Of a DNA stretch of 64,000 nt, positions 1-64,000 are shown piece after piece; within the stretch, counting starts at the first letter, position 1, and the number at the start of each line of letters is the position of its first letter. The stretch spans positions 1,145-65,144 of the IMG/VR virus record IMGVR_UViG_3300020414_001395; one strand, 5' to 3'. This DNA comes from a virus (taxonomy: Duplodnaviria > Caudoviricetes). Position numbers and translations under genes: made by a program. The notes below the pieces were generated by a model, which was given only the letters and a program-made list of their open reading frames with translations, did not search any database and was not told the origin of the DNA.

Positions 1-1
1 G

Positions 2-349
2 GTTCTCTTTGGGTCTGAAACGTCAGACCTTCCCCCCGCCTTTTTCAAGGGAGCGCAGTCGGTGCGTCTTCGCAGAGTGTACAATGTCCTTGTGTACAAT
101 GTCCAATGCGATGCAGTTGTGTTCGAGTCCCAACCTCCCTTCCATATTGATGCAGTTCTGAATCTCAGTACACTTGCAGACGTGCAAGCCGAACGAATCA
201 AGTTGCATCAATGGCAGAGACACTTACCGCATGAGGATGTGGGTTGGTGTGTACACGGCAATAGTTACTCCTTCCACCCTTTACCGAGGGCTTATGGCAA
301 CGAGTATGAGCTTGTGTGGTGGTTCGACTCCACCCTCTGCTACCATTAG
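2..349 (+). CDS. hypothetical early protein, 5'-truncated
   Basis: Frame open from position 2 to TAG at 347-349; codon style like other early genes; stop abuts hairpin repeat copy 1. Confidence 0.55.
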   Translation, partial: VLFGSETSDLPPAFFKGAQSVRLRRVYNVLVYNVQCDAVVFESQPPFHIDAVLNLSTLADVQAERIKLHQWQRHLPHEDVGWCVHGNSYSFHPLPRAYGNEYELVWWFDSTLCYH

Positions 350-409
350 TAGTGTGGTATATATACTCTCTCTGAACGTAGTGAAGAGAGTATATATACA
401 CACAATACT
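348..409. repeat. early intergenic hairpin repeat, copy 1
   Basis: GTATATATACTCTCT(357-371)-CTGAACGTAGTGA-AGAGAGTATATATAC(385-399); outer stem AGTAGTGTG/CACAATACT. Confidence 0.95.
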
Positions 410-440
410 TATCAATCATTCAAACTTCAATTCAATCACC

Positions 441-668
441 ATGCTACAAGACATGAACACACGGCAACTTGCCGAAGCAATTCAGGAGGACCTGAGCAAG
501 GTCACCCTCATCCTCAACTATGCTCCACGCCGAGATGTGGCACCCCTGATGTTCACATCATGTGCTGACTTGGAGGGTAAGCACTCATGTAAGACCCCTC
601 TTGCCACACTCCTGTCTAACATCGACGAGGCATCTGACCTCATCATCGAGAAAACTTACAAGCAATGA
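441..668 (+). CDS. hypothetical early protein (start reassigned to ATG 441, MLQDMNTRQL)
   Basis: ATG follows CAAACTTCAATTCAATCACC leader; the track ORF from 174 runs through the hairpin. Confidence 0.7.
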   Translation: MLQDMNTRQLAEAIQEDLSKVTLILNYAPRRDVAPLMFTSCADLEGKHSCKTPLATLLSNIDEASDLIIEKTYKQ

Positions 669-1261
669 AGCAGTACGCAGTAATCCACGCTGTCGCAGGA
701 CTCTTCGAGGGGTACTCCGACACCACCTGCGAGTTCTTCCCCAAGCGGGGATTCGCAGAGAAGCACATCAAGCAAATCCTCGACGGCTACCGCGTGGATG
801 AGATGTGCGTCAACATCGACCACCGAGAGGATGACATCTACGTCACCCTCACTCGTGACTACGAGGACTACCACGCTTGTGTACCATCAGACATGGAGCA
901 CGACGATTGGGTGGCCGACAACTACGACGACGTTAGTGTCGAGGTGCTCCGAATCATCGAGCTTGATATGTCCAACCGCTCCGACTCCACCGAGTCATGT
1001 TGGTTGACGTGGGACCAACAGGATGCTACCCAAGCATGGGACTACTTCCCCTTGTGTATGTCCTTGGTAGCTCGTGTGTCCTCTGATGTGATGGACAATG
1101 CAGGCCCGTACAGCGACCCCCTGTATCAGCTCACGGAGTTCATCTCCTCGGTGTACTACCGCAAGCACGCCTTCATCGACGTTGACGACTACGTGATGCA
1201 CGCTTTCCGAATCCCCAAACCCAAAAACTCTGACAGCTATGACGAAGAAACAACTGCTTGA
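665..1261 (+). CDS. hypothetical acidic early protein
   Basis: 198-aa ORF, ATGA overlap with upstream gene. Confidence 0.7.
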   Translation: MKQYAVIHAVAGLFEGYSDTTCEFFPKRGFAEKHIKQILDGYRVDEMCVNIDHREDDIYVTLTRDYEDYHACVPSDMEHDDWVADNYDDVSVEVLRIIELDMSNRSDSTESCWLTWDQQDATQAWDYFPLCMSLVARVSSDVMDNAGPYSDPLYQLTEFISSVYYRKHAFIDVDDYVMHAFRIPKPKNSDSYDEETTA

Positions 1262-1442
1262 CCTCATCGCACAATACCCTGACGATGCAGATATTATGAT
1301 TGACATACACGACACCGTGCTGTACGAAGACCTGTACGACTTCACGTTTGAGCCTGTCTCTTGGACTCGGTTTCACACGGACAACACATCAGAACAAATG
1401 CACGAGCTACGGCTCTGCCCAATCGAACACACAAATGAATAA
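1239..1442 (+). CDS. hypothetical protein
   Basis: 67-aa ORF in tightly packed operon. Confidence 0.6.
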   Translation: MTKKQLLDLIAQYPDDADIMIDIHDTVLYEDLYDFTFEPVSWTRFHTDNTSEQMHELRLCPIEHTNE

Positions 1443-1653
1443 CGAAACCTTATACGACCTGCGGTGCTACGTTAGCAACTGCTTCAACCACCGCGAAGGA
1501 GCTGGCGCATCCAGCGGATACATGATGCTCTCTCAGCTGATGAAAGAAGAGTACGACCTCACCAACAGCGACGTGGACGAGGTGGTCAGCGAAATCGAGG
1601 ACCTTGTGTCCAAGTTTATCATGAATGAATCCCCAAAATTTACAGAACAATGA
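1435..1653 (+). CDS. hypothetical protein (MNNETLYDL)
   Basis: Start moved to ATG 1435, overlapping upstream stop. Confidence 0.6.
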   Translation: MNNETLYDLRCYVSNCFNHREGAGASSGYMMLSQLMKEEYDLTNSDVDEVVSEIEDLVSKFIMNESPKFTEQ

Positions 1654-2438
1654 ACTCAGCACAAGAATCCAAGAACGAGCTCGACGCAGCTATCCGCTAC
1701 GCAGAGAACGCGATCTCATCTGCCAAGCAAACCATCGAGTCGATGGAGTTCCGTCAAGAGATGGCACAGAAGAACTACCAAGAGCAGACAGGTCGCGAAG
1801 CCGCCCTCCAAGCTGAGGTTGATGAACTGCGCGACATCAATCTTGAACTCAAAGAGAAGGTGCAGGCCCAGCTTGACGACATCGCTATGCTGAAGCAACA
1901 GCGCACCGTCAGGGCGGAGTCTCGTGATGAGGAAGTGGGTGCTCTCAAATCCACGATTGACGAGCTTGAATCCAAGGTGCAGGGTCAGTACGACGACATC
2001 CAAAAGTTGGAGTACGACCTCACCGCCAAGACAGCCCAAGCCAATGCTTGGAAGAAGAAGTACTACGACTTCAAGGAGACGCTCGTTCGAGCAGGTGACC
2101 CTCGTGTAGTTGACAAGCCCACCATGCCCGTCATCCCCAAGGCAGTAGCCATCGCCATCTTCCGTGAGGGCACGTTGTTTGGCGTAGAGGCCGCTTGCGA
2201 TGAGATTCAGGGTGAGAGCATCAACATCAGCGAAAGCGACTACGTCGGTGACTTCTCCATCTCATTCGAGCGTGACATCGACCTCGACGACCACATCGAC
2301 TTCGATTGGGTGCGTAGCAAGATTGGTGACTACGACGAAGGTAACGTCACTGCCAACCTCGAAGGGCTGTGTGCCAAGAACAACTTCGAGTGCCGCATCC
2401 ACGGCATCGACGACCAAGAAGAAAAGAAGAATGACTGA
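1650..2438 (+). CDS. coiled-coil hypothetical protein
   Basis: N-terminal ~140 aa heptad-rich (E/K/Q/L); ATGA overlap. Confidence 0.75.
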   Translation: MNSAQESKNELDAAIRYAENAISSAKQTIESMEFRQEMAQKNYQEQTGREAALQAEVDELRDINLELKEKVQAQLDDIAMLKQQRTVRAESRDEEVGALKSTIDELESKVQGQYDDIQKLEYDLTAKTAQANAWKKKYYDFKETLVRAGDPRVVDKPTMPVIPKAVAIAIFREGTLFGVEAACDEIQGESINISESDYVGDFSISFERDIDLDDHIDFDWVRSKIGDYDEGNVTANLEGLCAKNNFECRIHGIDDQEEKKND

Positions 2439-2622
2439 CGAACACATGGAGTATCTAGCCGAAGCCATCGAACGTAAGATGCAGGCATACGAGAAGCACG
2501 GCCGATCGCGTGACAAGATGATGCTTGACTGCATGCTCCGAGACTATGAAGCGAAACAACGATTAATACTACAAGATGAAAAACAGAAAGAAACGATTTC
2601 AGGTACGGTTCCACCTTGGTAA
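2431..2622 (+). CDS. hypothetical protein (MTDEHMEYL)
   Basis: ATG 2431 overlaps upstream stop. Confidence 0.55.
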   Translation: MTDEHMEYLAEAIERKMQAYEKHGRSRDKMMLDCMLRDYEAKQRLILQDEKQKETISGTVPPW

Positions 2623-3010
2623 AGGGCCGAACTACATGTGCTGGCAAGTGAAGGACTTCGGACTCAACCGAGCCGCCAACAACGGCAGGGCAGACATCGA
2701 CTACTACGCCCCGTCCAACGTGTCCCTTGAGCTAACCAACTGCGTGCTCAAGAACTCAGAAAAGACAGCCGCCAAAATCTTCAATGGCGAACACAAGACT
2801 GTGTGTGCATGGGTAGAGTGTGACATGGTCGATGTACACTACAAGAAAGACCCTGCGTTCAGCGAGGTAGACACAAAGAACCTGCGCAAGTACAAGTACA
2901 ACCCCAAGAAAAATATCCACTGGTTCACCAGCAAACAAGACAACGCAGACAACAAGCAACTATTTAAGATGCACACCAACAGCAGAGCACTATATGGACG
3001 AGTCAACTAA
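2576..3010 (+). CDS. hypothetical protein (VRFHLGKGPNYMCWQVK)
   Basis: 144-aa ORF, operon packing. Confidence 0.7.
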   Translation: MKNRKKRFQVRFHLGKGPNYMCWQVKDFGLNRAANNGRADIDYYAPSNVSLELTNCVLKNSEKTAAKIFNGEHKTVCAWVECDMVDVHYKKDPAFSEVDTKNLRKYKYNPKKNIHWFTSKQDNADNKQLFKMHTNSRALYGRVN

Positions 3011-3108
3011 GAACTTTCTGAAAACAATATGGAGAGGCCAGTACGGAAGCCCACGACAACGTCGGCGCCTTATGGAACGAGAACTAAACAGACTATACAA
3101 GAAAAAGA

Positions 3109-3489
3109 ATGACGCAAGAACAAGTGATGGAGTGGATGGAGAACTACCTCGACGGGACGAAAGCTGAGCAGACGGCCCTTGGTATGATTAAGATAGACAT
3201 CGAAGAGCATGGGTTTGAGAACTGGCTCAAGCTACCTGCCATCCCGATTGTGGAATGGTACGTAACCGCCATCGAAGAGGTGGCTGACCAGCTCATCGAA
3301 GACTATCAATCCATCAAGGGTGTCGAAGACATCATCGGGCAAGCAGGTATTGGGCAATCATATAAGCTCAAGGAGCCAGCAAGCCTTGTCGCCTTCAAGA
3401 ACGGAACCATGGACGTCGTCAACTCCATGCTCATCTACCTAACCACACAGGAAATGGCTAACGCATACTATGCAGAACACACAAACTAA
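3109..3489 (+). CDS. hypothetical protein
   Basis: 126-aa ORF with A-rich leader. Confidence 0.7.
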   Translation: MTQEQVMEWMENYLDGTKAEQTALGMIKIDIEEHGFENWLKLPAIPIVEWYVTAIEEVADQLIEDYQSIKGVEDIIGQAGIGQSYKLKEPASLVAFKNGTMDVVNSMLIYLTTQEMANAYYAEHTN

Positions 3490-3910
3490 AGATATGATGC
3501 TTGAGGTTCGTAGGGAATACGAGCAAAGGCAGGGATACGAGATTGACGACAAGTCAAGGCTCAACCACTATGTCCAAGACAGGGTGGCCCTCGCCAATGC
3601 ACTCAGGCCTTACGCTACGTACAAAGACATCGGGGAGATATTCGGAAAAGACCACGCCACGGTTATCCATTACTGCCGTGAGCACGAGGCCATGATGAAC
3701 TCCTACCCAAGCTACATGGTCAGGTACGAGAATGCACTCAGCCTCACAAGCAGGGTGTCCGATCGTATGGCCATTGCACCCAAGGTGCGTAACGTCAAGA
3801 GCAGGAACCTGCACGCAGAGCTCGCTACTATCAAGCGCACAATCAATAAGTTACAGAAATTTCAAAAGAAAATCGAAGACAAGTTAGGAATCAATGAAGA
3901 GGCTTCGTAA
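3470..3910 (+). CDS. DnaA C-terminal-like HTH DNA-binding protein
   Basis: YKDIGEIFGKDHATVIHY resembles the DnaA domain IV (IGxxFGxRDHxTVxH) motif; C-terminal coiled coil. Confidence 0.65.
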   Translation: MQNTQTKDMMLEVRREYEQRQGYEIDDKSRLNHYVQDRVALANALRPYATYKDIGEIFGKDHATVIHYCREHEAMMNSYPSYMVRYENALSLTSRVSDRMAIAPKVRNVKSRNLHAELATIKRTINKLQKFQKKIEDKLGINEEAS

Positions 3911-4076
3911 GTTCGCACAGCTGTTGCACGTCATCTGGGTGGAGGACATCCAGTACTGGGTCTATTGGAATACCATAGGCAAATGGCGTACAAACAAGCA
4001 CCTCAAAGAAGGCAGATGCCTTACATGTGGACACCTAATAGAGTCGGATAATTGTCATTGTCACACATTAATTTAA
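3894..4076 (+). CDS. small protein with C-terminal Cys/His cluster
   Basis: CLTCGH...CHCH. Confidence 0.5.
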   Translation: MKRLRKFAQLLHVIWVEDIQYWVYWNTIGKWRTNKHLKEGRCLTCGHLIESDNCHCHTLI

Positions 4077-4088
4077 TTCACTATCATC

Positions 4089-4643
4089 ATGTCGAACTAC
4101 AAGTTCAAGACCACGAACATCCGTGGTAAGCAGTACGTTGAAGTCAACGAACGCATCAAGTTCTTCCGTCAGGAAGACAGGTACAAAGACTGGACCATCG
4201 CAACCGAGTTCCCTATTCTAGAGAACGACGAGTGTGTATGCAAGGCCACCATCGCCAACGAGCAGGGTCGAGTCGTAGCTAATGGTCATGCTCACGAGGA
4301 GCGTGGCTCATCCAACATCAATAAAACTAGCTTCGTTGAAAACTGCGAAACATCAGCCATCGGGCGAGCCTTGGCCATGCTCGGAATCGGAATTGATACC
4401 TCTATCGCCTCAGCAAATGAGGTTAACGACGCCATCGCCAAGCAAGAAGAGATGGTCAACAATCCTCATGTACAGACGCTTTCGAAGAGACTCGACGCGC
4501 CAGTAGAGAACATCATGGACAAAGCGGTGTCCTACATCAAGACGCAGACTGACAAGAAGAAGGCATTTGATAGTATCACCAAGAAGTATGGTGAGCAACT
4601 CACAGAAAAGCAAGTGGCTGGGCTCAAGAAGTTCGTGCGATGA
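4089..4643 (+). CDS. single-strand annealing protein (Sak/Rad52-like)
   Basis: GKQYVEVNERI and ETSAIGRALAMLGIG motifs; next to exonuclease and SSB. Confidence 0.7.
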   Translation: MSNYKFKTTNIRGKQYVEVNERIKFFRQEDRYKDWTIATEFPILENDECVCKATIANEQGRVVANGHAHEERGSSNINKTSFVENCETSAIGRALAMLGIGIDTSIASANEVNDAIAKQEEMVNNPHVQTLSKRLDAPVENIMDKAVSYIKTQTDKKKAFDSITKKYGEQLTEKQVAGLKKFVR

Positions 4644-4924
4644 ACGTGAGCATCAACTCCTCAGGAGTCTTGATCCCTAACCCAGGCACAGGCAAAGACA
4701 ACAAGTTTCTGCCTTGGTCTATGGTCAACAAGGTGGTTGTTGCGCCTGCCATCAAGCACTGCACCAACAAGAAGTATGGATTGGATATGTACCTCGTCGA
4801 GAAGACTGTCAATGGCAGTCGACTCGAAGGGGTCTTCGAGACCAAGCGTGAAGCATTCAAGGCAGTAGATATCCACCTTATCAAAAACGGCAGAGAGCCA
4901 GAACTAATACTGAAGAAAGCATGA
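4640..4924 (+). CDS. hypothetical protein
   Basis: 94-aa ORF, ATGA overlaps. Confidence 0.55.
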   Translation: MNVSINSSGVLIPNPGTGKDNKFLPWSMVNKVVVAPAIKHCTNKKYGLDMYLVEKTVNGSRLEGVFETKREAFKAVDIHLIKNGREPELILKKA

Positions 4925-5685
4925 GCATGAGAGACCAGCTACAGGAGCGAGTGGGGAAGCCCCACCTCTCCTACTCTTCACTCAAGTACGCTCTTGGAGA
5001 CATGCGCCTCTGGGAGATGTACATGCGGGGTCAGCTCAAGAAAGAGTCAGAGGCCTTGAGCTTCGGCTCGCTCTATGACTTGCTTCTGTTTGAACCAGAA
5101 AAATTTGAAGATGTATATTTCGTTTTGGATGATACCGATATCGTTGATTCTATTGGCGGTAAGTACCCGCGCAATACTAAGCGCTATCGAGAGTGGAAAG
5201 CGGAACAGCTCCAGACGAATCCAGACAAGGAACTGGCTTCTACGGAGGACGTCAAGAAGGCGAAGGAGATGATTCAACGCCTCAAAGACTGCGGTGTGTA
5301 CGACAAGAGATTTGCTGGCGGCAAGTATCAAGTCGAGTTCAACGTGGATCTTGACGGCGTCCCGCTCAAGGGATTCCTTGACTGCCTTCAGGATGGATTC
5401 ATTGTGGACTCTAAGTCCTCTCGGTCCATCGAGAAGTTTAGGTACGACGTCAATAGCTGGAGCTATGACATCCAAGCCTACGTATACACTAAGGTATTTG
5501 ATATACCTGATTTCTATTGGGTGGTGCAGGAGAAGGCTTACCCCTTCTACCCAGCGGATGTGAAGTGTTCAGAGGAGACTCTGTTCCGAGGAGAGATGAA
5601 GTTCCACCAAGCCCTCGAAAACATTCAAGCATTCCTCAATGGCAACGAGCAAACCCAAAAGCACTACGCTGAATTTGTGGTGTAA
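4921..5685 (+). CDS. PD-(D/E)XK exonuclease, RecE/exonuclease VIII-like
   Basis: LSYSSLK, KGFLDCL, IVDSKS, YDIQAYVY motifs. Confidence 0.8.
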   Translation: MSMRDQLQERVGKPHLSYSSLKYALGDMRLWEMYMRGQLKKESEALSFGSLYDLLLFEPEKFEDVYFVLDDTDIVDSIGGKYPRNTKRYREWKAEQLQTNPDKELASTEDVKKAKEMIQRLKDCGVYDKRFAGGKYQVEFNVDLDGVPLKGFLDCLQDGFIVDSKSSRSIEKFRYDVNSWSYDIQAYVYTKVFDIPDFYWVVQEKAYPFYPADVKCSEETLFRGEMKFHQALENIQAFLNGNEQTQKHYAEFVV

Positions 5686-5689
5686 GATT

Positions 5690-5720
5690 TTGATTTACGG
5701 AACAGCATTCTATATTTTTG
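5690..5720 (+). promoter_or_regulatory. Bacteroidota-type sigma-A promoter
   Basis: TTGAT-N18-TATTTTTG upstream of SSB-like gene. Confidence 0.6.
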
Positions 5721-5748
5721 ATAACCTTTTTTACAATTTAATTCTATC

Positions 5749-6051
5749 ATGAGCGATAAGCAGTATGATTCAGTACTCGTAGGGTACGCCGAAGAGCCTC
5801 GTTACAACGACGAAGGCCAGTTGTTGAGCTGGAACGTCCGATTCAAGGACACCGAGCTCCAGGAGATGATCGAGAAGTACGCCACTTCTCGTAACGAACA
5901 AGGACAAGGGGGCAACCTCTACGTCACCATGTTCATGTCCAAGAACGGGAAGCCTTGCTGTCGTGTCTTCGATCCTAACAGCGCAGCTGCTAAGGAGAAG
6001 CGTGCAGCGAAAGCAGCCGAGACCTCTACGGAGGATGCACTCCCATTCTAA
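5749..6051 (+). CDS. single-stranded DNA-binding protein (putative)
   Basis: 100 aa, acidic-hydrophobic C-tail TEDALPF; recombination context. Confidence 0.6.
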   Translation: MSDKQYDSVLVGYAEEPRYNDEGQLLSWNVRFKDTELQEMIEKYATSRNEQGQGGNLYVTMFMSKNGKPCCRVFDPNSAAAKEKRAAKAAETSTEDALPF

Positions 6052-6070
6052 GGGAGCACCTATCTATTAC

Positions 6071-6328
6071 ATGACCGCTCGTGTCGCCTTCAAGAAACGG
6101 AAGGTTGTACACGAGCGTGTCGTGTGGATAGTTTCTGTGTTCGAGAATCCAAGTGACATCGCTTCGTATGACCACAAGACAATGTCCCGACTAGAGTTAG
6201 AGATATTCGGGAAGAACAGCAAGGCAGACAAGCACATCATCATTCGAGAGATTCTCACTAAAAAATTCATTTCACATTCAACACTACCGTTAGATGAACA
6301 CAAGGAACAAAATCAAATCAAAGTGTAA
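6071..6328 (+). CDS. hypothetical protein
   Basis: ATG 6071 in frame with track ORF 5963-6328; start uncertain. Confidence 0.5.
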   Translation: MTARVAFKKRKVVHERVVWIVSVFENPSDIASYDHKTMSRLELEIFGKNSKADKHIIIREILTKKFISHSTLPLDEHKEQNQIKV

Positions 6329-6659
6329 GGCGCTAGAGGATTTGCTCCTCCAGAAGAATGCCAAGTATGGTAATTCTGCACTTGAGCCGCTGAATGTATT
6401 CTCTGCGGCCAACGCTGTCGCAGGTATAAAGATGCGTATCGACGACAAACTCAAACGCATTAAGAACGCAGGTCTATGTGACGCAACGGAGGATACGTTG
6501 CAAGATCTGGCTGGTTACCTCATCCTCCTCATGATTGCCAAGGACAATGAAAGTCACGATATTCAAGAACGTATTCGACAAGAAAGCACCTCATCACATT
6601 CCACTACAGCAAGCGCTGGAGCGGATCCAGAATGGGAAGTCGAGTACGCTAGTATCTAA
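6294..6659 (+). CDS. DUF1599 / nucleotide-modification-associated domain protein
   Basis: LLLQKNAKYGNS...MRIDDKLKRI...DTLQDLAGYLIL pattern. Confidence 0.7.
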   Translation: MNTRNKIKSKCKALEDLLLQKNAKYGNSALEPLNVFSAANAVAGIKMRIDDKLKRIKNAGLCDATEDTLQDLAGYLILLMIAKDNESHDIQERIRQESTSSHSTTASAGADPEWEVEYASI

Positions 6660-8343
6660 GGTCCGAGATGGCGACAAAACCAAAAAGCAAGAGCTCCCCG
6701 TTGTTTGTTTCAGCGGGGAGTTTTCGTCTCGGTCTGATGAGGCGCTATTTGAGCATTCGGGTTTCATTATCCTCGACTTTGATCACGTGGATGTTGACGC
6801 GACCAAAAGGGCTCTTGCCACGGATGATTTTATTCACTCATGTTGGACATCGCCTAGTGGCCAAGGAGTCAAGGCTCTTGTCAAGGTTACGAACCCTGAG
6901 AGACACCGCGACCACTTCCGTGCGCTCGTCAAGTACTTCGAGAGAACACACGGACTTGAGCTAGACGAGTCGGGCATCAACGAGTCTCGCGCATGCTTTG
7001 AGTCCTTTGACCCAGACATCATCATCAAGGATGACTACCAGAAGTTTGGTCATTTTACTACTGAGCACGCAGAGGCCCAGACTCCAACCAACGAGGCTTA
7101 CGACCACACAGACTACATGAAGCTCAACCTTGCTTGCCGCATGATTCGGCAGGCTCAGGATGGGGAGAAGTGGATTACACTCAACCGAGCAGCTATTCTG
7201 TGCGGAGGATATGTAGCGGCTGGACGCATGGAAGAGGAGGAAGTTATCCGAGTCCTTTTTCGTGAGGTGTGCAAGCGCGACGTGGACAACGAGGACCACG
7301 CGAAGCAGACGATCATCGCTGGTGTCGAGAAGGGAAAGCAAACCCCGATCCGTGACATCATTGATGAGGAGAAGTCTGTCCAGCGTGAGATGTTGCTCAA
7401 CGACGGTGACATGTCGTTCATCTCTTCAGACGACGAGGACTTCCGTTGGATTGACGACTTCTCTCAGGGCAAGGTAGAGATTGGTTTGGACACAGGAGAC
7501 CCCAAGCTTGACGAGTACTTCCGCTACAAGAAGGAGTTCGTCATCGTGAACGGCCACTCCAACGTGGGCAAGACCACCACTATGCTCTACCTGATTGCAA
7601 ACTCAGCTGTACGTCACGGTTGGAAGTGGGTCATCTACTCGTCCGAGAACCGCACCGCATCCGTCAAGATGTCCCTGATGCAGTTTGCCATGGATAAGAA
7701 GGTGGCAGACATGACATACCTTGAGCGTAAGCAGGCGTACAAGTGGGTGCAGGAGCACTTCACTATCATCAACAACAACGCTGTGTACAGCTACAGCGAC
7801 ATTATCCTGTTCATGGAGAAGGTTATGCGTCAGCAACCTGTAGACGCCATCTTTGTCGACCCATACAACAGCCTCAAGCTGGACATGAAGGGCAGCAAGA
7901 TCGGTGTACACGACTACCACTACGAAGCCGCGTCTGAGTTCCTGACATTCAGCAAGGCCAACAATGTGGCTGTGTGGCTCAATATGCACGCCGTTACTGA
8001 GGCTCAGCGTCGCAAGGGTGACGACGGGTTGCCAGTGGCTCCGTATGCTGAGGACACAGAGGGTGGCGGAAAGTTCGTAAACAGAGCGGATTGCTTCATG
8101 ACAATTCACCGAAAGGTTCAAGCCATGGACCCTGACATCCGCAAAATGAGCGAGTTGCACATCCGAAAGGTGCGTGAGGTAGAAACAGGCGGGGCACCGA
8201 CCCCTCTGGAGGAGCCGTACCGCATTCAGATGAATCTTTCCCACACTGGATTCACAACAATGTTGGGCAAGAGGGCTCTGTATCAGCCGATTACGTTCAG
8301 CAAAGAATCAACAATGCCTATGAACATGAGTTTCTTGTCTTGA
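6547..8343 (+). CDS. primase-helicase: N-terminal VirE-N/BT4734-like primase-polymerase domain fused to DnaB-like helicase
   Basis: LPVVCFSGEF, IILDFDH, SPSGQGVK in N half; Walker A GHSNVGKT and VDPYN in C half. Confidence 0.85.
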   Translation: MKVTIFKNVFDKKAPHHIPLQQALERIQNGKSSTLVSKVRDGDKTKKQELPVVCFSGEFSSRSDEALFEHSGFIILDFDHVDVDATKRALATDDFIHSCWTSPSGQGVKALVKVTNPERHRDHFRALVKYFERTHGLELDESGINESRACFESFDPDIIIKDDYQKFGHFTTEHAEAQTPTNEAYDHTDYMKLNLACRMIRQAQDGEKWITLNRAAILCGGYVAAGRMEEEEVIRVLFREVCKRDVDNEDHAKQTIIAGVEKGKQTPIRDIIDEEKSVQREMLLNDGDMSFISSDDEDFRWIDDFSQGKVEIGLDTGDPKLDEYFRYKKEFVIVNGHSNVGKTTTMLYLIANSAVRHGWKWVIYSSENRTASVKMSLMQFAMDKKVADMTYLERKQAYKWVQEHFTIINNNAVYSYSDIILFMEKVMRQQPVDAIFVDPYNSLKLDMKGSKIGVHDYHYEAASEFLTFSKANNVAVWLNMHAVTEAQRRKGDDGLPVAPYAEDTEGGGKFVNRADCFMTIHRKVQAMDPDIRKMSELHIRKVREVETGGAPTPLEEPYRIQMNLSHTGFTTMLGKRALYQPITFSKESTMPMNMSFLS

Positions 8344-8370
8344 CTTTCAAAAAAATCCTTGGTACCTTCG
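8340..8370 (+). promoter_or_regulatory. Bacteroidota-type promoter
   Basis: TTGAC-N18-TACCTTCG, 3 nt before ATG 8374; same spacing as the promoters at 5690 and 60037. Confidence 0.55.
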
Positions 8371-8373
8371 GGT

Positions 8374-8832
8374 ATGAAGAAACGGACAAAGACTCCGAAG
8401 AGGCGTTCAGCCAAGAAAAAACATCTGGGGAGGTACGCTAGTTCGCTTGAGAAGTACTGTGCTGACCAGCTTAAAGAATACGGGTTAGCTTTCGATTATG
8501 AAGAACATCAGTTTGAACTGATGGAAAGGTTTCGATTCCCCAACAAGTATTTTAAGATGACTGCAAAGGGTAAGGAGATGACCGACAAGTCAGGGTCGGT
8601 CGTCCTCCCTATCACATACAAGCCTGATTTCGTGGGCAGGGATCACGATTGGATCATTGAGACAAAGGGATACCTTCCCTCTCACCACGACTTTCCTATG
8701 CGGTGGAAACTTTTTCTTCGGCATTTAGTTGGAAAGGACTCCAAGACGATTGTATTTTTAGCAAAGAACAGCGGTCAAGTTGACCATGCGATTCAAGAAA
8801 TCCTAAAATCAATCAAGAGTGGAGATATCTAA
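8374..8832 (+). CDS. T7 endonuclease I-like Holliday junction resolvase (putative)
   Basis: YKPDFV...IIETKG PD-(D/E)XK motif, basic N-terminus. Confidence 0.7.
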   Translation: MKKRTKTPKRRSAKKKHLGRYASSLEKYCADQLKEYGLAFDYEEHQFELMERFRFPNKYFKMTAKGKEMTDKSGSVVLPITYKPDFVGRDHDWIIETKGYLPSHHDFPMRWKLFLRHLVGKDSKTIVFLAKNSGQVDHAIQEILKSIKSGDI

Positions 8833-9031
8833 GCTCAGTTCCTATTACCATCTAGCATGTGATAGGATACATCAGATCGTGGACGATCTGTATGAAGCAA
8901 TACACGATGAGGTAGGCCTTCCAGTAGAGACATCAGAGGAAGTAGAAGAGGCGCTCAAAGATGTGAAGTCGTTGATCTGGCACGAGATCGACTTGATCAA
9001 AAGCGCTGTAGATGAGTTCGAAGGTAAGTAA
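8819..9031 (+). CDS. hypothetical acidic protein
   Basis: 70-aa ORF overlapping neighbours. Confidence 0.55.
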   Translation: MEISKLSSYYHLACDRIHQIVDDLYEAIHDEVGLPVETSEEVEEALKDVKSLIWHEIDLIKSAVDEFEGK

Positions 9032-9518
9032 CTCACGCAGGCGTTACTCAAACGCCACAGGAAGATGCGCCGAAGTTAGGTTCGTCAGAGCCGCCAGAAA
9101 CAAAGGCCTTACTGTCACCAAGTCTAGCCACACGGAGGATAGACACGATCACATAGACTACTGGCTTGCTCTCAGCGGCGACAAGAAGTGGGGGGTTGAT
9201 GTGAAGGGTAACAACTTGCCAGATGAGATCTGGTGCGAGTTTAAGAATGTTCAGGGGAATCCTGGGTGGATGTATGGGGGTGCAACAATTATTGCTTTTG
9301 ATATGCCTGAGGAGGGTGGGTTCGCGATCGTCGATCGAGAGGAGCTCGCCTTTTTTTGTGAGAAGCACGTAAGCAACGAAACGGTCACAGATAAGCGCTA
9401 TGCCTACCTAAAAAAGTACACGAGGAAAGACAGGGAGGATGTCATCACAATCCTTAAGTTACACGATCTCAAGAACTTACTGTCCTATAGAGTTTGGGAG
9501 TACGATAAGAGATATTAG
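9012..9518 (+). CDS. PD-(D/E)XK-fold nuclease-like protein
   Basis: HIDYWL...VDVKG...WCEFKN. Confidence 0.55.
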   Translation: MSSKVSNSRRRYSNATGRCAEVRFVRAARNKGLTVTKSSHTEDRHDHIDYWLALSGDKKWGVDVKGNNLPDEIWCEFKNVQGNPGWMYGGATIIAFDMPEEGGFAIVDREELAFFCEKHVSNETVTDKRYAYLKKYTRKDREDVITILKLHDLKNLLSYRVWEYDKRY

Positions 9519-9535
9519 GGTATCTTTACCGCCCC

Positions 9536-9742
9536 ATGAGAACAAACAGACACAAGAAGATCAAGATGAATATTGACAGATTGCTAGAAGCGAACGCCAA
9601 GTACCAGGCTAACAACGTGTGCGTAACCAACACGCCTGAGCAGCAGAAACAAATTAACGATTACTGCAACGAGAAATTCATTAAGCCCATTGAGGACATC
9701 GACCCTGAATGGTTCGGGATCATCAAGAAGCAGAGCGATTAA
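9536..9742 (+). CDS. hypothetical protein
   Basis: 68-aa ORF, last of plus-strand arm. Confidence 0.5.
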   Translation: MRTNRHKKIKMNIDRLLEANAKYQANNVCVTNTPEQQKQINDYCNEKFIKPIEDIDPEWFGIIKKQSD

Positions 9743-10311
9743 AACCAGTTGCTAGAGCCTAGAATAACCCAGCGAGTTCCAGTCCACATGACTGTCTTCC
9801 ATGATGCACGGCTAGTCACCTTATGAACTTCAGAACTGGTCATCCCCAGCGGGTACTCAGCTTCATGATTGAACAACCCTGGTAAGACATTAGGATTAAA
9901 AGCAGAGTTTAGAGGCGGCTTAACTCCAACGCAAAATATCTCCCCAGGAAGAAGCCTCTTAAAGTCATCTGATCTAACCCCTTTAAATGTATTTGGAAGT
10001 TGAAGCTTGACTGCTATTGATTCATAAAGGTTTATTTGTATACCATTAGCGTCACCACCCCAGTCCAAGGTTGTTTCGGAAGGGGCAGAGATGTCCTCGT
10101 CCACCAAGTATTCTCCCCCTTCATCCACAACAAAAGAAGCAACCGCCACTTCATTGCTCTGATTTACAACCAACGAACCCAGCAATCCTCCTGAGCTTTC
10201 AACTCTGTACTGCTTGCTTGAGCCTGTCTGCAAAAAAGTGGATTCATCCACTTTTTCAAAGTCGAGCTTATTGAATGTAGCCCTGCATATAGGGAATGTG
10301 CGTTTTCTCAT
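9739..10311 (-). CDS. hypothetical beta-rich protein
   Basis: 190 aa; C-terminal MWTGTRWVILGSS resembles ends of 10320 and 38155 products. Confidence 0.65.
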   Translation of the reverse strand: MRKRTFPICRATFNKLDFEKVDESTFLQTGSSKQYRVESSGGLLGSLVVNQSNEVAVASFVVDEGGEYLVDEDISAPSETTLDWGGDANGIQINLYESIAVKLQLPNTFKGVRSDDFKRLLPGEIFCVGVKPPLNSAFNPNVLPGLFNHEAEYPLGMTSSEVHKVTSRASWKTVMWTGTRWVILGSSNWF

Positions 10312-10319
10312 AAAACCTA

Positions 10320-10715
10320 TTAACTAGCACTGGTTAACCCAAGAGGAACCCAGTTTTTTCCATTCCAGAAACAAGTGAATACAGCCTGATTTGTCTGTCC
10401 AGACCCACCGTACTGAAGCTCGACCTCTCTGAAGTCAGCATCATTGTTAAATGGTCCGTACTGATCAGTAGAGTCACCAAGGACTACGATGCAAGAGAAG
10501 TCTCCAGTGTCCTTACCGACCTCGACCATGATGCCAGGAGTTTCTGGCTTGCCAAGCTTAATCTTTACAGCTCCTGCGGGGGCTGGCTGAATAAGAACCC
10601 TGCTTGTTCTCTTGTTCCATTCTTTGTCTGTCCCAGCAGAATCAATGACCTGTACTGCCTCTCTGTCGTCCATAAACAATGGGAAGACGTTTTTCTTATA
10701 GTGGTTAAGAGGCAT
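10320..10715 (-). CDS. paralogue of post-capsid gene 38155 (possible head decoration protein)
   Basis: KNVFPLFMDDR...FWNGKNW versus KNVFPLFLDGDR...FWNGSSW; start ATG 10715. Confidence 0.7.
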   Translation of the reverse strand: MPLNHYKKNVFPLFMDDREAVQVIDSAGTDKEWNKRTSRVLIQPAPAGAVKIKLGKPETPGIMVEVGKDTGDFSCIVVLGDSTDQYGPFNNDADFREVELQYGGSGQTNQAVFTCFWNGKNWVPLGLTSAS

Positions 10716-10731
10716 TTCTAATTCATTTCTA

Positions 10732-10739
10732 CAAATATA
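10732..10739 (-). promoter_or_regulatory. late-type promoter -7 element TATATTTG
   Basis: Exact motif, 5 nt before ATG-AAT-TAG micro-ORF and gene 10715. Confidence 0.6.
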
Positions 10740-10756
10740 CAAAAATCATATCTTCG

Positions 10757-10830
10757 CGTTGTTACACGGGTTAGTTAGCTGTGGAACTTCGCAATCTGTA
10801 GGAGGGGGGCACATAAGCCCTCCTCTTTTT
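10757..10830 (+). ncRNA. candidate small RNA (~70 nt)
   Basis: TATCTTCG -7-like element at 10749-10756, no ATG, ends in a GC hairpin plus T-tract. Confidence 0.3.
10801..10830 (+). terminator. intrinsic terminator
   Basis: GGAGGGGGGC-ACATAA-GCCCTCCTC-TTTTT. Confidence 0.65.
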
Positions 10831-10836
10831 GTTTCG

Positions 10837-10844
10837 TACATTTG
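10837..10844 (+). promoter_or_regulatory. -7 element TACATTTG
   Basis: TAnnTTTG 7 nt before ATG 10852. Confidence 0.55.
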
Positions 10845-10851
10845 CTGGTGA

Positions 10852-12585
10852 ATGAGAATACTTATCACCACCCTCCTTTGGGGGGCGCTTGTCATGGGCT
10901 ATGCCCAGGAGTGCTCCATCATGCACACCAAGAAGCAGCCATACGTCATGGGGCTTGAGAAGATGGTTGATGTGGACCTCGATGAGGTCGACACCGTTAC
11001 TCTACCTGTTGTGTTCCACATTGTACATACTGGGGCTGCACAAGAGAATAACGTATCTGACGAACAAATACTCTCTCAGCTCGACGTGCTGAATGAGGAG
11101 TTTGAGGACAGTAAGATTCAGTTCTGCATGGCTGTGCGCGACCCTGACGGCAACCCTACCAACGGAATTACTCGTTACGATGCAAGCTGGAATGATCAGT
11201 ATGTCTCACAGGGTGTTAGCAATGGCCAAATGGCTGGCGTAGGTTGGGATCAGGAGGCTATGAAGGAGTCTTCTGGCTGCTGGAATCCTGACGAGTACAT
11301 CAACTACTACGTTGTGTCCGAGATCAACGACAACGACGGCGGTAATGGCATCCAAGGGTTTGCTTACCTAGGGCCCACTGGCGATTGCAGGGACGGAGTT
11401 GTAGTGTTGTACAATGCTACAGGAACTGTTGGGGTTCAAAAGCCAGGAAGGACCTTGGGATTTACAGGGGTCCACGAGATGGGCCATCACCTTTCTTTGT
11501 GGCATACCTTCTCCAACACATCTTCATGTGGTTCAGAAACTAACTGCGAAACTCAGGGCGATCAGGTGTGCGACACTCCGCCTACGCTTTCGAATGTCTT
11601 TAGTTGCGACAATCCCGTTTGCTCTGACGCCCTCACAGAGAACTTTATGGATTACAGCCCAGAGACATGTAAAGACGCCTTTACCGTGGGGCAAGCTGAG
11701 CGCATGCACGAGCTGATACAAGGCAGCCGACAGGGGCTTGTAGACAATCTTTCCTGCGTGCCCGTAGTAGACTTTGACGTAACCGCTGGAGCTGCATACT
11801 ACCAGCAAGAGTGGTGCACTCCATACCAAGATATATGGGTGGATGTAATCAATCAGGGAACTCAAACTATTCCGCTTGTAGACGTTCAAATGTTTTGCAA
11901 CGGTCTGCAAGGGACTACAACCCTGTATGACTTGGCCCCTGGTTCAACTCAAGTGTTATTTGAATCAGTGTACGTGGATGGCGCTGAGGAATTTACAGTT
12001 CAAACAACATCTAGTGTTGATCAATTTCCAGAAAACGACGCATCATGGTGGCCTATTTCTGTTATTGATGGAGACCTTTTGGAGATAAAGGTTTCAACAG
12101 ATGTCTGGGCAAATGAAACCAGCTGGTGGCTGTATGACAGCAACTACGAGGTTGTGGCTCAGGATAGCGGATATCCTTTTGGATCAGTCGATTACCTTTA
12201 TGAGGCTTGCATCTATGACGAGTGCTACACGTTCGTAGTTCAGGACACTAACGGTGATGGATTCTGTCAAATTGATTTTGACAATGACGGAAGCTGCGAC
12301 ATAGGCGCCGAGGGCCTCGTGGCGACAGTAGGTCTTGATACTCTAGCGGCCACGGGATTCGGACTTGAGTTCTCTATGTGGGAGCAAACATTTTGCAACT
12401 CACTGCCTCAGTGCAATATGGACTACGACGGTGACGGATACATTGGCTCTCAAGATGTTCTGGAGCTGCTTGTAGACCTTGGGTGCGAAGGCAACTGCTA
12501 TACAGATCCCAACAACGACCAAATTGTAAACATCCAGGACTTGCTGCTTATGCTTGCGAGCACTGGACCATGCCCTGAAGAATGA
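10852..12585 (+). CDS. secreted M43 (pappalysin/ulilysin-like) zinc metalloprotease with C-terminal dockerin/EF-hand-like repeats
   Basis: Signal peptide; LPVVFHIVH; HEMGHHLSLWH zinc motif; NFMDYS Met-turn; DYDGDGYIGSQDVL and DPNNDQIVNIQDLL. Confidence 0.9.
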   Translation: MRILITTLLWGALVMGYAQECSIMHTKKQPYVMGLEKMVDVDLDEVDTVTLPVVFHIVHTGAAQENNVSDEQILSQLDVLNEEFEDSKIQFCMAVRDPDGNPTNGITRYDASWNDQYVSQGVSNGQMAGVGWDQEAMKESSGCWNPDEYINYYVVSEINDNDGGNGIQGFAYLGPTGDCRDGVVVLYNATGTVGVQKPGRTLGFTGVHEMGHHLSLWHTFSNTSSCGSETNCETQGDQVCDTPPTLSNVFSCDNPVCSDALTENFMDYSPETCKDAFTVGQAERMHELIQGSRQGLVDNLSCVPVVDFDVTAGAAYYQQEWCTPYQDIWVDVINQGTQTIPLVDVQMFCNGLQGTTTLYDLAPGSTQVLFESVYVDGAEEFTVQTTSSVDQFPENDASWWPISVIDGDLLEIKVSTDVWANETSWWLYDSNYEVVAQDSGYPFGSVDYLYEACIYDECYTFVVQDTNGDGFCQIDFDNDGSCDIGAEGLVATVGLDTLAATGFGLEFSMWEQTFCNSLPQCNMDYDGDGYIGSQDVLELLVDLGCEGNCYTDPNNDQIVNIQDLLLMLASTGPCPEE

Positions 12586-13490
12586 AAAAACTTTTACTTT
12601 TCTTTTTGCCCATACTAGGTTACGGGCAATGCGATATGGAGATACTGGGATTTGACCCCGTATCTACCGATTTGTTACTTGTCGTAAACGGGGGTCAGTG
12701 CGGAACCGAGGCTGACAGCATTGGTGAGTTTATACTCGCACTTGGATTTAACCCACCCCCTGACGTCTCACCGTGGCCTTGTTTTGGCAACGAAGACTGG
12801 ATGCTTCTGCTCTACCCGCTAGACTTTCCTGGGTTTGACATAGGCGAGGGGTCAGACAACATACTTCAGTCTGGAGACACCTTGCTCTTCAACATAGTCG
12901 AGGACACACCAATGGCAGGCAGTGGAACTCTTGCGTGCTGGGAGCAAGCCTTACAAGAGGGTATATTTTTTGACGACTGTATGGTGCTTACAATCATGCA
13001 GATCAATGACAGCGAGTGCATTGACGGATCGTGCGAAGGCCTCGCTGGTTTTCCCTACCCAGATGAAAACATATCCAACAACTGGCTTGAATTTTCTGTA
13101 GAGTCAGACGCATGCTCCCTTCCTCCTTGGCCGCAGCCGTCAGATCCAGAGCCCGTAGACAGCACTGATACGTCTGGCCCGCCGCCCATTGTAGACGATT
13201 GCCACGATCCCTGCATACACGTATCGAATGCCGTCACCCCCAACAACGATGGAGTGAACGACTACTGGAAGCCAATAACTAAGTCAGAGTGTTGGTTGAG
13301 GTGGGAGTGCACCGTGTACAACCGCTGGGGTCAAGTAGTTTGGCGCACAGATGATCCCAGAGAGGGATGGGATGGGTCTTCTGGATGGAGCTACGCACCA
13401 GATGGCGTTTACGTGTGGAGCATAAAGGGAACCACGTACAGATCAACAAAGGTAATCAGCGTGAGCGGACACCTTACGCTTTTTCGTTAA
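12582..13490 (+). CDS. secreted protein with T9SS type B (gliding motility-associated) C-terminal domain
   Basis: Signal peptide MKKLLLFFLP; NAVTPNNDGVND...VYNRWGQVVW...GWDG...PDGVYVW. Confidence 0.85.
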   Translation: MKKLLLFFLPILGYGQCDMEILGFDPVSTDLLLVVNGGQCGTEADSIGEFILALGFNPPPDVSPWPCFGNEDWMLLLYPLDFPGFDIGEGSDNILQSGDTLLFNIVEDTPMAGSGTLACWEQALQEGIFFDDCMVLTIMQINDSECIDGSCEGLAGFPYPDENISNNWLEFSVESDACSLPPWPQPSDPEPVDSTDTSGPPPIVDDCHDPCIHVSNAVTPNNDGVNDYWKPITKSECWLRWECTVYNRWGQVVWRTDDPREGWDGSSGWSYAPDGVYVWSIKGTTYRSTKVISVSGHLTLFR

Positions 13491-13852
13491 AAGTCGTTGA
13501 GCATGATGTCGTCTATGGCCTCCTGAACTTCGTCAGCAGTGGCCTCCATCGTCATCATGATGTTCGCTTGAAACCTTTCCTGTTCCTCTCCCTCGTTGAA
13601 AATAACAATCGTCGGGACGACAACAATCTTGTGCTCTATCTGAAGATCTGGAGCGGTAGCTATGTCCACGCGGGCAGTCTCGCAGTCGTTCAGGCTCTCT
13701 ATCCACGGCACACTGTTTTGTGAGTTAAACGATGCGTTGAACTCGACAACGCAGATTCCTGATCCGCAGATGTCTTTATCCTCTACAGGCGACACAGCGA
13801 TCGCCGCCAGCAATAATGCAAAAGATACACATAGGGTTGATACGAGCTTCAT
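13487..13852 (-). CDS. exported thioredoxin-fold protein lacking the CxxC active site
   Basis: Signal peptide; VVEFNASFN where WCxxC is expected; cis-Pro loop VVVPTIVIF...EGEE. Confidence 0.7.
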   Translation of the reverse strand: MKLVSTLCVSFALLLAAIAVSPVEDKDICGSGICVVEFNASFNSQNSVPWIESLNDCETARVDIATAPDLQIEHKIVVVPTIVIFNEGEEQERFQANIMMTMEATADEVQEAIDDIMLNDF

Positions 13853-13855
13853 GTG

Positions 13856-14140
13856 TCATTTTAGTTGATCAATTTTCTCCTCAATTCTCTTGATGTCCTC
13901 TTTGATTTCAGTTACGTCTTCCTGGGTTGTCATGATGGTCTGACGAACTAGCTGGTCCTTCATGTCGAACTCCATTCTGGTGATCTCTGGCTCGGCAGGG
14001 AGCGGTAACTCTTTGGCCTCAGCTATGTCAGCCTGCAGCGCGAACCACATCGCTACAACCGTTCCTATCCCCGCTGCTACCATCCCAAGGGTTTTGAGAT
14101 CTAGCGTTACCTTAGTGTCCTCCCCGATTTGCTGTGCCAT
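13856..14140 (-). CDS. single-TM protein with C-terminal coiled coil
   Basis: Start ATG 14140 (TAATG overlap); TM LGMVAAGIGTVVAMWFAL; EIKEDIKRIEEKIDQL. Confidence 0.7.
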   Translation of the reverse strand: MAQQIGEDTKVTLDLKTLGMVAAGIGTVVAMWFALQADIAEAKELPLPAEPEITRMEFDMKDQLVRQTIMTTQEDVTEIKEDIKRIEEKIDQLK

Positions 14141-15186
14141 TACAGTAGTATGTAGTTTATTCCGACAGAGAAGTCGTGCCACTCTCTGTTCCAGTATCTG
14201 TTGTATTTTCCTTCTGTAAATATACCAAGACTTTTGGTAAGCTTGGTTCCAAACACGAGGCCGAAGCCCACATCAACCCACTGGCTGCTATTAACAAAGT
14301 TGTGGTATGAGTACTCGTCTCCCGTGTCCAGGTGATAAGGCATAATATTGCCCCAGGAGTGCAGCCAAAAGTCTCTTTCGTAGTGGTAGAAGTCAAACCC
14401 CAAGACCACTGAGTAAAGCCATTGATTGTCTAGCTCTGATCTCTTTTGAGATACGTAATCATTGAGCACCTGAGGTATAACTACCTGCTCCCATACTGCC
14501 TGATCGTTAGCCACCATGTCACCATCAGGGGAGAAGAACTCGCCAGTATTGACATCAATCGTGTATCCCTGTTCTAGCGCCAGTGCAGTGTAGTGTATCT
14601 GGTTGTTTTCCAGCAGCCATATCTGCAATGGGTCGTACCCGTATGGTTGAGAAATCCTTTGGGCTACACCTGCGTTCAAAGAGAGCTTAGGCCCCAGCTT
14701 CAACCTGAGTCTTTCTGACGCCTCAAAGTATCTAACATCCGCAAATCCATCCTGCAGGTATTCAGCTTTTGCAACCCATCCGTCCGCGACGTATCTGGCA
14801 AAGTAGTCTTGATCAAGAAAGTTCTTGCCCTGCTGTCTGCGCCAGTCTGCTTCAGCTAAGAACTCAAACCCATCGTACTTACCAACCGTTGCTGCGTCAC
14901 CGTAAGTTTTCTCTGTCCCGTCGTAAAACACATTGGCCCTGTTCTCGTACCCAAATCTTGCGATCTTTCTTACCCCAAGAGTAAGGGAGTAGTCGAACGG
15001 AGTTTCTACAACTTCAGTGGTGAGCGGTCCTGTGGCCACAGAAAACACATCTCTGTCCGACACAGAGTTACCACCATTCACCGCAGCATAGAAGGTAGAT
15101 CTCCTTAGCACATCTTTGTAGAAGTCACTCTGACCAAACGCCAGAAGAGGCATGCAGATAAGTACAAGAGCTATAATCCTTTTCAT
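14140..15186 (-). CDS. probable outer-membrane beta-barrel protein
   Basis: Signal peptide; alternating aromatic strands; C-terminal FSVGINYILL. Confidence 0.55.
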   Translation of the reverse strand: MKRIIALVLICMPLLAFGQSDFYKDVLRRSTFYAAVNGGNSVSDRDVFSVATGPLTTEVVETPFDYSLTLGVRKIARFGYENRANVFYDGTEKTYGDAATVGKYDGFEFLAEADWRRQQGKNFLDQDYFARYVADGWVAKAEYLQDGFADVRYFEASERLRLKLGPKLSLNAGVAQRISQPYGYDPLQIWLLENNQIHYTALALEQGYTIDVNTGEFFSPDGDMVANDQAVWEQVVIPQVLNDYVSQKRSELDNQWLYSVVLGFDFYHYERDFWLHSWGNIMPYHLDTGDEYSYHNFVNSSQWVDVGFGLVFGTKLTKSLGIFTEGKYNRYWNREWHDFSVGINYILL

Positions 15187-17243
15187 TGTCTCACGATTGT
15201 TTCCCTCTTGATTCTGCCTTTGTAGTTGGCCATGATTACATACGGACCTGGAGAGGGCAGCTCAACTGTTCTCCCTGTCGTTGTTTCGACCTCCCTGCCC
15301 CTTGCATCAAACACAGTGACGATTGTACCTACAGGCGCCTGAATGTTTACAAAGCTTGATGTGGGATTAGGGTAGAATTGAATGGACGATCTTTCTGCTG
15401 TGCTTACCGACGTTACACCCTCGCCACAGTAGTCGTACATCTCTGCACACACCGCATCCCACGCTGTCTCGCAGCAGTAGGGGTCAACCTCAATCACCCA
15501 GGAGTAGCATTGGTCATTAGCCCAGTACGGTTCGCCTGGACCTGTGATGCAGCCAGCGTCATACACACAGTCATCAGTGGGGGTGTTGGCGTCCTCGTTG
15601 TAGTTGTATGCGTCGATATCCATACAGCCTTCAATAACAGGCAGGCATGAGTCTATATCTACGTTAGCCTCAGGATCGTAGTTCAAGGCCTCGGGGTCTG
15701 TGCATCCAAACACAGCAAGCGTAACGCAGCTGCCATCATCGTAGTCAGCCTCATATCCCTGAGTGTAGTATTCAAGATACCCCGCCTGCGTGCACCCTGC
15801 ATTGTAATAGCAGCTCTCGTCTTCGGTGTTTGCTTCAGGGCTGTAGTTCTGTGCGGTCTCGTCTGTGCATCCGTACATGAATGGCACACAGCTGGTCCCG
15901 CAGTACGGCATAAAGCTGTATACATTCCACTCTGGGTTCTTAAACGGCTGAAGCGACCCCTGCCCGTTATCAAAGAAAGGATTAAGTCCTTCTGCCAAGA
16001 GCGTGTCTCCAAGCTCGTTTGTAATCAGCACAGAGTTGTGAAGCGTCTGGAACTCTGTCTCTTGAGGCGGTTGTTGAGGCCCTCCGATTTCAAAGTAGTA
16101 CACGTCCACCTTTTCGTCGGAGTCAAGGATCAGATCCCATGACTGAGAGAACTCCCCAGGACCCATTGTAAAGATCCACTGAAGGTCTCCCTGCTTGATG
16201 CCTACGTGTGAGTTGCCCCACCCGTCCGCAGCTGCATCACCAAGTCTTATGGTGGTTGCGCAGGGGCTGTTCAAATCCGAGATGGTGGCAGTTGAGTCGT
16301 AGTTAAATGACTCTGGGTCCATGCACCCCCATGTGTGTAATATGAGGCAGTCCCCTGCCTCTGTAGCTTCTGGGTTGTAGTCAACGTAATCGTCGTCCAT
16401 GCAGCCCACTACAGGCTCTTCGATTTCACATGGCTCTACAAACACAGCTCCAGAGTAGTGAACGTTGCCGTCATTGTCTGAGTAGGCTAGATCCTCCAAC
16501 TCCCAGACAACCTCCTCATCGCATGCAGTGATGACCACGCCTCCGTCTTGACCACCGCTGGCCGATCCATTAAGGCCGTCTCCGTATGTGTCTGTCAGAA
16601 TCAGCTCAAAGCCAAGTGCAACGCAGAAGTCGTAAGTGTAAGTGGACAGCTGATCCCCAAAATTAAAGCCCCCTGGAAGAACCTGCTCGTAGAACTGACC
16701 GACAGCCAAGTCTACCAATGTAAATCCAGTTTCGTTAGGCCAGTTGTCTAGTGTCAACTCCATGGAGACAAAGGCTTGCCCCTCTGGGCATTCGCTTACG
16801 TTGCAGGTTCCGTCATCGGTGGTTGCCCATGGGTTGTAGTTGTTAGACGACTCGTCCGTGCATCCAGGTATGGGAAACTGACATGCCTCAAGAATAAATG
16901 GAACTGTGATCTGCTGTGTGTCAAAGTCGAACACAGAGATGTCCAAGCCACAGTCATTGTTTAGCTTGAACCATCCTTCCCCAAACCCGCAACAAATACC
17001 GTCCCCAAACGCATCGTTAACGACTAGGTTGTATTCGCCAGACGGCAGGGGGATGGTGTGCTCAGTGTATGTTGAGTCAGCGTATGGACCGCCAGATGCT
17101 AAAGACTCGTCAGAACCAACTTCATATATGCTCCAAGTGCTTTCTTCGCCGTATGCGTCGCTCTGAAACTCAAGCCTTACCCAGCTAGGCTGTGCTGCAG
17201 CCAATAGGGGCAAGAAAAACAACAGGGAAATTACCCGCTGCAT
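15183..17243 (-). CDS. secreted Cys-rich repeat protein with T9SS type A C-terminal sorting domain
   Basis: Signal peptide from ATG 17243; 7 GC(T/M)D..A.NY...A...D..C-type repeats; FYPNPTSSFVNI...VFDARGREV...GPYVI. Confidence 0.85.
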   Translation of the reverse strand: MQRVISLLFFLPLLAAAQPSWVRLEFQSDAYGEESTWSIYEVGSDESLASGGPYADSTYTEHTIPLPSGEYNLVVNDAFGDGICCGFGEGWFKLNNDCGLDISVFDFDTQQITVPFILEACQFPIPGCTDESSNNYNPWATTDDGTCNVSECPEGQAFVSMELTLDNWPNETGFTLVDLAVGQFYEQVLPGGFNFGDQLSTYTYDFCVALGFELILTDTYGDGLNGSASGGQDGGVVITACDEEVVWELEDLAYSDNDGNVHYSGAVFVEPCEIEEPVVGCMDDDYVDYNPEATEAGDCLILHTWGCMDPESFNYDSTATISDLNSPCATTIRLGDAAADGWGNSHVGIKQGDLQWIFTMGPGEFSQSWDLILDSDEKVDVYYFEIGGPQQPPQETEFQTLHNSVLITNELGDTLLAEGLNPFFDNGQGSLQPFKNPEWNVYSFMPYCGTSCVPFMYGCTDETAQNYSPEANTEDESCYYNAGCTQAGYLEYYTQGYEADYDDGSCVTLAVFGCTDPEALNYDPEANVDIDSCLPVIEGCMDIDAYNYNEDANTPTDDCVYDAGCITGPGEPYWANDQCYSWVIEVDPYCCETAWDAVCAEMYDYCGEGVTSVSTAERSSIQFYPNPTSSFVNIQAPVGTIVTVFDARGREVETTTGRTVELPSPGPYVIMANYKGRIKRETIVRQ

Positions 17244-17362
17244 GACTCGCAATCCTCTGGGTTGTCGATGTTGCAGGTGATCTCACCATCTTCAATCTTC
17301 TTCTCTTGCTTCTTGAGCTTGTCTTGATCAAGAAAGCTGATGTCGTCGAAATCTTCCTCCAT
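17231..17362 (-). CDS. 43-aa peptide ending in CNIDNPEDCESCSG (not in ORF track)
   Basis: MEEDFDDISFLDQDKLKKQEKKIEDGEITCNIDNPEDCESCSG; TAATG coupling to the holin. Confidence 0.7.
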   Translation of the reverse strand: MEEDFDDISFLDQDKLKKQEKKIEDGEITCNIDNPEDCESCSG

Positions 17363-17805
17363 TATTTTTTGGCTTTTTCAATGGTTCTTCCTGCGAAGTA
17401 TGCACCGAAAGAGGTGAGCATTAAGATCTCCAGCAAAGATACGTAACTATCTTTTACGTTAAATGGCCAACCATCCATGCTGTCTGCGACCATTGTAGCC
17501 ATAAACATGACCATTAGGCAGATCAATGTAACAGGTCTAATCAGCTTTGCAAGCTTGACATCACTACCCATGTCCGCCTTCCATCTTTCGCTTACATTGT
17601 TCTGAAACTGAACCTCTGCGTCGAGCATGGCCTTAGCTTCTGCAGGGTCAACATCAGGCTCCTTGTCTAACAGATTTTTTACCACGCCAAGGGCGCCTTG
17701 GTCTGGGAGCAGGTCCCCCACCGTATCCAGTACAGAGGGGGCCTTTTCTTTCAACCACTTGCCAAGGCCAGTGTCTTTGATTTTAGTCTTTTCTGGTTTG
17801 CTCAT
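17362..17805 (-). CDS. holin (3TM gene-transfer-release type)
   Basis: RWKADMGSD...IRPVTLI; two TM segments; YFAGRTIEKAKK basic tail. Confidence 0.7.
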   Translation of the reverse strand: MSKPEKTKIKDTGLGKWLKEKAPSVLDTVGDLLPDQGALGVVKNLLDKEPDVDPAEAKAMLDAEVQFQNNVSERWKADMGSDVKLAKLIRPVTLICLMVMFMATMVADSMDGWPFNVKDSYVSLLEILMLTSFGAYFAGRTIEKAKK

Positions 17806-20800
17806 ATCTCTTGTTGAATTTCATAACGATGCTTCTCTCTTTGTCTGCGAGCTCCTGCATCCTCTTCATTCTCTCTGTGTAGTCCTGTATCTCTAGAGCG
17901 TTTCTTCTCTGCTTTCTTAGGTTGCTCAGCTGCTTGTCGTAAATCTTCAAGACTTCAGACAAAGCGTAAACGCCCTTGTATCTGTCGGGGTCGTCCTTGC
18001 GTCTAGCTCTTTTCATTTCAGCCTTAAGCTCCATGATCTTTTGACGACGGGCCCTGTAATCCTCCACATCCATGTACTTGGATGGCTCTCCGTAAAGGAT
18101 TCTCAAGAAAGGAAGGTCGTTCGCCTCTATTTTTACTTCGTTGTCTGAAGCCTTTGCAGCAAGGCCTCTGACAGCCTCTCCCGTTCTGGTAACAAACTTG
18201 CCCGCGCCACCGATGAAGTACTCAAACAAGTACCACATCTTGTCGGGATTGAAGTCAAGGTCTCCCTTCACCTCCACAGATCCTCCAGTAGCTTCGTTCA
18301 TCCATCTGAAGAATTGCTGGACTGACTCGGGAGATCTAAACGACATTGATGACTCTGGCTGCTGCAACCCGTAAGGCAGATTCTCCTTGAATACAGGACC
18401 CCCAAAGTATGTCTCGTTGGTCATTATGTCTACGATAGGCTTAAACACCGTAGGAACCGCAGACTTACCAGCCTTCGTAAACAGGTCGCTAGATTGACCA
18501 AAGCTGATTGGAGAGAATGAGTTAATGAACGAAGACGTCAGTTGCATCATCGCTGTGTCAATCTCTTTGTGTCCAGCCCCAACTTCAACGGCACTGCTAC
18601 CCAGATTTGCAAACAAGCTGAATCCGTATGGGAGAGGGACCTTGTAGTAGTCTTTCCCGTTGGGGCGCATGATGATGAGGTTTCTTTCCTTGATGTAGTC
18701 TGGTATCTTGTTGTAGTACAACTCTCCATCTTCGTCCTCTCCAGACATCGCAAGAGACAGCATGGTCAGCATACCATTAAACACAGTAAGTGCCGCAGCC
18801 ATCTTCTGGGCGTTGTTCATGCGATCCTTAAACGCTCTCTTCGTGCCGTCTGGGTATGTTGGCTCCTTCAGCGTGAGAAGAGATCTTCCAAGCCTAGCTG
18901 TACCCTGCACAGATGCGTTGAAGAAAAGGTATACTGAGTTCAACAGCTGTCCGTACTCTCCAGACTTGTTGAAGTTTACAGTGATGTTCTTGGCAAGCTG
19001 AGCCGCCTTTTCTCTGCTAACCCCCTTCTCTCTGGCCGCGATGTAGGCCGACAGACGAATGCTGTTCTCGAATGCGTCGTTGACCCCCTCGATGGTTCTC
19101 GCAAACGCCTCTGCATTACCCAAAAGGGTCTGCATTCTTGTCTTGTCTGAAGTCTCAGACTCAAGCGCTGCGGCAATATCCGCGAGTGGCTTTGCATAGC
19201 TCCATCCAGTCTTGCCGCCGTCGTCCCTGAAGTCATTGTAGTACCTTTCAATCTCTGGGTTCTCTTTCAAGAACTTAGACAAGGCCTCAGGGGTCTCGGC
19301 CTTAACCAAAGCCTTCAGCGTCGCGGGAACCTTACGTATCATGTCTGCGACAATTGCGTCGCCTTCGATGATACCCCCTGGGATATCCGCTTCAGCCGCT
19401 GCATTAAAGATGGCTGATTGTATATCTCTTGAGAAGTTAGATATCATAAACTCTGGGTTCAGAGTTGTAAATGATCTTCTGAGCCAGTTTGATGGGGCTC
19501 TCAACATTCTTACAAAGACACTAGTCGCGGGGAGGTTCATATTCCTCAGGGTCTCAGCATAGCTGGCGTCCTTGAATCTTATGAACTTCTGCTCACCATC
19601 AACCCTCACGGATACTGAGTGTGGATCTTGAGAGGTCGCCTTAGATCCATCAACGATTCTCCATACCTTATCGTTAGGATTCTCCTTTACCAGCTCGTAC
19701 AGGGATTGCAAAGCTTCGTTTGTTCTTGCTTTGATGTGTACACTTGCGTTTTGCGCAATCACCTGAGCCAATATGTTTTCAGCCTGAGACTTACGACCTT
19801 CCGCTCTCTTTGTTGTTGGGCCAAACACAGACAGTCCAGCCCCACCCGTTGGGTAGGAAGAGGTAACCGAAGACTCCTCGTCGACAGCGATGCCAGACAA
19901 AGGCACGTAGCTATCAAACTGAGATTCAAAAGCATCAATGGCCTCCTGAGACTCAAGCCCAAACTCAACCATGGTGTCTCTTGTGTCTTGCTGTATATCC
20001 CTAACCATCTTGACTATTGCGTCAAGGGTAGATCTTTTGTCTGAAGGAATAGAGTCAATGATTGACCTAGCCTCCTCGTTTGTCATACCCGACCCGCTTT
20101 CTTCTTTTCCTTCGGTTCTCTCTTCTATGAGTGCGTTTCTTTCTGGGGCGTGAAGAGCATACAGGTAATCAGAAACCTCTTGAACAGAAACTCCACCTTC
20201 CTTCATGGCTTCCACAAGATCTTTCTGCTTATCATCAAGCTTCCTGAGATCCTCCGCAGCCTTTCCGTACATAAGCTCCTCGGCCATTTTGAAGTCCTGA
20301 GATTGATCTCTTACTCCACGGGCAGCCTCTACGTCTTCCTGCAGCTTAAATATGTCAACGTACTTGTCCTGAAGCCTTTTGATCCACTTATTTCTCCAAG
20401 TCTGGAAAGCAGTGAGATCAGAGACCTGCCAAGTGCCTTGGTCCGTTCTCACCGACTTCAGCCCTCTTACGTCTCTAATTGAGGCCTTTCCATTGACGTC
20501 CTGCACCTCTGCATTGACCTCATACTGGCTATATCTGTTAAGAGCCTCCGCCTTTGAGTATGGGTCTGATGCTCCCTCAAACTCCTTCTTTCTTTTTGTG
20601 TCTTTAGCTTTTCCTGAAATATCACCCCCGATAAAGTCTGGGTCAATCTTATCAAGAGTATACTGTTCCTTAAAAACCTCAAGAGATGTTGAATCTCCAT
20701 CGACTATTATAGCTCCAGTAAATCCATATCCAGAAAGATTCTTGACCCTCATGTTCTTGAGAACTACCTGGCCATAATTCTTAAGTATGTCTTGGTCGAT

Positions 20801-23800
20801 CTCGTATGTGAATCTTTTTCCGCCAAACAGCGTTGCGGCTTTTTGGGCTTTCAACGCTGGGTCGTTAAAGTATTCAGCAATTTGCTGATCTATCGTTCCT
20901 GACGTAGGGACGTCCCTACCCATCTCAAAGGCTTCGTGGGAGAAGTACTCCCCCATTACATCCTTGCCAAGGAAAGGCTTTCTAGCTTCGAACTGATCAG
21001 CCATCTTTGTGTGGTAGTTGATGAGTACATCAACTATTTCTTCAAACTGCTTTTGCGTCGTTACAGGAAGAACAAAGTCTGACGAAGAGAACAGTCTTGC
21101 GGTTTCTTCAGAGAGTCCTTCGAAGCCGTCGTTTTCTGCCATCCTAATCATCGTCCTCACCTTAGCTTTCGCGGCTGAAGTAAACTTATCATATATGGTG
21201 GGTCCAGAAATACCCACGTTCTTGTCTCTAGACCTTGCAATAAGGCCTCTCATCACAGCAACAAATACGTCTGGATTACCCTTTGTGGCTTTGTATGTGA
21301 GCGGAGCAAAGAGGCTTCCAAATTTGCCAGACATAGCAATGGCACTATCGGCCTTGTTCATTCTCGACCTCGCTCTCTTCTCCTCGTCCTTGAATCTTAT
21401 GTTGTTTGCCTTGTCAAAGATGGCCTGAGCTTGAGCCCTGTATCTCTCCATTCTTTTTCTTGCCATGGCGAGGTTTACGTGTGTCGAAACCACGGACTCA
21501 CCCTCTTTGAGCTCTTCAAGGTCCGCATCGTCCAAGTCCATTACAGCCCTGGGCCCAGAGGTTATACCTTTTTCTGTGTCAGGCATTGTTTTGTCGTACC
21601 CGCTAGTGGGAGAGAACAAACCCCTATAGTCCTCTAGGTTACCCTCCTGAAAATCTTTCATTTGATTTTCGGGCATCACGTAATCTGGATCCCCAAGGTC
21701 CTCCTTTTTGTACCTAATGGCGAACAGGCCAACGGTGTCTCCAGCCTCGGCGTCATCAAAAGGAACCATACCAGTGGCATTGACGAGGTCGCTGTCCTGA
21801 ACTCTGTTCAATGGAGCGTAAGCCCTAGACCTTCCACTATCATCAATTCGCTTCTCAATGTCCTCCTTGGTCAGCCCCATCTCAAGCGCTGCCTCAATAT
21901 TCTTCTTTGCTATTACTGCAATCCTGTAGTCCTGATCAGCTGTTCTTTCCATGCGCTCAGGCCCTGGGGGTTCGAACTGAAGGGCGTTGACATACCCGTT
22001 CCATGGAAGCTCTCTAAACAGCTTCCTAGACTCGTCTCTAATGTCTCTCGCTTGACGTCTTACCTCCTTTCTTTGATCTGAACGGTCAAATGCCTCTTTG
22101 CGCTTTTGCTGATTGTAGGTCAGGGGGACCTCCATGTAGACTGGATTTCCATCTCGGTCTACCTTTGGTCTCGGAGGGTTCACCTTGTACTTCTTCCCAT
22201 CCTTTATGAAATACATGTTTGCTATCCTGTCAGCCCTTTGGTTGCCAGTCTGCTTGTTGTACCAGTTTCTGAAGTGGAAGTAGTCGTTAACCTTGACTGA
22301 CTTTTGAGCTGAATACGTTGTGTATCTGCTGCTCGTCAATGGAGACTGACCAGGACCAAGGGACGGGTAGTTCGTGTAGAATATCTCTGTGTCCTTCAGG
22401 TAGTCAAAGTTTTTCTTCTGTCTAACGGACAGACGCCCCTGGAACATGTCTATACTTTCAGCGCCCTGCTCAAGCACATCTTCCTTAGGCGTTACTACAC
22501 CCTCAAAGCTGCCAAGCATGGCGTCCGCAGCTTTTGCGATACGAGCGTCAAACTCCTCTTGAGTTTCTGTTGGTCTCTTAGGTGCGACGTCGGGCTGAGC
22601 CTCTTGCTGAGGCTCCTCTTGAACCTCCTCTTGAGTTTCTTCTGCGGTGGCCGTTGCTGGCTCTGGCTCAACTGTTGTCTCCTGACCTTGAGCAGCCCTT
22701 CTGAATTTGTCCGCAAGATCAAACAGGCCTTCGTCCCCTTTGATGACGTTGCCTTTTACTCCAATGCCCTTAAACACTCGGTTAAACGCGGCTCTAATCT
22801 TGTCCTTTACAGAAAGGAACTGATCTGGGTTATTTGCGTATCTGACAAGAACAGATATGATTGACTCTTCCTGAAGGGTAGCATCGGGTCTGCCCTCATA
22901 GAACTTCTTTGTTTCTTCAAGTACGGCCTTAACTGCCTTGGCTCCTTTTGTTTTGCCTTTTGCAATCTTCTCCATCTCCCCATACAGCCGCTGTCTAGCC
23001 TCTGCGTCCTTTCCGATCACTCCCTCAAGCACTGCGTGACCAAACTCCTCAAAGGCGTCAATAGCCTCAGTGTTGTTGTTGAGGTGGATCGTATTTGTGT
23101 CCTTGTCGTAGTAACCGTATATAGCCCCCTTCTTATCCTGAAGGACTTTCATTTGAGCCTTCATCTCAGGGCTAATCGTGCCGAAAGATTCGTCAGTCTT
23201 ATGAAACTTAACCTTTGTCCCAAGCTTGTTTAGAACCCCGCCAAAGGCCTTGGTCATTTTGTTGATGGACGATGCAACAGCTATTGGTATCTGTCCAGCC
23301 CCGTCACCAACAACTTCAGTATCCTTCAAGTCCACCATCTGACCCTCGGCAACGTTGACCTCAAATACGTCCTCTGTCTCCTGCTCTACAGGCTTCTCGG
23401 TAACCTCTTCTTCGACTTGTGTCTCTGCCTCAGTCTCAGCTTCAGCTTCTGGCTCAGCCACAGTCCCAGGCTCCGTGACCTCGTCAAACAAAGACAGCTG
23501 CACAGCCTGCTGCTGCTGACCCTCTGGGGCTGCATCTGTTGCTTCAGGCACATTGTCGTGGGACTTTTTCTCTGACTCCTCTACCTTTCTAGTCTTAGCT
23601 GGCGACTTTTGCTCGCCTGCATCCTCAACCGTAGGCGGTGTCTCAACCTCTCTAGAGGTCTCCTCTTCTGCCTGTCTTTTTTCGACGGCCTGCTCCAGCT
23701 CTGCCTTTTTGTTGAGATTCTCTTCAAGTCTTTCTTCGATGGCCTGCCTCTCTTCTTGAGTGACTGGGTCTCCCGTCCAATGCTTTCCGCTCTTTAGTAT

Positions 23801-25639
23801 TTCCTGAGATCTAGCGATCTCTTGATTGTACTTGATTAGAGCTCCTTTTTCCTCTGGAGAAAAATCATCGTAAAGCTTAGCCTCCTCGTTAGTAATAACC
23901 TTGGCTGCCGCCATAGATTCAACAAGCTCCTTTTCTAGTTGTTGCTTTCTTACGGGATCTGTTTCGGACTCGTACCTCTTTCTCAGGCGAGCCATTTTTT
24001 CCATTACAACGGATCTCTGCGCCATGAACCTTGTATGACCCCTGTGAGAGGCAAGTGAGGTTACTGATATAGGACCAAATCCACCTGCCATACCAGCAAG
24101 TGCGGCATCTGCAACCTCATGGAAGTTTAGATCCCTTACGTTTCTGCCCATCATGATGTTGTCCACAGCGTCAATCGTCCAGTCCGCCACGGCCACTACA
24201 CCCTCTTCAAGGCCTTCTGCTGCCGTCCCCTTCAGTATTCTCTTGCTGAGTCCTTCGACAACCTCTCCGCTCATCTCCTTCTTGGCAGACTCTATGGCAG
24301 CCTTTCTAGATCCAGACCTCAAGCCCTGTACGGCATAGTCCGCACCAACCTTCATCTTCAAGAGAAGGGCGGCCATACCAACTTCTGCCGTGGCTCTAGC
24401 CGCAGATGTAAACGCAGCCTCAGATATGCTCATGTGAGGTGAGTAGGCTCTCGTGTTTCCGTAGCTCTCTCCAAACACATCAACAGCCATTACCGCAGGG
24501 TTCACAGCCATTTCAGCTATGGACTTCAGTCCATCAGCCATAACTCTTCCAGTCTCAAGAGACGTTGTGGCAAGGTAATCCCCGATAGAGATGTCTCCGT
24601 TCCACGCGGCCATAGTTCTTTCGGTAATCCCTTTCGAATATGCCTCCTCAGAAACGCCCAACCCCTCATAGAAAACCCTTTCTTTCTCTGAGTTTATTTG
24701 GTTGGTTTCTTTGATCTTATCCTGATAGTACTGAGAGGTAAAAGAATCTCCGTAAAGGTTTCTCATGCCGAGGCCTTCCCCATATACATCCGCTTGGAAG
24801 GCGGCCATCCCAGACACCATGTTGGAAATGCTGAGATCTCCCAAGAGAAGGCTTCCGTAGCCAACCTCTTCGTCGCGCATTCCTGGGATCTGTCGAATAA
24901 ACTCTTCAGTCTTTTGATCAAATTCCCTTTCGTCTCTCTCAGCTCTTTCTGCGGACTCCCTGAGGAACAAACCAAAGTCTGACTCACTGTTTATGTCGTA
25001 CTCAAGGTCAATACCAAGAGACTTGTTCATTTCGTTTGCTTTGCTCAAGGCCAGCTGATAGCTGTTCTTACCAAAGCCAATCATTTCGTTGCCAGCCTCT
25101 TGTATCTTGGCCAGGGTCTCTTGATCGTACTCTTCTTCAATGCTGAACTCGGGCAGCAAGTTGTTTCTTTGCGCCTCCTGCAAAGCCTTTGTTATGGCCT
25201 TGGGGTCATTAAAGTTGACAGCTCTTACCAGATTGTTTCCAAGCCTGCTGTTCATAACCCCGTTCATTGCCAGCTCGTCGTTCTGACGAATCTGAAAAAG
25301 ACGAGGATCAGCTATCGACTCTTGGGATCCAAGTGATTGGGGATCGGAATCCAAGGACTCCCCACTTAGTACGGATGGAGAATCTTTTTTTTTTAAGCCA
25401 TCATACGCCTCCCTCTGCTGCCTGAAGAGTTCGTCTCTTCTTTCTTTCTCCTGAAGAAATGCTTGACGCTCCTCTTCATGCCTCCGAATAAACTCGTTGG
25501 AAACGTCGGCAGGGTTGTACCCCACATACGACATGATCTCGACGATTCTGTTTGAATCGTATCCCTTCCTCTGAAGTGCATCAATTCCTTCCCCAACAGG
25601 TATTTGATTGTTGGTAGGTGTAGTAGAATCTCCGTTCAT
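17783..25639 (-). CDS. large polyvalent / internal virion (ejection) protein, 2618 aa, with C-terminal LPD38-like region
   Basis: NPEFMISNFSRD, AKNITVNFNKSG, LFFNASVQG, KVPLPYGF; zincin-like AFEEFGHAVL near residue 870; position after tail genes. Confidence 0.75.
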   Translation of the reverse strand: MNGDSTTPTNNQIPVGEGIDALQRKGYDSNRIVEIMSYVGYNPADVSNEFIRRHEEERQAFLQEKERRDELFRQQREAYDGLKKKDSPSVLSGESLDSDPQSLGSQESIADPRLFQIRQNDELAMNGVMNSRLGNNLVRAVNFNDPKAITKALQEAQRNNLLPEFSIEEEYDQETLAKIQEAGNEMIGFGKNSYQLALSKANEMNKSLGIDLEYDINSESDFGLFLRESAERAERDEREFDQKTEEFIRQIPGMRDEEVGYGSLLLGDLSISNMVSGMAAFQADVYGEGLGMRNLYGDSFTSQYYQDKIKETNQINSEKERVFYEGLGVSEEAYSKGITERTMAAWNGDISIGDYLATTSLETGRVMADGLKSIAEMAVNPAVMAVDVFGESYGNTRAYSPHMSISEAAFTSAARATAEVGMAALLLKMKVGADYAVQGLRSGSRKAAIESAKKEMSGEVVEGLSKRILKGTAAEGLEEGVVAVADWTIDAVDNIMMGRNVRDLNFHEVADAALAGMAGGFGPISVTSLASHRGHTRFMAQRSVVMEKMARLRKRYESETDPVRKQQLEKELVESMAAAKVITNEEAKLYDDFSPEEKGALIKYNQEIARSQEILKSGKHWTGDPVTQEERQAIEERLEENLNKKAELEQAVEKRQAEEETSREVETPPTVEDAGEQKSPAKTRKVEESEKKSHDNVPEATDAAPEGQQQQAVQLSLFDEVTEPGTVAEPEAEAETEAETQVEEEVTEKPVEQETEDVFEVNVAEGQMVDLKDTEVVGDGAGQIPIAVASSINKMTKAFGGVLNKLGTKVKFHKTDESFGTISPEMKAQMKVLQDKKGAIYGYYDKDTNTIHLNNNTEAIDAFEEFGHAVLEGVIGKDAEARQRLYGEMEKIAKGKTKGAKAVKAVLEETKKFYEGRPDATLQEESIISVLVRYANNPDQFLSVKDKIRAAFNRVFKGIGVKGNVIKGDEGLFDLADKFRRAAQGQETTVEPEPATATAEETQEEVQEEPQQEAQPDVAPKRPTETQEEFDARIAKAADAMLGSFEGVVTPKEDVLEQGAESIDMFQGRLSVRQKKNFDYLKDTEIFYTNYPSLGPGQSPLTSSRYTTYSAQKSVKVNDYFHFRNWYNKQTGNQRADRIANMYFIKDGKKYKVNPPRPKVDRDGNPVYMEVPLTYNQQKRKEAFDRSDQRKEVRRQARDIRDESRKLFRELPWNGYVNALQFEPPGPERMERTADQDYRIAVIAKKNIEAALEMGLTKEDIEKRIDDSGRSRAYAPLNRVQDSDLVNATGMVPFDDAEAGDTVGLFAIRYKKEDLGDPDYVMPENQMKDFQEGNLEDYRGLFSPTSGYDKTMPDTEKGITSGPRAVMDLDDADLEELKEGESVVSTHVNLAMARKRMERYRAQAQAIFDKANNIRFKDEEKRARSRMNKADSAIAMSGKFGSLFAPLTYKATKGNPDVFVAVMRGLIARSRDKNVGISGPTIYDKFTSAAKAKVRTMIRMAENDGFEGLSEETARLFSSSDFVLPVTTQKQFEEIVDVLINYHTKMADQFEARKPFLGKDVMGEYFSHEAFEMGRDVPTSGTIDQQIAEYFNDPALKAQKAATLFGGKRFTYEIDQDILKNYGQVVLKNMRVKNLSGYGFTGAIIVDGDSTSLEVFKEQYTLDKIDPDFIGGDISGKAKDTKRKKEFEGASDPYSKAEALNRYSQYEVNAEVQDVNGKASIRDVRGLKSVRTDQGTWQVSDLTAFQTWRNKWIKRLQDKYVDIFKLQEDVEAARGVRDQSQDFKMAEELMYGKAAEDLRKLDDKQKDLVEAMKEGGVSVQEVSDYLYALHAPERNALIEERTEGKEESGSGMTNEEARSIIDSIPSDKRSTLDAIVKMVRDIQQDTRDTMVEFGLESQEAIDAFESQFDSYVPLSGIAVDEESSVTSSYPTGGAGLSVFGPTTKRAEGRKSQAENILAQVIAQNASVHIKARTNEALQSLYELVKENPNDKVWRIVDGSKATSQDPHSVSVRVDGEQKFIRFKDASYAETLRNMNLPATSVFVRMLRAPSNWLRRSFTTLNPEFMISNFSRDIQSAIFNAAAEADIPGGIIEGDAIVADMIRKVPATLKALVKAETPEALSKFLKENPEIERYYNDFRDDGGKTGWSYAKPLADIAAALESETSDKTRMQTLLGNAEAFARTIEGVNDAFENSIRLSAYIAAREKGVSREKAAQLAKNITVNFNKSGEYGQLLNSVYLFFNASVQGTARLGRSLLTLKEPTYPDGTKRAFKDRMNNAQKMAAALTVFNGMLTMLSLAMSGEDEDGELYYNKIPDYIKERNLIIMRPNGKDYYKVPLPYGFSLFANLGSSAVEVGAGHKEIDTAMMQLTSSFINSFSPISFGQSSDLFTKAGKSAVPTVFKPIVDIMTNETYFGGPVFKENLPYGLQQPESSMSFRSPESVQQFFRWMNEATGGSVEVKGDLDFNPDKMWYLFEYFIGGAGKFVTRTGEAVRGLAAKASDNEVKIEANDLPFLRILYGEPSKYMDVEDYRARRQKIMELKAEMKRARRKDDPDRYKGVYALSEVLKIYDKQLSNLRKQRRNALEIQDYTERMKRMQELADKERSIVMKFNKRYEQTRKD

Positions 25640-25642
25640 TCT

Positions 25643-27262
25643 TTATTGATTTGTTGCGTCAGACCAAGCTGCGGAGGCATTTCTAGCTCTGTGAGCTTCA
25701 AGAAGCTTAAACGCTTCGGCGTTAGTCGCCTTTCCAGTGGCTGGATCAACTCCAAATATACGATTATATACCTCGTTTCCAAGGTCTCCATCGCCAGGAC
25801 CTATCGTTATGGTTCTGGGCGTTTTGTCGTCAAACTTCACTGGCCTACCATCAGCCATAACGGTACCTTTTTCCTGTGCTTCCTGAAGCGTGGGTGCGTA
25901 TCTAATTTTGTTATCCTCGTCCATGTACTTATACACCTCCGTAGGGACAACGTCAAATATTCTTGCCGTAATATCTCCCGTTCTTGGATCAATACCAAAA
26001 CCGTGAATTTCGTAGTCACCGCCATCAGCCATCATACTGGCCTCAACCTTTATGGGCTCCTTCATAGCCGTCATGGAGTATGAGAGAGCGCTTTCAGGCT
26101 GAGGACCAGTTTCTTGATCCCCAGACTCACCTAGTCCAGCAAACACATAGTTAGACTCCTCTTGATCTTCTTGATAGGCGTCACTAAGTCTCTTTTCCTT
26201 CAGCTTCTGATCAATGTCTTTTTTGGTTCTAGCGTACTCAACAAACTTCTCTCTTTCCGCATCAATAAGTCTCCAACCACTTCCGTCGTCTCCCCATACC
26301 GCATTCCAGTCTTCATCAGAGCCCTGAAAGATTTCTCTTGAGTTTGGGCCCAGCTGCCAAGCTTTCGGCTGATCTGTGTTCGGCTCAAAGAACTCAAACG
26401 CAGCACCTTCTCTTGCAGAGCCCTCAAGCCCAAAGCCACCAGCTCTTTCGCCAGTGTCTACGTAGTCCTCAAGTATCTGCAGGCGAAGTGCTTGACCGTT
26501 GCGATTACTATTCTCTGTGAGTGTGTTGTACTCCTTTCTCGCTTCCTCTGCTTTAAAGACACCACCTCCCCTGGCCAGTATTCTCCCCTGTACAGCCTCA
26601 TTCATGGCCGATGTCTGAAGATCGCCTATATCGGTCTTTTGTTGCTGTGGGATGTAGGCAGAAAAGTCCATGAGTTGAGGCGCCTCATCAAAAGGAATCA
26701 AGCCTTCTTCTGTCTGAACCATGATTTGACCATCCTGATAGACTATTTCCTTTCTGAAGGACTGGTCCATTTGAGCGACTGTAGAAGCATCAATGTCTTG
26801 ATACTCCATGCCGACTTCAAGGCCCGCATTGAGGTTGTCTCTCGTGGCTCTGTCTGCCACAGACAGCGTGTCAGCAAACTTTCTTTCTTCTGCAAGTTGA
26901 GTCTCTCTGTTCTTAAAGAAGTCGTACTTCTGGGTAAATTCTGCAATAAGAGACTGAGCCTCCACAGGGTCGTTTGCCTCTCTAATCTTAGCCTTCAATT
27001 CATTTGCAGCTTGTGTGAGCGCTGGAGCTGCATCGGGGCCTGCTGCAGCTATGTCAAATCCAGCAACAGTGTTGAGGTCTTCTCTCATCATGTTTTGAGA
27101 CCTCTCATATATTCTTCTAGCCTCCTTCTTCTTCGCTTGAAGAGATGCGTCAGCAGACCTAATAGCTCCCGCAATACCAGCACCCTGCTGAGCCACAAGT
27201 TGTTGCTGAGCTGAAGGGGCAGAGCCTCCCCCCTGTCCTCTTTGTCCTACTGGTACGTACAT
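25643..27262 (-). CDS. internal virion (ejection) protein, putative
   Basis: 539 aa, helical Q/A-rich N-terminus, directly upstream of giant protein. Confidence 0.6.
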   Translation of the reverse strand: MYVPVGQRGQGGGSAPSAQQQLVAQQGAGIAGAIRSADASLQAKKKEARRIYERSQNMMREDLNTVAGFDIAAAGPDAAPALTQAANELKAKIREANDPVEAQSLIAEFTQKYDFFKNRETQLAEERKFADTLSVADRATRDNLNAGLEVGMEYQDIDASTVAQMDQSFRKEIVYQDGQIMVQTEEGLIPFDEAPQLMDFSAYIPQQQKTDIGDLQTSAMNEAVQGRILARGGGVFKAEEARKEYNTLTENSNRNGQALRLQILEDYVDTGERAGGFGLEGSAREGAAFEFFEPNTDQPKAWQLGPNSREIFQGSDEDWNAVWGDDGSGWRLIDAEREKFVEYARTKKDIDQKLKEKRLSDAYQEDQEESNYVFAGLGESGDQETGPQPESALSYSMTAMKEPIKVEASMMADGGDYEIHGFGIDPRTGDITARIFDVVPTEVYKYMDEDNKIRYAPTLQEAQEKGTVMADGRPVKFDDKTPRTITIGPGDGDLGNEVYNRIFGVDPATGKATNAEAFKLLEAHRARNASAAWSDATNQ

Positions 27263-28221
27263 TAGTCTTGGAATTGAGGCTTAGACATCAAATCCTTCAT
27301 GAACTCAAGGAGGCCTTTTTCGTCGCCTTTTTTAATGAGCTTTTCCATCATTTCGGATTGATCTGGGTTGAACACCAGCTCTCCGCCTGTGAGTTCAGCC
27401 TCTTTCTTTCCGTCCTCCTCGTCGATGACAGCCTTCTTGTTGGTCTTGTGGTTAAACTCACCCTTGGTCTTGAAGCCTTCATCCGCCATATATCTCATGC
27501 CAGCCTCAGCTTTGATCTTAAGTCCGTGCTCACCATCGTCTCCTTCGCCTGGGTTTCCTGGCTCGAAGTCTTTAAGCAATGTTGCCAGCGCCGTGGCGGT
27601 CTGCATGCCGCTTGCGGATGCGGCAGGTCCAGCAGCTTGCTCCCTTTCAGCGAGATCGAGAAGCTCTCTTCTGCCTTCGTCTGCTGCCATAGCTCCTCTA
27701 TCCATAAGAAGCTGATCAATAGCTGACTGAAAGTCTTTTTCTTTCTCTGTAAGTGCAGCTCTCTGAGCGTCAGAAGCCGTCTTCATGCCAAGCACCTTGG
27801 CGCGACGCTCGTCGTCTCCCAGATTGAGTTGCTCCAGAGTATTTACAATTCCAGCAGCCGATCTTGGGTCGCCAGACTGCAGCGCAGAAACAATGTCGCT
27901 TCTTTGCTCTTGAAGTCTTTTATCTCCAGCCCCCAGCAAGGCTTCTGCAGCCTCCTTCTGAGCTTGAATGTAGTCTTCACTAGCTTGAGTCACTGCAGGT
28001 CTAGCACGCAGCTTCTCAAGCATCTTTTCGTATGACTTTCTGCCTGCTTCTTGTTGCTCAAGGGCAGCTGCTCTTCTTTCGTCAATACCAGCCTCAAGGC
28101 CTTTTCTTGCTCGGCCCCTTTCTAGGGCACCCGCCCCGAGTGTCAGGGCTGCTCTACCAAGCTTCTTTCCTTGGTCTGATTTTAAGAAGTCGAACATCTT
28201 GTCGAACGGAATATCTGCCAT
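27262..28221 (-). CDS. internal virion (ejection/pilot) protein, putative
   Basis: A/Q-rich helical body; GEFNHKTN...ELTGGELVFNPDQ C-terminus. Confidence 0.6.
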   Translation of the reverse strand: MADIPFDKMFDFLKSDQGKKLGRAALTLGAGALERGRARKGLEAGIDERRAAALEQQEAGRKSYEKMLEKLRARPAVTQASEDYIQAQKEAAEALLGAGDKRLQEQRSDIVSALQSGDPRSAAGIVNTLEQLNLGDDERRAKVLGMKTASDAQRAALTEKEKDFQSAIDQLLMDRGAMAADEGRRELLDLAEREQAAGPAASASGMQTATALATLLKDFEPGNPGEGDDGEHGLKIKAEAGMRYMADEGFKTKGEFNHKTNKKAVIDEEDGKKEAELTGGELVFNPDQSEMMEKLIKKGDEKGLLEFMKDLMSKPQFQD

Positions 28222-28226
28222 GATTG

Positions 28227-28234
28227 CAAAAGTA
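28227..28234 (-). promoter_or_regulatory. -7 element TACTTTTG
   Basis: 5 nt before ATG 28221. Confidence 0.55.
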
Positions 28235-28241
28235 ATAAATG

Positions 28242-29033
28242 TTATCTATCGTGGTCAAGGTCTGTAGGCTCGTAGTCAACGCTTACTGCGAAAACCTCAA
28301 AGTCGCCAGACCCAAGTGTAATAAGGGAGTCTGCAAACTGACCACGAGCTTGATCTCCATTAGAGTTAAGATAAACAAGAAACAGTGGTGTGCCAGCTGC
28401 AAAGTCAGGTGAGCCCTCAGCAAAGAACCCGTTCGCAAACACTCTAAGCATATCTGGTGAGGTCTCCTCGTCAAAGTTGGCTGGGTCGTTTACGACCACG
28501 GCCTCCTGACCAGTCCAAGAGTTGTCACCACCACCGTCAAGTGTGGTGAGCACTCCGAGCTCCTCAAACCCCTCTATGAGTTCTTCTGAGCCCGTTACGG
28601 TGCCCAAGTACTGGATGTTAGCTACAGTTCTTCTTTGCTCCCCAGGAACGCCTCCGTAAAGGATTCCGCCCTTGGCCTTCAGCGTTGTTAAAACAACAGT
28701 CTTGACTGTTGCATTGCCTGTGCCTGAGTTTGGCACAAATGTGTTTACACCTCCAATCTCGTTGATGTCTGGCGTCTCAATAGACAAGGCCTTGTATATC
28801 TTATTTGTAGATGGGTTATCATTAAACGTAATCCCAATTACACTAGGCACAGCCTCCTCACCATAAAACTCATTGTTAGTAGATGCAGACTCATCGTGCT
28901 TCCAAAACGGAGTAATGCCCGCCTGTGGGCACGACACATGGTGCTGCTGAATCCAAGCCATCATGGACGGAACGTAGCTTAGTCTTGTTGACCAAAAATT
29001 TTCGCTGTTGTTTAGGGCTACTGTCTGTCTCAT
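28242..29033 (-). CDS. tail protein (appears to be the detached C-terminal part of the stabilisation protein)
   Basis: Begins VALNNSENFWSTRLSYVP; FNDNPSTNKIYKALSIE; ATGA overlap. Confidence 0.6.
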   Translation of the reverse strand: MRQTVALNNSENFWSTRLSYVPSMMAWIQQHHVSCPQAGITPFWKHDESASTNNEFYGEEAVPSVIGITFNDNPSTNKIYKALSIETPDINEIGGVNTFVPNSGTGNATVKTVVLTTLKAKGGILYGGVPGEQRRTVANIQYLGTVTGSEELIEGFEELGVLTTLDGGGDNSWTGQEAVVVNDPANFDEETSPDMLRVFANGFFAEGSPDFAAGTPLFLVYLNSNGDQARGQFADSLITLGSGDFEVFAVSVDYEPTDLDHDR

Positions 29034-32000
29034 TCTAAATCTTCTGAGTTTAAGAATATGGCCTGAGTACCATCAAATGTAATCTCGTTGTCAAATTCAA
29101 TGCCGTCAACCTGAAAAACAGCAAGCATTGCGAGCAGGTCCTCGACACCTATTCCGCCGCTCTGGTTTACATCCAATCTTTGTCTCGTAGTCAAGGCATC
29201 TGCTATCTCTCCAGCAGAAAGCTGGACGGCAACCGTTTCCGTCACAACAGGAGCGTCGCCTCCTTCAGTGCCTGAGTCTGGATCAGCTACTGGGTTTGAC
29301 ACCGTGTCGTCCAAGTTATAGACGCTGAGGATAAAGGAGTCCTTTTCTGGGTCATAACCACCAACAACCTTGACTGGTCCAAGACCGTCGATCTCATCCT
29401 GTTCTGCAAGCTTAAACAAGCGTCTGAAGTAAGACTTCATGCCGAGATCAGAAACAACCTGTATGCCTGAGCCCCTGTTGAACCTGTAGACTTGCCTTTT
29501 AGACTTGCTAGCAAAGTATATCGTGTTGTCAACCTCACAAACCGACTCTGGGTTATTGTCACAGCCAAAATCGCCAGCATAGTACCCCTCAGTTCCAAGA
29601 ACGGCTTTGGCAGCCACAAGAGACTGAGCGTCTCCGAGGTCCGTAATGATGTTCCTGTTTACGGGAATAGAGCTGCACCTATTTGACTGTATGACAAAGA
29701 TTGAGTCATCAGTGTGAGCGATGTAGTTGATGTCCCCGTGCTCGATCGGCAAATCCTTAAACTGCCCCTTCGTTGGGTTAAAGGAGGTCAGAGTAAATAT
29801 CTTAGAAGCTGGGTTGTTCTTGTCAGAAAAAGTAATAGAAGAGCTTCTCACTGACTTTTGTTGATCAGGAAGAAACACTTTGAACTTGCCCTTTCCGTTT
29901 ACGTCAGAGTTAATGACCTTGTAGCTAAATCTATCAGACTCAGTGTAGTATGGGAACAGGTTTGAACTAGATGTCTGAGACGTGATAAGCGTTTCAAAGA
30001 AGCCAGAATCAATCGTTGAGAAATTCATAGGAACAGACCTCCACCAAGAATCTCCGTTCTTTATGGTTTTTTCCGTCGTAAAATCTCCTATGTCAAATAC
30101 ATTCCCAGTCTCGTAATATACAAGATTTTCTTCGTCAGATCCGAGCTTAGGCGAGTTTATCTCTACGACACATCTCTTGTTCCAGTTATGAGTTTGAGCG
30201 TTTATGTCGTTATCGCCAGCCAGAACATCCTCAAACGTAAACCCATTGGCATTGTAGTTGTTTTCAAGTACCAGGAACGCTCCAGTCTTTGCTGGGTGAG
30301 GCGCTTCGCCATCCTGCTCTACGTCGTACAGAGGATTGTCTGTTCCTTCGGACAGCGTGACCTGATCCACGATATTGAACTCGTAGTCTTGAGGGGCAAA
30401 AATTCTTGCTGTTGGCGTTTCGTAGTGAGAGACAATTCTTAACTTATCTCCTTGCCTGTACGTATATATGTCCTGAGACCCATCAACACTTCTGCCACCA
30501 TAAGACTTAGATAGAGATGCAGGGTGATCCTGAAGGTAATTTAGAGAAACATATATGTTTCCGCTTGCAGAATCTCCTTTTGACACGAACGCACCTGCGG
30601 TAGCGTACTGCAAGTACCTTGAGTAAGATGTTTGTCCAGAGTAAACGATCTGAAACTTCTTGGCCTCAGTCGGCACAGTTCCAGACAGAGTGATGGACAT
30701 ATATACAGCACCCTCACTCCCAGGAGCCCTTTCGCTGTACCAAGGCGCATTAACAGAACCTATTGGATGAACATTTGAAGGCCTTCCTCTGTCGTCGTAA
30801 AAGATCACACCAAAAGAGTGGTTTGCACCAGCCTTAAATGTTCTTCCAAGACCAACAGCTGGAGGCAAGATGTACATTTGAATGTTTCTTGCGTCAGCGT
30901 TAGGCAGCCCTAACTCGTAAGCCTGATCGTCATTCTCTCCGTCGTGGTGAGTTCCGCCATGACCATTGTCGTCGCTTCCTTCGATAGAGTCTACTGGCAA
31001 AAAAGCTCCAACATTTCCGTTTGAAGGCGGGAATGGTTCAGAACCATGAAGCAAGGGAAGACTTGCAGTAAAGCTTACAGGGTCATAATCTCCAGAATCA
31101 CTGCTGGCAATGCCTGAAGGAGAGTACTCACCTGAGTCTTGATCGAGAAACTTAGGGCTCTTAAGATTGTTTTCTGGATCTCCAAAGAACTGAATCCCAT
31201 GAGGAACGTTGTACCCCACAAGAAGATTGTTGCTAAGAGCTGGACCATAGACCCCTGGTGCGCTATCTGAATAGAACTGCTCTTCCCCATTTTGATCCTG
31301 AAATACATCAGCAAGTCCGAAAAGTGGGGCCGATCCAAGGTTTTGAATACCATTGACCCTTCCGTCGGTGCCGTAGCCGTTCTGCATGTAAGCAGTGTAG
31401 TTCCCATAGTGACTATTTGGGTGTGGAGAGAAGCCCCCTGGACCCCCTGCGCCGTCCATTAAGGAGTAAAGTGGTGTACCGTCAGGCTTCTGACCATCAA
31501 AAAATCTAGTAGGTCTATTTTGATTGTTGTAAAGCGAAGGCCACTGAGCTCTAGGCAAGAGGCCGCCAAAAACATCCCTCCATGGGGGCCTGTTGTCACC
31601 TTTTGCATCTCCCCTGTCATGAGGCAGAAAAAGATCTCTCTCCATCATTCCAGAAATCTTATCTCCAAGTCCGTCGGTATAATTCATTGGAACGCTGAAT
31701 CTAAAAAACTGATTCTGATCTTCAGGTGGTATTCCGCTTTCGAAAAGACCCAGGTTATTTCCCATGGCCCCAGCAAATTCACTTTCATTCAGAAGACCTG
31801 GGGTTCCAGTGATGCCAGAGGGAAAAAGACTTTTATTGACAAATCCAGATGGGTTAACAAGTCCGTTTTGAGATAGCCATGGTGAGTAGGCATACCAGTT
31901 GGATCCCTGCCACGGACGCCGCATACATGTCATTACAGAGCGATCGTCATCAGTCAAGTCAATAGACTTGATGTAGATGCCTATCCTATTCTTGGTGGCA

Positions 32001-34294
32001 GATTTTCTTTCTGCAAAGTTGCTTGTGTCTCCAGAAAAATTTTCGGTATCAGTGAGCTGTATACTGTAGTCGTCAGGCTCAGAGTATCCTTCATCCAGGT
32101 ACGTTCCAAACGTAACCTCAGCCTTATTTAGCACAAAGAAGCCTTTTATGACTTCCTGAGCGTCGTCACTGCTTTCGTTTAGAGGAATCCTTCCGCCTGT
32201 GAAGTCTCCCTCACCTCCCTGGTCGCCTACACCACCACCGCCTCCGCCTGAAGGATCAGAAACGCCTCCTCCTCCAGATCTATAGTCATTCTCAACGTCA
32301 GAGGCCGTAAAGCTTCTGACCACAGTAGTGACAAGCTTGCCTGTAGCTCCAGCATCTGAGAAGGTAGAGTTATCTACAAGACCAACATCAATGTTGTAAG
32401 AAAGGCTTTCTTGACTTGGAGGCGTTATGCTAGAAACATAATTATCAAGCTCGTTTGGGGAGGCTGGATCTCTGGAAGGTGTTTCTCCACTAATTATCAA
32501 AGCCAGAGCCCTACTTATGTTTTCCTTGCTCAGAGTGCCTTTCGATACGAAGGAACAGTTAATGGTAAAGGATTTACCTTGAACTATCAATGGGTTTCCA
32601 GCGCAAGTTCCAAAGTCCACTTTCGCATTTCCGCTGCCACTTGAAGTGTTTGTTGCAGGATCGGTAGCCCTCCAAGACCATCTTGTTTCTAGTTGCTCAC
32701 TGTTGTCATCCCTAAACGTTTTATTCACACCATCAGAACATGCAATAGGGATTCTCTTGAAGCTTTCCATCAAGCGCTTGATGAACTTTGCTCCGCTGTG
32801 TTCTGTGTTCTGCCACCAAAAGCCTTTTGGACCATTTGACACGTCGCTCTCTCCTACCGAGTTGTCTATATTTCCTGGCCCCCCCTCGTTAGTTCCATCA
32901 GAAAAGTTAAGGGCCCTAGAATTTCTTAGATATCCCTCGTTGCTAAAGTCATCACCCATTTGAGGGCTTTGATGATAAGAGTTTTCAGCGTTATATACGT
33001 GAAAGTTTTGCTTAGGGCTCACGGTGAATGAAAAGTTCACCAAAGATCCTTCTGGTATTGTTGGCTCCGTTATAGCGTCCGTATCAATAACAAAACCCAT
33101 ATTCTTGTTCTGAGCCCCTGACGAAGAGGTGTGAGGAGATGGAACGGTGGCAGGGGTAGCTGTTACTTCGTAAGTAGCAAAGTCTATTGGCCTGTCCTGT
33201 GGCTGCGGTGTAATTGTTGCAGAAATAGATGCCTGATCTCTGTTCTCCACGTAGTTACCGTACATCAACCTGTTGTCGATGATGGTTTGAGCCTGAGCCC
33301 TGTACGGAAGTGCATCAAAGTCCTTTGTCTGCACGTCCCTAGGAATGGCAGAGTTTACTTCGGTATTGTTAAACAGGTAATTAACTCCTGGAGCAACCTC
33401 AGACAGAAGGAACCAAGAGCCCGACTCGCCCCTCCTTCCAAGTATCTTAATACTTTCTACCTCGGAAGATATATCATCCTGAGGCACAGTAATGCGAAGA
33501 GCGTTGTTGGAGTTGAACAGAGACGAAGACCCGTTTGGGGTGTAGTTGAGATACCCAGGAGGCACAAAAACATCTGAGTAAGTAGATATAGCAGACTCGT
33601 TTGCGTCCTTGTAAACGCACTGGTAGGCAAACTGAAATCCTTCTATATTCAGGAACTCATTGCCAGTTACACTAGTGTCGTTCTCCCACTCAGCCGTTGG
33701 GGGGTCAATAGGAGTCTTTGTGCAAGCCAAAATGAAGTCAGCCTCGGTAGCCTCGTCAGCTGCCGATGGACCCTCATTGGTTATAGCCCTAAGGATGTTT
33801 AGCTTCTTGGGTTCATTCTTGTTGTCTGTAAAGAACAACATGGGAGTGTCCTCGTAGTCGCCATCTACGTCAACAAATCTTTGTTGCGTATAAGTGATGT
33901 CCGCCTTGACAAAGAGCGTGGGATCAAAATTAAAAGACGCAGAATTATATATGGTCACTACATCGTTGACGTCGTGATCGACAGGAAGGTATCCGTTCGG
34001 GTCGTAAGCATACACTCCATCCAGGGTCGTATTGTCAGGAACGTGGACAAAGAAGTATATAACATCGTACTTACTGTCTATGCACTTGCCGAGAACGTAC
34101 TTCACGCTCCCGTCCTCATCGAGCATATTCATAGCGAAGTTTGACTTGATGGGTTTGATAACCCCTCCGTTGCCTTCGCCCTGCCTACCATCCTCAGAGA
34201 TAGAGACATTCAGGGCTTCGAACATGTCCGCCTTGTCTCTAATCTTTGAGTCTGAAGACTTATTTAGCTTTCTAGGTAATCTCTTATCAATCAT
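29030..34294 (-). CDS. tail tubular / stabilisation (muzzle-like) protein, 1754 aa
   Basis: MLFFTDNKNEPKKLNI, FQFAYQCVYKD, NRLMYGNY, FKAGANHSFGVIFYDDRGR, YFASKSKRQVYRF. Confidence 0.75.
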   Translation of the reverse strand: MIDKRLPRKLNKSSDSKIRDKADMFEALNVSISEDGRQGEGNGGVIKPIKSNFAMNMLDEDGSVKYVLGKCIDSKYDVIYFFVHVPDNTTLDGVYAYDPNGYLPVDHDVNDVVTIYNSASFNFDPTLFVKADITYTQQRFVDVDGDYEDTPMLFFTDNKNEPKKLNILRAITNEGPSAADEATEADFILACTKTPIDPPTAEWENDTSVTGNEFLNIEGFQFAYQCVYKDANESAISTYSDVFVPPGYLNYTPNGSSSLFNSNNALRITVPQDDISSEVESIKILGRRGESGSWFLLSEVAPGVNYLFNNTEVNSAIPRDVQTKDFDALPYRAQAQTIIDNRLMYGNYVENRDQASISATITPQPQDRPIDFATYEVTATPATVPSPHTSSSGAQNKNMGFVIDTDAITEPTIPEGSLVNFSFTVSPKQNFHVYNAENSYHQSPQMGDDFSNEGYLRNSRALNFSDGTNEGGPGNIDNSVGESDVSNGPKGFWWQNTEHSGAKFIKRLMESFKRIPIACSDGVNKTFRDDNSEQLETRWSWRATDPATNTSSGSGNAKVDFGTCAGNPLIVQGKSFTINCSFVSKGTLSKENISRALALIISGETPSRDPASPNELDNYVSSITPPSQESLSYNIDVGLVDNSTFSDAGATGKLVTTVVRSFTASDVENDYRSGGGGVSDPSGGGGGGVGDQGGEGDFTGGRIPLNESSDDAQEVIKGFFVLNKAEVTFGTYLDEGYSEPDDYSIQLTDTENFSGDTSNFAERKSATKNRIGIYIKSIDLTDDDRSVMTCMRRPWQGSNWYAYSPWLSQNGLVNPSGFVNKSLFPSGITGTPGLLNESEFAGAMGNNLGLFESGIPPEDQNQFFRFSVPMNYTDGLGDKISGMMERDLFLPHDRGDAKGDNRPPWRDVFGGLLPRAQWPSLYNNQNRPTRFFDGQKPDGTPLYSLMDGAGGPGGFSPHPNSHYGNYTAYMQNGYGTDGRVNGIQNLGSAPLFGLADVFQDQNGEEQFYSDSAPGVYGPALSNNLLVGYNVPHGIQFFGDPENNLKSPKFLDQDSGEYSPSGIASSDSGDYDPVSFTASLPLLHGSEPFPPSNGNVGAFLPVDSIEGSDDNGHGGTHHDGENDDQAYELGLPNADARNIQMYILPPAVGLGRTFKAGANHSFGVIFYDDRGRPSNVHPIGSVNAPWYSERAPGSEGAVYMSITLSGTVPTEAKKFQIVYSGQTSYSRYLQYATAGAFVSKGDSASGNIYVSLNYLQDHPASLSKSYGGRSVDGSQDIYTYRQGDKLRIVSHYETPTARIFAPQDYEFNIVDQVTLSEGTDNPLYDVEQDGEAPHPAKTGAFLVLENNYNANGFTFEDVLAGDNDINAQTHNWNKRCVVEINSPKLGSDEENLVYYETGNVFDIGDFTTEKTIKNGDSWWRSVPMNFSTIDSGFFETLITSQTSSSNLFPYYTESDRFSYKVINSDVNGKGKFKVFLPDQQKSVRSSSITFSDKNNPASKIFTLTSFNPTKGQFKDLPIEHGDINYIAHTDDSIFVIQSNRCSSIPVNRNIITDLGDAQSLVAAKAVLGTEGYYAGDFGCDNNPESVCEVDNTIYFASKSKRQVYRFNRGSGIQVVSDLGMKSYFRRLFKLAEQDEIDGLGPVKVVGGYDPEKDSFILSVYNLDDTVSNPVADPDSGTEGGDAPVVTETVAVQLSAGEIADALTTRQRLDVNQSGGIGVEDLLAMLAVFQVDGIEFDNEITFDGTQAIFLNSEDLE

Positions 34295-35148
34295 CAGTAC
34301 TTAGGAGCTAGTTTGAAATTCTTACGAGTTATTCTCATTGCTTCATCCTTGGAGAAGTTGGAGAGCCTTCTGTTAGCCTTTCGTCGCTCGTTGTAGTACT
34401 CTGATCTAGCCCGAGCCTTCTCGTTGGCAGGGACAGTTGATTTTCTCTCACACAGCTTGTAGTGAATGTACGCTCTCAGGGCCTCCTCCGCATATACGTG
34501 GATCACAGGGTTAGTGGAGCGAGCTTCGTCAGCAATGTACTCCATGACAACCTCGCTGTAAGATCCATCCGTGTCGATTTCTATTCTGTTTTGATCAAGG
34601 TTGATTCTGTACTGACCATGCTTGTGTCCACCCCCAATGCCGTATAGACGACCAAGGGTTCCGTTGTACATGTAGTTTTCAAACACATAGTAGTCGTAAT
34701 CTTCAGATGAGTTTATATCTTCAGTCGTTGAGGACTTTGAGTCCTCCCTGTTGAGGACAAGGTTGCCCTCAATGGGTAAGGGCCCCTCTTCGCTATCCGA
34801 AGTAGACGTGCCTGCAGAAATCTTTCTAGAGTAATTAATGTGCTTATTTTCTCCAAAAATTTTGAGTATACCATCTGAGTCTACGACTCCAAGCTTAATC
34901 ATGTCAACGTAGTCGTCAGGAATAGCCACAGTGTTATTGGTCTTATCACATGTAAGCTTAAGACTTTTGACTCTACTAACTACATCAAAGCCAAGCTCTC
35001 TAATGCCCCTGAGCGCAAAGTTTCTAAGTGCGGCATCCGAGGCATTGGCAGCAAAGTCGTCAACATCTCTAGTTATCTTAAAGTCACTGATAATCTGGCT
35101 CAGTGGAACGTAATTCATTCCAGAGGCCGAAACGTCTTGATAAGCCAT
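34294..35148 (-). CDS. tail ring / adaptor protein
   Basis: 284 aa; position between head and tail genes; IPDDYVDMIKLG. Confidence 0.6.
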   Translation of the reverse strand: MAYQDVSASGMNYVPLSQIISDFKITRDVDDFAANASDAALRNFALRGIRELGFDVVSRVKSLKLTCDKTNNTVAIPDDYVDMIKLGVVDSDGILKIFGENKHINYSRKISAGTSTSDSEEGPLPIEGNLVLNREDSKSSTTEDINSSEDYDYYVFENYMYNGTLGRLYGIGGGHKHGQYRINLDQNRIEIDTDGSYSEVVMEYIADEARSTNPVIHVYAEEALRAYIHYKLCERKSTVPANEKARARSEYYNERRKANRRLSNFSKDEAMRITRKNFKLAPKY

Positions 35149-35918
35149 TATTTAACCTGTGTTTCTTGCGCAGAGTACTGAGCGATTACAGTATCCCTCA
35201 GTCTGACGCCAATCATTTTACAAATCTCAGCGATCACCTCTCCTATGTATCTAGTTGGAAGGTCAAAGTTCCTTGAGTTAGAAACGTCTGGAACAAAGAA
35301 TCCTTCCGTGTCGATCAAGTCTCCATTGATAGCCAGTCTAGGCTTAGAGTCGTAATCTACTTCCCCAAGGCTAAATCCGCCCAACGACGAAGCGTACACT
35401 GAAGCTGGCTGCCTATAGTAGGTCATGATAACGCTTCCGACTGATGTCGGGAACATTTCTATGTTTTTAGCCACCAGAGCCACTGGAAACAAGTCCGTTG
35501 GGGCTGAGAGCTTGCTGTTAAGTATGTGAGATATCTTAGATGAGTTGTAAACCAACTCTGCCTGTGTTCTCTCGTCATCATTAACTCTAATAGATATTAG
35601 CTTACAGAAATCCCCTGGCTTTCTAAAAACATTAGAATCACCTGTTATGGATGAATCTGAAGAAGTAGCTAGTACTTCCTCCACAATATATCTTGAGAGG
35701 TCGTCTTCAACGCCCCTGTAGGCAGACTCACCCTGAGATGCGTCTGCTCCTCTTGCCCTGAGGGAATAAGCCGCTGTAAGCTCCGAGTACATCTCCATAT
35801 AGACGTTCTCCTGCGCGATGGCAGCGAAAGAGTTAAAGACCTTTGGAGAAATGAATCCTTTCTGGTCTTTGTTGGCTAAATCCCTAACGGCGTTGTATAC
35901 TTCGACTACGCTGATCAT
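35148..35918 (-). CDS. head-tail connector / ring protein (start MISVVEVY)
   Basis: ANKDQKGFISPKVFNSFA...AQ; ATG 35918 lies 4 nt after TATATTTG. Confidence 0.6.
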   Translation of the reverse strand: MISVVEVYNAVRDLANKDQKGFISPKVFNSFAAIAQENVYMEMYSELTAAYSLRARGADASQGESAYRGVEDDLSRYIVEEVLATSSDSSITGDSNVFRKPGDFCKLISIRVNDDERTQAELVYNSSKISHILNSKLSAPTDLFPVALVAKNIEMFPTSVGSVIMTYYRQPASVYASSLGGFSLGEVDYDSKPRLAINGDLIDTEGFFVPDVSNSRNFDLPTRYIGEVIAEICKMIGVRLRDTVIAQYSAQETQVK

Positions 35919-35922
35919 ATCG

Positions 35923-35930
35923 CAAATATA
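35923..35930 (-). promoter_or_regulatory. late-type promoter -7 element TATATTTG
   Basis: Exact motif directly after the terminator T-tract. Confidence 0.6.
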
Positions 35931-35960
35931 CAAAAACAAAAAGGCCCCTTTCGGGGCCTT
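35931..35960 (-). terminator. intrinsic terminator
   Basis: AAGGCCCC-GAAA-GGGGCCTT-TTTGTTTTTG on minus strand. Confidence 0.8.
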
Positions 35961-35963
35961 CCT

Positions 35964-36794
35964 TTATGCTAGACGCTCTAGCCGATCTTCAATGTCGGCT
36001 AGTACGGTGGATCCTTTCTCCGTGAGGCAGAACCTCGTCAAAACGTCGGTGGGGTCTTGTCCCACTGGAACTGAAACAATCTGCGTGTTGGAATCAAACC
36101 ACTTGCAGGCGCTACGGTCCATTTTAATTATCTGATAATCAGCTGCTTGCTTGAGTATAGCGCGAGTTCTGACTGTCGGAGAATCAAAGGATTCGATAAA
36201 TTCTTTTGGCTTGCTCTTGGCGATACGCAACAGGTTGTGGCGAATCTCTGATGTAGGAGCGTTGATGTTCACTTTGAAGTACAGGGCAACTGCAAACAAG
36301 TCCGTGATATCTGTGTCACGAACCATGGCAACTGCATCTGTAACAAGAAACTCCTTTTCGAGCTCCTTCTCAGCGTCCACCTTCTTGTTAACCTCCTTGA
36401 ACTTGTTTCCACCGTTAGCGGCATTGCCTGGGTGAAGCTCCAAGAAACGTCGGAGGTTGGGTTGGTTCTTGTCCACAAAGATGCGACCGTTGCGGAAGAT
36501 CACAGACTTCTTCACGGCCTTGTCTCCCTGCTCGTCACTCCAAATAGAGTTCTCGTTAGGGCAGTAGCGAATCTCGCGAACACTGTCGGTCTCCTTGTCG
36601 TACACCGTCTCCCCCTGCTGAGGGAGCATGTATACGATTCCACCCCCACCCATGACTTCGAACTCCTTTCTTTCGTTAGGGTTCTCGTTGCGTACAATAG
36701 GTGGTCTCTTAGCCACCTTCTTCTCTGCGACTGGTGCAGCCGCAGCTTCGGTCTTTTTAGGGCGACCTGGGGCCCTTCTGGTTTGTTGTGCCAT
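35964..36794 (-). CDS. conserved structural-region protein
   Basis: 276 aa; AT-hook-like APGRPKK N-terminus; lies after the capsid operon. Confidence 0.7.
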   Translation of the reverse strand: MAQQTRRAPGRPKKTEAAAAPVAEKKVAKRPPIVRNENPNERKEFEVMGGGGIVYMLPQQGETVYDKETDSVREIRYCPNENSIWSDEQGDKAVKKSVIFRNGRIFVDKNQPNLRRFLELHPGNAANGGNKFKEVNKKVDAEKELEKEFLVTDAVAMVRDTDITDLFAVALYFKVNINAPTSEIRHNLLRIAKSKPKEFIESFDSPTVRTRAILKQAADYQIIKMDRSACKWFDSNTQIVSVPVGQDPTDVLTRFCLTEKGSTVLADIEDRLERLA

Positions 36795-36798
36795 TTAA

Positions 36799-38106
36799 TT
36801 AAGGTTTATAAAATTTAAATAAGTCAGTTGCTAATTTACTGCAAGATGCCGAACCGATGTCTTTTTCAATGACTCCGAATCTTGCAACACCACCCTTAAA
36901 GGCGAATGCTGTGTGATCTTTTACGGTTCCAAGCCTCTGGATCTTTAGTGGTCCATCAGTTCTGCCAGGAGTTGCGGCGGTTGCCTTTGCCCCAACCTCA
37001 GATAAAAATGAATCTGTCTTAGCCTCTATGAACGACACTATGTCCCCATTCCTGTTGTACATGTACAGGTTGTTGTTCTCATCTCTTCTGATTACAAAAA
37101 CCAATACGTGTTGGTAGTTTTCAGAGTCAGCGTCTGGGTAAATGTAGTTTACTGTACCATTTTCTGTGCCTGAAACACGAGCTGTTGCTGGCTCGCCAGT
37201 CATCGTATCGTGTCTTAAGGTGAAGTTACCGATTGACGTTGGCTTGTGCTTGTCGATATTGCCGCTTGAGTCCTGAGTTGTTTGGCCAATGGTGAATCCA
37301 AAAGACTGACCATCTGCATCAGAATACAGCGGGTGTGCTTCGTTTTGGTTCTGTGTGTAAACAACGTAAAGAGTGTAGTCGTTTGATGTGCTAAACTCAG
37401 GGACAATAAAGTGATCGGCGGCGTCAATAAAAGCAGACTTTTGAGAAAAAGCAAGCGGCTTTGCAATGGCGCAATGAGGGTCCCCAACATTAGACGCTAT
37501 GTTGTAGGCGCTTCCGCCTGTACCAGCATTGGCCCAAGCTGTAATCTCGTCGTCTGCAGCAAAAGAACTAAGGCCTTCGTGGTTGTAGTCTATCGTCGGT
37601 TGGTTATCTGCTATCCCATAATCTATACCCGCAATAGAGGTAGATGTAACGGTTATCCCTAAGTCTCCACTGGACCCAAGGAAGGTTTGAGTGCTTGACT
37701 CCCCAGTAAGTCTCTTGGTGGGGTTGATGTGAACCTTAGATTCAATCTTGCTGTCGTAAGACACAGGAGAGAACGTAGAGCTCTCATCAACTGCATCAAA
37801 CTTCATCACAGACTTACCTCCCTCACGAGAGATGAATGCGAGGATAGATTCTATGAGGTCTACCTCTTTGCCAATCTCACAAGGAATCTTTACTGAAGTC
37901 TTCTCAAGAGACTCACCGTCTGTGAGGTTGCTCTCTTCGTACTTAGTTGCCCCATTAAAGGAGAGTACGATATGGCCCTTACCCGCGCTTGCAAACGCTA
38001 GGCTATCGGCAGGAAGAGCGAGAACACTAAGGCCTTGTCCACTGTCCGACGCAGTGACACTAGAGGCGCTGATCTCTTCCTTTCTAAATAAGAAAAACTT
38101 TTTCAT
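36799..38106 (-). CDS. virion protein with LamG/concanavalin-like C-terminal region
   Basis: 435 aa; YTLYVVY, FVIRRD...LYMY, KIQRLG...FKGGVARFG. Confidence 0.55.
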   Translation of the reverse strand: MKKFFLFRKEEISASSVTASDSGQGLSVLALPADSLAFASAGKGHIVLSFNGATKYEESNLTDGESLEKTSVKIPCEIGKEVDLIESILAFISREGGKSVMKFDAVDESSTFSPVSYDSKIESKVHINPTKRLTGESSTQTFLGSSGDLGITVTSTSIAGIDYGIADNQPTIDYNHEGLSSFAADDEITAWANAGTGGSAYNIASNVGDPHCAIAKPLAFSQKSAFIDAADHFIVPEFSTSNDYTLYVVYTQNQNEAHPLYSDADGQSFGFTIGQTTQDSSGNIDKHKPTSIGNFTLRHDTMTGEPATARVSGTENGTVNYIYPDADSENYQHVLVFVIRRDENNNLYMYNRNGDIVSFIEAKTDSFLSEVGAKATAATPGRTDGPLKIQRLGTVKDHTAFAFKGGVARFGVIEKDIGSASCSKLATDLFKFYKP

Positions 38107-38111
38107 GCAAT

Positions 38112-38146
38112 TAAAATAAAAGGGGGAAGGACCATTTCCCTCCCCC
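38112..38146 (-). terminator. intrinsic terminator closing the capsid operon
   Basis: GGGGGAGGG-AAATGGT-CCTTCCCCC-TTTTATTTT. Confidence 0.7.
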
Positions 38147-38154
38147 AGTTATTA

Positions 38155-38499
38155 TTACGCCACTCCGTGTCCTGAAACAGAAGAAGCAAGAATCAGCCAT
38201 GATGAGCCGTTCCAAAACAACGTCGCGTGGTCACCCTTGTTAGACAGGGTGATTCCGTTAAAGTTGTTGCTTCCGTAGGGGTCAGGAGAAATGTTGATAA
38301 CTACATCGTCATTAGTGTTGCAAGCAATGTTCAACACCGTGCCAGTGATTGTTGCGCTACCCACTGCAATAGTAGAGGTAGAGTCAACTCTCATCTCGCT
38401 AGATGTACCATTCCAGTCTTCTGTAGTGTCCGTGACAACTTGTCTATCTCCGTCAAGAAAGAGCGGAAATACGTTCTTATCTGAATACTTTCCAGCCAT
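38155..38499 (-). CDS. post-capsid protein (possible head decoration)
   Basis: Directly downstream of MCP; paralogue at 10320. Confidence 0.65.
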   Translation of the reverse strand: MAGKYSDKNVFPLFLDGDRQVVTDTTEDWNGTSSEMRVDSTSTIAVGSATITGTVLNIACNTNDDVVINISPDPYGSNNFNGITLSNKGDHATLFWNGSSWLILASSVSGHGVA

Positions 38500-38522
38500 G
38501 ATTAAAGGTATTGTGAAGATCT

Positions 38523-38544
38523 GGGAAGGGCCGAAGCCCCTCCC
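38523..38544 (-). other. C(UUCG)G hairpin right after the MCP stop, no U-tract
   Basis: GGGAGGGGC-TTCG-GCCCTTCCC; possible mRNA stabiliser or leaky terminator. Confidence 0.6.
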
Positions 38545-38559
38545 GTCACCTCAGGTTTA

Positions 38560-39984
38560 TTATCCCTCGATCAAGACGTGCTGGTTAGCAGCTCTCGTGA
38601 TCAAGTTGATCTCAGAACGGTAGTGGAAGGTCATAACGTCCTTACCAGCGTCACCGTTGGTGTGACCCATGATTCCACCGCCAGTCACCCAGTGCTCCAA
38701 CTCACGGCTGTAGCCGTTAGAAGCCTTGTAGTTCATCTCCAACGCAGGAGCCTTAGTTCCAGAGCGTGGGTCAGTAACTTGGGTCATTGGGCACATAGCG
38801 CCTTGGATCTTAGTTGACGCACCAGCCAAAGTTGGGTCGTTCAACAACTTCCAGTCGTGCTTGTGGAAAGTGTATCCACCGCGAGTAAATGACTTAAAGC
38901 CGAGCTTCACAGCCAAGTCAGCGTCGTTGTTAAACGCACCGAACTGACCAGCCAAGCCAGCAGTCACCTGAGTAGCGATACCTGCAGCCAACATGTCGTC
39001 GATAGCGAGGTCTTGCTTTCTGTTCAAGTACATAGCGTACTCAGCAGGAGCGCCTTGCTTATCCAACTCGATGATGATGTCGTCGAAGTTAGAGAGAGTC
39101 AAAGGAGCAGCGTCAGCGCCAGTAGCGACCAAACCTCTGTCCTTGATGGCAGCGAAGTAACCTTCAGAACCAGCGACGCCACCTGGAGCGCTTGCGTGAT
39201 CGTGCAACTCACCGTACAACATCATCATTTCTCTGCGGTCCTCGAAGCGTCTGCGAGCTTCCTGCTCACCGTGCATGAACCATCTGTAGTCGCCATTGCC
39301 AATGTTCACGTAACCAATATTGGTCGCCTGAGAGCCGTTGACTTGGTAGCGATCCTTGATAATCATGAATGGATTCTTGTAACGCTTCAGCTCTGCCTGC
39401 ATGAAGTGCTCTGGCTGATTAGAGCCTTGCTCGTACAAGTTTCCGAGCAAAATAAACTCCTGACCAGAAGTAGAATCATCAGAAGCAGAGAAAGCCTCAC
39501 CGTCCAAACGAGCGAGCTCAACAACAGCAGCGTCAGCGCCAGCGTCAGCTCTGTGGTCGTCCATGACCAAGTAGCGAATACCAGTGACAGCGTTCATGAT
39601 GACATCACGAGTCTGCAAGAACTTAGTCGTTGCTGGGTCTTCTGTTGAGTCAGAAGTAATTGCGAAGTCAACCTTGTAGGCAGTGCCTGAAGAGTAAGTG
39701 TAGCTCAATCCAGTGATGGTTCTGTGGCGACGACCTTCTTCGAAGTATTCGATTTGGTCAGCAGCGCCTGCGTTGTTCACAGCGCCAGTGAGCTTCAAGA
39801 AGCCAGTGATACCTTGGTCGCCGTAGGTCTTGATCAAGAGATCACGGACCTCAGGCTTATTGACATCATCAGCTCCAGTCAACAAGTCGTTGAGGGCTGA
39901 GTATTTTTCGGGTGCAGCTCTAAATGCTGGCTTATATGCAGCTGCTGCTACACCTCCTGTGGGAGTACTTGGGCTAGTTGCCAT
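38560..39984 (-). CDS. major capsid protein
   Basis: 474 aa after scaffold; IEYFEEG, FMIIKDRYQVNGSQ, FEDRREMMMLYGE, GSEGYF, GFKSFTRGGYTFH. Confidence 0.85.
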   Translation of the reverse strand: MATSPSTPTGGVAAAAYKPAFRAAPEKYSALNDLLTGADDVNKPEVRDLLIKTYGDQGITGFLKLTGAVNNAGAADQIEYFEEGRRHRTITGLSYTYSSGTAYKVDFAITSDSTEDPATTKFLQTRDVIMNAVTGIRYLVMDDHRADAGADAAVVELARLDGEAFSASDDSTSGQEFILLGNLYEQGSNQPEHFMQAELKRYKNPFMIIKDRYQVNGSQATNIGYVNIGNGDYRWFMHGEQEARRRFEDRREMMMLYGELHDHASAPGGVAGSEGYFAAIKDRGLVATGADAAPLTLSNFDDIIIELDKQGAPAEYAMYLNRKQDLAIDDMLAAGIATQVTAGLAGQFGAFNNDADLAVKLGFKSFTRGGYTFHKHDWKLLNDPTLAGASTKIQGAMCPMTQVTDPRSGTKAPALEMNYKASNGYSRELEHWVTGGGIMGHTNGDAGKDVMTFHYRSEINLITRAANQHVLIEG

Positions 39985-39997
39985 AGTTTCTTAGTTT

Positions 39998-41092
39998 TTA
40001 GATTTTGAAAGTCATGCGACCCCCATCACCCATGATTTGTTTTAGTTGGGAAATGACAGGGTCTGCATTTTGGTTTTGTTGTCCGACCTGCGGTGTCTGA
40101 GCTTGTACGTTAGCCGCCTTGTCCACAATGCCGCGCTGACCATCGCCCATGCCCTGCCGATAAGCAGCAGAAACAATCTTGTCGATGTTGTCAATCACAG
40201 CTCTGTGTGAAGAGAGCATATCGTAATCCCAGCTACCATCCTCTCGGACGTAAGGATCAAAGTACTCGTCAAGTCGAGAGTTCTTGTCAACGAGCTGAGC
40301 CTTGTAATCGTCATCAAGGCCAAACGTGAAGGTGTTGTCATTGCCAAGGTCGAATTCCAACCCTGTCATGGCATCAACTTCTGTGACCATGTTTTTGATC
40401 CAAGTCTCGTCAAAGACGTCTTTTGCGTCAGGTGAATCCTTTTTCTCAGGGGCCATGTACTCATTGCGCATCGTCTCGATGTTAGTCTTGGCCTTCTGAG
40501 CGTCAATCTTCATCTGAAGCTTTGACAGCTGAACCTCTTCCTCCGAGTGGAGGTCGGGATCCACTTTGTACTTGCTATTAACAAGAGTGTTGATTTCATC
40601 AGTAGTCAAGCTTGGGTACTCCGTGGCAAGGTCTACACGAATAGCGGTAAAGTCGTCCATCTCGGACGGATCAAGCCGCTGGTATGCAAACCAATCTTCT
40701 GGAGCCCTTCCAGTCTCTTCTACAAAGCGAGAAATCGCCTCTATTCTCTCGTCAAGAGCATTTTGTTGAGGTGCAGCCAAGGCGTCAAAGTCACTAATCT
40801 CTCTTCCGAGCCTCTCGCTCAGGTAGTTGAGAACAGCGCCTTCGATATCCTCGTCGGCATATTCCTCTTGTTGTTCTTGTTGTGGTTGCTCATTCTGAAA
40901 CTCTTGCTGAGGTTCAGCGGGAGCAGCGTCTGGGTCTACATAAGAAGTCTCTTGGACAGGCTCTGGCGAATGCTCTTGAGCCGCTTCTTGTACTGGGTTC
41001 TGAGGCTCTTGTTGAGTCTCGCGTTCCATGCTTGCCTGCAACTCTTCTGGAGAGGAGGCAATCTCAAAGTTGGTGATGTTAGTTTCTTCCAT
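39998..41092 (-). CDS. capsid scaffolding protein
   Basis: Very acidic, E/Q/P-rich N-terminus, directly upstream of MCP. Confidence 0.7.
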   Translation of the reverse strand: MEETNITNFEIASSPEELQASMERETQQEPQNPVQEAAQEHSPEPVQETSYVDPDAAPAEPQQEFQNEQPQQEQQEEYADEDIEGAVLNYLSERLGREISDFDALAAPQQNALDERIEAISRFVEETGRAPEDWFAYQRLDPSEMDDFTAIRVDLATEYPSLTTDEINTLVNSKYKVDPDLHSEEEVQLSKLQMKIDAQKAKTNIETMRNEYMAPEKKDSPDAKDVFDETWIKNMVTEVDAMTGLEFDLGNDNTFTFGLDDDYKAQLVDKNSRLDEYFDPYVREDGSWDYDMLSSHRAVIDNIDKIVSAAYRQGMGDGQRGIVDKAANVQAQTPQVGQQNQNADPVISQLKQIMGDGGRMTFKI

Positions 41093-41116
41093 CTTAAATT
41101 AAATTATTGGTTTGAA

Positions 41117-41485
41117 TTACTTGAGGTAGCACAAAATCTGATCTCCCGAAGCGCCTGTTACAGATTTGAAATCTCCGTAAATGGTGTTTCCTGCAGCAGA
41201 AGGCAGAGTAGTGCTTACGTCGCTTCGTCTTTCGTAAAAACCAGCGTCGTGAGTTGTGTTAAGATTGTTTCCAGTCCTCTGCCCATCTGGGGTGTCTGCG
41301 TTTGCAAGGTGCGTGTTTCCGTCAGAACCATTAGCTCCAAGCTGCTCAAAAATCCCAGCGGCTTTTACGCTTACCGTAGTGTTTGTAGTTGATATTACCT
41401 GAATGGCAAAAATATCTGCTGTAACAGTCTCTGCTCCGTTGATGAGTGCAAATTGCTTAGGAAAGGAGTGTGTTGGATGCGCCAT
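41117..41485 (-). CDS. hypothetical virion protein
   Basis: 122 aa, T/G/A-rich; GNTIYGDFKSV. Confidence 0.6.
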   Translation of the reverse strand: MAHPTHSFPKQFALINGAETVTADIFAIQVISTTNTTVSVKAAGIFEQLGANGSDGNTHLANADTPDGQRTGNNLNTTHDAGFYERRSDVSTTLPSAAGNTIYGDFKSVTGASGDQILCYLK

Positions 41486-41487
41486 GA

Positions 41488-41883
41488 TTATCCGAGTTTA
41501 GCTTGTGTATCGTCGACACCAAACACTGCGTACTCAATAGTCAATCCAGCCTTAGCTGCAAAGACCTTGTAGTCCAAGTCTGGGTAAGCTGGCAAAAATG
41601 CAAACTCACCACCAGAGATCTTGGCAATGTTGGTTGTTCCGACGTAAAGTGTTACTGTGTGCTCTTTCTCTGAGGCAAGGTTTCTGACGTAGACGTAGGC
41701 TACATCCGTCTTATCGTTGGCCTTAGCTACAGTTACAGCATCTGCACCCTGAGCTGTACCCAAAACTTTGCTCCTAATATTGTGCCCAGAATCCGCCTTG
41801 GCAGAAAGCTGAGCCTCAAGAGCAAATGGGTAAGAAAGGGCGTTTTGACTAGAAAGAGTAAAAGAAGCTCTTATACTAGCCAT
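41488..41883 (-). CDS. small beta-rich virion protein (paralogue family)
   Basis: MASIRASFTLSS...YVYVRN...GEFAFLP. Confidence 0.65.
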   Translation of the reverse strand: MASIRASFTLSSQNALSYPFALEAQLSAKADSGHNIRSKVLGTAQGADAVTVAKANDKTDVAYVYVRNLASEKEHTVTLYVGTTNIAKISGGEFAFLPAYPDLDYKVFAAKAGLTIEYAVFGVDDTQAKLG

Positions 41884-42278
41884 TATGCTTCAAAGATAAG
41901 AGCGTACTCTACTGTGAACTCCGTAGAAACACTAGGAGTGATCTTAACGTCAGTAGTGCCGTCCCATGGAACAAAAGCCCAGTCACCTCCATACAGTCTT
42001 CCGATTGCTTGCGACCCAAAGGTCAACGTAGCAAATTCAGTAGCGTTTGAGGAAACTACTCTGACATAAACCTTGTGAGCCTTGGAATCAGTGTATTCAG
42101 AAGCAAGGAACAAGGTGTACTGAGCAGTGGCGGTGGTAGTCTTTCTACCGACACCAGTTGTTTGATCAAGTCCAGTTGAGACACCCGCCTTCCTCAAAGT
42201 CGTAGTCTGATTCAAAGACAATACGTCTCCAGTCAGATCAGGGCTGTTGAGAGTAAGTGTTGCAGTGGTTGTAGCCAT
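41883..42278 (-). CDS. small beta-rich virion protein (paralogue family)
   Basis: MATTTATLTLNS...KVYVRV...GDWAFVP...VEYALI. Confidence 0.65.
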   Translation of the reverse strand: MATTTATLTLNSPDLTGDVLSLNQTTTLRKAGVSTGLDQTTGVGRKTTTATAQYTLFLASEYTDSKAHKVYVRVVSSNATEFATLTFGSQAIGRLYGGDWAFVPWDGTTDVKITPSVSTEFTVEYALIFEA

Positions 42279-42306
42279 TTTAGAAAAAGATTGTGTTTGT
42301 TTTCCG

Positions 42307-42314
42307 CAAATATA
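42307..42314 (-). promoter_or_regulatory. late-type promoter -7 element TATATTTG
   Basis: 28 nt before ATG 42278; heads the capsid operon. Confidence 0.55.
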
Positions 42315-42319
42315 GGGAT

Positions 42320-42568
42320 TTATCGTTTCTTCTTTTTCACTCGATACCTAGACACACGACCCTTCTCTCTCTTTTCCTTTCTGGCCCTAGCTTTCTCTGC
42401 TGCAGTTAGTTCCGACGCAGTAACTGGAGTTTTACTTGAAATCCTTTTCGTGGGGCGGAACGTCCTATCCCCCTTTGAATAATCCTTATCTCCAGAGAGC
42501 GTTCTCCAGTCCTCTTTGAACCAACGCTTCAAGTTGAGTCCAGCCTGTGTTTTTCTGACCTTAGGCAT
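42320..42568 (-). CDS. small basic protein
   Basis: LKRWFKEDW...FRPTKRISSKTP; K/R-rich. Confidence 0.7.
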   Translation of the reverse strand: MPKVRKTQAGLNLKRWFKEDWRTLSGDKDYSKGDRTFRPTKRISSKTPVTASELTAAEKARARKEKREKGRVSRYRVKKKKR

Positions 42569-42714
42569 TACTTCTTGCTCTTGTTTCCCCAGTTGGCAGC
42601 ACCAACCTTACGGCACTTGGCCAACGCTCCAGATGCGTAAGCAGAGGGCCATACGCTATAGCGAGCCTTCACCTTGTGATAGCAAGCATCCTTCTTTACT
42701 TTCATTTTAGCCAT
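42568..42714 (-). CDS. small basic protein
   Basis: DACYHKVKARYSVWPSAYASGALAKCRK; start ATG 42714. Confidence 0.7.
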   Translation of the reverse strand: MAKMKVKKDACYHKVKARYSVWPSAYASGALAKCRKVGAANWGNKSKK

Positions 42715-42892
42715 GGCTTGCAGTTTTAAATTTCGCTTTGGCAACCGCGCCTGGATGAGGCTTGTATTCACCCTTCATCAGGAAGTAGCGTCCACGCTCT
42801 TCCATCCAATGATATCCCTGAGGTGGATCAACAGAAACAGTCTTCTGTGACACCTTGAGCTTCCCGCCCTTATTGTACTTTACAGTTTTCAT
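42707..42892 (-). CDS. small basic protein
   Basis: KYNKGGK...PPQGYHWM; start ATG 42892. Confidence 0.65.
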   Translation of the reverse strand: MKTVKYNKGGKLKVSQKTVSVDPPQGYHWMEERGRYFLMKGEYKPHPGAVAKAKFKTASHG

Positions 42893-43191
42893 CAGCAGCG
42901 ACATCTCCACTTACGCAGAGCTTTGTTGATTCTTGAGTTAGGGTCTCTAGACGTCTTGGCACTAGTAAGCCTTTTCTTCATTCCGCACATGCGAGAACAG
43001 AAGGACTTTCTTCTACCAGCTCTTTTACCCTTAGGGTTTGATTCCGTGACAGCAGTCTTAAGCTTGCTTCCAGGGTTGGCTCTGCGGTACGCAGCAACCC
43101 CCTTGGCCGTGAGTCCACCAGATCTACTCTTGTGAACCCCCATCTTCATTTTGGGCATTACGGCCTTACGCTTTTTCTTGACTTTAGGCAT
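42892..43191 (-). CDS. small basic protein (DUF6321-like)
   Basis: GGLTAKGVAAYRRANPGSKLK...RRKSFCSRM...DPNSRINKALRKW; ATG 43191. Confidence 0.75.
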   Translation of the reverse strand: MPKVKKKRKAVMPKMKMGVHKSRSGGLTAKGVAAYRRANPGSKLKTAVTESNPKGKRAGRRKSFCSRMCGMKKRLTSAKTSRDPNSRINKALRKWRCRC

Positions 43192-43195
43192 AATG

Positions 43196-43203
43196 CAAAT
43201 ATA
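43196..43203 (-). promoter_or_regulatory. late-type promoter -7 element TATATTTG
   Basis: 4 nt before ATG 43191, fused to terminator. Confidence 0.6.
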
Positions 43204-43228
43204 AAAAAAGAGGCCGAAGCCTCTTTTT
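43203..43228 (-). terminator. intrinsic terminator (bidirectional-looking)
   Basis: AAAAAGAGGC-TTCG-GCCTCTTTTTTT. Confidence 0.8.
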
Positions 43229-43248
43229 ATACATTTCGCCACAATTAT

Positions 43249-44718
43249 TTAAGCGCCACCGACTACATGCTGAAGCTGATTACACACCCTTCTTGTAATC
43301 TCGCCTTTTATGAATGGGACAGACATCCCCGTATTAGCGGTTCCGTTGTCAGCGTCAAATAGGTCTAAGGTCCCAGTATTTTCTATGGTTACGATAAATA
43401 AATCGTAGGCTCTGTTGAGTGAGTTGTTAGAAGTAAAATTGATTTCGAAAAACTTATCAGTAAGCCCTGAGTTTGCAAAATTAGCAGCAGTGAGGTCATG
43501 GAAGCCCATCAGCTCCCACTCTATGCTGTCGGGGTCAGGCTGCTCCAGGCCGCCAGCTTGGGCGGTTTTGGCCTGATAGATTCTTATTCTTGCAGAAATT
43601 CCATCGTCGTCCAGATCGAGGCCTGAGGATGCGTAGCTGGGGGCAAAGAAGAACGCCATGGAAAAGGTGTAAATCCTATTCGCGTTGGCTACTCCTGGAA
43701 GAACGCCCTCGTTGTGATGACAAGATATCCAGGACGCACCCCCCATGTCATTCGACTGAAGGTTATCAATACGCATCGCCCCCACATTACTCACTGTCCT
43801 TATGAACGTGTCTCCAATATCTGTAGATTGTGCAGTACCGTATCTTACGCCCTTGTTGTCTTTGTCGTTTATACTGGGCATCGCAAAAGGAGATCCTCCA
43901 CTTATGCCCCAAGTCTCTGTGCCAGGAGGTATGGTACCTGACGTTGAACTAGCGGTTGTTGGGAAGAACACAACCTCAAATGGAGTTGTTACACCAATCT
44001 CATTTATCAGTCTGCGTCTCAAAGAAAACTGCTCAAAGGAATCATCCCCATAAAGAGTTATCGAATCGGTGTAAAATACAGGAGTAGCAGGAGTTCCAGC
44101 CAAAAGCTCGGCTTCAGTAGGCCTGCTTTTTATCAAAACTGCATGCTCACCTGCATCTCCATCCTGAATTAGGTTTATATAAAGCTCACCATCTTCTGAC
44201 CCTGGAGTAGCATCAGATATCTTCGCGCCTATTTCAGAGTAAACCCTTTGACTCCCTGAGGAGTTTTTTGCCTTGTACTCAAGCACACCAAGCTTCTGGT
44301 TGGTCGCGCCCGTGTTGGCTCTCATCAACCTCATTACGGGGCCCGCCGTGTCGTCTCCTGAATAAACATTGTTTGCGGTGAGGTCTGATTGAACAGCAAA
44401 CAAAGGTGTAATACCCAGAAAAGCGCCAGTTGCAGTAAAGTTACATATTGCCGTCTCGAAGTTCGTGGAGAGCAACGAGTTCATGTATATGCTGGTTGCT
44501 GGTGGAACGCCATTAGAATTTCCATCAGAAGCCGACATGACGAACCTCAGCGGAACATTAGAGGTAGATAGACCCTGAGCGGGCGGATTTTCTGATGTAA
44601 AATTAAGCGTACCGCCTGTTGGAATCTTAAAAGATCTAATCTGATCAGTCTGAACCTGATCTGCGCTTCCGAAGTTTGATGTGTTCTCTTCGAATGCTAT
44701 TTTCTTCCATGTAGCCAA
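43249..44718 (-). CDS. tail fibre/spike protein, putative (TTG start)
   Basis: MATWKKIAF; G/S/T-rich, 489 aa. Confidence 0.6.
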   Translation of the reverse strand: MATWKKIAFEENTSNFGSADQVQTDQIRSFKIPTGGTLNFTSENPPAQGLSTSNVPLRFVMSASDGNSNGVPPATSIYMNSLLSTNFETAICNFTATGAFLGITPLFAVQSDLTANNVYSGDDTAGPVMRLMRANTGATNQKLGVLEYKAKNSSGSQRVYSEIGAKISDATPGSEDGELYINLIQDGDAGEHAVLIKSRPTEAELLAGTPATPVFYTDSITLYGDDSFEQFSLRRRLINEIGVTTPFEVVFFPTTASSTSGTIPPGTETWGISGGSPFAMPSINDKDNKGVRYGTAQSTDIGDTFIRTVSNVGAMRIDNLQSNDMGGASWISCHHNEGVLPGVANANRIYTFSMAFFFAPSYASSGLDLDDDGISARIRIYQAKTAQAGGLEQPDPDSIEWELMGFHDLTAANFANSGLTDKFFEINFTSNNSLNRAYDLFIVTIENTGTLDLFDADNGTANTGMSVPFIKGEITRRVCNQLQHVVGGA

Positions 44719-44733
44719 CTTGAGAGGTCTTTA

Positions 44734-44883
44734 TTATTTGGACTCCTGAAGCTTGGCGAGTCTCTCAAACTCTTTCTCGATCTTTCCAATGATTACAGAA
44801 ACGCGCTGAGCGTCACTAATTTTGATGGTACAACCATCCAGTGCCTGCTTAACAAACACCACTTCGTCGATAGTCAACTTCAT
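44734..44883 (-). CDS. 49-aa protein (possible fibre chaperone; not in ORF track)
   Basis: MKLTIDEVVFVKQALDGCTIKISDAQRVSVIIGKIEKEFERLAKLQESK. Confidence 0.6.
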   Translation of the reverse strand: MKLTIDEVVFVKQALDGCTIKISDAQRVSVIIGKIEKEFERLAKLQESK

Positions 44884-44884
44884 G

Positions 44885-45049
44885 TTACTTTGAATTTAAT
44901 TGATTAGTGAGCTTGTTGACAATGCTCGCTAACAAATGTACGTCTTTTCCCCTAAAAGTAGACTCGCTAATCGCCCACAAAAGGTGTTCAAGCTCCTCAG
45001 AGCTCAAGGTATCAGTAGAAACCTCTTTGCTTTTTCCAATAAGACCCAT
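44885..45049 (-). CDS. 54-aa protein (possible fibre chaperone; not in ORF track)
   Basis: MGLIGKSKEVSTDTLSSEELEHLLWAISESTFRGKDVHLLASIVNKLTNQLNSK. Confidence 0.6.
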   Translation of the reverse strand: MGLIGKSKEVSTDTLSSEELEHLLWAISESTFRGKDVHLLASIVNKLTNQLNSK

Positions 45050-45058
45050 CGAAGTAAA

Positions 45059-46354
45059 TTATTCTGCTACCTGAAGCCAGAGTTGACCACCAGAATTTGA
45101 TGTAAACAACAAAGCACCTGGGTTAATATCAACGCCGTTACCATCTTCATCCATGGCACCACTCTGAACATACATTACACCCACACCATAGGCGGGGGCG
45201 GGGTTGGCACCAGTAGAAACTTCCTCTTGAGCGATCTTCCACCCAAGGACTGAGTTGTTGTTTACACCACCCTGATCGTATCCAGTATATATGAATCTAC
45301 CGAGGTTTGCGTCGGCTGCAGTCCCAACATCAACGACGATACCTGCGCCGCCAGCGGATGCAGCAGACTGACCGAAACTTCCTGAGGATGTTGTACCCTC
45401 TGCGATTCTGATCGTTGAATCAGCAATGGTGGTAACCGTTGAGTTTACAGTGGTGGTAGTCCCCGCAACAGTAAGGTTTGGAACGCTGAGGGTACTAGAA
45501 TTTACGTCATACGTAACGTTAGCCCCAAGAGATCTCGGGTTGTAGTAATTGGTTGATTCAACGGTACTGTCGTGTCCGAGAAGATTTACAGTTCCAGCAA
45601 GACCTGATGGTGAAGAACCAAAAGTAGAGTTGGCTTTTACGGTATTGGCACCTGAAGCTCTACCAGCGAGGTCGCCCTTAAATCCGTTTTTAGAAAACAA
45701 AGCAGCACGGCCAGCGCCGTCAGTCTCAGTCGTGAGGTTACCATCAGTCGCATTAAGGTCAGTTTGGTTCATGTGAGTGAACGTCACACCATTAGCATCA
45801 AAAGTAAGCTCGTCGGCATCTCCATAAACTGCTGCAGCTCCACTGGTAACATCGCTTGCAAAGATTACAGGAAGTGGGTTTGCTTGAGTGTCCCCGTTTT
45901 GGACGTTGAGCGTAGTAGCACCACCTGCCGACTGCCACTTCAATCCAGTGGCCTCGGTATCGTCAGCTGTAAGAACAAAACCGTTAGCCCCCACACCCAG
46001 GTGAGTAGCCTCTCCAGCCGAGGTATAGCTTATGAGCTGACCTTTGGTGCCGTCAGCCATTTTAGCCAAAGTGACAGCTTCCTCGGCTATCTTACCCGTG
46101 GTGATGGCGAGATCTGAGATAGTTACAGCACCACCAGCGGTGATTGTATCAATGTCTCCACTAAGCGAGACGGCGAAAGGTGTTGAGCCTGCGCCTTGCC
46201 CAACAGCAATTTGACCAGCAGCTTGATCAAGGGTTTGAAGGGCTGTTCCACTGCTTACAATGTTACCAGCGGGCAAAGAATCTGCCCCAGTACCACCGTT
46301 ACCAATGGGCACTGTGTCGTTGCTAGTAAATATCTGTTTCCAAGTTGCTGCCAT
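45059..46354 (-). CDS. tail fibre protein
   Basis: VPIGNGGTGA, ITTGKIAEEAVTLAKMA, GANGFVLTAD, NLTVAGTTTTVNST fibre motifs. Confidence 0.75.
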   Translation of the reverse strand: MAATWKQIFTSNDTVPIGNGGTGADSLPAGNIVSSGTALQTLDQAAGQIAVGQGAGSTPFAVSLSGDIDTITAGGAVTISDLAITTGKIAEEAVTLAKMADGTKGQLISYTSAGEATHLGVGANGFVLTADDTEATGLKWQSAGGATTLNVQNGDTQANPLPVIFASDVTSGAAAVYGDADELTFDANGVTFTHMNQTDLNATDGNLTTETDGAGRAALFSKNGFKGDLAGRASGANTVKANSTFGSSPSGLAGTVNLLGHDSTVESTNYYNPRSLGANVTYDVNSSTLSVPNLTVAGTTTTVNSTVTTIADSTIRIAEGTTSSGSFGQSAASAGGAGIVVDVGTAADANLGRFIYTGYDQGGVNNNSVLGWKIAQEEVSTGANPAPAYGVGVMYVQSGAMDEDGNGVDINPGALLFTSNSGGQLWLQVAE

Positions 46355-46359
46355 TTTAT

Positions 46360-47061
46360 TTAGTTTTCAACCCCCACAAAGTAAGAATCTTGTGTTTGAT
46401 CATAATAAAAACCTCCTGCATGGGGGGTGGGAGCAGAAGAGTGAGATGCAAATATAGCTGTTTTTTCTTCATTCAATGTGAAGGCCTTTTCTTGGACGCC
46501 AGAAGATGTTGAGGTAAAGAAATCTATTTTACCAGCAACCCCAGCGCCAGAGGCCCCCACCTGAGTAAAGTCTATTTTAGGTCCCTGCTTAGAACCACTG
46601 TTGACCTGTATTCTGCCCATAATGGCAGAATCAGCATCTTGAGTTCCTACAAAACTTAGCTGAGGTCCCTGCTTTTTAAGACTAAGCGTTGAGAACTCTG
46701 GGTCTCCTGTCCATCCAGCATCGTAGTTGTCATCAGAGAGCTTGACCAAAGCGTTGTGCTCAAAGCCTCCACTAGGTATTCCGTTGGTGGCAGACAGTCC
46801 TGCCCAGTTACCCTCTGTCTCCCATTCAGAATCAGAGTTAGATGAGCTGGTATATACGTATGGGGTATCACCCACCACAGCTAGATACCCCTTAGTTCTG
46901 TACCTAGAAGTTATGGCCGATCTGCTAGAAATGTTTGTGAATACGCCAATGCCCTTGACAGGACTCTTACCAGTTTGATTAAACTGATTAGATCCGTCTG
47001 TAAGGTCTAGTACGGGGTAGGCCTGGTTAGAGTGCCTAACTTGTCCTGGAAACTCTGGCAT
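46360..47061 (-). CDS. tail-associated protein
   Basis: 233 aa in fibre cluster. Confidence 0.6.
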   Translation of the reverse strand: MPEFPGQVRHSNQAYPVLDLTDGSNQFNQTGKSPVKGIGVFTNISSRSAITSRYRTKGYLAVVGDTPYVYTSSSNSDSEWETEGNWAGLSATNGIPSGGFEHNALVKLSDDNYDAGWTGDPEFSTLSLKKQGPQLSFVGTQDADSAIMGRIQVNSGSKQGPKIDFTQVGASGAGVAGKIDFFTSTSSGVQEKAFTLNEEKTAIFASHSSAPTPHAGGFYYDQTQDSYFVGVEN

Positions 47062-47062
47062 A

Positions 47063-48292
47063 TTAGTTTAGCTTTACGGTGAGGGTAACTCCACTGTTAA
47101 AGGCACCAGTGTCGTTCGTTCTGTAAATATAATAACTGACTCCTACACCGTTAGAATTGGTTGCTGTGAACGTCCCATCCAAAACAAAGTCTGCCGTTAC
47201 ATCTGTAGATTGATTTTGGGTAACAGACTTAAGTGTCCCAAAGTCTGATGGAATCAACAAGAAAGTGTGATTACTGTCATTTTCATTGTCGACCGTCGTA
47301 GTAAGGTTAAACGATGATGAGCCTGGATCAGATTGCAATACCTCTGAAGAAAAATCAGCATAAACAGCAGTTGCAAGAGAATTTGAATCAACAACAGACG
47401 ACCCAGTACAAAGCCTTGTCGAATACCTCCAGTTAAAGTTGAAGATGTTACTCGTAATCGTCTTAGACGGAGAGGCACCCGACCCAACATCCACTAGCTG
47501 CATCTTAAAAGAGTCAGTAGCTGGAATGTTGTTTGTCGTAGCGTAAGAGGGGCTGAGGCTCAATCCCGTCTGTGTCGTTCTAGGCATGTTGGTCTGCCGA
47601 ACCTCATTGTCCATCAACAGCTTAACAGAGTTGTTTTGAATAAACTCAAAACTCTTGTCAATAGTGTATCCTATGGTAGATAGTATGATGGTAGAACCAA
47701 CTTCTACATTTTTACCTGACGTCATAGTCTGCGAGGATCCGTTGATAGAGCCAGTGAACCTATCTATTGTAAGAGTCGTGTACTGATAAGGGTTCAGTAT
47801 GCTATCAAGCACGCTTGTTATGCTGGTGCCTGCCTCGAAAGTAGAGCTTAATATGGTGTCAAAAGCCCCGTCGGTGTTGGTTACCTGTATCGCAAAGTCG
47901 AGAGCTTCGTCGCCAGGCCCTCCAGTGCCTGACTGATCAGCAAACTGAAAGTTATTCTCACCCTGGTTGTACACCAGGACCTGATTGCTTGTAGGGTCAC
48001 CGACGACATCAGCTAGATCTCTAAGCCTCATAGTGCCAAAAGCAGGGATGGCAGTAGCGACCTCAATCGTATTGAACAGTTCTTTTACTGTAGATGTAGT
48101 GCTAGACGCACTTGAGACAGCAAGAGATACTGAATCAGAGGATATGGATATAGACTCAGAAGAGGGGGAAGCTATATCTATTGAAAACGAGTTATCTGCA
48201 GCAGCTACTAATGTAGATACTGGAGCATCGTTAGCTATCGTGATTGATGCAGAAGAGCCACCACTCACCGTAATGGTCGGAGCATCTGCCAT
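47063..48292 (-). CDS. tail-associated S/T-rich protein
   Basis: LRDLADV...NQVLVYN fibre-like motif; 409 aa. Confidence 0.6.
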   Translation of the reverse strand: MADAPTITVSGGSSASITIANDAPVSTLVAAADNSFSIDIASPSSESISISSDSVSLAVSSASSTTSTVKELFNTIEVATAIPAFGTMRLRDLADVVGDPTSNQVLVYNQGENNFQFADQSGTGGPGDEALDFAIQVTNTDGAFDTILSSTFEAGTSITSVLDSILNPYQYTTLTIDRFTGSINGSSQTMTSGKNVEVGSTIILSTIGYTIDKSFEFIQNNSVKLLMDNEVRQTNMPRTTQTGLSLSPSYATTNNIPATDSFKMQLVDVGSGASPSKTITSNIFNFNWRYSTRLCTGSSVVDSNSLATAVYADFSSEVLQSDPGSSSFNLTTTVDNENDSNHTFLLIPSDFGTLKSVTQNQSTDVTADFVLDGTFTATNSNGVGVSYYIYRTNDTGAFNSGVTLTVKLN

Positions 48293-48294
48293 AA

Positions 48295-48792
48295 TTACTG
48301 CTTTCTTCTTCTCTCCTGTTGGGCCTCAGCAAACTCAGAGACATCTTCGTTTACAACAAAGGCTCCCTTGAGAATAGTAGTGTGAGTATCGGTGCCCTGG
48401 GCAGTCGCTGCAGGAATGACATACTGCAGATCGTAAACATATCTACCAGAGGGAACCTCCCTCATGACAGAGTCACCAATAAATATCGTGACTTGACCGC
48501 TGTCGTTTATGTTGGTCGTGCCCGAGTCTGTCCCATCAGACTCCATTGCATCAATATTGCCAACAGGACTTGATCCAGCAGGCTGACCTGCCACAGTACA
48601 CAGGAGAAGACCTTCAGAACCGTCCTGAAAGGCATTGTCTCTAACCTGCATGATAAACTTGTACTTGCCCGTTTTGAGCTGCAGGCCAGTACCCGCAGCA
48701 TCCTTCAGGGTTACGGTAAGGTTGAACGTATCACCTCTTCTGCAGGTGATGTTCAGGTCCTGTGCAATATCTAAGTTTACCTTTTTGGCCAT
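48295..48792 (-). CDS. BppU-like baseplate/fibre anchoring protein
   Basis: LNITCRRGDTFNLTVTLKD...GRYVYDLQ...ILKGAFVV. Confidence 0.6.
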   Translation of the reverse strand: MAKKVNLDIAQDLNITCRRGDTFNLTVTLKDAAGTGLQLKTGKYKFIMQVRDNAFQDGSEGLLLCTVAGQPAGSSPVGNIDAMESDGTDSGTTNINDSGQVTIFIGDSVMREVPSGRYVYDLQYVIPAATAQGTDTHTTILKGAFVVNEDVSEFAEAQQERRRKQ

Positions 48793-51248
48793 TACAATCC
48801 GAGTATTTCATCAATGTCTTCTGATCCAGGGCTCTCCTGCATCGGTTCTGCCATCTCACCTCTCTTGCCTTGTCTCTGAGAAATGAGCTTGCTTTGTTCT
48901 GAAGATTCTTTTTTGATGCGATCGTCCTTTCGATCCTCCTTAAGAACTTCGAGTTTTTCTTTGAACTCCTGATCCTCAGTTCTAAATCCGAGTGTAGCCT
49001 GAGCCCTGATGGTTTCAATCTCTTTTCTATACTCGTGTTTGACCTGCTCCAGCTGTATCTCAAGCTGATTCTTAAGCTGCATCTTCTGAGCCTCTATCTG
49101 GGCCTCCATCTGCATCTCTTGCTGCTTAGCTTGAGAAGCAGCCTGTGAAGCCTGCGCTTGCTGTTGTGCCTGCATCTGAGAGTTCTGCTGAGCTTGCTCC
49201 TGCATCTTCTTCATACGCTTCTGACGTCTAACAATCAAAAGACGCTCGGCCTGATTGATGTCTTTTAGCTGTCTAATAGCGATAGCATCCTCAAGATCCA
49301 ACTCTTTTTGTGAGAGAGATACTTGAATGTTTTGCTCAAGAAACTGACGCTCAGAGTCCTCCATCTCTTTCTGCACACTCACACCAAAGTTGTACATGGG
49401 GAGATCAGAGAAAGTAGAAAGGACTTTCATGTTTTCCTCTCCAATGGCGTTCTGGTAAGCCTTCATTAAAACAGACCCCGAAGGAATGATTTGAAGACAC
49501 TTGACAATGTCTTCGCAAACCTTCTTGAACAGTACCATAGATGCGTTAGTGATGTCGTAGATGGCATTGTTTCCTGCAGCAATAGCTTGCTCGCGAACGC
49601 CAACCAAAGCATCCCCCTTCGGAGAGCTTGCATCCATCGCCTCATTAACACCCGTAGCGTCTCTGATGAGTCGCAGGTAGTGATTGTAAATACCAATGAG
49701 TTCGTTTATGTTTCTAATGCTGTTTCCAATCTCACGGATAGGTGGGTTTTGGAAACCGCCTTCTGGGTCTTTGCTTCTGTAGTAGAAGACACCAGTTTGT
49801 TCGTAGATGTCGTGCAGCTCCAAAGGCTGAAGCTCCCCACCTTTACCGAGCTGAACATTCTCCAACCCCTCAATATCAATGATCAGGCCATCAGGCTTAG
49901 CCTTAGCGATAGCTTGCTGAATTTTAAGGTGTGTAATCTGAAGCATGTCTGCAAATCCCACACAGCTGTCAACCATCGACTTCGGAATCATTCTCCGAAT
50001 GTTTGTGGCAACAGCTGAGTAGGACAGTCGACACTTAGAAATGTCATGAATGTTTCTTGGCATATTCGCCTTCATGCCGTAGTCGTACATGAAGTTGGTG
50101 CCAATGATGTAGCTACCGCCGTAAACAGTGGCAATGTGCATCTTTCTTGGCTCGCGATCAAAGACGCTACCAGGCTTTTCTCTGTACTCGAATCCTTCGT
50201 AGAAGAAGAGCTTGTTTCCGTATCTGTTTTCCTTGTCCTCAAAGTGCATGCAGTCAACTGACATAAACTCAAAGTCAAGGACATCAATCATATACTCATC
50301 ATACCCAAAGATGTTTCTCTTAAGGTAGTCATCAAAGTATTGATGGCTGAGCTTGCTGGAGTCGTTTCCGTTTATGCCAGCAGCCCCCTGAGCCATCTTA
50401 GCGTAATCTTCTTCTGTAAACTGATCTCCAGCCAAGCGCTTTAGCTCCTGTATTGAGATCTTCTTAATGTGCCCAGCGTAAGTAAGGTCGTTGAGCCCAG
50501 GGTCTTCCGTGTAGCTGTGAACGAACATGCACGGATCAACGTATTCGGTCTTAATTCCGTAGTTGGGGTCGTTAGACCTCTTAACAACTGCCATGCCCAA
50601 GGCAACAAGGTCATTGACACACCTTCTGTAGATGCTGTCGTTGAAGTTGTTCCAAGAAAGCGTGAGGTTCGTGCCTATCTGTGCTGATATCTCAGCATCT
50701 GTCTTTAGGTTGGTTTCCAAAAAAATCTCTGCCTCCTCAAGCGTGTCTGGAAGTTCAGCTGGGTCTTTATCAAGAACCAGACCGCCAGTCTCAGCCTTAA
50801 GAGCTTCAAGCTCTGGCTTAATCTGAACTTGCGTTCTTATTCTCTGCTTCTCCTTGTTCTTCTCAGAAGAGGAGATGGGGTCAATAGCCTCAAGGTTGGG
50901 ATATGGGTTTCTTGAAAGAATCTTATTACCAACGATTCGAGAGAACTTTGGGAGTATAGGTACTGGCGTATAATCAAGATTCACGAGGCTGCCGTCAGCA
51001 GCGTTAGGGTCCATCGAAGTGAGAATCCTCTTATAGATATTCGTGTCTTGAGTACCGTTAGCGTAATCTCTGTTTCTCTCCCAGACTTTATTTCTCTTTC
51101 TGTAAAGAGATTCAGTGTCTTGCATTTTGCCCCACTGACCCTCAATGGCTTTAGCATACTTCAGGCCGTACTTTTTCCCCTGCTTTACATCCTGAGGAGC
51201 TAGTGGGTCTGGAAAGCTCTTGCTCTGCCTTTTGTTATTACCGTACAT
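48792..51248 (-). CDS. portal protein
   Basis: 818 aa directly after TerL; LDYTPVPILPKF, RDATGVNEAMDAS, Q-rich helical C-terminus. Confidence 0.85.
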   Translation of the reverse strand: MYGNNKRQSKSFPDPLAPQDVKQGKKYGLKYAKAIEGQWGKMQDTESLYRKRNKVWERNRDYANGTQDTNIYKRILTSMDPNAADGSLVNLDYTPVPILPKFSRIVGNKILSRNPYPNLEAIDPISSSEKNKEKQRIRTQVQIKPELEALKAETGGLVLDKDPAELPDTLEEAEIFLETNLKTDAEISAQIGTNLTLSWNNFNDSIYRRCVNDLVALGMAVVKRSNDPNYGIKTEYVDPCMFVHSYTEDPGLNDLTYAGHIKKISIQELKRLAGDQFTEEDYAKMAQGAAGINGNDSSKLSHQYFDDYLKRNIFGYDEYMIDVLDFEFMSVDCMHFEDKENRYGNKLFFYEGFEYREKPGSVFDREPRKMHIATVYGGSYIIGTNFMYDYGMKANMPRNIHDISKCRLSYSAVATNIRRMIPKSMVDSCVGFADMLQITHLKIQQAIAKAKPDGLIIDIEGLENVQLGKGGELQPLELHDIYEQTGVFYYRSKDPEGGFQNPPIREIGNSIRNINELIGIYNHYLRLIRDATGVNEAMDASSPKGDALVGVREQAIAAGNNAIYDITNASMVLFKKVCEDIVKCLQIIPSGSVLMKAYQNAIGEENMKVLSTFSDLPMYNFGVSVQKEMEDSERQFLEQNIQVSLSQKELDLEDAIAIRQLKDINQAERLLIVRRQKRMKKMQEQAQQNSQMQAQQQAQASQAASQAKQQEMQMEAQIEAQKMQLKNQLEIQLEQVKHEYRKEIETIRAQATLGFRTEDQEFKEKLEVLKEDRKDDRIKKESSEQSKLISQRQGKRGEMAEPMQESPGSEDIDEILGL

Positions 51249-51267
51249 CAGGGATTCTGCATTTTTG

Positions 51268-51275
51268 CAAATATA
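51268..51275 (-). promoter_or_regulatory. late-type promoter -7 element TATATTTG
   Basis: 5 nt before micro-ORF ATG CAG AAT CCC TGA, whose stop overlaps the portal ATG. Confidence 0.6.
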
Positions 51276-51290
51276 GAAATAATCTGATTG

Positions 51291-53402
51291 TTAGCCGATT
51301 GGCTTGTATCTCCTAAAGAACTTCTTCTCATCAAAGTTCACAGCCTCCTTTTTAGGCTTTGACTTTTGGGCACCAAGAAGAGCAAGACCCGAACTAATCG
51401 TAAGGTCAAACTTAGTACGGTCGTTGATCTTGAAGCCAATCCAATCCTCAAGAGTATCGTTAAAATACATCTTGCCGTACTCCCCCGTCTCTCTGTGCAT
51501 GCCAATGTGATCATGTACGTATGCTTCAATGGAATGTGCATGAGCTTGAATTACATCTTGTGAGTTTGATGGGATACCCTTGGTTTTGACATTGACCTTT
51601 GAGTTGGCGGCCCTCAGGTGAGAAGGCCTTGACATTAGATAACCGTCGTAACCTCTTGACTCAAAGTATCTTGCGATGCCGTACTTGTTGTTCTCAATTA
51701 ACAAAGGGTACCCGTAGAACACGGCAGCCATGAGGCAGTCTTCATAGAAGATCTTAGCCAAAGGTGGACGGGACGCATACTCCACTACAAACATGTTCGA
51801 TGGATGCTCCATGTGAAACTTGTTGTAGAGATGTAGCGCTCCTTTCGACCCCCGTCCATCGACGGTGGCGTCAAGGTCGTAGGAGTCAACCCCGCCTACC
51901 CCCAGCTCTGCATTAGGTGCAATACGTTTGCCTCTTTCTTCTTTCTTGATGTTCCTCAGCTCTTCGGGTGGCATCCAAGCAACCTTGAACCTGCCCTTAG
52001 GGTCAGGTTTAAAGACAACATGTGTGTCCTGCACACCGTCCTTCCAGACGAAGTTGCCTCTAACTACAGGGTTTGGAAAAAGATCATCATTGTATTGAAT
52101 CTGCTCGTAGATCTTTCCAATGTTGAACAGACTTCCGTCGATGCTGTCACGAAAGGCCTCATCCGTTGTAAACGGAAACTGCCTCGTCACCTCGTTAAGC
52201 TCAGAGGGGTCACTCCTGAGGCTCTCTCTCTCGTTCTTGAGATAGGTCTTAGCCCCGAATATGATGTCCTCACCATCAAGTCCTTCTATGACTTTGTCTG
52301 GGTCGTTGACGACTGGGTTACCGAACTTATCGAAGAATCCTTCTAGGGATTCAAATGCAGGTATAAAGAGTCTATATAGGCCACTCCTGGTCCTCCCATT
52401 CGCGTTCCTTTCCTCGGGGTCCGAATCCCTCCAAAGGTCCTTGTACTCTTTTCCTCCCTTGTCCATCGGATTTACGGTGCTTCCCACCATTGCTTTTCCG
52501 ACGACTCTTCGCCCGACGATCAAACACGTCCGCTGAATCCTCCAGGCGTCTCTTATGTCTGTAGGTTTTTCCCATTTCCCTGCCTCATCAAGATACAGGA
52601 GGTGAAGCTTCTCACCGTCATAAGCGTTGTTGGTAGTGTTCTTCCAGTTTATGACCGTATTAAGAGCCTCGCCCGTCTGCGTAGTCTTATTGTTCTTCGT
52701 GATTCTCTTACTCGGCTCGCGAAAAGCCAGCTCCATGCGCGGATTGGTCGTTCCATCCTGAATAGGTTTGAAGAAGAAGGGGTAGTGCCTGAACATCTGC
52801 ACAACCTTCTTCATGAATATATTCTCTTGGGCGTCCTTACCAGTCTTCGACTGTATCCCCAAGAGTTTGTCTTTTACTTGCGTGGCTTCGTCAAGCAATA
52901 CGGCAGAGCAGATGTTGGTGTATCCGCTCCGCCTGCACTTGGTATATAACTGCCCGATACATCGGGGGTCCGCCTCACACGCAGACAAATGTAAGAAAAT
53001 ATCTCTTTGGAACGAAAGGAAGCTCGGATAACCTATATCCATCCGAGTCCATTGGAGCATCATGTAGTGCCTGCCCGTAATATATGTAGGGACACCCCCA
53101 TTGTAAAACCAAAAGCCTTCACGCCTGCGGCGAAATTCCTCCTCGATATACGGAGAAAACTTCTGCCTGAACTCCCTAGGCATCTCGGCCCACTCATCCA
53201 TACTCTTAATCCTAGACAGCTCCTTAGGCATAGGAACTCTCTCCCACAACTGCAGGTCGTCTGGCTTTCCATGTCCTGCAATTTCTTTTTTGGGAGGCTG
53301 AGCGGGAAGTGCAATGTCCAACCCACCGATCCGAACAACTTCTCCTTTCGTACCGTGGGGGCAAATTGCGATAATATCCTGATCATCAGAATACTTGCCC
53401 AT
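51291..53402 (-). CDS. terL: terminase large subunit
   Basis: KCRRSGYT Walker A-like, LYLDEAGKW Walker B, GSTVN, GGVDSYD nuclease motif, KFDLTISSG. Confidence 0.92.
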   Translation of the reverse strand: MGKYSDDQDIIAICPHGTKGEVVRIGGLDIALPAQPPKKEIAGHGKPDDLQLWERVPMPKELSRIKSMDEWAEMPREFRQKFSPYIEEEFRRRREGFWFYNGGVPTYITGRHYMMLQWTRMDIGYPSFLSFQRDIFLHLSACEADPRCIGQLYTKCRRSGYTNICSAVLLDEATQVKDKLLGIQSKTGKDAQENIFMKKVVQMFRHYPFFFKPIQDGTTNPRMELAFREPSKRITKNNKTTQTGEALNTVINWKNTTNNAYDGEKLHLLYLDEAGKWEKPTDIRDAWRIQRTCLIVGRRVVGKAMVGSTVNPMDKGGKEYKDLWRDSDPEERNANGRTRSGLYRLFIPAFESLEGFFDKFGNPVVNDPDKVIEGLDGEDIIFGAKTYLKNERESLRSDPSELNEVTRQFPFTTDEAFRDSIDGSLFNIGKIYEQIQYNDDLFPNPVVRGNFVWKDGVQDTHVVFKPDPKGRFKVAWMPPEELRNIKKEERGKRIAPNAELGVGGVDSYDLDATVDGRGSKGALHLYNKFHMEHPSNMFVVEYASRPPLAKIFYEDCLMAAVFYGYPLLIENNKYGIARYFESRGYDGYLMSRPSHLRAANSKVNVKTKGIPSNSQDVIQAHAHSIEAYVHDHIGMHRETGEYGKMYFNDTLEDWIGFKINDRTKFDLTISSGLALLGAQKSKPKKEAVNFDEKKFFRRYKPIG

Positions 53403-53571
53403 ACCTATTGCTTCGGAAGCTTGGGGCGCCAGACTTAGGGTTCTTTAGCTCCATGTACTTGCCGCATGGACACTTGATGTCGTGGTAGGCCCCGTCGTTA
53501 CCAAACTTGATTGACACACCACTCTTAGACTCCTCATGCTGCTTCTCGCAGCCGCAAACGTAATCAGCCAT
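53386..53571 (-). CDS. zinc-ribbon protein (FmdB-like)
   Basis: YVCGC...KCPCG. Confidence 0.6.
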   Translation of the reverse strand: MADYVCGCEKQHEESKSGVSIKFGNDGAYHDIKCPCGKYMELKNPKSGAPSFRSNRYGQVF

Positions 53572-53573
53572 AA

Positions 53574-53705
53574 TTATCTTCCTTGACCAGCGTAAGGCTT
53601 CTTGTAAGATCTGGAGTTCTTGTTTTTAGACTGTTTCGTCTTTGCATGAACCCCCTTGCGCTTTACGCTTTTCGATTTATAAGTAGAAACTTGAACTTTA
53701 GCCAT
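53574..53705 (-). CDS. 43-aa highly basic peptide (not in ORF track)
   Basis: MAKVQVSTYKSKSVKRKGVHAKTKQSKNKNSRSYKKPYAGQGR. Confidence 0.65.
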   Translation of the reverse strand: MAKVQVSTYKSKSVKRKGVHAKTKQSKNKNSRSYKKPYAGQGR

Positions 53706-53719
53706 TTTATTAAATTTAG

Positions 53720-53793
53720 TACGCCCGCCAGGATTCGAACCTGGGACCGTCTGCTTAGAAGGCAGATGCTCTATCCAACTGAGCTACGAGCGC
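53720..53793 (-). tRNA. trnR-UCU: tRNA-Arg(UCU)
   Basis: GCGCTCG/CGGGCGT acceptor, GCTC/GAGC D-stem, TCTGC-CTTCTAA-GCAGA, TTCGAAT T-loop; CCA not encoded. Confidence 0.95.
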
Positions 53794-53799
53794 ATGCTC

Positions 53800-54027
53800 T
53801 TACCTACTGCGTCTTCGCCTAGGTCTATTGTTTGCTCTGTTCTGAGATTCGGGCTGAGGGGTGGTTCTGTCAGACGTGCCGACGTGCGCTTCGTCGAGAC
53901 CATCACCGTTACCGTATGTACCCTTACGGCGATTGATTCGGTTCAAAAAAGCACGGTACTTCTTGGCTTTTCCGCCCTTTCCGTACTTCGCATACTCCTT
54001 CTTATAGTCTCGCTTCTTGAGCTTCAT
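53800..54027 (-). CDS. basic, degenerate HNH-like protein
   Basis: RDYKKEY...GDGLDEAH...NRANN. Confidence 0.55.
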   Translation of the reverse strand: MKLKKRDYKKEYAKYGKGGKAKKYRAFLNRINRRKGTYGNGDGLDEAHVGTSDRTTPQPESQNRANNRPRRRRSR

Positions 54028-54031
54028 GGTA

Positions 54032-54039
54032 CAAATATA
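54032..54039 (-). promoter_or_regulatory. late-type promoter -7 element TATATTTG
   Basis: 4 nt before ATG 54027. Confidence 0.6.
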
Positions 54040-54047
54040 ATAAATTG

Positions 54048-54121
54048 TTGGGGCGGCGGGACTTGAACCCGCGACTTCCTGTGTATAAGACAGACGCTCT
54101 AACCAACTGAACTACGCCCCA
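54048..54121 (-). tRNA. trnI-UAU: tRNA-Ile(UAU)
   Basis: TGGGGCG/CGCCCCA acceptor, A73, TCTGT-CTTATAC-ACAGG anticodon arm (TAT at 54085-54087), GCGGG-TTCAAGT-CCCGC; CCA not encoded. Confidence 0.88.
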
Positions 54122-54252
54122 GTTGATAAGCCCATTATGCGTAGAGGGCCGCCTGACGAAAACCAACAACTCAGTCCTCGAACTCTTCGTTCCAGGATTC
54201 ATCCCAGAACTTAAAATCTATCTTGTTTTTTTGATACACGATTTCTTTCCAA

Positions 54253-54543
54253 TCATTTAGAGTATCTCTCAGCGAAACCTCCGCTGTAGTCTTTGGCTTC
54301 TTCGATTCCCCCATTTGTTTGTAGGTCTTTGATCATTTGCTCTAATCGCTGTCTCTCAACGATCAGCTCCTTGCAATCTGTGGCGGTTTGTTTGATGGAC
54401 TGAAGCTCCGCTTTACGTGCGCTCCCGTTGATCTCAGGATCAACAGGTTTCTTGACTTCGTCAATCATGTTATTGATAGCTGCTTCCATCGACCTCATCA
54501 GTCGCTCAGCGGCATCAATCGTTGTGAACTTCTTCTTCGACAT
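54253..54543 (-). CDS. helical protein, possible terminase small subunit
   Basis: 96 aa, coiled coil, upstream of terL; assignment from position only. Confidence 0.4.
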   Translation of the reverse strand: MSKKKFTTIDAAERLMRSMEAAINNMIDEVKKPVDPEINGSARKAELQSIKQTATDCKELIVERQRLEQMIKDLQTNGGIEEAKDYSGGFAERYSK

Positions 54544-55120
54544 AAAGAATATCTTCTGCTCGAACTCTAAAGTACTTAACGTCGTCTATAGTTATCTCGT
54601 AGTCTCGGTTCTTTTTAATGCCCACAACATCGCCACTACTGATCCCAAGCTCTTCAAGCCAAGGAGCGTCAAAAGCAATGCGAGCTTTGCGAACAGGAGA
54701 CTCGGTAAGCTTAACCACTTCGATGAGGTCGCTTTGCTCTCCAGGATCAGGACCCTCTTCAACAGGCGTGAGAAGAGCCCAACCGCCGAGAGTATATATG
54801 TGTCCACTTTTTGCACTCTTATATGCGATTGCTTGGTTGTTGATTGTGTGTTCTGCATCGTAGCGAACCAAGAAATGCTTCTCGTGTCCAGTCAGTACTT
54901 GACCCTCATTAAGTACAACTAGGTGGTGGAAGTATAGGGTGTCGCCTGGCTCTACGCCAGTATCGTGCTTAAGTGGGGCGCACACCACGGGACCCTCGGT
55001 CACTCGGTGCTTGAACTCATTAAACTTCGAGTCCACATAGAGCTCCAGGCCCCCATCAGTAGTTATCGTGTCTTTGATCTGCTTGTCTAGCTCGACAACG
55101 AATAAGTCAAGAGTCTTCAT
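54515..55120 (-). CDS. tandem GroES (cpn10)-like co-chaperonin
   Basis: TDGGLEL...GPVVCAP...VEPGDTLYF and GDVVGIKK...IDDVKYFRVRAEDIL. Confidence 0.7.
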   Translation of the reverse strand: MKTLDLFVVELDKQIKDTITTDGGLELYVDSKFNEFKHRVTEGPVVCAPLKHDTGVEPGDTLYFHHLVVLNEGQVLTGHEKHFLVRYDAEHTINNQAIAYKSAKSGHIYTLGGWALLTPVEEGPDPGEQSDLIEVVKLTESPVRKARIAFDAPWLEELGISSGDVVGIKKNRDYEITIDDVKYFRVRAEDILYVEEEVHND

Positions 55121-55274
55121 TTTTGTAGGGAAACATTTCGTTCAATTTGTCGCGTCGTTGATCGCAGCCGCAGTCCTCTGGGCCGTATTTCTCAAGAAGC
55201 TTTTTAATTCCAGCAGCTGTGGTGATCTTCTCTACTGTATCACCCAGTCCTTTACTCTTAGAAGTTGCAGTCAT
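55107..55274 (-). CDS. 55-aa CxC protein (not in ORF track)
   Basis: SKGLGDTVEKITTAAGIKK...DCGCDQRRDKLNEMFPY. Confidence 0.65.
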   Translation of the reverse strand: MTATSKSKGLGDTVEKITTAAGIKKLLEKYGPEDCGCDQRRDKLNEMFPYKNEDS

Positions 55275-55494
55275 ATTCTATAATACAAGGCATATCGTCG
55301 ACGCACTTCCACAAAACCTGTGAGTCGTCTCTCTGCAAATATACAAGGTATCTCTTCTTGTTGTACTTAAACAGGTGCTCGTCGTCCATAATGATGGTTG
55401 ACACCTCACCCCCGCCAGCTCTCATGCCGACGTAATAAGCCATGGCATCCTTCGGGTCTCTCCCGATGATGATCTTCCGTATAAGTCCGTCCAT
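55258..55494 (-). CDS. hypothetical protein
   Basis: LIRKIIIGRDPKDAMAYYVG. Confidence 0.65.
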   Translation of the reverse strand: MDGLIRKIIIGRDPKDAMAYYVGMRAGGGEVSTIIMDDEHLFKYNKKRYLVYLQRDDSQVLWKCVDDMPCIIEYDCNF

Positions 55495-55802
55495 TAGTTC
55501 AATGAAATGCCGAGGTCTCCAAGCAGGTCCTCTAGATCTGGCCCACCGTTCTGGTCCTCGTAAGTGTTTGATATAAACTTCACCATCTCCTCCATCTCTT
55601 CTTTAGACCCAAGGTTGTAGCTAAACAAGGCTTTCATCTGACTGGTGTCTTCGTCAATGGGTTCGAGAAGACCAGTGACGACTACAGACATGACTCTCTC
55701 CCTCATATTGTAGCGCTCAATCAAAACCTCCATTTGGCCGTGGAGCTGCTGCATCTCTAGTAGGAACTGATAGTCTTCTGTATCTTCGTTATCCATCATC
55801 AC
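55494..55802 (-). CDS. hypothetical acidic protein
   Basis: 102-aa ORF divergent from 55811. Confidence 0.6.
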   Translation of the reverse strand: MMMDNEDTEDYQFLLEMQQLHGQMEVLIERYNMRERVMSVVVTGLLEPIDEDTSQMKALFSYNLGSKEEMEEMVKFISNTYEDQNGGPDLEDLLGDLGISLN

Positions 55803-55810
55803 TTTATTTC

Positions 55811-56236
55811 ATGCCAAAAAGCGTAGTCTCAAAGAAGAAGCTTTTCAGAGAGTTTTCTAGATTAAATCAAAGGTACGTAAAAAACAACTACCTCAAGAGG
55901 CTGAGAACCACGGTGAAAAGCTTCTGCAGGGACAAGGATATCTTCGAGAAAGAACTCATGTTTTTGCTGTGGGCATACGACCTAGAGTTCTGGACGTTGA
56001 GGTATGCAGCAGAAGACTACGATTACTCAGAAAAGAAACTAGGTGAAAGGCTTGTGTATGAGCTAGTTAAGCAAGGTTATATCTACAAACACTTTGATAA
56101 GATGACCCCATCAAATACCATGGAGGACCACCTATTCAGAGAAGAAACGAAATACAACTACAGAGTCAGATATGCTATAACGCAAAAAGCCCGCTTGTTA
56201 GTGCAGGCTTTTTACAGATGTCTAGAGAATGATTAA
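55811..56236 (+). CDS. winged-helix DNA-binding protein, putative
   Basis: LVYELVKQGYIYK...YAITQKARLLV MarR-like wing; only plus-strand gene in late arm. Confidence 0.55.
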   Translation: MPKSVVSKKKLFREFSRLNQRYVKNNYLKRLRTTVKSFCRDKDIFEKELMFLLWAYDLEFWTLRYAAEDYDYSEKKLGERLVYELVKQGYIYKHFDKMTPSNTMEDHLFREETKYNYRVRYAITQKARLLVQAFYRCLEND

Positions 56237-56955
56237 CCCAAAGAAAAATCAAAGTTTGTAGAAATTGATGTTTTGGACGTGTTTTTGGCGCTAGGGAGGT
56301 GCCGAGCATAGACACCTGTGGCCGCTATTTGACCATTGTTCAAGTAGCTGTCTATTGGGACGAGAATAGAGTCCTGAGCAGCAACAGATTCGTTGTGCGG
56401 GAAGAAAGGCTCGTTATTCTGATTTACGAATACATTTTGGGCATAATTAAAAATGTCTAAAGAGATAAGCACCTCATTTTCTGATAGGGAGGCTATGCTG
56501 TTAATCTTTGGGGTTGTTTTAATTCTAAGCCCAGATTGGCTAATATTCCCGCTTCCGTTATCGCAACCAATGTACTTAGCCTTGTCTGAGGCGACTTCTA
56601 TAGTCTCAGCCAAGGAGGTCGGGATATTTGAAATAGGAACGTCTGCATACTGAGTGAAGTCTGGAATGTTTGTTCTGATCAAGAGCCCATTAAGGCCAAC
56701 CCTTGGATACACGGGGAAGCTGCATGTTTGAAAATCCCCAGTGCCAAGCATGCCGAGCACAGACTCAAGCGTTACATCACCAGTTACACCTGTGTAAGGA
56801 GTAAGGTCGAAGGCGATAGTGTTGGACAGTGGAATCCCTGGGATTAGATAGTCCCAAATGGTGTTCTGCATGGCTTTTACACTGCTTCCGCCTACATTAG
56901 ATCTTTGTCCTGATCCAGGGGATACCCTAGATGTTCTTCTTCTTCTGATTGCCAT
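56233..56955 (-). CDS. hypothetical protein
   Basis: 240 aa, Arg-rich N-terminus. Confidence 0.6.
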   Translation of the reverse strand: MAIRRRRTSRVSPGSGQRSNVGGSSVKAMQNTIWDYLIPGIPLSNTIAFDLTPYTGVTGDVTLESVLGMLGTGDFQTCSFPVYPRVGLNGLLIRTNIPDFTQYADVPISNIPTSLAETIEVASDKAKYIGCDNGSGNISQSGLRIKTTPKINSIASLSENEVLISLDIFNYAQNVFVNQNNEPFFPHNESVAAQDSILVPIDSYLNNGQIAATGVYARHLPSAKNTSKTSISTNFDFSLG

Positions 56956-56970
56956 TTGGTTTTTTCTTTT

Positions 56971-57234
56971 TTATTGCTGTGAAGGGGTGGCTTGCTCATC
57001 GCTGTACCAGTCGCCACTGATGTCGTTAACGATAGAAAGTATTTGAGTGTGAGTATATGAAGTTATCCCGTAGAGAGATCTGGGTTTGTTTCCATTCCAT
57101 GAGACAATAGCCATGTCGTCTCCATTGACGGATCTTCTGCAGCTAGATATAGAGCTCTGAAGAACTTCGTCAATCATATCTTCAGTGACTGACGAGTAGT
57201 CTACAATAGCGTATTTCCTGTTGTCTGGTACCAT
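56971..57234 (-). CDS. hypothetical virion-associated protein
   Basis: YAIVDYSSV...CRRSVNG...YTHTQIL. Confidence 0.6.
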   Translation of the reverse strand: MVPDNRKYAIVDYSSVTEDMIDEVLQSSISSCRRSVNGDDMAIVSWNGNKPRSLYGITSYTHTQILSIVNDISGDWYSDEQATPSQQ

Positions 57235-58091
57235 TAGTGAGATGATCTATCTGGAGAGTTGTACAATGTCATGTCTCTGTCATTTCCAGAAGAGTCTGGT
57301 TCAAGAGAGGTTGTGGAATCTGGATCATCACCCATCTTGTACCAAGCATAGAGATCATCCTTGCTTGTATAATCAGAGAAGTTTCGAGTGAAGTCAAATC
57401 CACTCAGCCCCTGGTTGTAGATGTAAGATATCTCGCTTGCGGAAAGCTCTGAGCTCCACATCGCTACTTCATTTAGGTCAAACTGATCGTAAATAGTGTT
57501 GTATCTCGCCATAGTCATCACCATATTGGAGTTAGCTGGACTAGAGCTATTAGATGCGTTGACAGAATTAGTGAGCTTAGTGACCGACACTGCTGCACCG
57601 TCCACATACAAAAGCGTCCTCCAGCTAGAACTAAAAGGCTTAATAGTTACAGCTATGTGGTGCCAAGTATCGTCGGTAAGATCATCAGCACTAACACTCT
57701 TAAAGTCGGCCCAAGTGGTAAAAGTGGAGGTGAAGATGTTTAGGTCTGACCTTACGATGACAATCCTGTTGGTTCCTGAGTCGTTTCTAGTCGCGATGTA
57801 AAAGCTACTGACGTCAGGCAGAGAAAAAGCATAACCCCCAATCATATAGCTGTACTGGTTGTTGGTTGCTGGGTAGAAGTCAGAGGATCTAACCCAGAAC
57901 GAAATGGTGCCGCCCGTCGTACCGATAGCATCCATGAACGTTTCGCTATTGCTACCAAGAAGCTCACCGTATTCGTTTACACCGTCAAACGCGAGGAACT
58001 TTGACCCACTATACTTTACGCGCTTGGGTCTTTTGTCGTTGGTTTGTGCTGCTGTAACTCCTAGTCCTAACATATCAGAGTCCTTTACCAA
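57234..58091 (-). CDS. LamG/concanavalin A-like lectin-fold virion protein
   Basis: FDGVNEY, TISFWV, WHHIAVT, LYVDG, LNEVAMWSSELSASEI, WYKMGD. Confidence 0.8.
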   Translation of the reverse strand: MVKDSDMLGLGVTAAQTNDKRPKRVKYSGSKFLAFDGVNEYGELLGSNSETFMDAIGTTGGTISFWVRSSDFYPATNNQYSYMIGGYAFSLPDVSSFYIATRNDSGTNRIVIVRSDLNIFTSTFTTWADFKSVSADDLTDDTWHHIAVTIKPFSSSWRTLLYVDGAAVSVTKLTNSVNASNSSSPANSNMVMTMARYNTIYDQFDLNEVAMWSSELSASEISYIYNQGLSGFDFTRNFSDYTSKDDLYAWYKMGDDPDSTTSLEPDSSGNDRDMTLYNSPDRSSH

Positions 58092-58575
58092 ATATCACTT
58101 CGTAGTACGTCTTCCCCTCATCATCGCGACAAGCTTTGAGACACCGACCACGATTAACCCCATCATAAACGAAAGAGACGTGAACCCAATCAGGATTATC
58201 GTTATCACCAAACTCCCAAATGAGTTGATCAAACGTAACATTGTTGAGTATCCAGCGGAAGATTTCACCGTTTGTACAGCGTCCGAATACGTCTGCGTCC
58301 AAATCAAGTGCTCTTCCTTCCACATGCTGACTGCGCTTCGAACCGCCGATAGCAGCGTTGAGCTCAGGCGAACGATAGCCGCTCGACACGCATATAGGGC
58401 ACCCGAAAGCGTCCCTAAGAGGTTGAAATACATGCTCTGCAGTCTTTCGTAAATTTTCTGTAACCCAATCATCAGGTGTATTATCTATTCCAAGTCTTTT
58501 AGCCGTGTTGCTTTTTGTCACCTCGGCGAGCGACAGATTTTTTGACAGCTTCATTATTGAGTCTTCGTTTTTCAT
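58075..58575 (-). CDS. peptidase M15A endolysin
   Basis: SSGYRSPELNAAIGG...SQHVEGRALD...DQLIWE...WVHVS. Confidence 0.88.
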   Translation of the reverse strand: MKNEDSIMKLSKNLSLAEVTKSNTAKRLGIDNTPDDWVTENLRKTAEHVFQPLRDAFGCPICVSSGYRSPELNAAIGGSKRSQHVEGRALDLDADVFGRCTNGEIFRWILNNVTFDQLIWEFGDNDNPDWVHVSFVYDGVNRGRCLKACRDDEGKTYYEVIFGKGL

Positions 58576-58636
58576 TTTCTACTCCAGGATCCTTTCGTTT
58601 CCTTATCGGATTGAAGTAGGTTTTTTTCACTTGACC

Positions 58637-59065
58637 TTACGCCGCCACAAATAGTTCAACGTTACATGAGGCAGAGTTGGCCACTGCTTTAATAGAGTCG
58701 ATGTTTGCCAGTGATGCCGTAGCAGCGCCAGAGTCATCATCGGTGTCCATGACCGTCTCGAACAACACAAAGGAGTCACCTGCTGAAAGCTTGACGAAGT
58801 ACTCGTCGTCTCCAGCGGTCATACGCAGTGTAATGAAGTTTGTGAGGTCCAAGTTCGTGATACGAACGTAGTCTACGCTGGAGTCAGCGAACTGACCTGC
58901 AGCCTCCGCCGTATCGAAAAGTACAAGAGATTGTTCTGAAGTCCCCACCTTTACGATACGTTGATCCAACTGGGTGATGCCAGTCATATCAATCGTGTTC
59001 GTAGACCCTCTTTCAGATCCGTTGAGAGTAATGCTCTCCTGTATAGTTACTGTAAGTGTTGCCAT
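58637..59065 (-). CDS. small beta-rich virion protein (paralogue family)
   Basis: MATLTVTIQESITLNG...DYVRITNLD...VELFVA. Confidence 0.65.
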   Translation of the reverse strand: MATLTVTIQESITLNGSERGSTNTIDMTGITQLDQRIVKVGTSEQSLVLFDTAEAAGQFADSSVDYVRITNLDLTNFITLRMTAGDDEYFVKLSAGDSFVLFETVMDTDDDSGAATASLANIDSIKAVANSASCNVELFVAA

Positions 59066-59841
59066 TATCTAGGGAGTCTAGCTCCGAGCATCGCTCTAAG
59101 CATTTTGAAGTCTTCAGCTGTGATCTTACCGTCGTTGTTCTTATCAAGCTTCTTCTGCCCTCCGACAAGACCACCCTTCTTAAGCAGCTTCATCTTGCCA
59201 CCATACTTAAATGGAAGGTTTCCGTACTGAGCGAGGTTGGCAGCCAGGTTAGGCCCTGTTGCCTCTGCATCGTAATCAAAGTTATCGTCAGGTGCAGCGT
59301 CAAACTCATCAATGGCTCCGAGCTCCATGTCATCAATAGACAGGTTTGGAGCACCGTAAGCATCAGATCCTGGGGTCTCCCCCATCCCCTTAAAGAAACC
59401 TGCTTCACCAAGAGCCTGTTGAACCTTTCTGGCTTTCTGAGCCTTCCCCAACAAGCCTTTCAACCCTCCCTTTCCTGCAGCCTTTAATGCGCCACCCTTA
59501 AGGGCTCCACCTTTAATGGCTGAGAGGGCAGCAGGCCCTCCAAATGCCAAGCCAGCAGCCAAAGCACCAGCAGCTATGCCTTTCTTTGCTCTGTCTTTCT
59601 GTACGTTTCTGAGGTAATCGAGTCTGTCAGCGCTCTGAGGTCCGTACTCATTGAGTCTACCTTCTCTTTCGAGCTTCTTGAGATATCTCTTCTCTTGTCT
59701 GAGTGCGCTACCCTTGGTATTGAAAAGGCCTCTATTGGCGAAAGCCATGTTGATGCCCCTGCCAGCGCCCTCCATATCTGAGTACTTGGCTTGAGAGTTT
59801 CCGAAGAAGCCCCCGCGCTTATAATTCTTGGTTACTTGCAT
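59065..59841 (-). CDS. G/A/K-rich protein with C-terminal EF-hand
   Basis: LDKNNDGKITAEDF; first gene of late arm. Confidence 0.65.
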   Translation of the reverse strand: MQVTKNYKRGGFFGNSQAKYSDMEGAGRGINMAFANRGLFNTKGSALRQEKRYLKKLEREGRLNEYGPQSADRLDYLRNVQKDRAKKGIAAGALAAGLAFGGPAALSAIKGGALKGGALKAAGKGGLKGLLGKAQKARKVQQALGEAGFFKGMGETPGSDAYGAPNLSIDDMELGAIDEFDAAPDDNFDYDAEATGPNLAANLAQYGNLPFKYGGKMKLLKKGGLVGGQKKLDKNNDGKITAEDFKMLRAMLGARLPR

Positions 59842-59846
59842 GAGTG

Positions 59847-59854
59847 CAAATATA
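59847..59854 (-). promoter_or_regulatory. late-type promoter -7 element TATATTTG
   Basis: 5 nt before ATG 59841. Confidence 0.6.
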
Positions 59855-60006
59855 ACCAGACTTTTTTTACTGACTTAGCCCGATCATAGGCCACATTTAC
59901 AGCTAAAACACTACTACCCTCGCGCCATAAAGAATAAGGATTCATCTGCGTACACGCAAAAAACCATCTTTGGGTGCTTTCTTTCATCTGAATCGCTTTG
60001 ATTCCG

Positions 60007-60037
60007 TAAAGGTATAAAGGAAAATTTGAAAAGTCAA
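60007..60037 (-). promoter_or_regulatory. Bacteroidota-type promoter pointing into the late arm
   Basis: TTGAC-N18-TACCTTTA; aligns position-for-position with the promoter at 8340. Confidence 0.5.
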
Positions 60038-60192
60038 TAGTCTAGCAACGCTTTAAGGCAAGGCCTCTAAGTTGCTGTAAGCGAAAGGGTTAGAGTTTTT
60101 CGTGTGAATTTGTTTCTGAAGGCAATAACCCAAGATCACGCTGAAAAAAGAGGGGAGTAACATTTACCGTGGGGATTATATATATCTATGAG

Positions 60193-60605
60193 CGTTAGGT
60201 CCGAAGGACCTAAACGGATTTCCAGACCCCACCCCCTCAAACTACTTCGTAGTTTGCGCATACATTTCAGCTTTTGCTCTACCTACTGACTTACAGTCAG
60301 TTAGGTAGCCTCAGCTCTAGCCACCGTTGAGGACCGCAGGATGGGACGTGCAGTCCAGCAGGGTGGGACAATCCCTCCCCAACCTCTCTAACCGACTTAC
60401 CCCTTCCCCTTATAGGGGAAACATTGACTCCGATTTGGTCGGCCTTCGCGATGGCTAACCTACGGATACAACTTGTTGTATCTCAGCGCGTTAGCAGCTT
60501 TCACTTCCACTACTACTACCCTTGGTAGTGTAGTGAGGACACTGAGGGTAGAGATATGTATTAGAATGAAAGAAACCTTTAGGTTTCATTCTAATACATT
60601 ATCTC
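60193..60605. other. non-coding cluster of six short inverted repeats plus one 24-bp stem at the strand switch (candidate terminus/origin/early control region)
   Basis: Stems at 60195-60213, 60238-60256, 60279-60308, 60404-60420, 60465-60482, 60508-60535, 60551-60605. Confidence 0.8.
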
Positions 60606-60612
60606 ATAAACC

Positions 60613-61176
60613 ATGGAAAGCTTCAACTTCTCCGATTGCCGTAAGGCAACCAACCAAGCCATCTTCCGTCCAACTGCGGCCCGCAAAGCTGCTGCAGCGA
60701 AGCTGCTGCAGGAGGCCTTGGACTTCATCAACAACCTCGAAGAGGTTGCCGAAAAGCCTTCGAAGAAGGCTGGCAAGAAGCGTCGTCGTAAGACGACGAA
60801 GAGAACACCTTCACAGAAGGTGGCAGATGCTCAAGACCGAGCCGCTCTCAAGACCAACGAAGTTGGTCCCATCAAGCCTTCGAAGAAGGCTAAGACAGCT
60901 TCCGTCAAGGAAGCTGCTGCCGCCGCTAAAGCGGTCAGCGTGGCCACGGGAGCCGCTGCTAAAGCAGCGAAGAAAGCTCAGCTGAAAGCTGAGGCTGAGG
61001 CCACTGAAGCTAAAGCTTCAAAGGTGGCTTCGAAGAAGCCAACTCAAGCCCAACGTTTGTCCTCTTTGGAGGACAAGATTGAGATGCTGACCAACCTCCT
61101 CGCCTTGCAGATGCAGGGTGAGCAGGGCACAAGCGTTGATGCTGTAAGCATCGAGGAACTCCCCTTCGAACTCTAA
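60613..61176 (+). CDS. Lys/Ala-rich histone H1-like protein, first early gene
   Basis: KPSKKA twice, KKRRRK, AAAAAKAV, AAKAAKKA; C-terminal helix and acidic IEELPFEL. Confidence 0.75.
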   Translation: MESFNFSDCRKATNQAIFRPTAARKAAAAKLLQEALDFINNLEEVAEKPSKKAGKKRRRKTTKRTPSQKVADAQDRAALKTNEVGPIKPSKKAKTASVKEAAAAAKAVSVATGAAAKAAKKAQLKAEAEATEAKASKVASKKPTQAQRLSSLEDKIEMLTNLLALQMQGEQGTSVDAVSIEELPFEL

Positions 61177-61186
61177 TTCATCGAAG

Positions 61187-61276
61187 ATGGACATCAACAT
61201 CATCCTTTACGCCGTGTGCCTTCCGCTCGCAATCGTGACGCTCGCCCTGCTTTGGGTCGATGCCAACTACGACTAA
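61187..61276 (+). CDS. 29-aa single-TM peptide
   Basis: MDINIILYAVCLPLAIVTLALLWVDANYD. Confidence 0.5.
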   Translation: MDINIILYAVCLPLAIVTLALLWVDANYD

Positions 61277-61282
61277 ACCCTT

Positions 61283-61346
61283 AGAGAGTCTTAGTATATA
61301 TACTCTCTCTGAACGTAGTGAAGAGAGTATATATACAAGACACTCT
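61283..61346. repeat. early intergenic hairpin repeat, copy 2
   Basis: 15-bp core 61294-61308/61322-61336; outer AGAGAGTCTT/AAGACACTCT. Confidence 0.95.
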
Positions 61347-61378
61347 TGAAACCTTTTTCAAACTTCAATTCAATCACC

Positions 61379-61525
61379 ATGCAGACATTTGCAGCTACCC
61401 GCCGTCAGCTTATCGCTGACCTCCTCGACCTCCACCTCTCCTTCGACGCAGTGCGTGCCACCGCTGAGTGGGACGAACTCACCTGCCTTGAGCAAATGAC
61501 CTTGGAGGACTTGATTGAGATGTAA
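61379..61525 (+). CDS. 48-aa hypothetical early protein
   Basis: MQTFAATRRQLIADLL...; CAAACTTCAATTCAATCACC leader. Confidence 0.6.
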   Translation: MQTFAATRRQLIADLLDLHLSFDAVRATAEWDELTCLEQMTLEDLIEM

Positions 61526-61533
61526 TCTCAAAT

Positions 61534-61591
61534 CTCAGGTACACTGACGAGCCTTGAGTAGGCGAAACACCACGAAAGTGGTGTCTGTATC
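61534..61591 (+). ncRNA. type I hammerhead ribozyme
   Basis: Stem I GGTACA/TGTATC; core CTGACGA; stem II GCCT-TGAGT-AGGC; GAAA; stem III ACACCAC-GAAA-GTGGTGT; GTC cleavage triplet (cut after 61585); loop II TGAG complementary to upstream CTCA. Confidence 0.92.
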
Positions 61592-61610
61592 AAACTTCAA
61601 TTCATCTACG

Positions 61611-62024
61611 ATGGACTATCAAAATCTCATGCTTCTGCGCTACATGAACGTGCAAAGCGGCAACGGATTCTCCGTTGACAAAGACCTCGACGGCTACAGC
61701 CCCGTGGTGGAGGCGTATGCAGTAGGCGGCGCGACTGAATCGGTTGAGATGATTGACAACAACTTGTTGTCATTCAACACCTTCCGAGAAATCATGGAAC
61801 TCAAGATTGAGTTCATCGAGAACACCGAACGTTACTTCCGTAACGTGGACCCCATCGGCAAGTACCAACAGGTAATCGGTGCTTGGGTGAACGACGACAA
61901 CTACGTCTACATCGAGGTCTCCGACATCGTGTTCGACCGCGAAGAGGCCATCGCCTTGGGTAAGGAGCGCGAAGAGGAGGCCATTTGGGACTTCAAGAAC
62001 AACTGCGAAATCAAACTCACATGA
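61611..62024 (+). CDS. hypothetical early protein (MDYQNLMLL)
   Basis: Start reassigned to ATG 61611; the track start 61554 lies inside the ribozyme. Confidence 0.7.
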   Translation: MDYQNLMLLRYMNVQSGNGFSVDKDLDGYSPVVEAYAVGGATESVEMIDNNLLSFNTFREIMELKIEFIENTERYFRNVDPIGKYQQVIGAWVNDDNYVYIEVSDIVFDREEAIALGKEREEEAIWDFKNNCEIKLT

Positions 62025-62248
62025 ACGTATGGGAACGCTACCCCAAGCGGGGCACGGCGAGCGATTGGCTCCCCAAGTCGGTACCAACCGACGAGTACCG
62101 AATGGTCTACTACTACGGCTTCGACCGAGACGACTGGAATGCGCTCACGTTCAAGGCGTGGTCACTCGACCATGCCAAGCAACGGGCACTCGACCTTGTG
62201 CCCGACGGACACAAAATCAAGTCTGTGAAACCTGTTGACAATCAGTAA
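62021..62248 (+). CDS. hypothetical early protein (MNVWERYP)
   Basis: ATGA overlap. Confidence 0.6.
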   Translation: MNVWERYPKRGTASDWLPKSVPTDEYRMVYYYGFDRDDWNALTFKAWSLDHAKQRALDLVPDGHKIKSVKPVDNQ

Positions 62249-62263
62249 CTTAAACCCTTTCAC

Positions 62264-62347
62264 ATGAACAAACGAATGAACCTAGCGTTCCTCGCGTTCC
62301 TTGCATGGATGGCCACGCTTTTGGTGGTGGCTCTCCTCCAATCCTAA
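62264..62347 (+). CDS. 27-aa single-TM peptide
   Basis: MNKRMNLAFLAFLAWMATLLVVALLQS. Confidence 0.5.
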   Translation: MNKRMNLAFLAFLAWMATLLVVALLQS

Positions 62348-62410
62348 GAGAGTGTTAGTATATATACTCTCTCTGAACGTAGTGAAGAGAGTATATATAC
62401 AACACCTCTC
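62348..62410. repeat. early intergenic hairpin repeat, copy 3
   Basis: 15-bp core 62358-62372/62386-62400; outer GAGAGTGTT/AACACCTCTC. Confidence 0.95.
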
Positions 62411-62435
62411 AATGTCAAACTTCAAATCCAATCTT

Positions 62436-62684
62436 ATGGACAACTTCTTCAAACGCCCCGTCGGAGCGGCGGTGCTCTACCTCAACGACTTCCACTTCGG
62501 CAAGAACCTCGCTGTGCTCAACCGAGCGGCTCGACTTGTGCCCAAGGACGTCAAGGGCTTTGCCTCCCTGCTCTCGGACACACCGAATGCAGACCCTGAC
62601 CACGTTCAGGACATCATCAACCTGCTCGACGACTACGCCAACGACGTAGACAACGACCTCATCTTCAACCTCAACAAGTCATGA
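62436..62684 (+). CDS. hypothetical early protein (MDNFFKRP; alternative in-frame ATG 62412)
   Basis: Follows CAAACTTCAA leader. Confidence 0.65.
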   Translation: MDNFFKRPVGAAVLYLNDFHFGKNLAVLNRAARLVPKDVKGFASLLSDTPNADPDHVQDIINLLDDYANDVDNDLIFNLNKS

Positions 62685-62992
62685 AATTCACACACTCCTT
62701 CAAACACACACTCCCCTTCGTATCAATGCGGACAGCCTACGACGTAGACCTCGATGCCGAGAAGAATGTGGAGATGGACACCTCGGTGTCGGTTGACCCT
62801 AACCACCAATATGGTGGTTGGTACGAAACCTACGACCTCGAAACAGGTGGTGACCGCTTCTATGCAGAGGGTGTACTCGAAGTGTACTTCGACGAAGATG
62901 GTCCACGGCTCACGGGCTACGATGGATGCTTTGAACTCCCTGAATACATCACCGATGCCCTCGAAGAGAAGGGCGTAATCATTGACCTATGA
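62681..62992 (+). CDS. hypothetical acidic early protein
   Basis: GWYETYD...YAEGVLE...LTGYDGCFELP. Confidence 0.65.
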   Translation: MKFTHSFKHTLPFVSMRTAYDVDLDAEKNVEMDTSVSVDPNHQYGGWYETYDLETGGDRFYAEGVLEVYFDEDGPRLTGYDGCFELPEYITDALEEKGVIIDL

Positions 62993-63144
62993 GAGAACTC
63001 ATTGCAAAGAATCAAATCAACAAGGACTGCCCCACCTGCAAGGGTGAGGGCTATGTCCTGACTGCGGTGTACTCACACCCAACCATCCCTGATGGGACGG
63101 AGCGTTACGAAGTATGCGACGAATGCAAACACAACAAGACATGA
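62989..63144 (+). CDS. 51-aa zinc-finger protein
   Basis: CPTCKGEG...CDEC. Confidence 0.55.
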   Translation: MRELIAKNQINKDCPTCKGEGYVLTAVYSHPTIPDGTERYEVCDECKHNKT

Positions 63145-63341
63145 CACAAGAACAATGCGAATCAGCAGTCAAGGCACTGCAAGAGTGCGGGTTCACCGCA
63201 TCCCATGTGATGGGCGCACCTGACGACCACGGCGTGTGGCTGGACGAGGTGTGGAACGACGAACTACAGGAAACACACAGCTTCCGCATCCATGACGAAG
63301 AAATCGAATGGTGGGGAGTAACCAACTCATTGAAGACATGA
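63141..63341 (+). CDS. hypothetical early protein (MTQEQCES)
   Basis: ATGA overlaps at both ends. Confidence 0.6.
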   Translation: MTQEQCESAVKALQECGFTASHVMGAPDDHGVWLDEVWNDELQETHSFRIHDEEIEWWGVTNSLKT

Positions 63342-63484
63342 CACAACACGAACGACTTTCCCTCCGACAGACCCACTGCGGTAGCTTTGAACGTGCGCTC
63401 ATCGAGGCGTGGTTCAAGGCAGACATGGGCAACAAGAAGACTCTCGAAGAGGCCTTCAAGAACACCAACTTCGACCTTACTTAG
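63338..63484 (+). CDS. 48-aa hypothetical early protein
   Basis: GSFERALIEAWFKADMGN; stop abuts hairpin copy 4. Confidence 0.6.
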   Translation: MTQHERLSLRQTHCGSFERALIEAWFKADMGNKKTLEEAFKNTNFDLT

Positions 63485-63544
63485 AGAGTGTTAGTATATA
63501 TCTCTCTCTGAACGTAGTGAAGAGAGATATATACAACACCTCTC
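63484..63544. repeat. early intergenic hairpin repeat, copy 4 (compensated 1-bp deletion)
   Basis: GTATATATCTCTCT(63494-63507)-CTGAACGTAGTGA-AGAGAGATATATAC(63521-63534). Confidence 0.95.
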
Positions 63545-63576
63545 AACAACATTGTCAAACTTCAAACTCCAAACCA

Positions 63577-63840
63577 ATGGACAACATCAAAGACATGACG
63601 AACGACGAGTTCGTCAGCCACCTCATGACGGGGTACAACAAGCACGGGGCACTCGTGCAAATGGTAGTCCTCGACTGCCTTCAGCGTGGTCTTGACCACT
63701 ACATCTCAGCCAAGGACGAAATCCTTGAGGATGAGCGCAAGCGCCGTGAGAACGGAGGCGGTATCTCCCTCATCAACATGGAGGCATGGGTCTCATGTTG
63801 TGAGGAAACACAACAACGAATCCAAGACAAGTACTCATGA
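63577..63840 (+). CDS. hypothetical early protein (MDNIKDMTN)
   Basis: Follows CAAACTTCAA leader. Confidence 0.65.
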   Translation: MDNIKDMTNDEFVSHLMTGYNKHGALVQMVVLDCLQRGLDHYISAKDEILEDERKRRENGGGISLINMEAWVSCCEETQQRIQDKYS

Positions 63841-64000
63841 TGCAACCACATACATGCCACAAGTGCGGAGGCGAAGGCATCTGCCTCGGCACCCAAGAGG
63901 TTGGGTACTCTACAAACCAAAACTACCTGATTCTGCACGACTTCGAGTGTGATAATTGCGAAGCAACGTGGGACGTAACATTTGAATTAACACCAACAGA
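63837..64000 (+). CDS. zinc-finger protein, 3'-truncated
   Basis: CHKCGGEG...CDNC; runs off the window end. Confidence 0.55.
   Translation, partial: MMQPHTCHKCGGEGICLGTQEVGYSTNQNYLILHDFECDNCEATWDVTFELTPT

Follow-up and report, generated by a model that had tools for sequence, protein, structure and literature searches.

The analyzed window is a stretch of 64,000 nt that comprises most of a 65,144-base IMG/VR record rated complete by CheckV. The genome encodes a portal protein, a large terminase, a primase/helicase, and an exonuclease. Between two small genes of the same orientation, the window contains a sequence in which all elements of a type I hammerhead ribozyme can be read directly from the letters (61538–61591, plus strand). 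The preliminary description of the locus had spoken of two early genes; the small co-oriented genes are indeed present on both sides, and the attribute "early" is deduced from gene order and strand. A long hairpin repeat precedes four further genes of the window, and all five genes share a leader motif. The coordinates of these features are compiled in Table 1.

Table 1. Positions of the hammerhead elements, the flanking genes, and the long hairpin repeats in the window
Feature	Position	Strand	Remarks
Long hairpin repeat	357–399	+	Leader motif 420–430, ATG 441
Long hairpin repeat	61294–61336	+	Leader motif 61358–61368, ATG 61379
Upstream small gene, 48 aa, family f1	61379–61525	+	From the ORF list; TAA stop 61523–61525
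Small 5′ hairpin TTGAGAT-gta-ATCTCAA	61515–61531	+	Aligned as the 5′ hairpin of RF03152
Invariant A directly 5′ of stem I	61537	+	A in 115/115 distinct family members
Stem I, 5′ strand GGTACA	61538–61543	+	100% paired in the family; double changes at all six pairs
Catalytic core C3–A9, CTGACGA	61544–61550	+	Kept in 7/7 loci found via the downstream protein
Stem II, GCCT/AGGC	61551–61554 with 61560–61563	+	Loop TGAGT (5 nt); whole element 61551–61563
Core G12 A13 A14 (GAA)	61564–61566	+	Direct reading
Stem III, ACACCAC/GTGGTGT, GAAA loop	61567–61573 with 61578–61584	+	Direct reading and family alignments
Cleavage triplet GUC	61583–61585	+	C17 = 61585
Predicted scissile bond, C17 (61585)/U61586	61585–61586	+	From the GUC position in the hammerhead fold
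Stem I, 3′ strand TGTATC	61586–61591	+	Direct reading and family covariation
Shared leader motif TCAAACTTCAA	61590–61600	+	10 nt before ATG 61611
Downstream gene P0001, 137 aa, family f3	61611–62024	+	ATG 61611; function unassigned
Long hairpin repeat	62358–62400	+	Leader motif 62415–62425, ATG 62436; orthologue in L007 has a hammerhead instead
Long hairpin repeat	63494–63534	+	Leader motif 63555–63565, ATG 63577; one pair shorter, compensated deletion

The order of the elements defines the type I topology, with stem I open and stems II and III closed by loops. Stem I of the window copy consists of six pairs, one of them a G-U pair, and the A15.1-U16.1 pair is formed by A61567 and T61584 as part of stem III. 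Every element that had been listed for a complete type I hammerhead was recovered in its place, including the canonical core and the GUC site. One detail was corrected: the GCCT/AGGC helix of stem II exists as proposed, but its loop has five nucleotides rather than the four (UGAG) that had been assigned to it.

The specificity of this assignment was analyzed with a descriptor of our own, which required the core together with stems that have minimum lengths of 5, 3, and 4 bp. On both strands of the window, it matched the 61538–61591 site only, and there was no match in 200 dinucleotide-preserving shuffles of the window. The bare core pattern without stems is not rare, as the reversed-pattern control gave two matches, and it is therefore the helices that carry the signal. 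By its sequence, the element is a genuine hammerhead, and it would be expected to cleave itself in vivo.

Search with the Rfam hammerhead models, which had been proposed as a check, left the element undetected. At the gathering thresholds, neither the window nor 14 related loci yielded a hammerhead. RF00163 (Hammerhead_1, gathering threshold 34 bits) matched nothing in the genome even when E ≤ 10 was allowed. The best permissive match, to the RAGATH-1 hammerhead RF03152, reached 20.4 bits (E = 0.27) and remained below the gathering threshold of 56.3 bits. The window copy resembles RF03152 in the succession of a 5′ hairpin, a linker of 6–7 nt, and a type I hammerhead. It differs in stem II, where the model has a single pair and the window a regular helix of 4 bp with a loop of 5 nt, and the 5′ hairpin of the window's family is limited to one subclade. 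A blastn search with the hammerhead region against cultured phages yielded no match, and the family is unannotated in RefSeq. In Flavobacterium phage vB_FspP_elemoE_6-9C (NC_055854.1), where the family member is located at 16300–16365 on the minus strand, the annotation places a gene for a 35-aa hypothetical protein, gp65, precisely on top of the hammerhead but on the other strand (16289–16396; L103 2638–2745). This gene has very probably been called in error. The Rfam hammerhead models have a blind spot that comprises the whole family.

Relatives of the downstream protein P0001 were found on seven IMG/VR contigs, and a hammerhead directly precedes the homologous gene in all seven; two of these loci contain a second copy. 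The preliminary description had made its claim dependent on the conservation of the core positions in related genomes. The core and the three stems were found to be kept, and compensatory changes had occurred in stems I, II, and III among the seven loci. A pattern scan of IMG/VR retrieved 94 stretches with the family pattern. When 88 distinct copies were aligned with MAFFT, pairing amounted to 100% in stem I, 99.4% in stem II, and 98.6% in stem III; this alignment was not fitted to a covariance model, and it agrees with the model-fitted alignment described below.

A family covariance model derived from the MAFFT alignment gave the window copy a score of 76.6 bits, compared to 9.6 bits for the next best match in the window. 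Applied to 95 sources, the model located 151 copies, of which 115 are distinct; 27 copies had escaped the pattern search. In the alignment of the 115 distinct copies, which was fitted to the model, 99.7% of the stem cells were paired (100%, 99.6%, and 99.5% for stems I, II, and III), and changes on both sides were observed at 13 of the 15 stem pairs. The covariation score of 0.714 compares with 0.167 in shuffles and no more than 0.078 in slid controls. Because the core and a portion of stem I on its 3′ side were prescribed by the search pattern, the invariance of the core in the large set is partly due to construction, and the unbiased set for core conservation is that of the seven loci found via the protein. 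Variant cleavage triplets (GUA, AUC, and UUC) occur in the family and still obey the NUH rule. The invariant core would imply selection on catalysis.

The 115 distinct copies are distributed over about 90 viral contigs and 68 records of cultured Flavobacterium (Elemovirus) phages. Among 185,579 prokaryote genomes, there was one real match to the family pattern, on a contig of 2.9 kb; a second match, in a Spirochaetia MAG, lacks stem II and was rejected as a chance match. The family is therefore encountered in isolated phages and in free viral contigs, but hardly ever in the genomes of bacteria. The window genome has a single copy; in relatives, as many as four copies lie in 1.6 kb and bracket single small genes. 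Tandem arrays of three to four hammerheads, each before one small gene, were seen in L024, L102/L039/L038, L076, and G004 (21482–23082). A few copies carry an insert of up to about 80 nt in stem III (e.g. L024 2476–2595).

A pseudoknot between loop II and the nucleotides 5′ of stem I had also been postulated. In the window copy, CUCA (61534–61537) is indeed complementary to UGAG (61555–61558) of loop II, but this complementarity is not a property of the family. Across the 88 relatives, the helix is only 53.8% pairable and shows no covariation; three of the four pairs are unpaired in 44–59 of the 88 sequences, and only the A-U position is invariant. The 4-bp pseudoknot was therefore rejected as a family feature. 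A mutual-information scan of loop II against both flanks revealed nothing convincing. The family consensus of loop II is U-N-A-N-U, and an AA after stem I is nearly invariant. Together with the flanking A, these features would fit a non-Watson-Crick tertiary contact.

A gap of 6 nt separates the small 5′ hairpin from stem I, and the upstream gene has its stop codon at the hairpin loop. Three compensated variants were found in relatives (GAGAT/ATCTC, GATAT/ATATC, and GACAT/ATGTC), and in other relatives, the hairpin is replaced by the unrelated 4-bp hairpins CAGC/GCTG or CTGC/GCAG. Family-wide, the region upstream of the hammerhead is not unusually structured (median z −0.28; z < −1.5 in 21%). 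The 5′ hairpin is a feature of a subclade and not of the family. In the minimum-free-energy fold of the window copy, UCUCAG (61533–61538) pairs with CUGA.GA, and stem I is not formed.

The hammerheads are always located between open reading frames of the same orientation, and the upstream stop codon is at a median distance of 6 nt. In many related loci, the hammerhead is preceded by a homologue of the upstream f1 gene. The predicted cut is 24–28 nt upstream of the ATG in 67 of 88 cases. In the window, the 3′ product would begin with 61586–61610, in agreement with the 25-nt leader that had been proposed. The leader, taken from stem I to the ATG, contains 4.1% G and 47% A, whereas the window has 22.7% G. 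Bacteroidota initiate translation without Shine-Dalgarno pairing, and a G-poor, A-rich leader suits such a host.

The motif TCAAACTTCAA has five exact copies on the plus strand of the window, each of them 10–11 nt before an ATG; four are preceded by a long hairpin and one by the hammerhead. When one mismatch was allowed, nine matches were found compared to 2.3 expected, and nine were reached in none of 100 shuffles. Within the leader of P0001, ATCAAACT (61589–61596) is the complement of AGTTTGAT, a sequence close to the 5′ terminus of 16S rRNA in bacteria, in the region of the 27F primer. The other four leader motifs share only TCAAACT with this stretch. A complementarity of 8 nt can be due to chance, the rRNA segment is paired in mature ribosomes, and we regard the match as no more than a curiosity.

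According to a thermodynamic model, the mean unpaired probability of the start region is 0.66 in the uncleaved and 0.61 in the cleaved RNA, and an unmasking of the start codon by cleavage is thus unsupported. Cleavage of other sites in trans by this single ribozyme was examined as well and does not hold here: beyond its own site, the early region has no sequence that fits the substrate arms. At 3 mismatches, there were 12 matches versus 5.6 expected, and none of them is at a gene leader.

The four long hairpins are built from the stem GTATATATACTCTCT/AGAGAGTATATATAC with the conserved loop CTGAACGTAGTGA, and each is located 15–22 nt before the shared leader. Their core comprises 15–16 bp, and including an imperfect outer extension, the helix reaches up to about 25–30 bp. 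Comparison with Rfam assigned the repeat to no family and gave only spurious matches to miRNA precursors. The distribution of the two structures was quantified in 45 related loci. Genes of family f1 are headed by a hairpin in 25 cases and by a hammerhead in 5, those of family f3 by a hairpin in 1 and by a hammerhead in 19, and those of family f4 by a hairpin in 9 and by a hammerhead in 2. When a hairpin-headed and a hammerhead-headed copy of f4 were compared, which share 58% protein identity, the DNA homology restarted exactly at TCAAAC. At least three unrelated hairpin sequences occupy equivalent places in relatives, sometimes within one genome, which argues for recognition of the shape and not of the sequence. 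The long hairpins may be RNase III sites, stabilizers, or protein-binding sites, and we infer a function in RNase III-type processing or in stabilization. The exchange shows that the two structures are equivalent in some role, but not what this role is.

The host of the phage is likely a member of the marine Flavobacteriia. This assignment is based on three observations. The large terminase is 41–48% identical to terminases of Flavobacterium (Elemovirus), Cellulophaga, Tenacibaculum, and Maribacter phages. Toward its C terminus (15276–15374, minus strand), a 689-aa protein encoded by ORF 15183–17252 resembles the T9SS sorting domain Por_Secre_tail at a score below the cut-off (22.6 versus 27 bits), which points to a host among the Bacteroidota. 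The exact P0001 protein occurs on 16 contigs, and the five of these that were listed stem from marine or JGI metagenomes, including two Tara Oceans samples. RtcB, which would have provided a link to phage-encoded RNA repair, was searched for in the genome and not found. A protein of 2618 aa (17783–25639, minus strand) matched only PHROG families of very large proteins (3400–3900 positions) that have no assigned function. It was considered as an N4-like virion RNA polymerase, for which the hairpins would be promoters, and had no sequence match to solved structures. The genome also contains two phage tRNA genes on the minus strand, at 53720–53793 (71.1 bits) and at 54048–54121 (68.7 bits), the latter with the anticodon loop CUUAUAC and the anticodon UAU.

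We propose that a functional type I hammerhead acts within a rightward early polycistronic RNA, where it serves as a punctuation mark before a shared leader and can be exchanged for a hairpin; we assign this reading a probability of about 0.6. The hammerhead would be contained in the early polycistronic transcript of a marine phage, most likely one of Flavobacteriia, and would fold and cut itself after C61585 as soon as the 3′ strand of stem I is made. The cut would detach the portion of the transcript that covers the first two early genes from the portion behind it. The upstream RNA would retain a 2′,3′-cyclic phosphate and a compact structured 3′ end formed by stems II and III, and the downstream mRNA would start with a 5′-OH and a fixed, G-poor, Shine-Dalgarno-free leader of 25 nt that contains TCAAACTTCAA. 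Hammerhead and long hairpin would be two interchangeable marks placed directly before the shared leader. Self-cleavage in vivo, the polycistronic transcript, effects on stability or translation, and the role of the hairpins are what we infer from the arrangement, and punctuation of the early polycistronic RNA is the most likely role of the hammerhead. As the folding model revealed no gain at the start region, the benefit would more likely consist of a defined 5′-OH end, separate decay fates of the two RNAs, and insulation from the upstream sequence, as is the case with RiboJ.

Several other explanations were considered. The hammerhead could substitute for a terminator by forming the 3′ end of the upstream message, and a promoter of the downstream gene could overlap TCAAACTTCAA, so that the cut would matter only for the upstream RNA. 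T4-type phages have cassettes of a stem-loop and an early promoter that resemble this arrangement, and it would be in line with the fixed distance of TCAAACTTCAA before five genes, with the structured element that always precedes it, and with the shuffled gene order around the modules in relatives. However, the distance between the motif and the ATG is only 10–11 nt, and the sequence located 20–35 nt upstream of the motif differs fully between hairpin and hammerhead modules, which leaves no conserved room for a two-box host promoter. In addition, the composition of 4% G and 47% A fits the translated leader of a host that initiates independently of Shine-Dalgarno motifs. We regard this explanation as unlikely. 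A similarly improbable alternative is that the ~80-nt repeat of hammerhead and leader is the boundary of a mobile cassette, i.e. a site of homologous recombination that shuffles early genes and at which catalysis is secondary. Families f1, f2, f3, f4, f11, f45, and f74 are indeed found in varying order beside hammerheads in related contigs, and the homology breaks precisely at the module borders. A DNA recombination site would not, however, need thirteen catalytic nucleotides and three stems that are kept via abundant compensatory changes. A cassette boundary and catalytic punctuation are not mutually exclusive.

Cleavage might also be conditional. The 5′ hairpin, a ribosome that terminates at the stop codon in the hairpin loop, or pairing of UCUCAG with the core could gate the folding of the hammerhead and thereby couple expression of the downstream gene to translation of the upstream gene. 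The compensated variants of the 5′ hairpin, the stop codon that several subclades hold at the hairpin loop, and the minimum-free-energy fold, in which the UCUCAG pairing replaces stem I, would all be compatible with such a switch. Yet the 5′ hairpin is missing in most members of the family, as the median z score and the 21% with z < −1.5 indicate, and the alternative pairing needs a CUCAG, in place of which most relatives have ACAGG; this makes such a switch improbable. Finally, a chance or decayed hammerhead-like motif without function might be suspected from the fact that no Rfam hammerhead model reached its threshold. The comparative data refute this: the element is unique in the window and absent from the shuffles, and more than 100 variants show its conservation together with covariation. 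Catalytic punctuation of the early RNA remains our preferred explanation.

Hammerheads that flank genes in phage and prophage regions were described in 2011; they cleave in vitro and in E. coli, and a role in transcript processing was proposed (PMC3088659). In the haloviruses HF1 and HF2, a hammerhead precedes the early helicase gene, and the 5′ end of the early HF2 transcript is at most 3 nt from the cleavage site, 13 nt before the ATG (PMC3088659). The window's family shares with these elements the canonical core, the intergenic location in the orientation of the genes, the occurrence as single or clustered copies that bracket genes, the cut site a few to tens of nucleotides before the start codon, the presumed association with an early polycistronic unit, and the proposed role in the processing of long phage transcripts (PMC3088659). 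It differs from them in its occurrence in uncultured viral contigs and isolated Flavobacterium phages and not in bacterial genomes, in the nearly fixed G-poor leader of 24–28 nt, in the alternation with long hairpins at orthologous positions, and in not being recovered by the Rfam models. The window element is, therefore, a new example of the known phage hammerheads and not a new kind of element. A literature search for a link between hammerheads and Flavobacterium or Cellulophaga phages found none.

The early genes of phage T7 are separated by RNase III processing hairpins. The long hairpins of the window are likewise placed at gene junctions of an early operon, and the hammerhead occupies the equivalent place at one junction. 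The comparison applies to the neighboring hairpins, for which RNase III cleavage would have to be assumed here, and not to the hammerhead itself, which leaves a 5′-OH and a cyclic phosphate, whereas RNase III leaves a 5′-phosphate and a 3′-OH. A parallel for the hammerhead may be RiboJ, a synthetic 5′-UTR ribozyme insulator; in E. coli, it increases the levels of both transcript and protein (PMC6206723). In both cases, a hammerhead directly before a defined leader would strip off the upstream context and create a constant 5′ end (PMC6206723). RiboJ was engineered from a type III hammerhead of a satellite RNA, and a hairpin was added after the cut (PMC6206723), whereas the window element is natural, of type I, and followed by an unstructured leader.

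The role of bacterial and phage hammerheads is largely unsettled, and the family described here offers a tractable case, with more than 100 natural variants, a fixed distance to the start codon, and a natural exchange with hairpins at orthologous genes. It is this interchange before a shared leader that makes the function of the hammerhead testable, and both cleavage and its effect on expression could be studied in the 68 cultured Flavobacterium phages that carry the family. A more far-reaching version of the proposal, which we consider possible but rather doubtful, is that in phages of Bacteroidota, each early gene needs a free or structurally insulated 5′ boundary before a shared A-rich leader, that either a self-cleaving hammerhead or a long processing hairpin can supply it, and that cleavage is required for the downstream gene to be translated efficiently or to be stable as RNA. 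Ribozyme-dependent translation was recently reported for RNA viruses (PMC13725137). If this version were true, the family would be a natural bacterial counterpart both of the RiboJ insulator and of the ribozyme-dependent translation of RNA viruses (PMC13725137).
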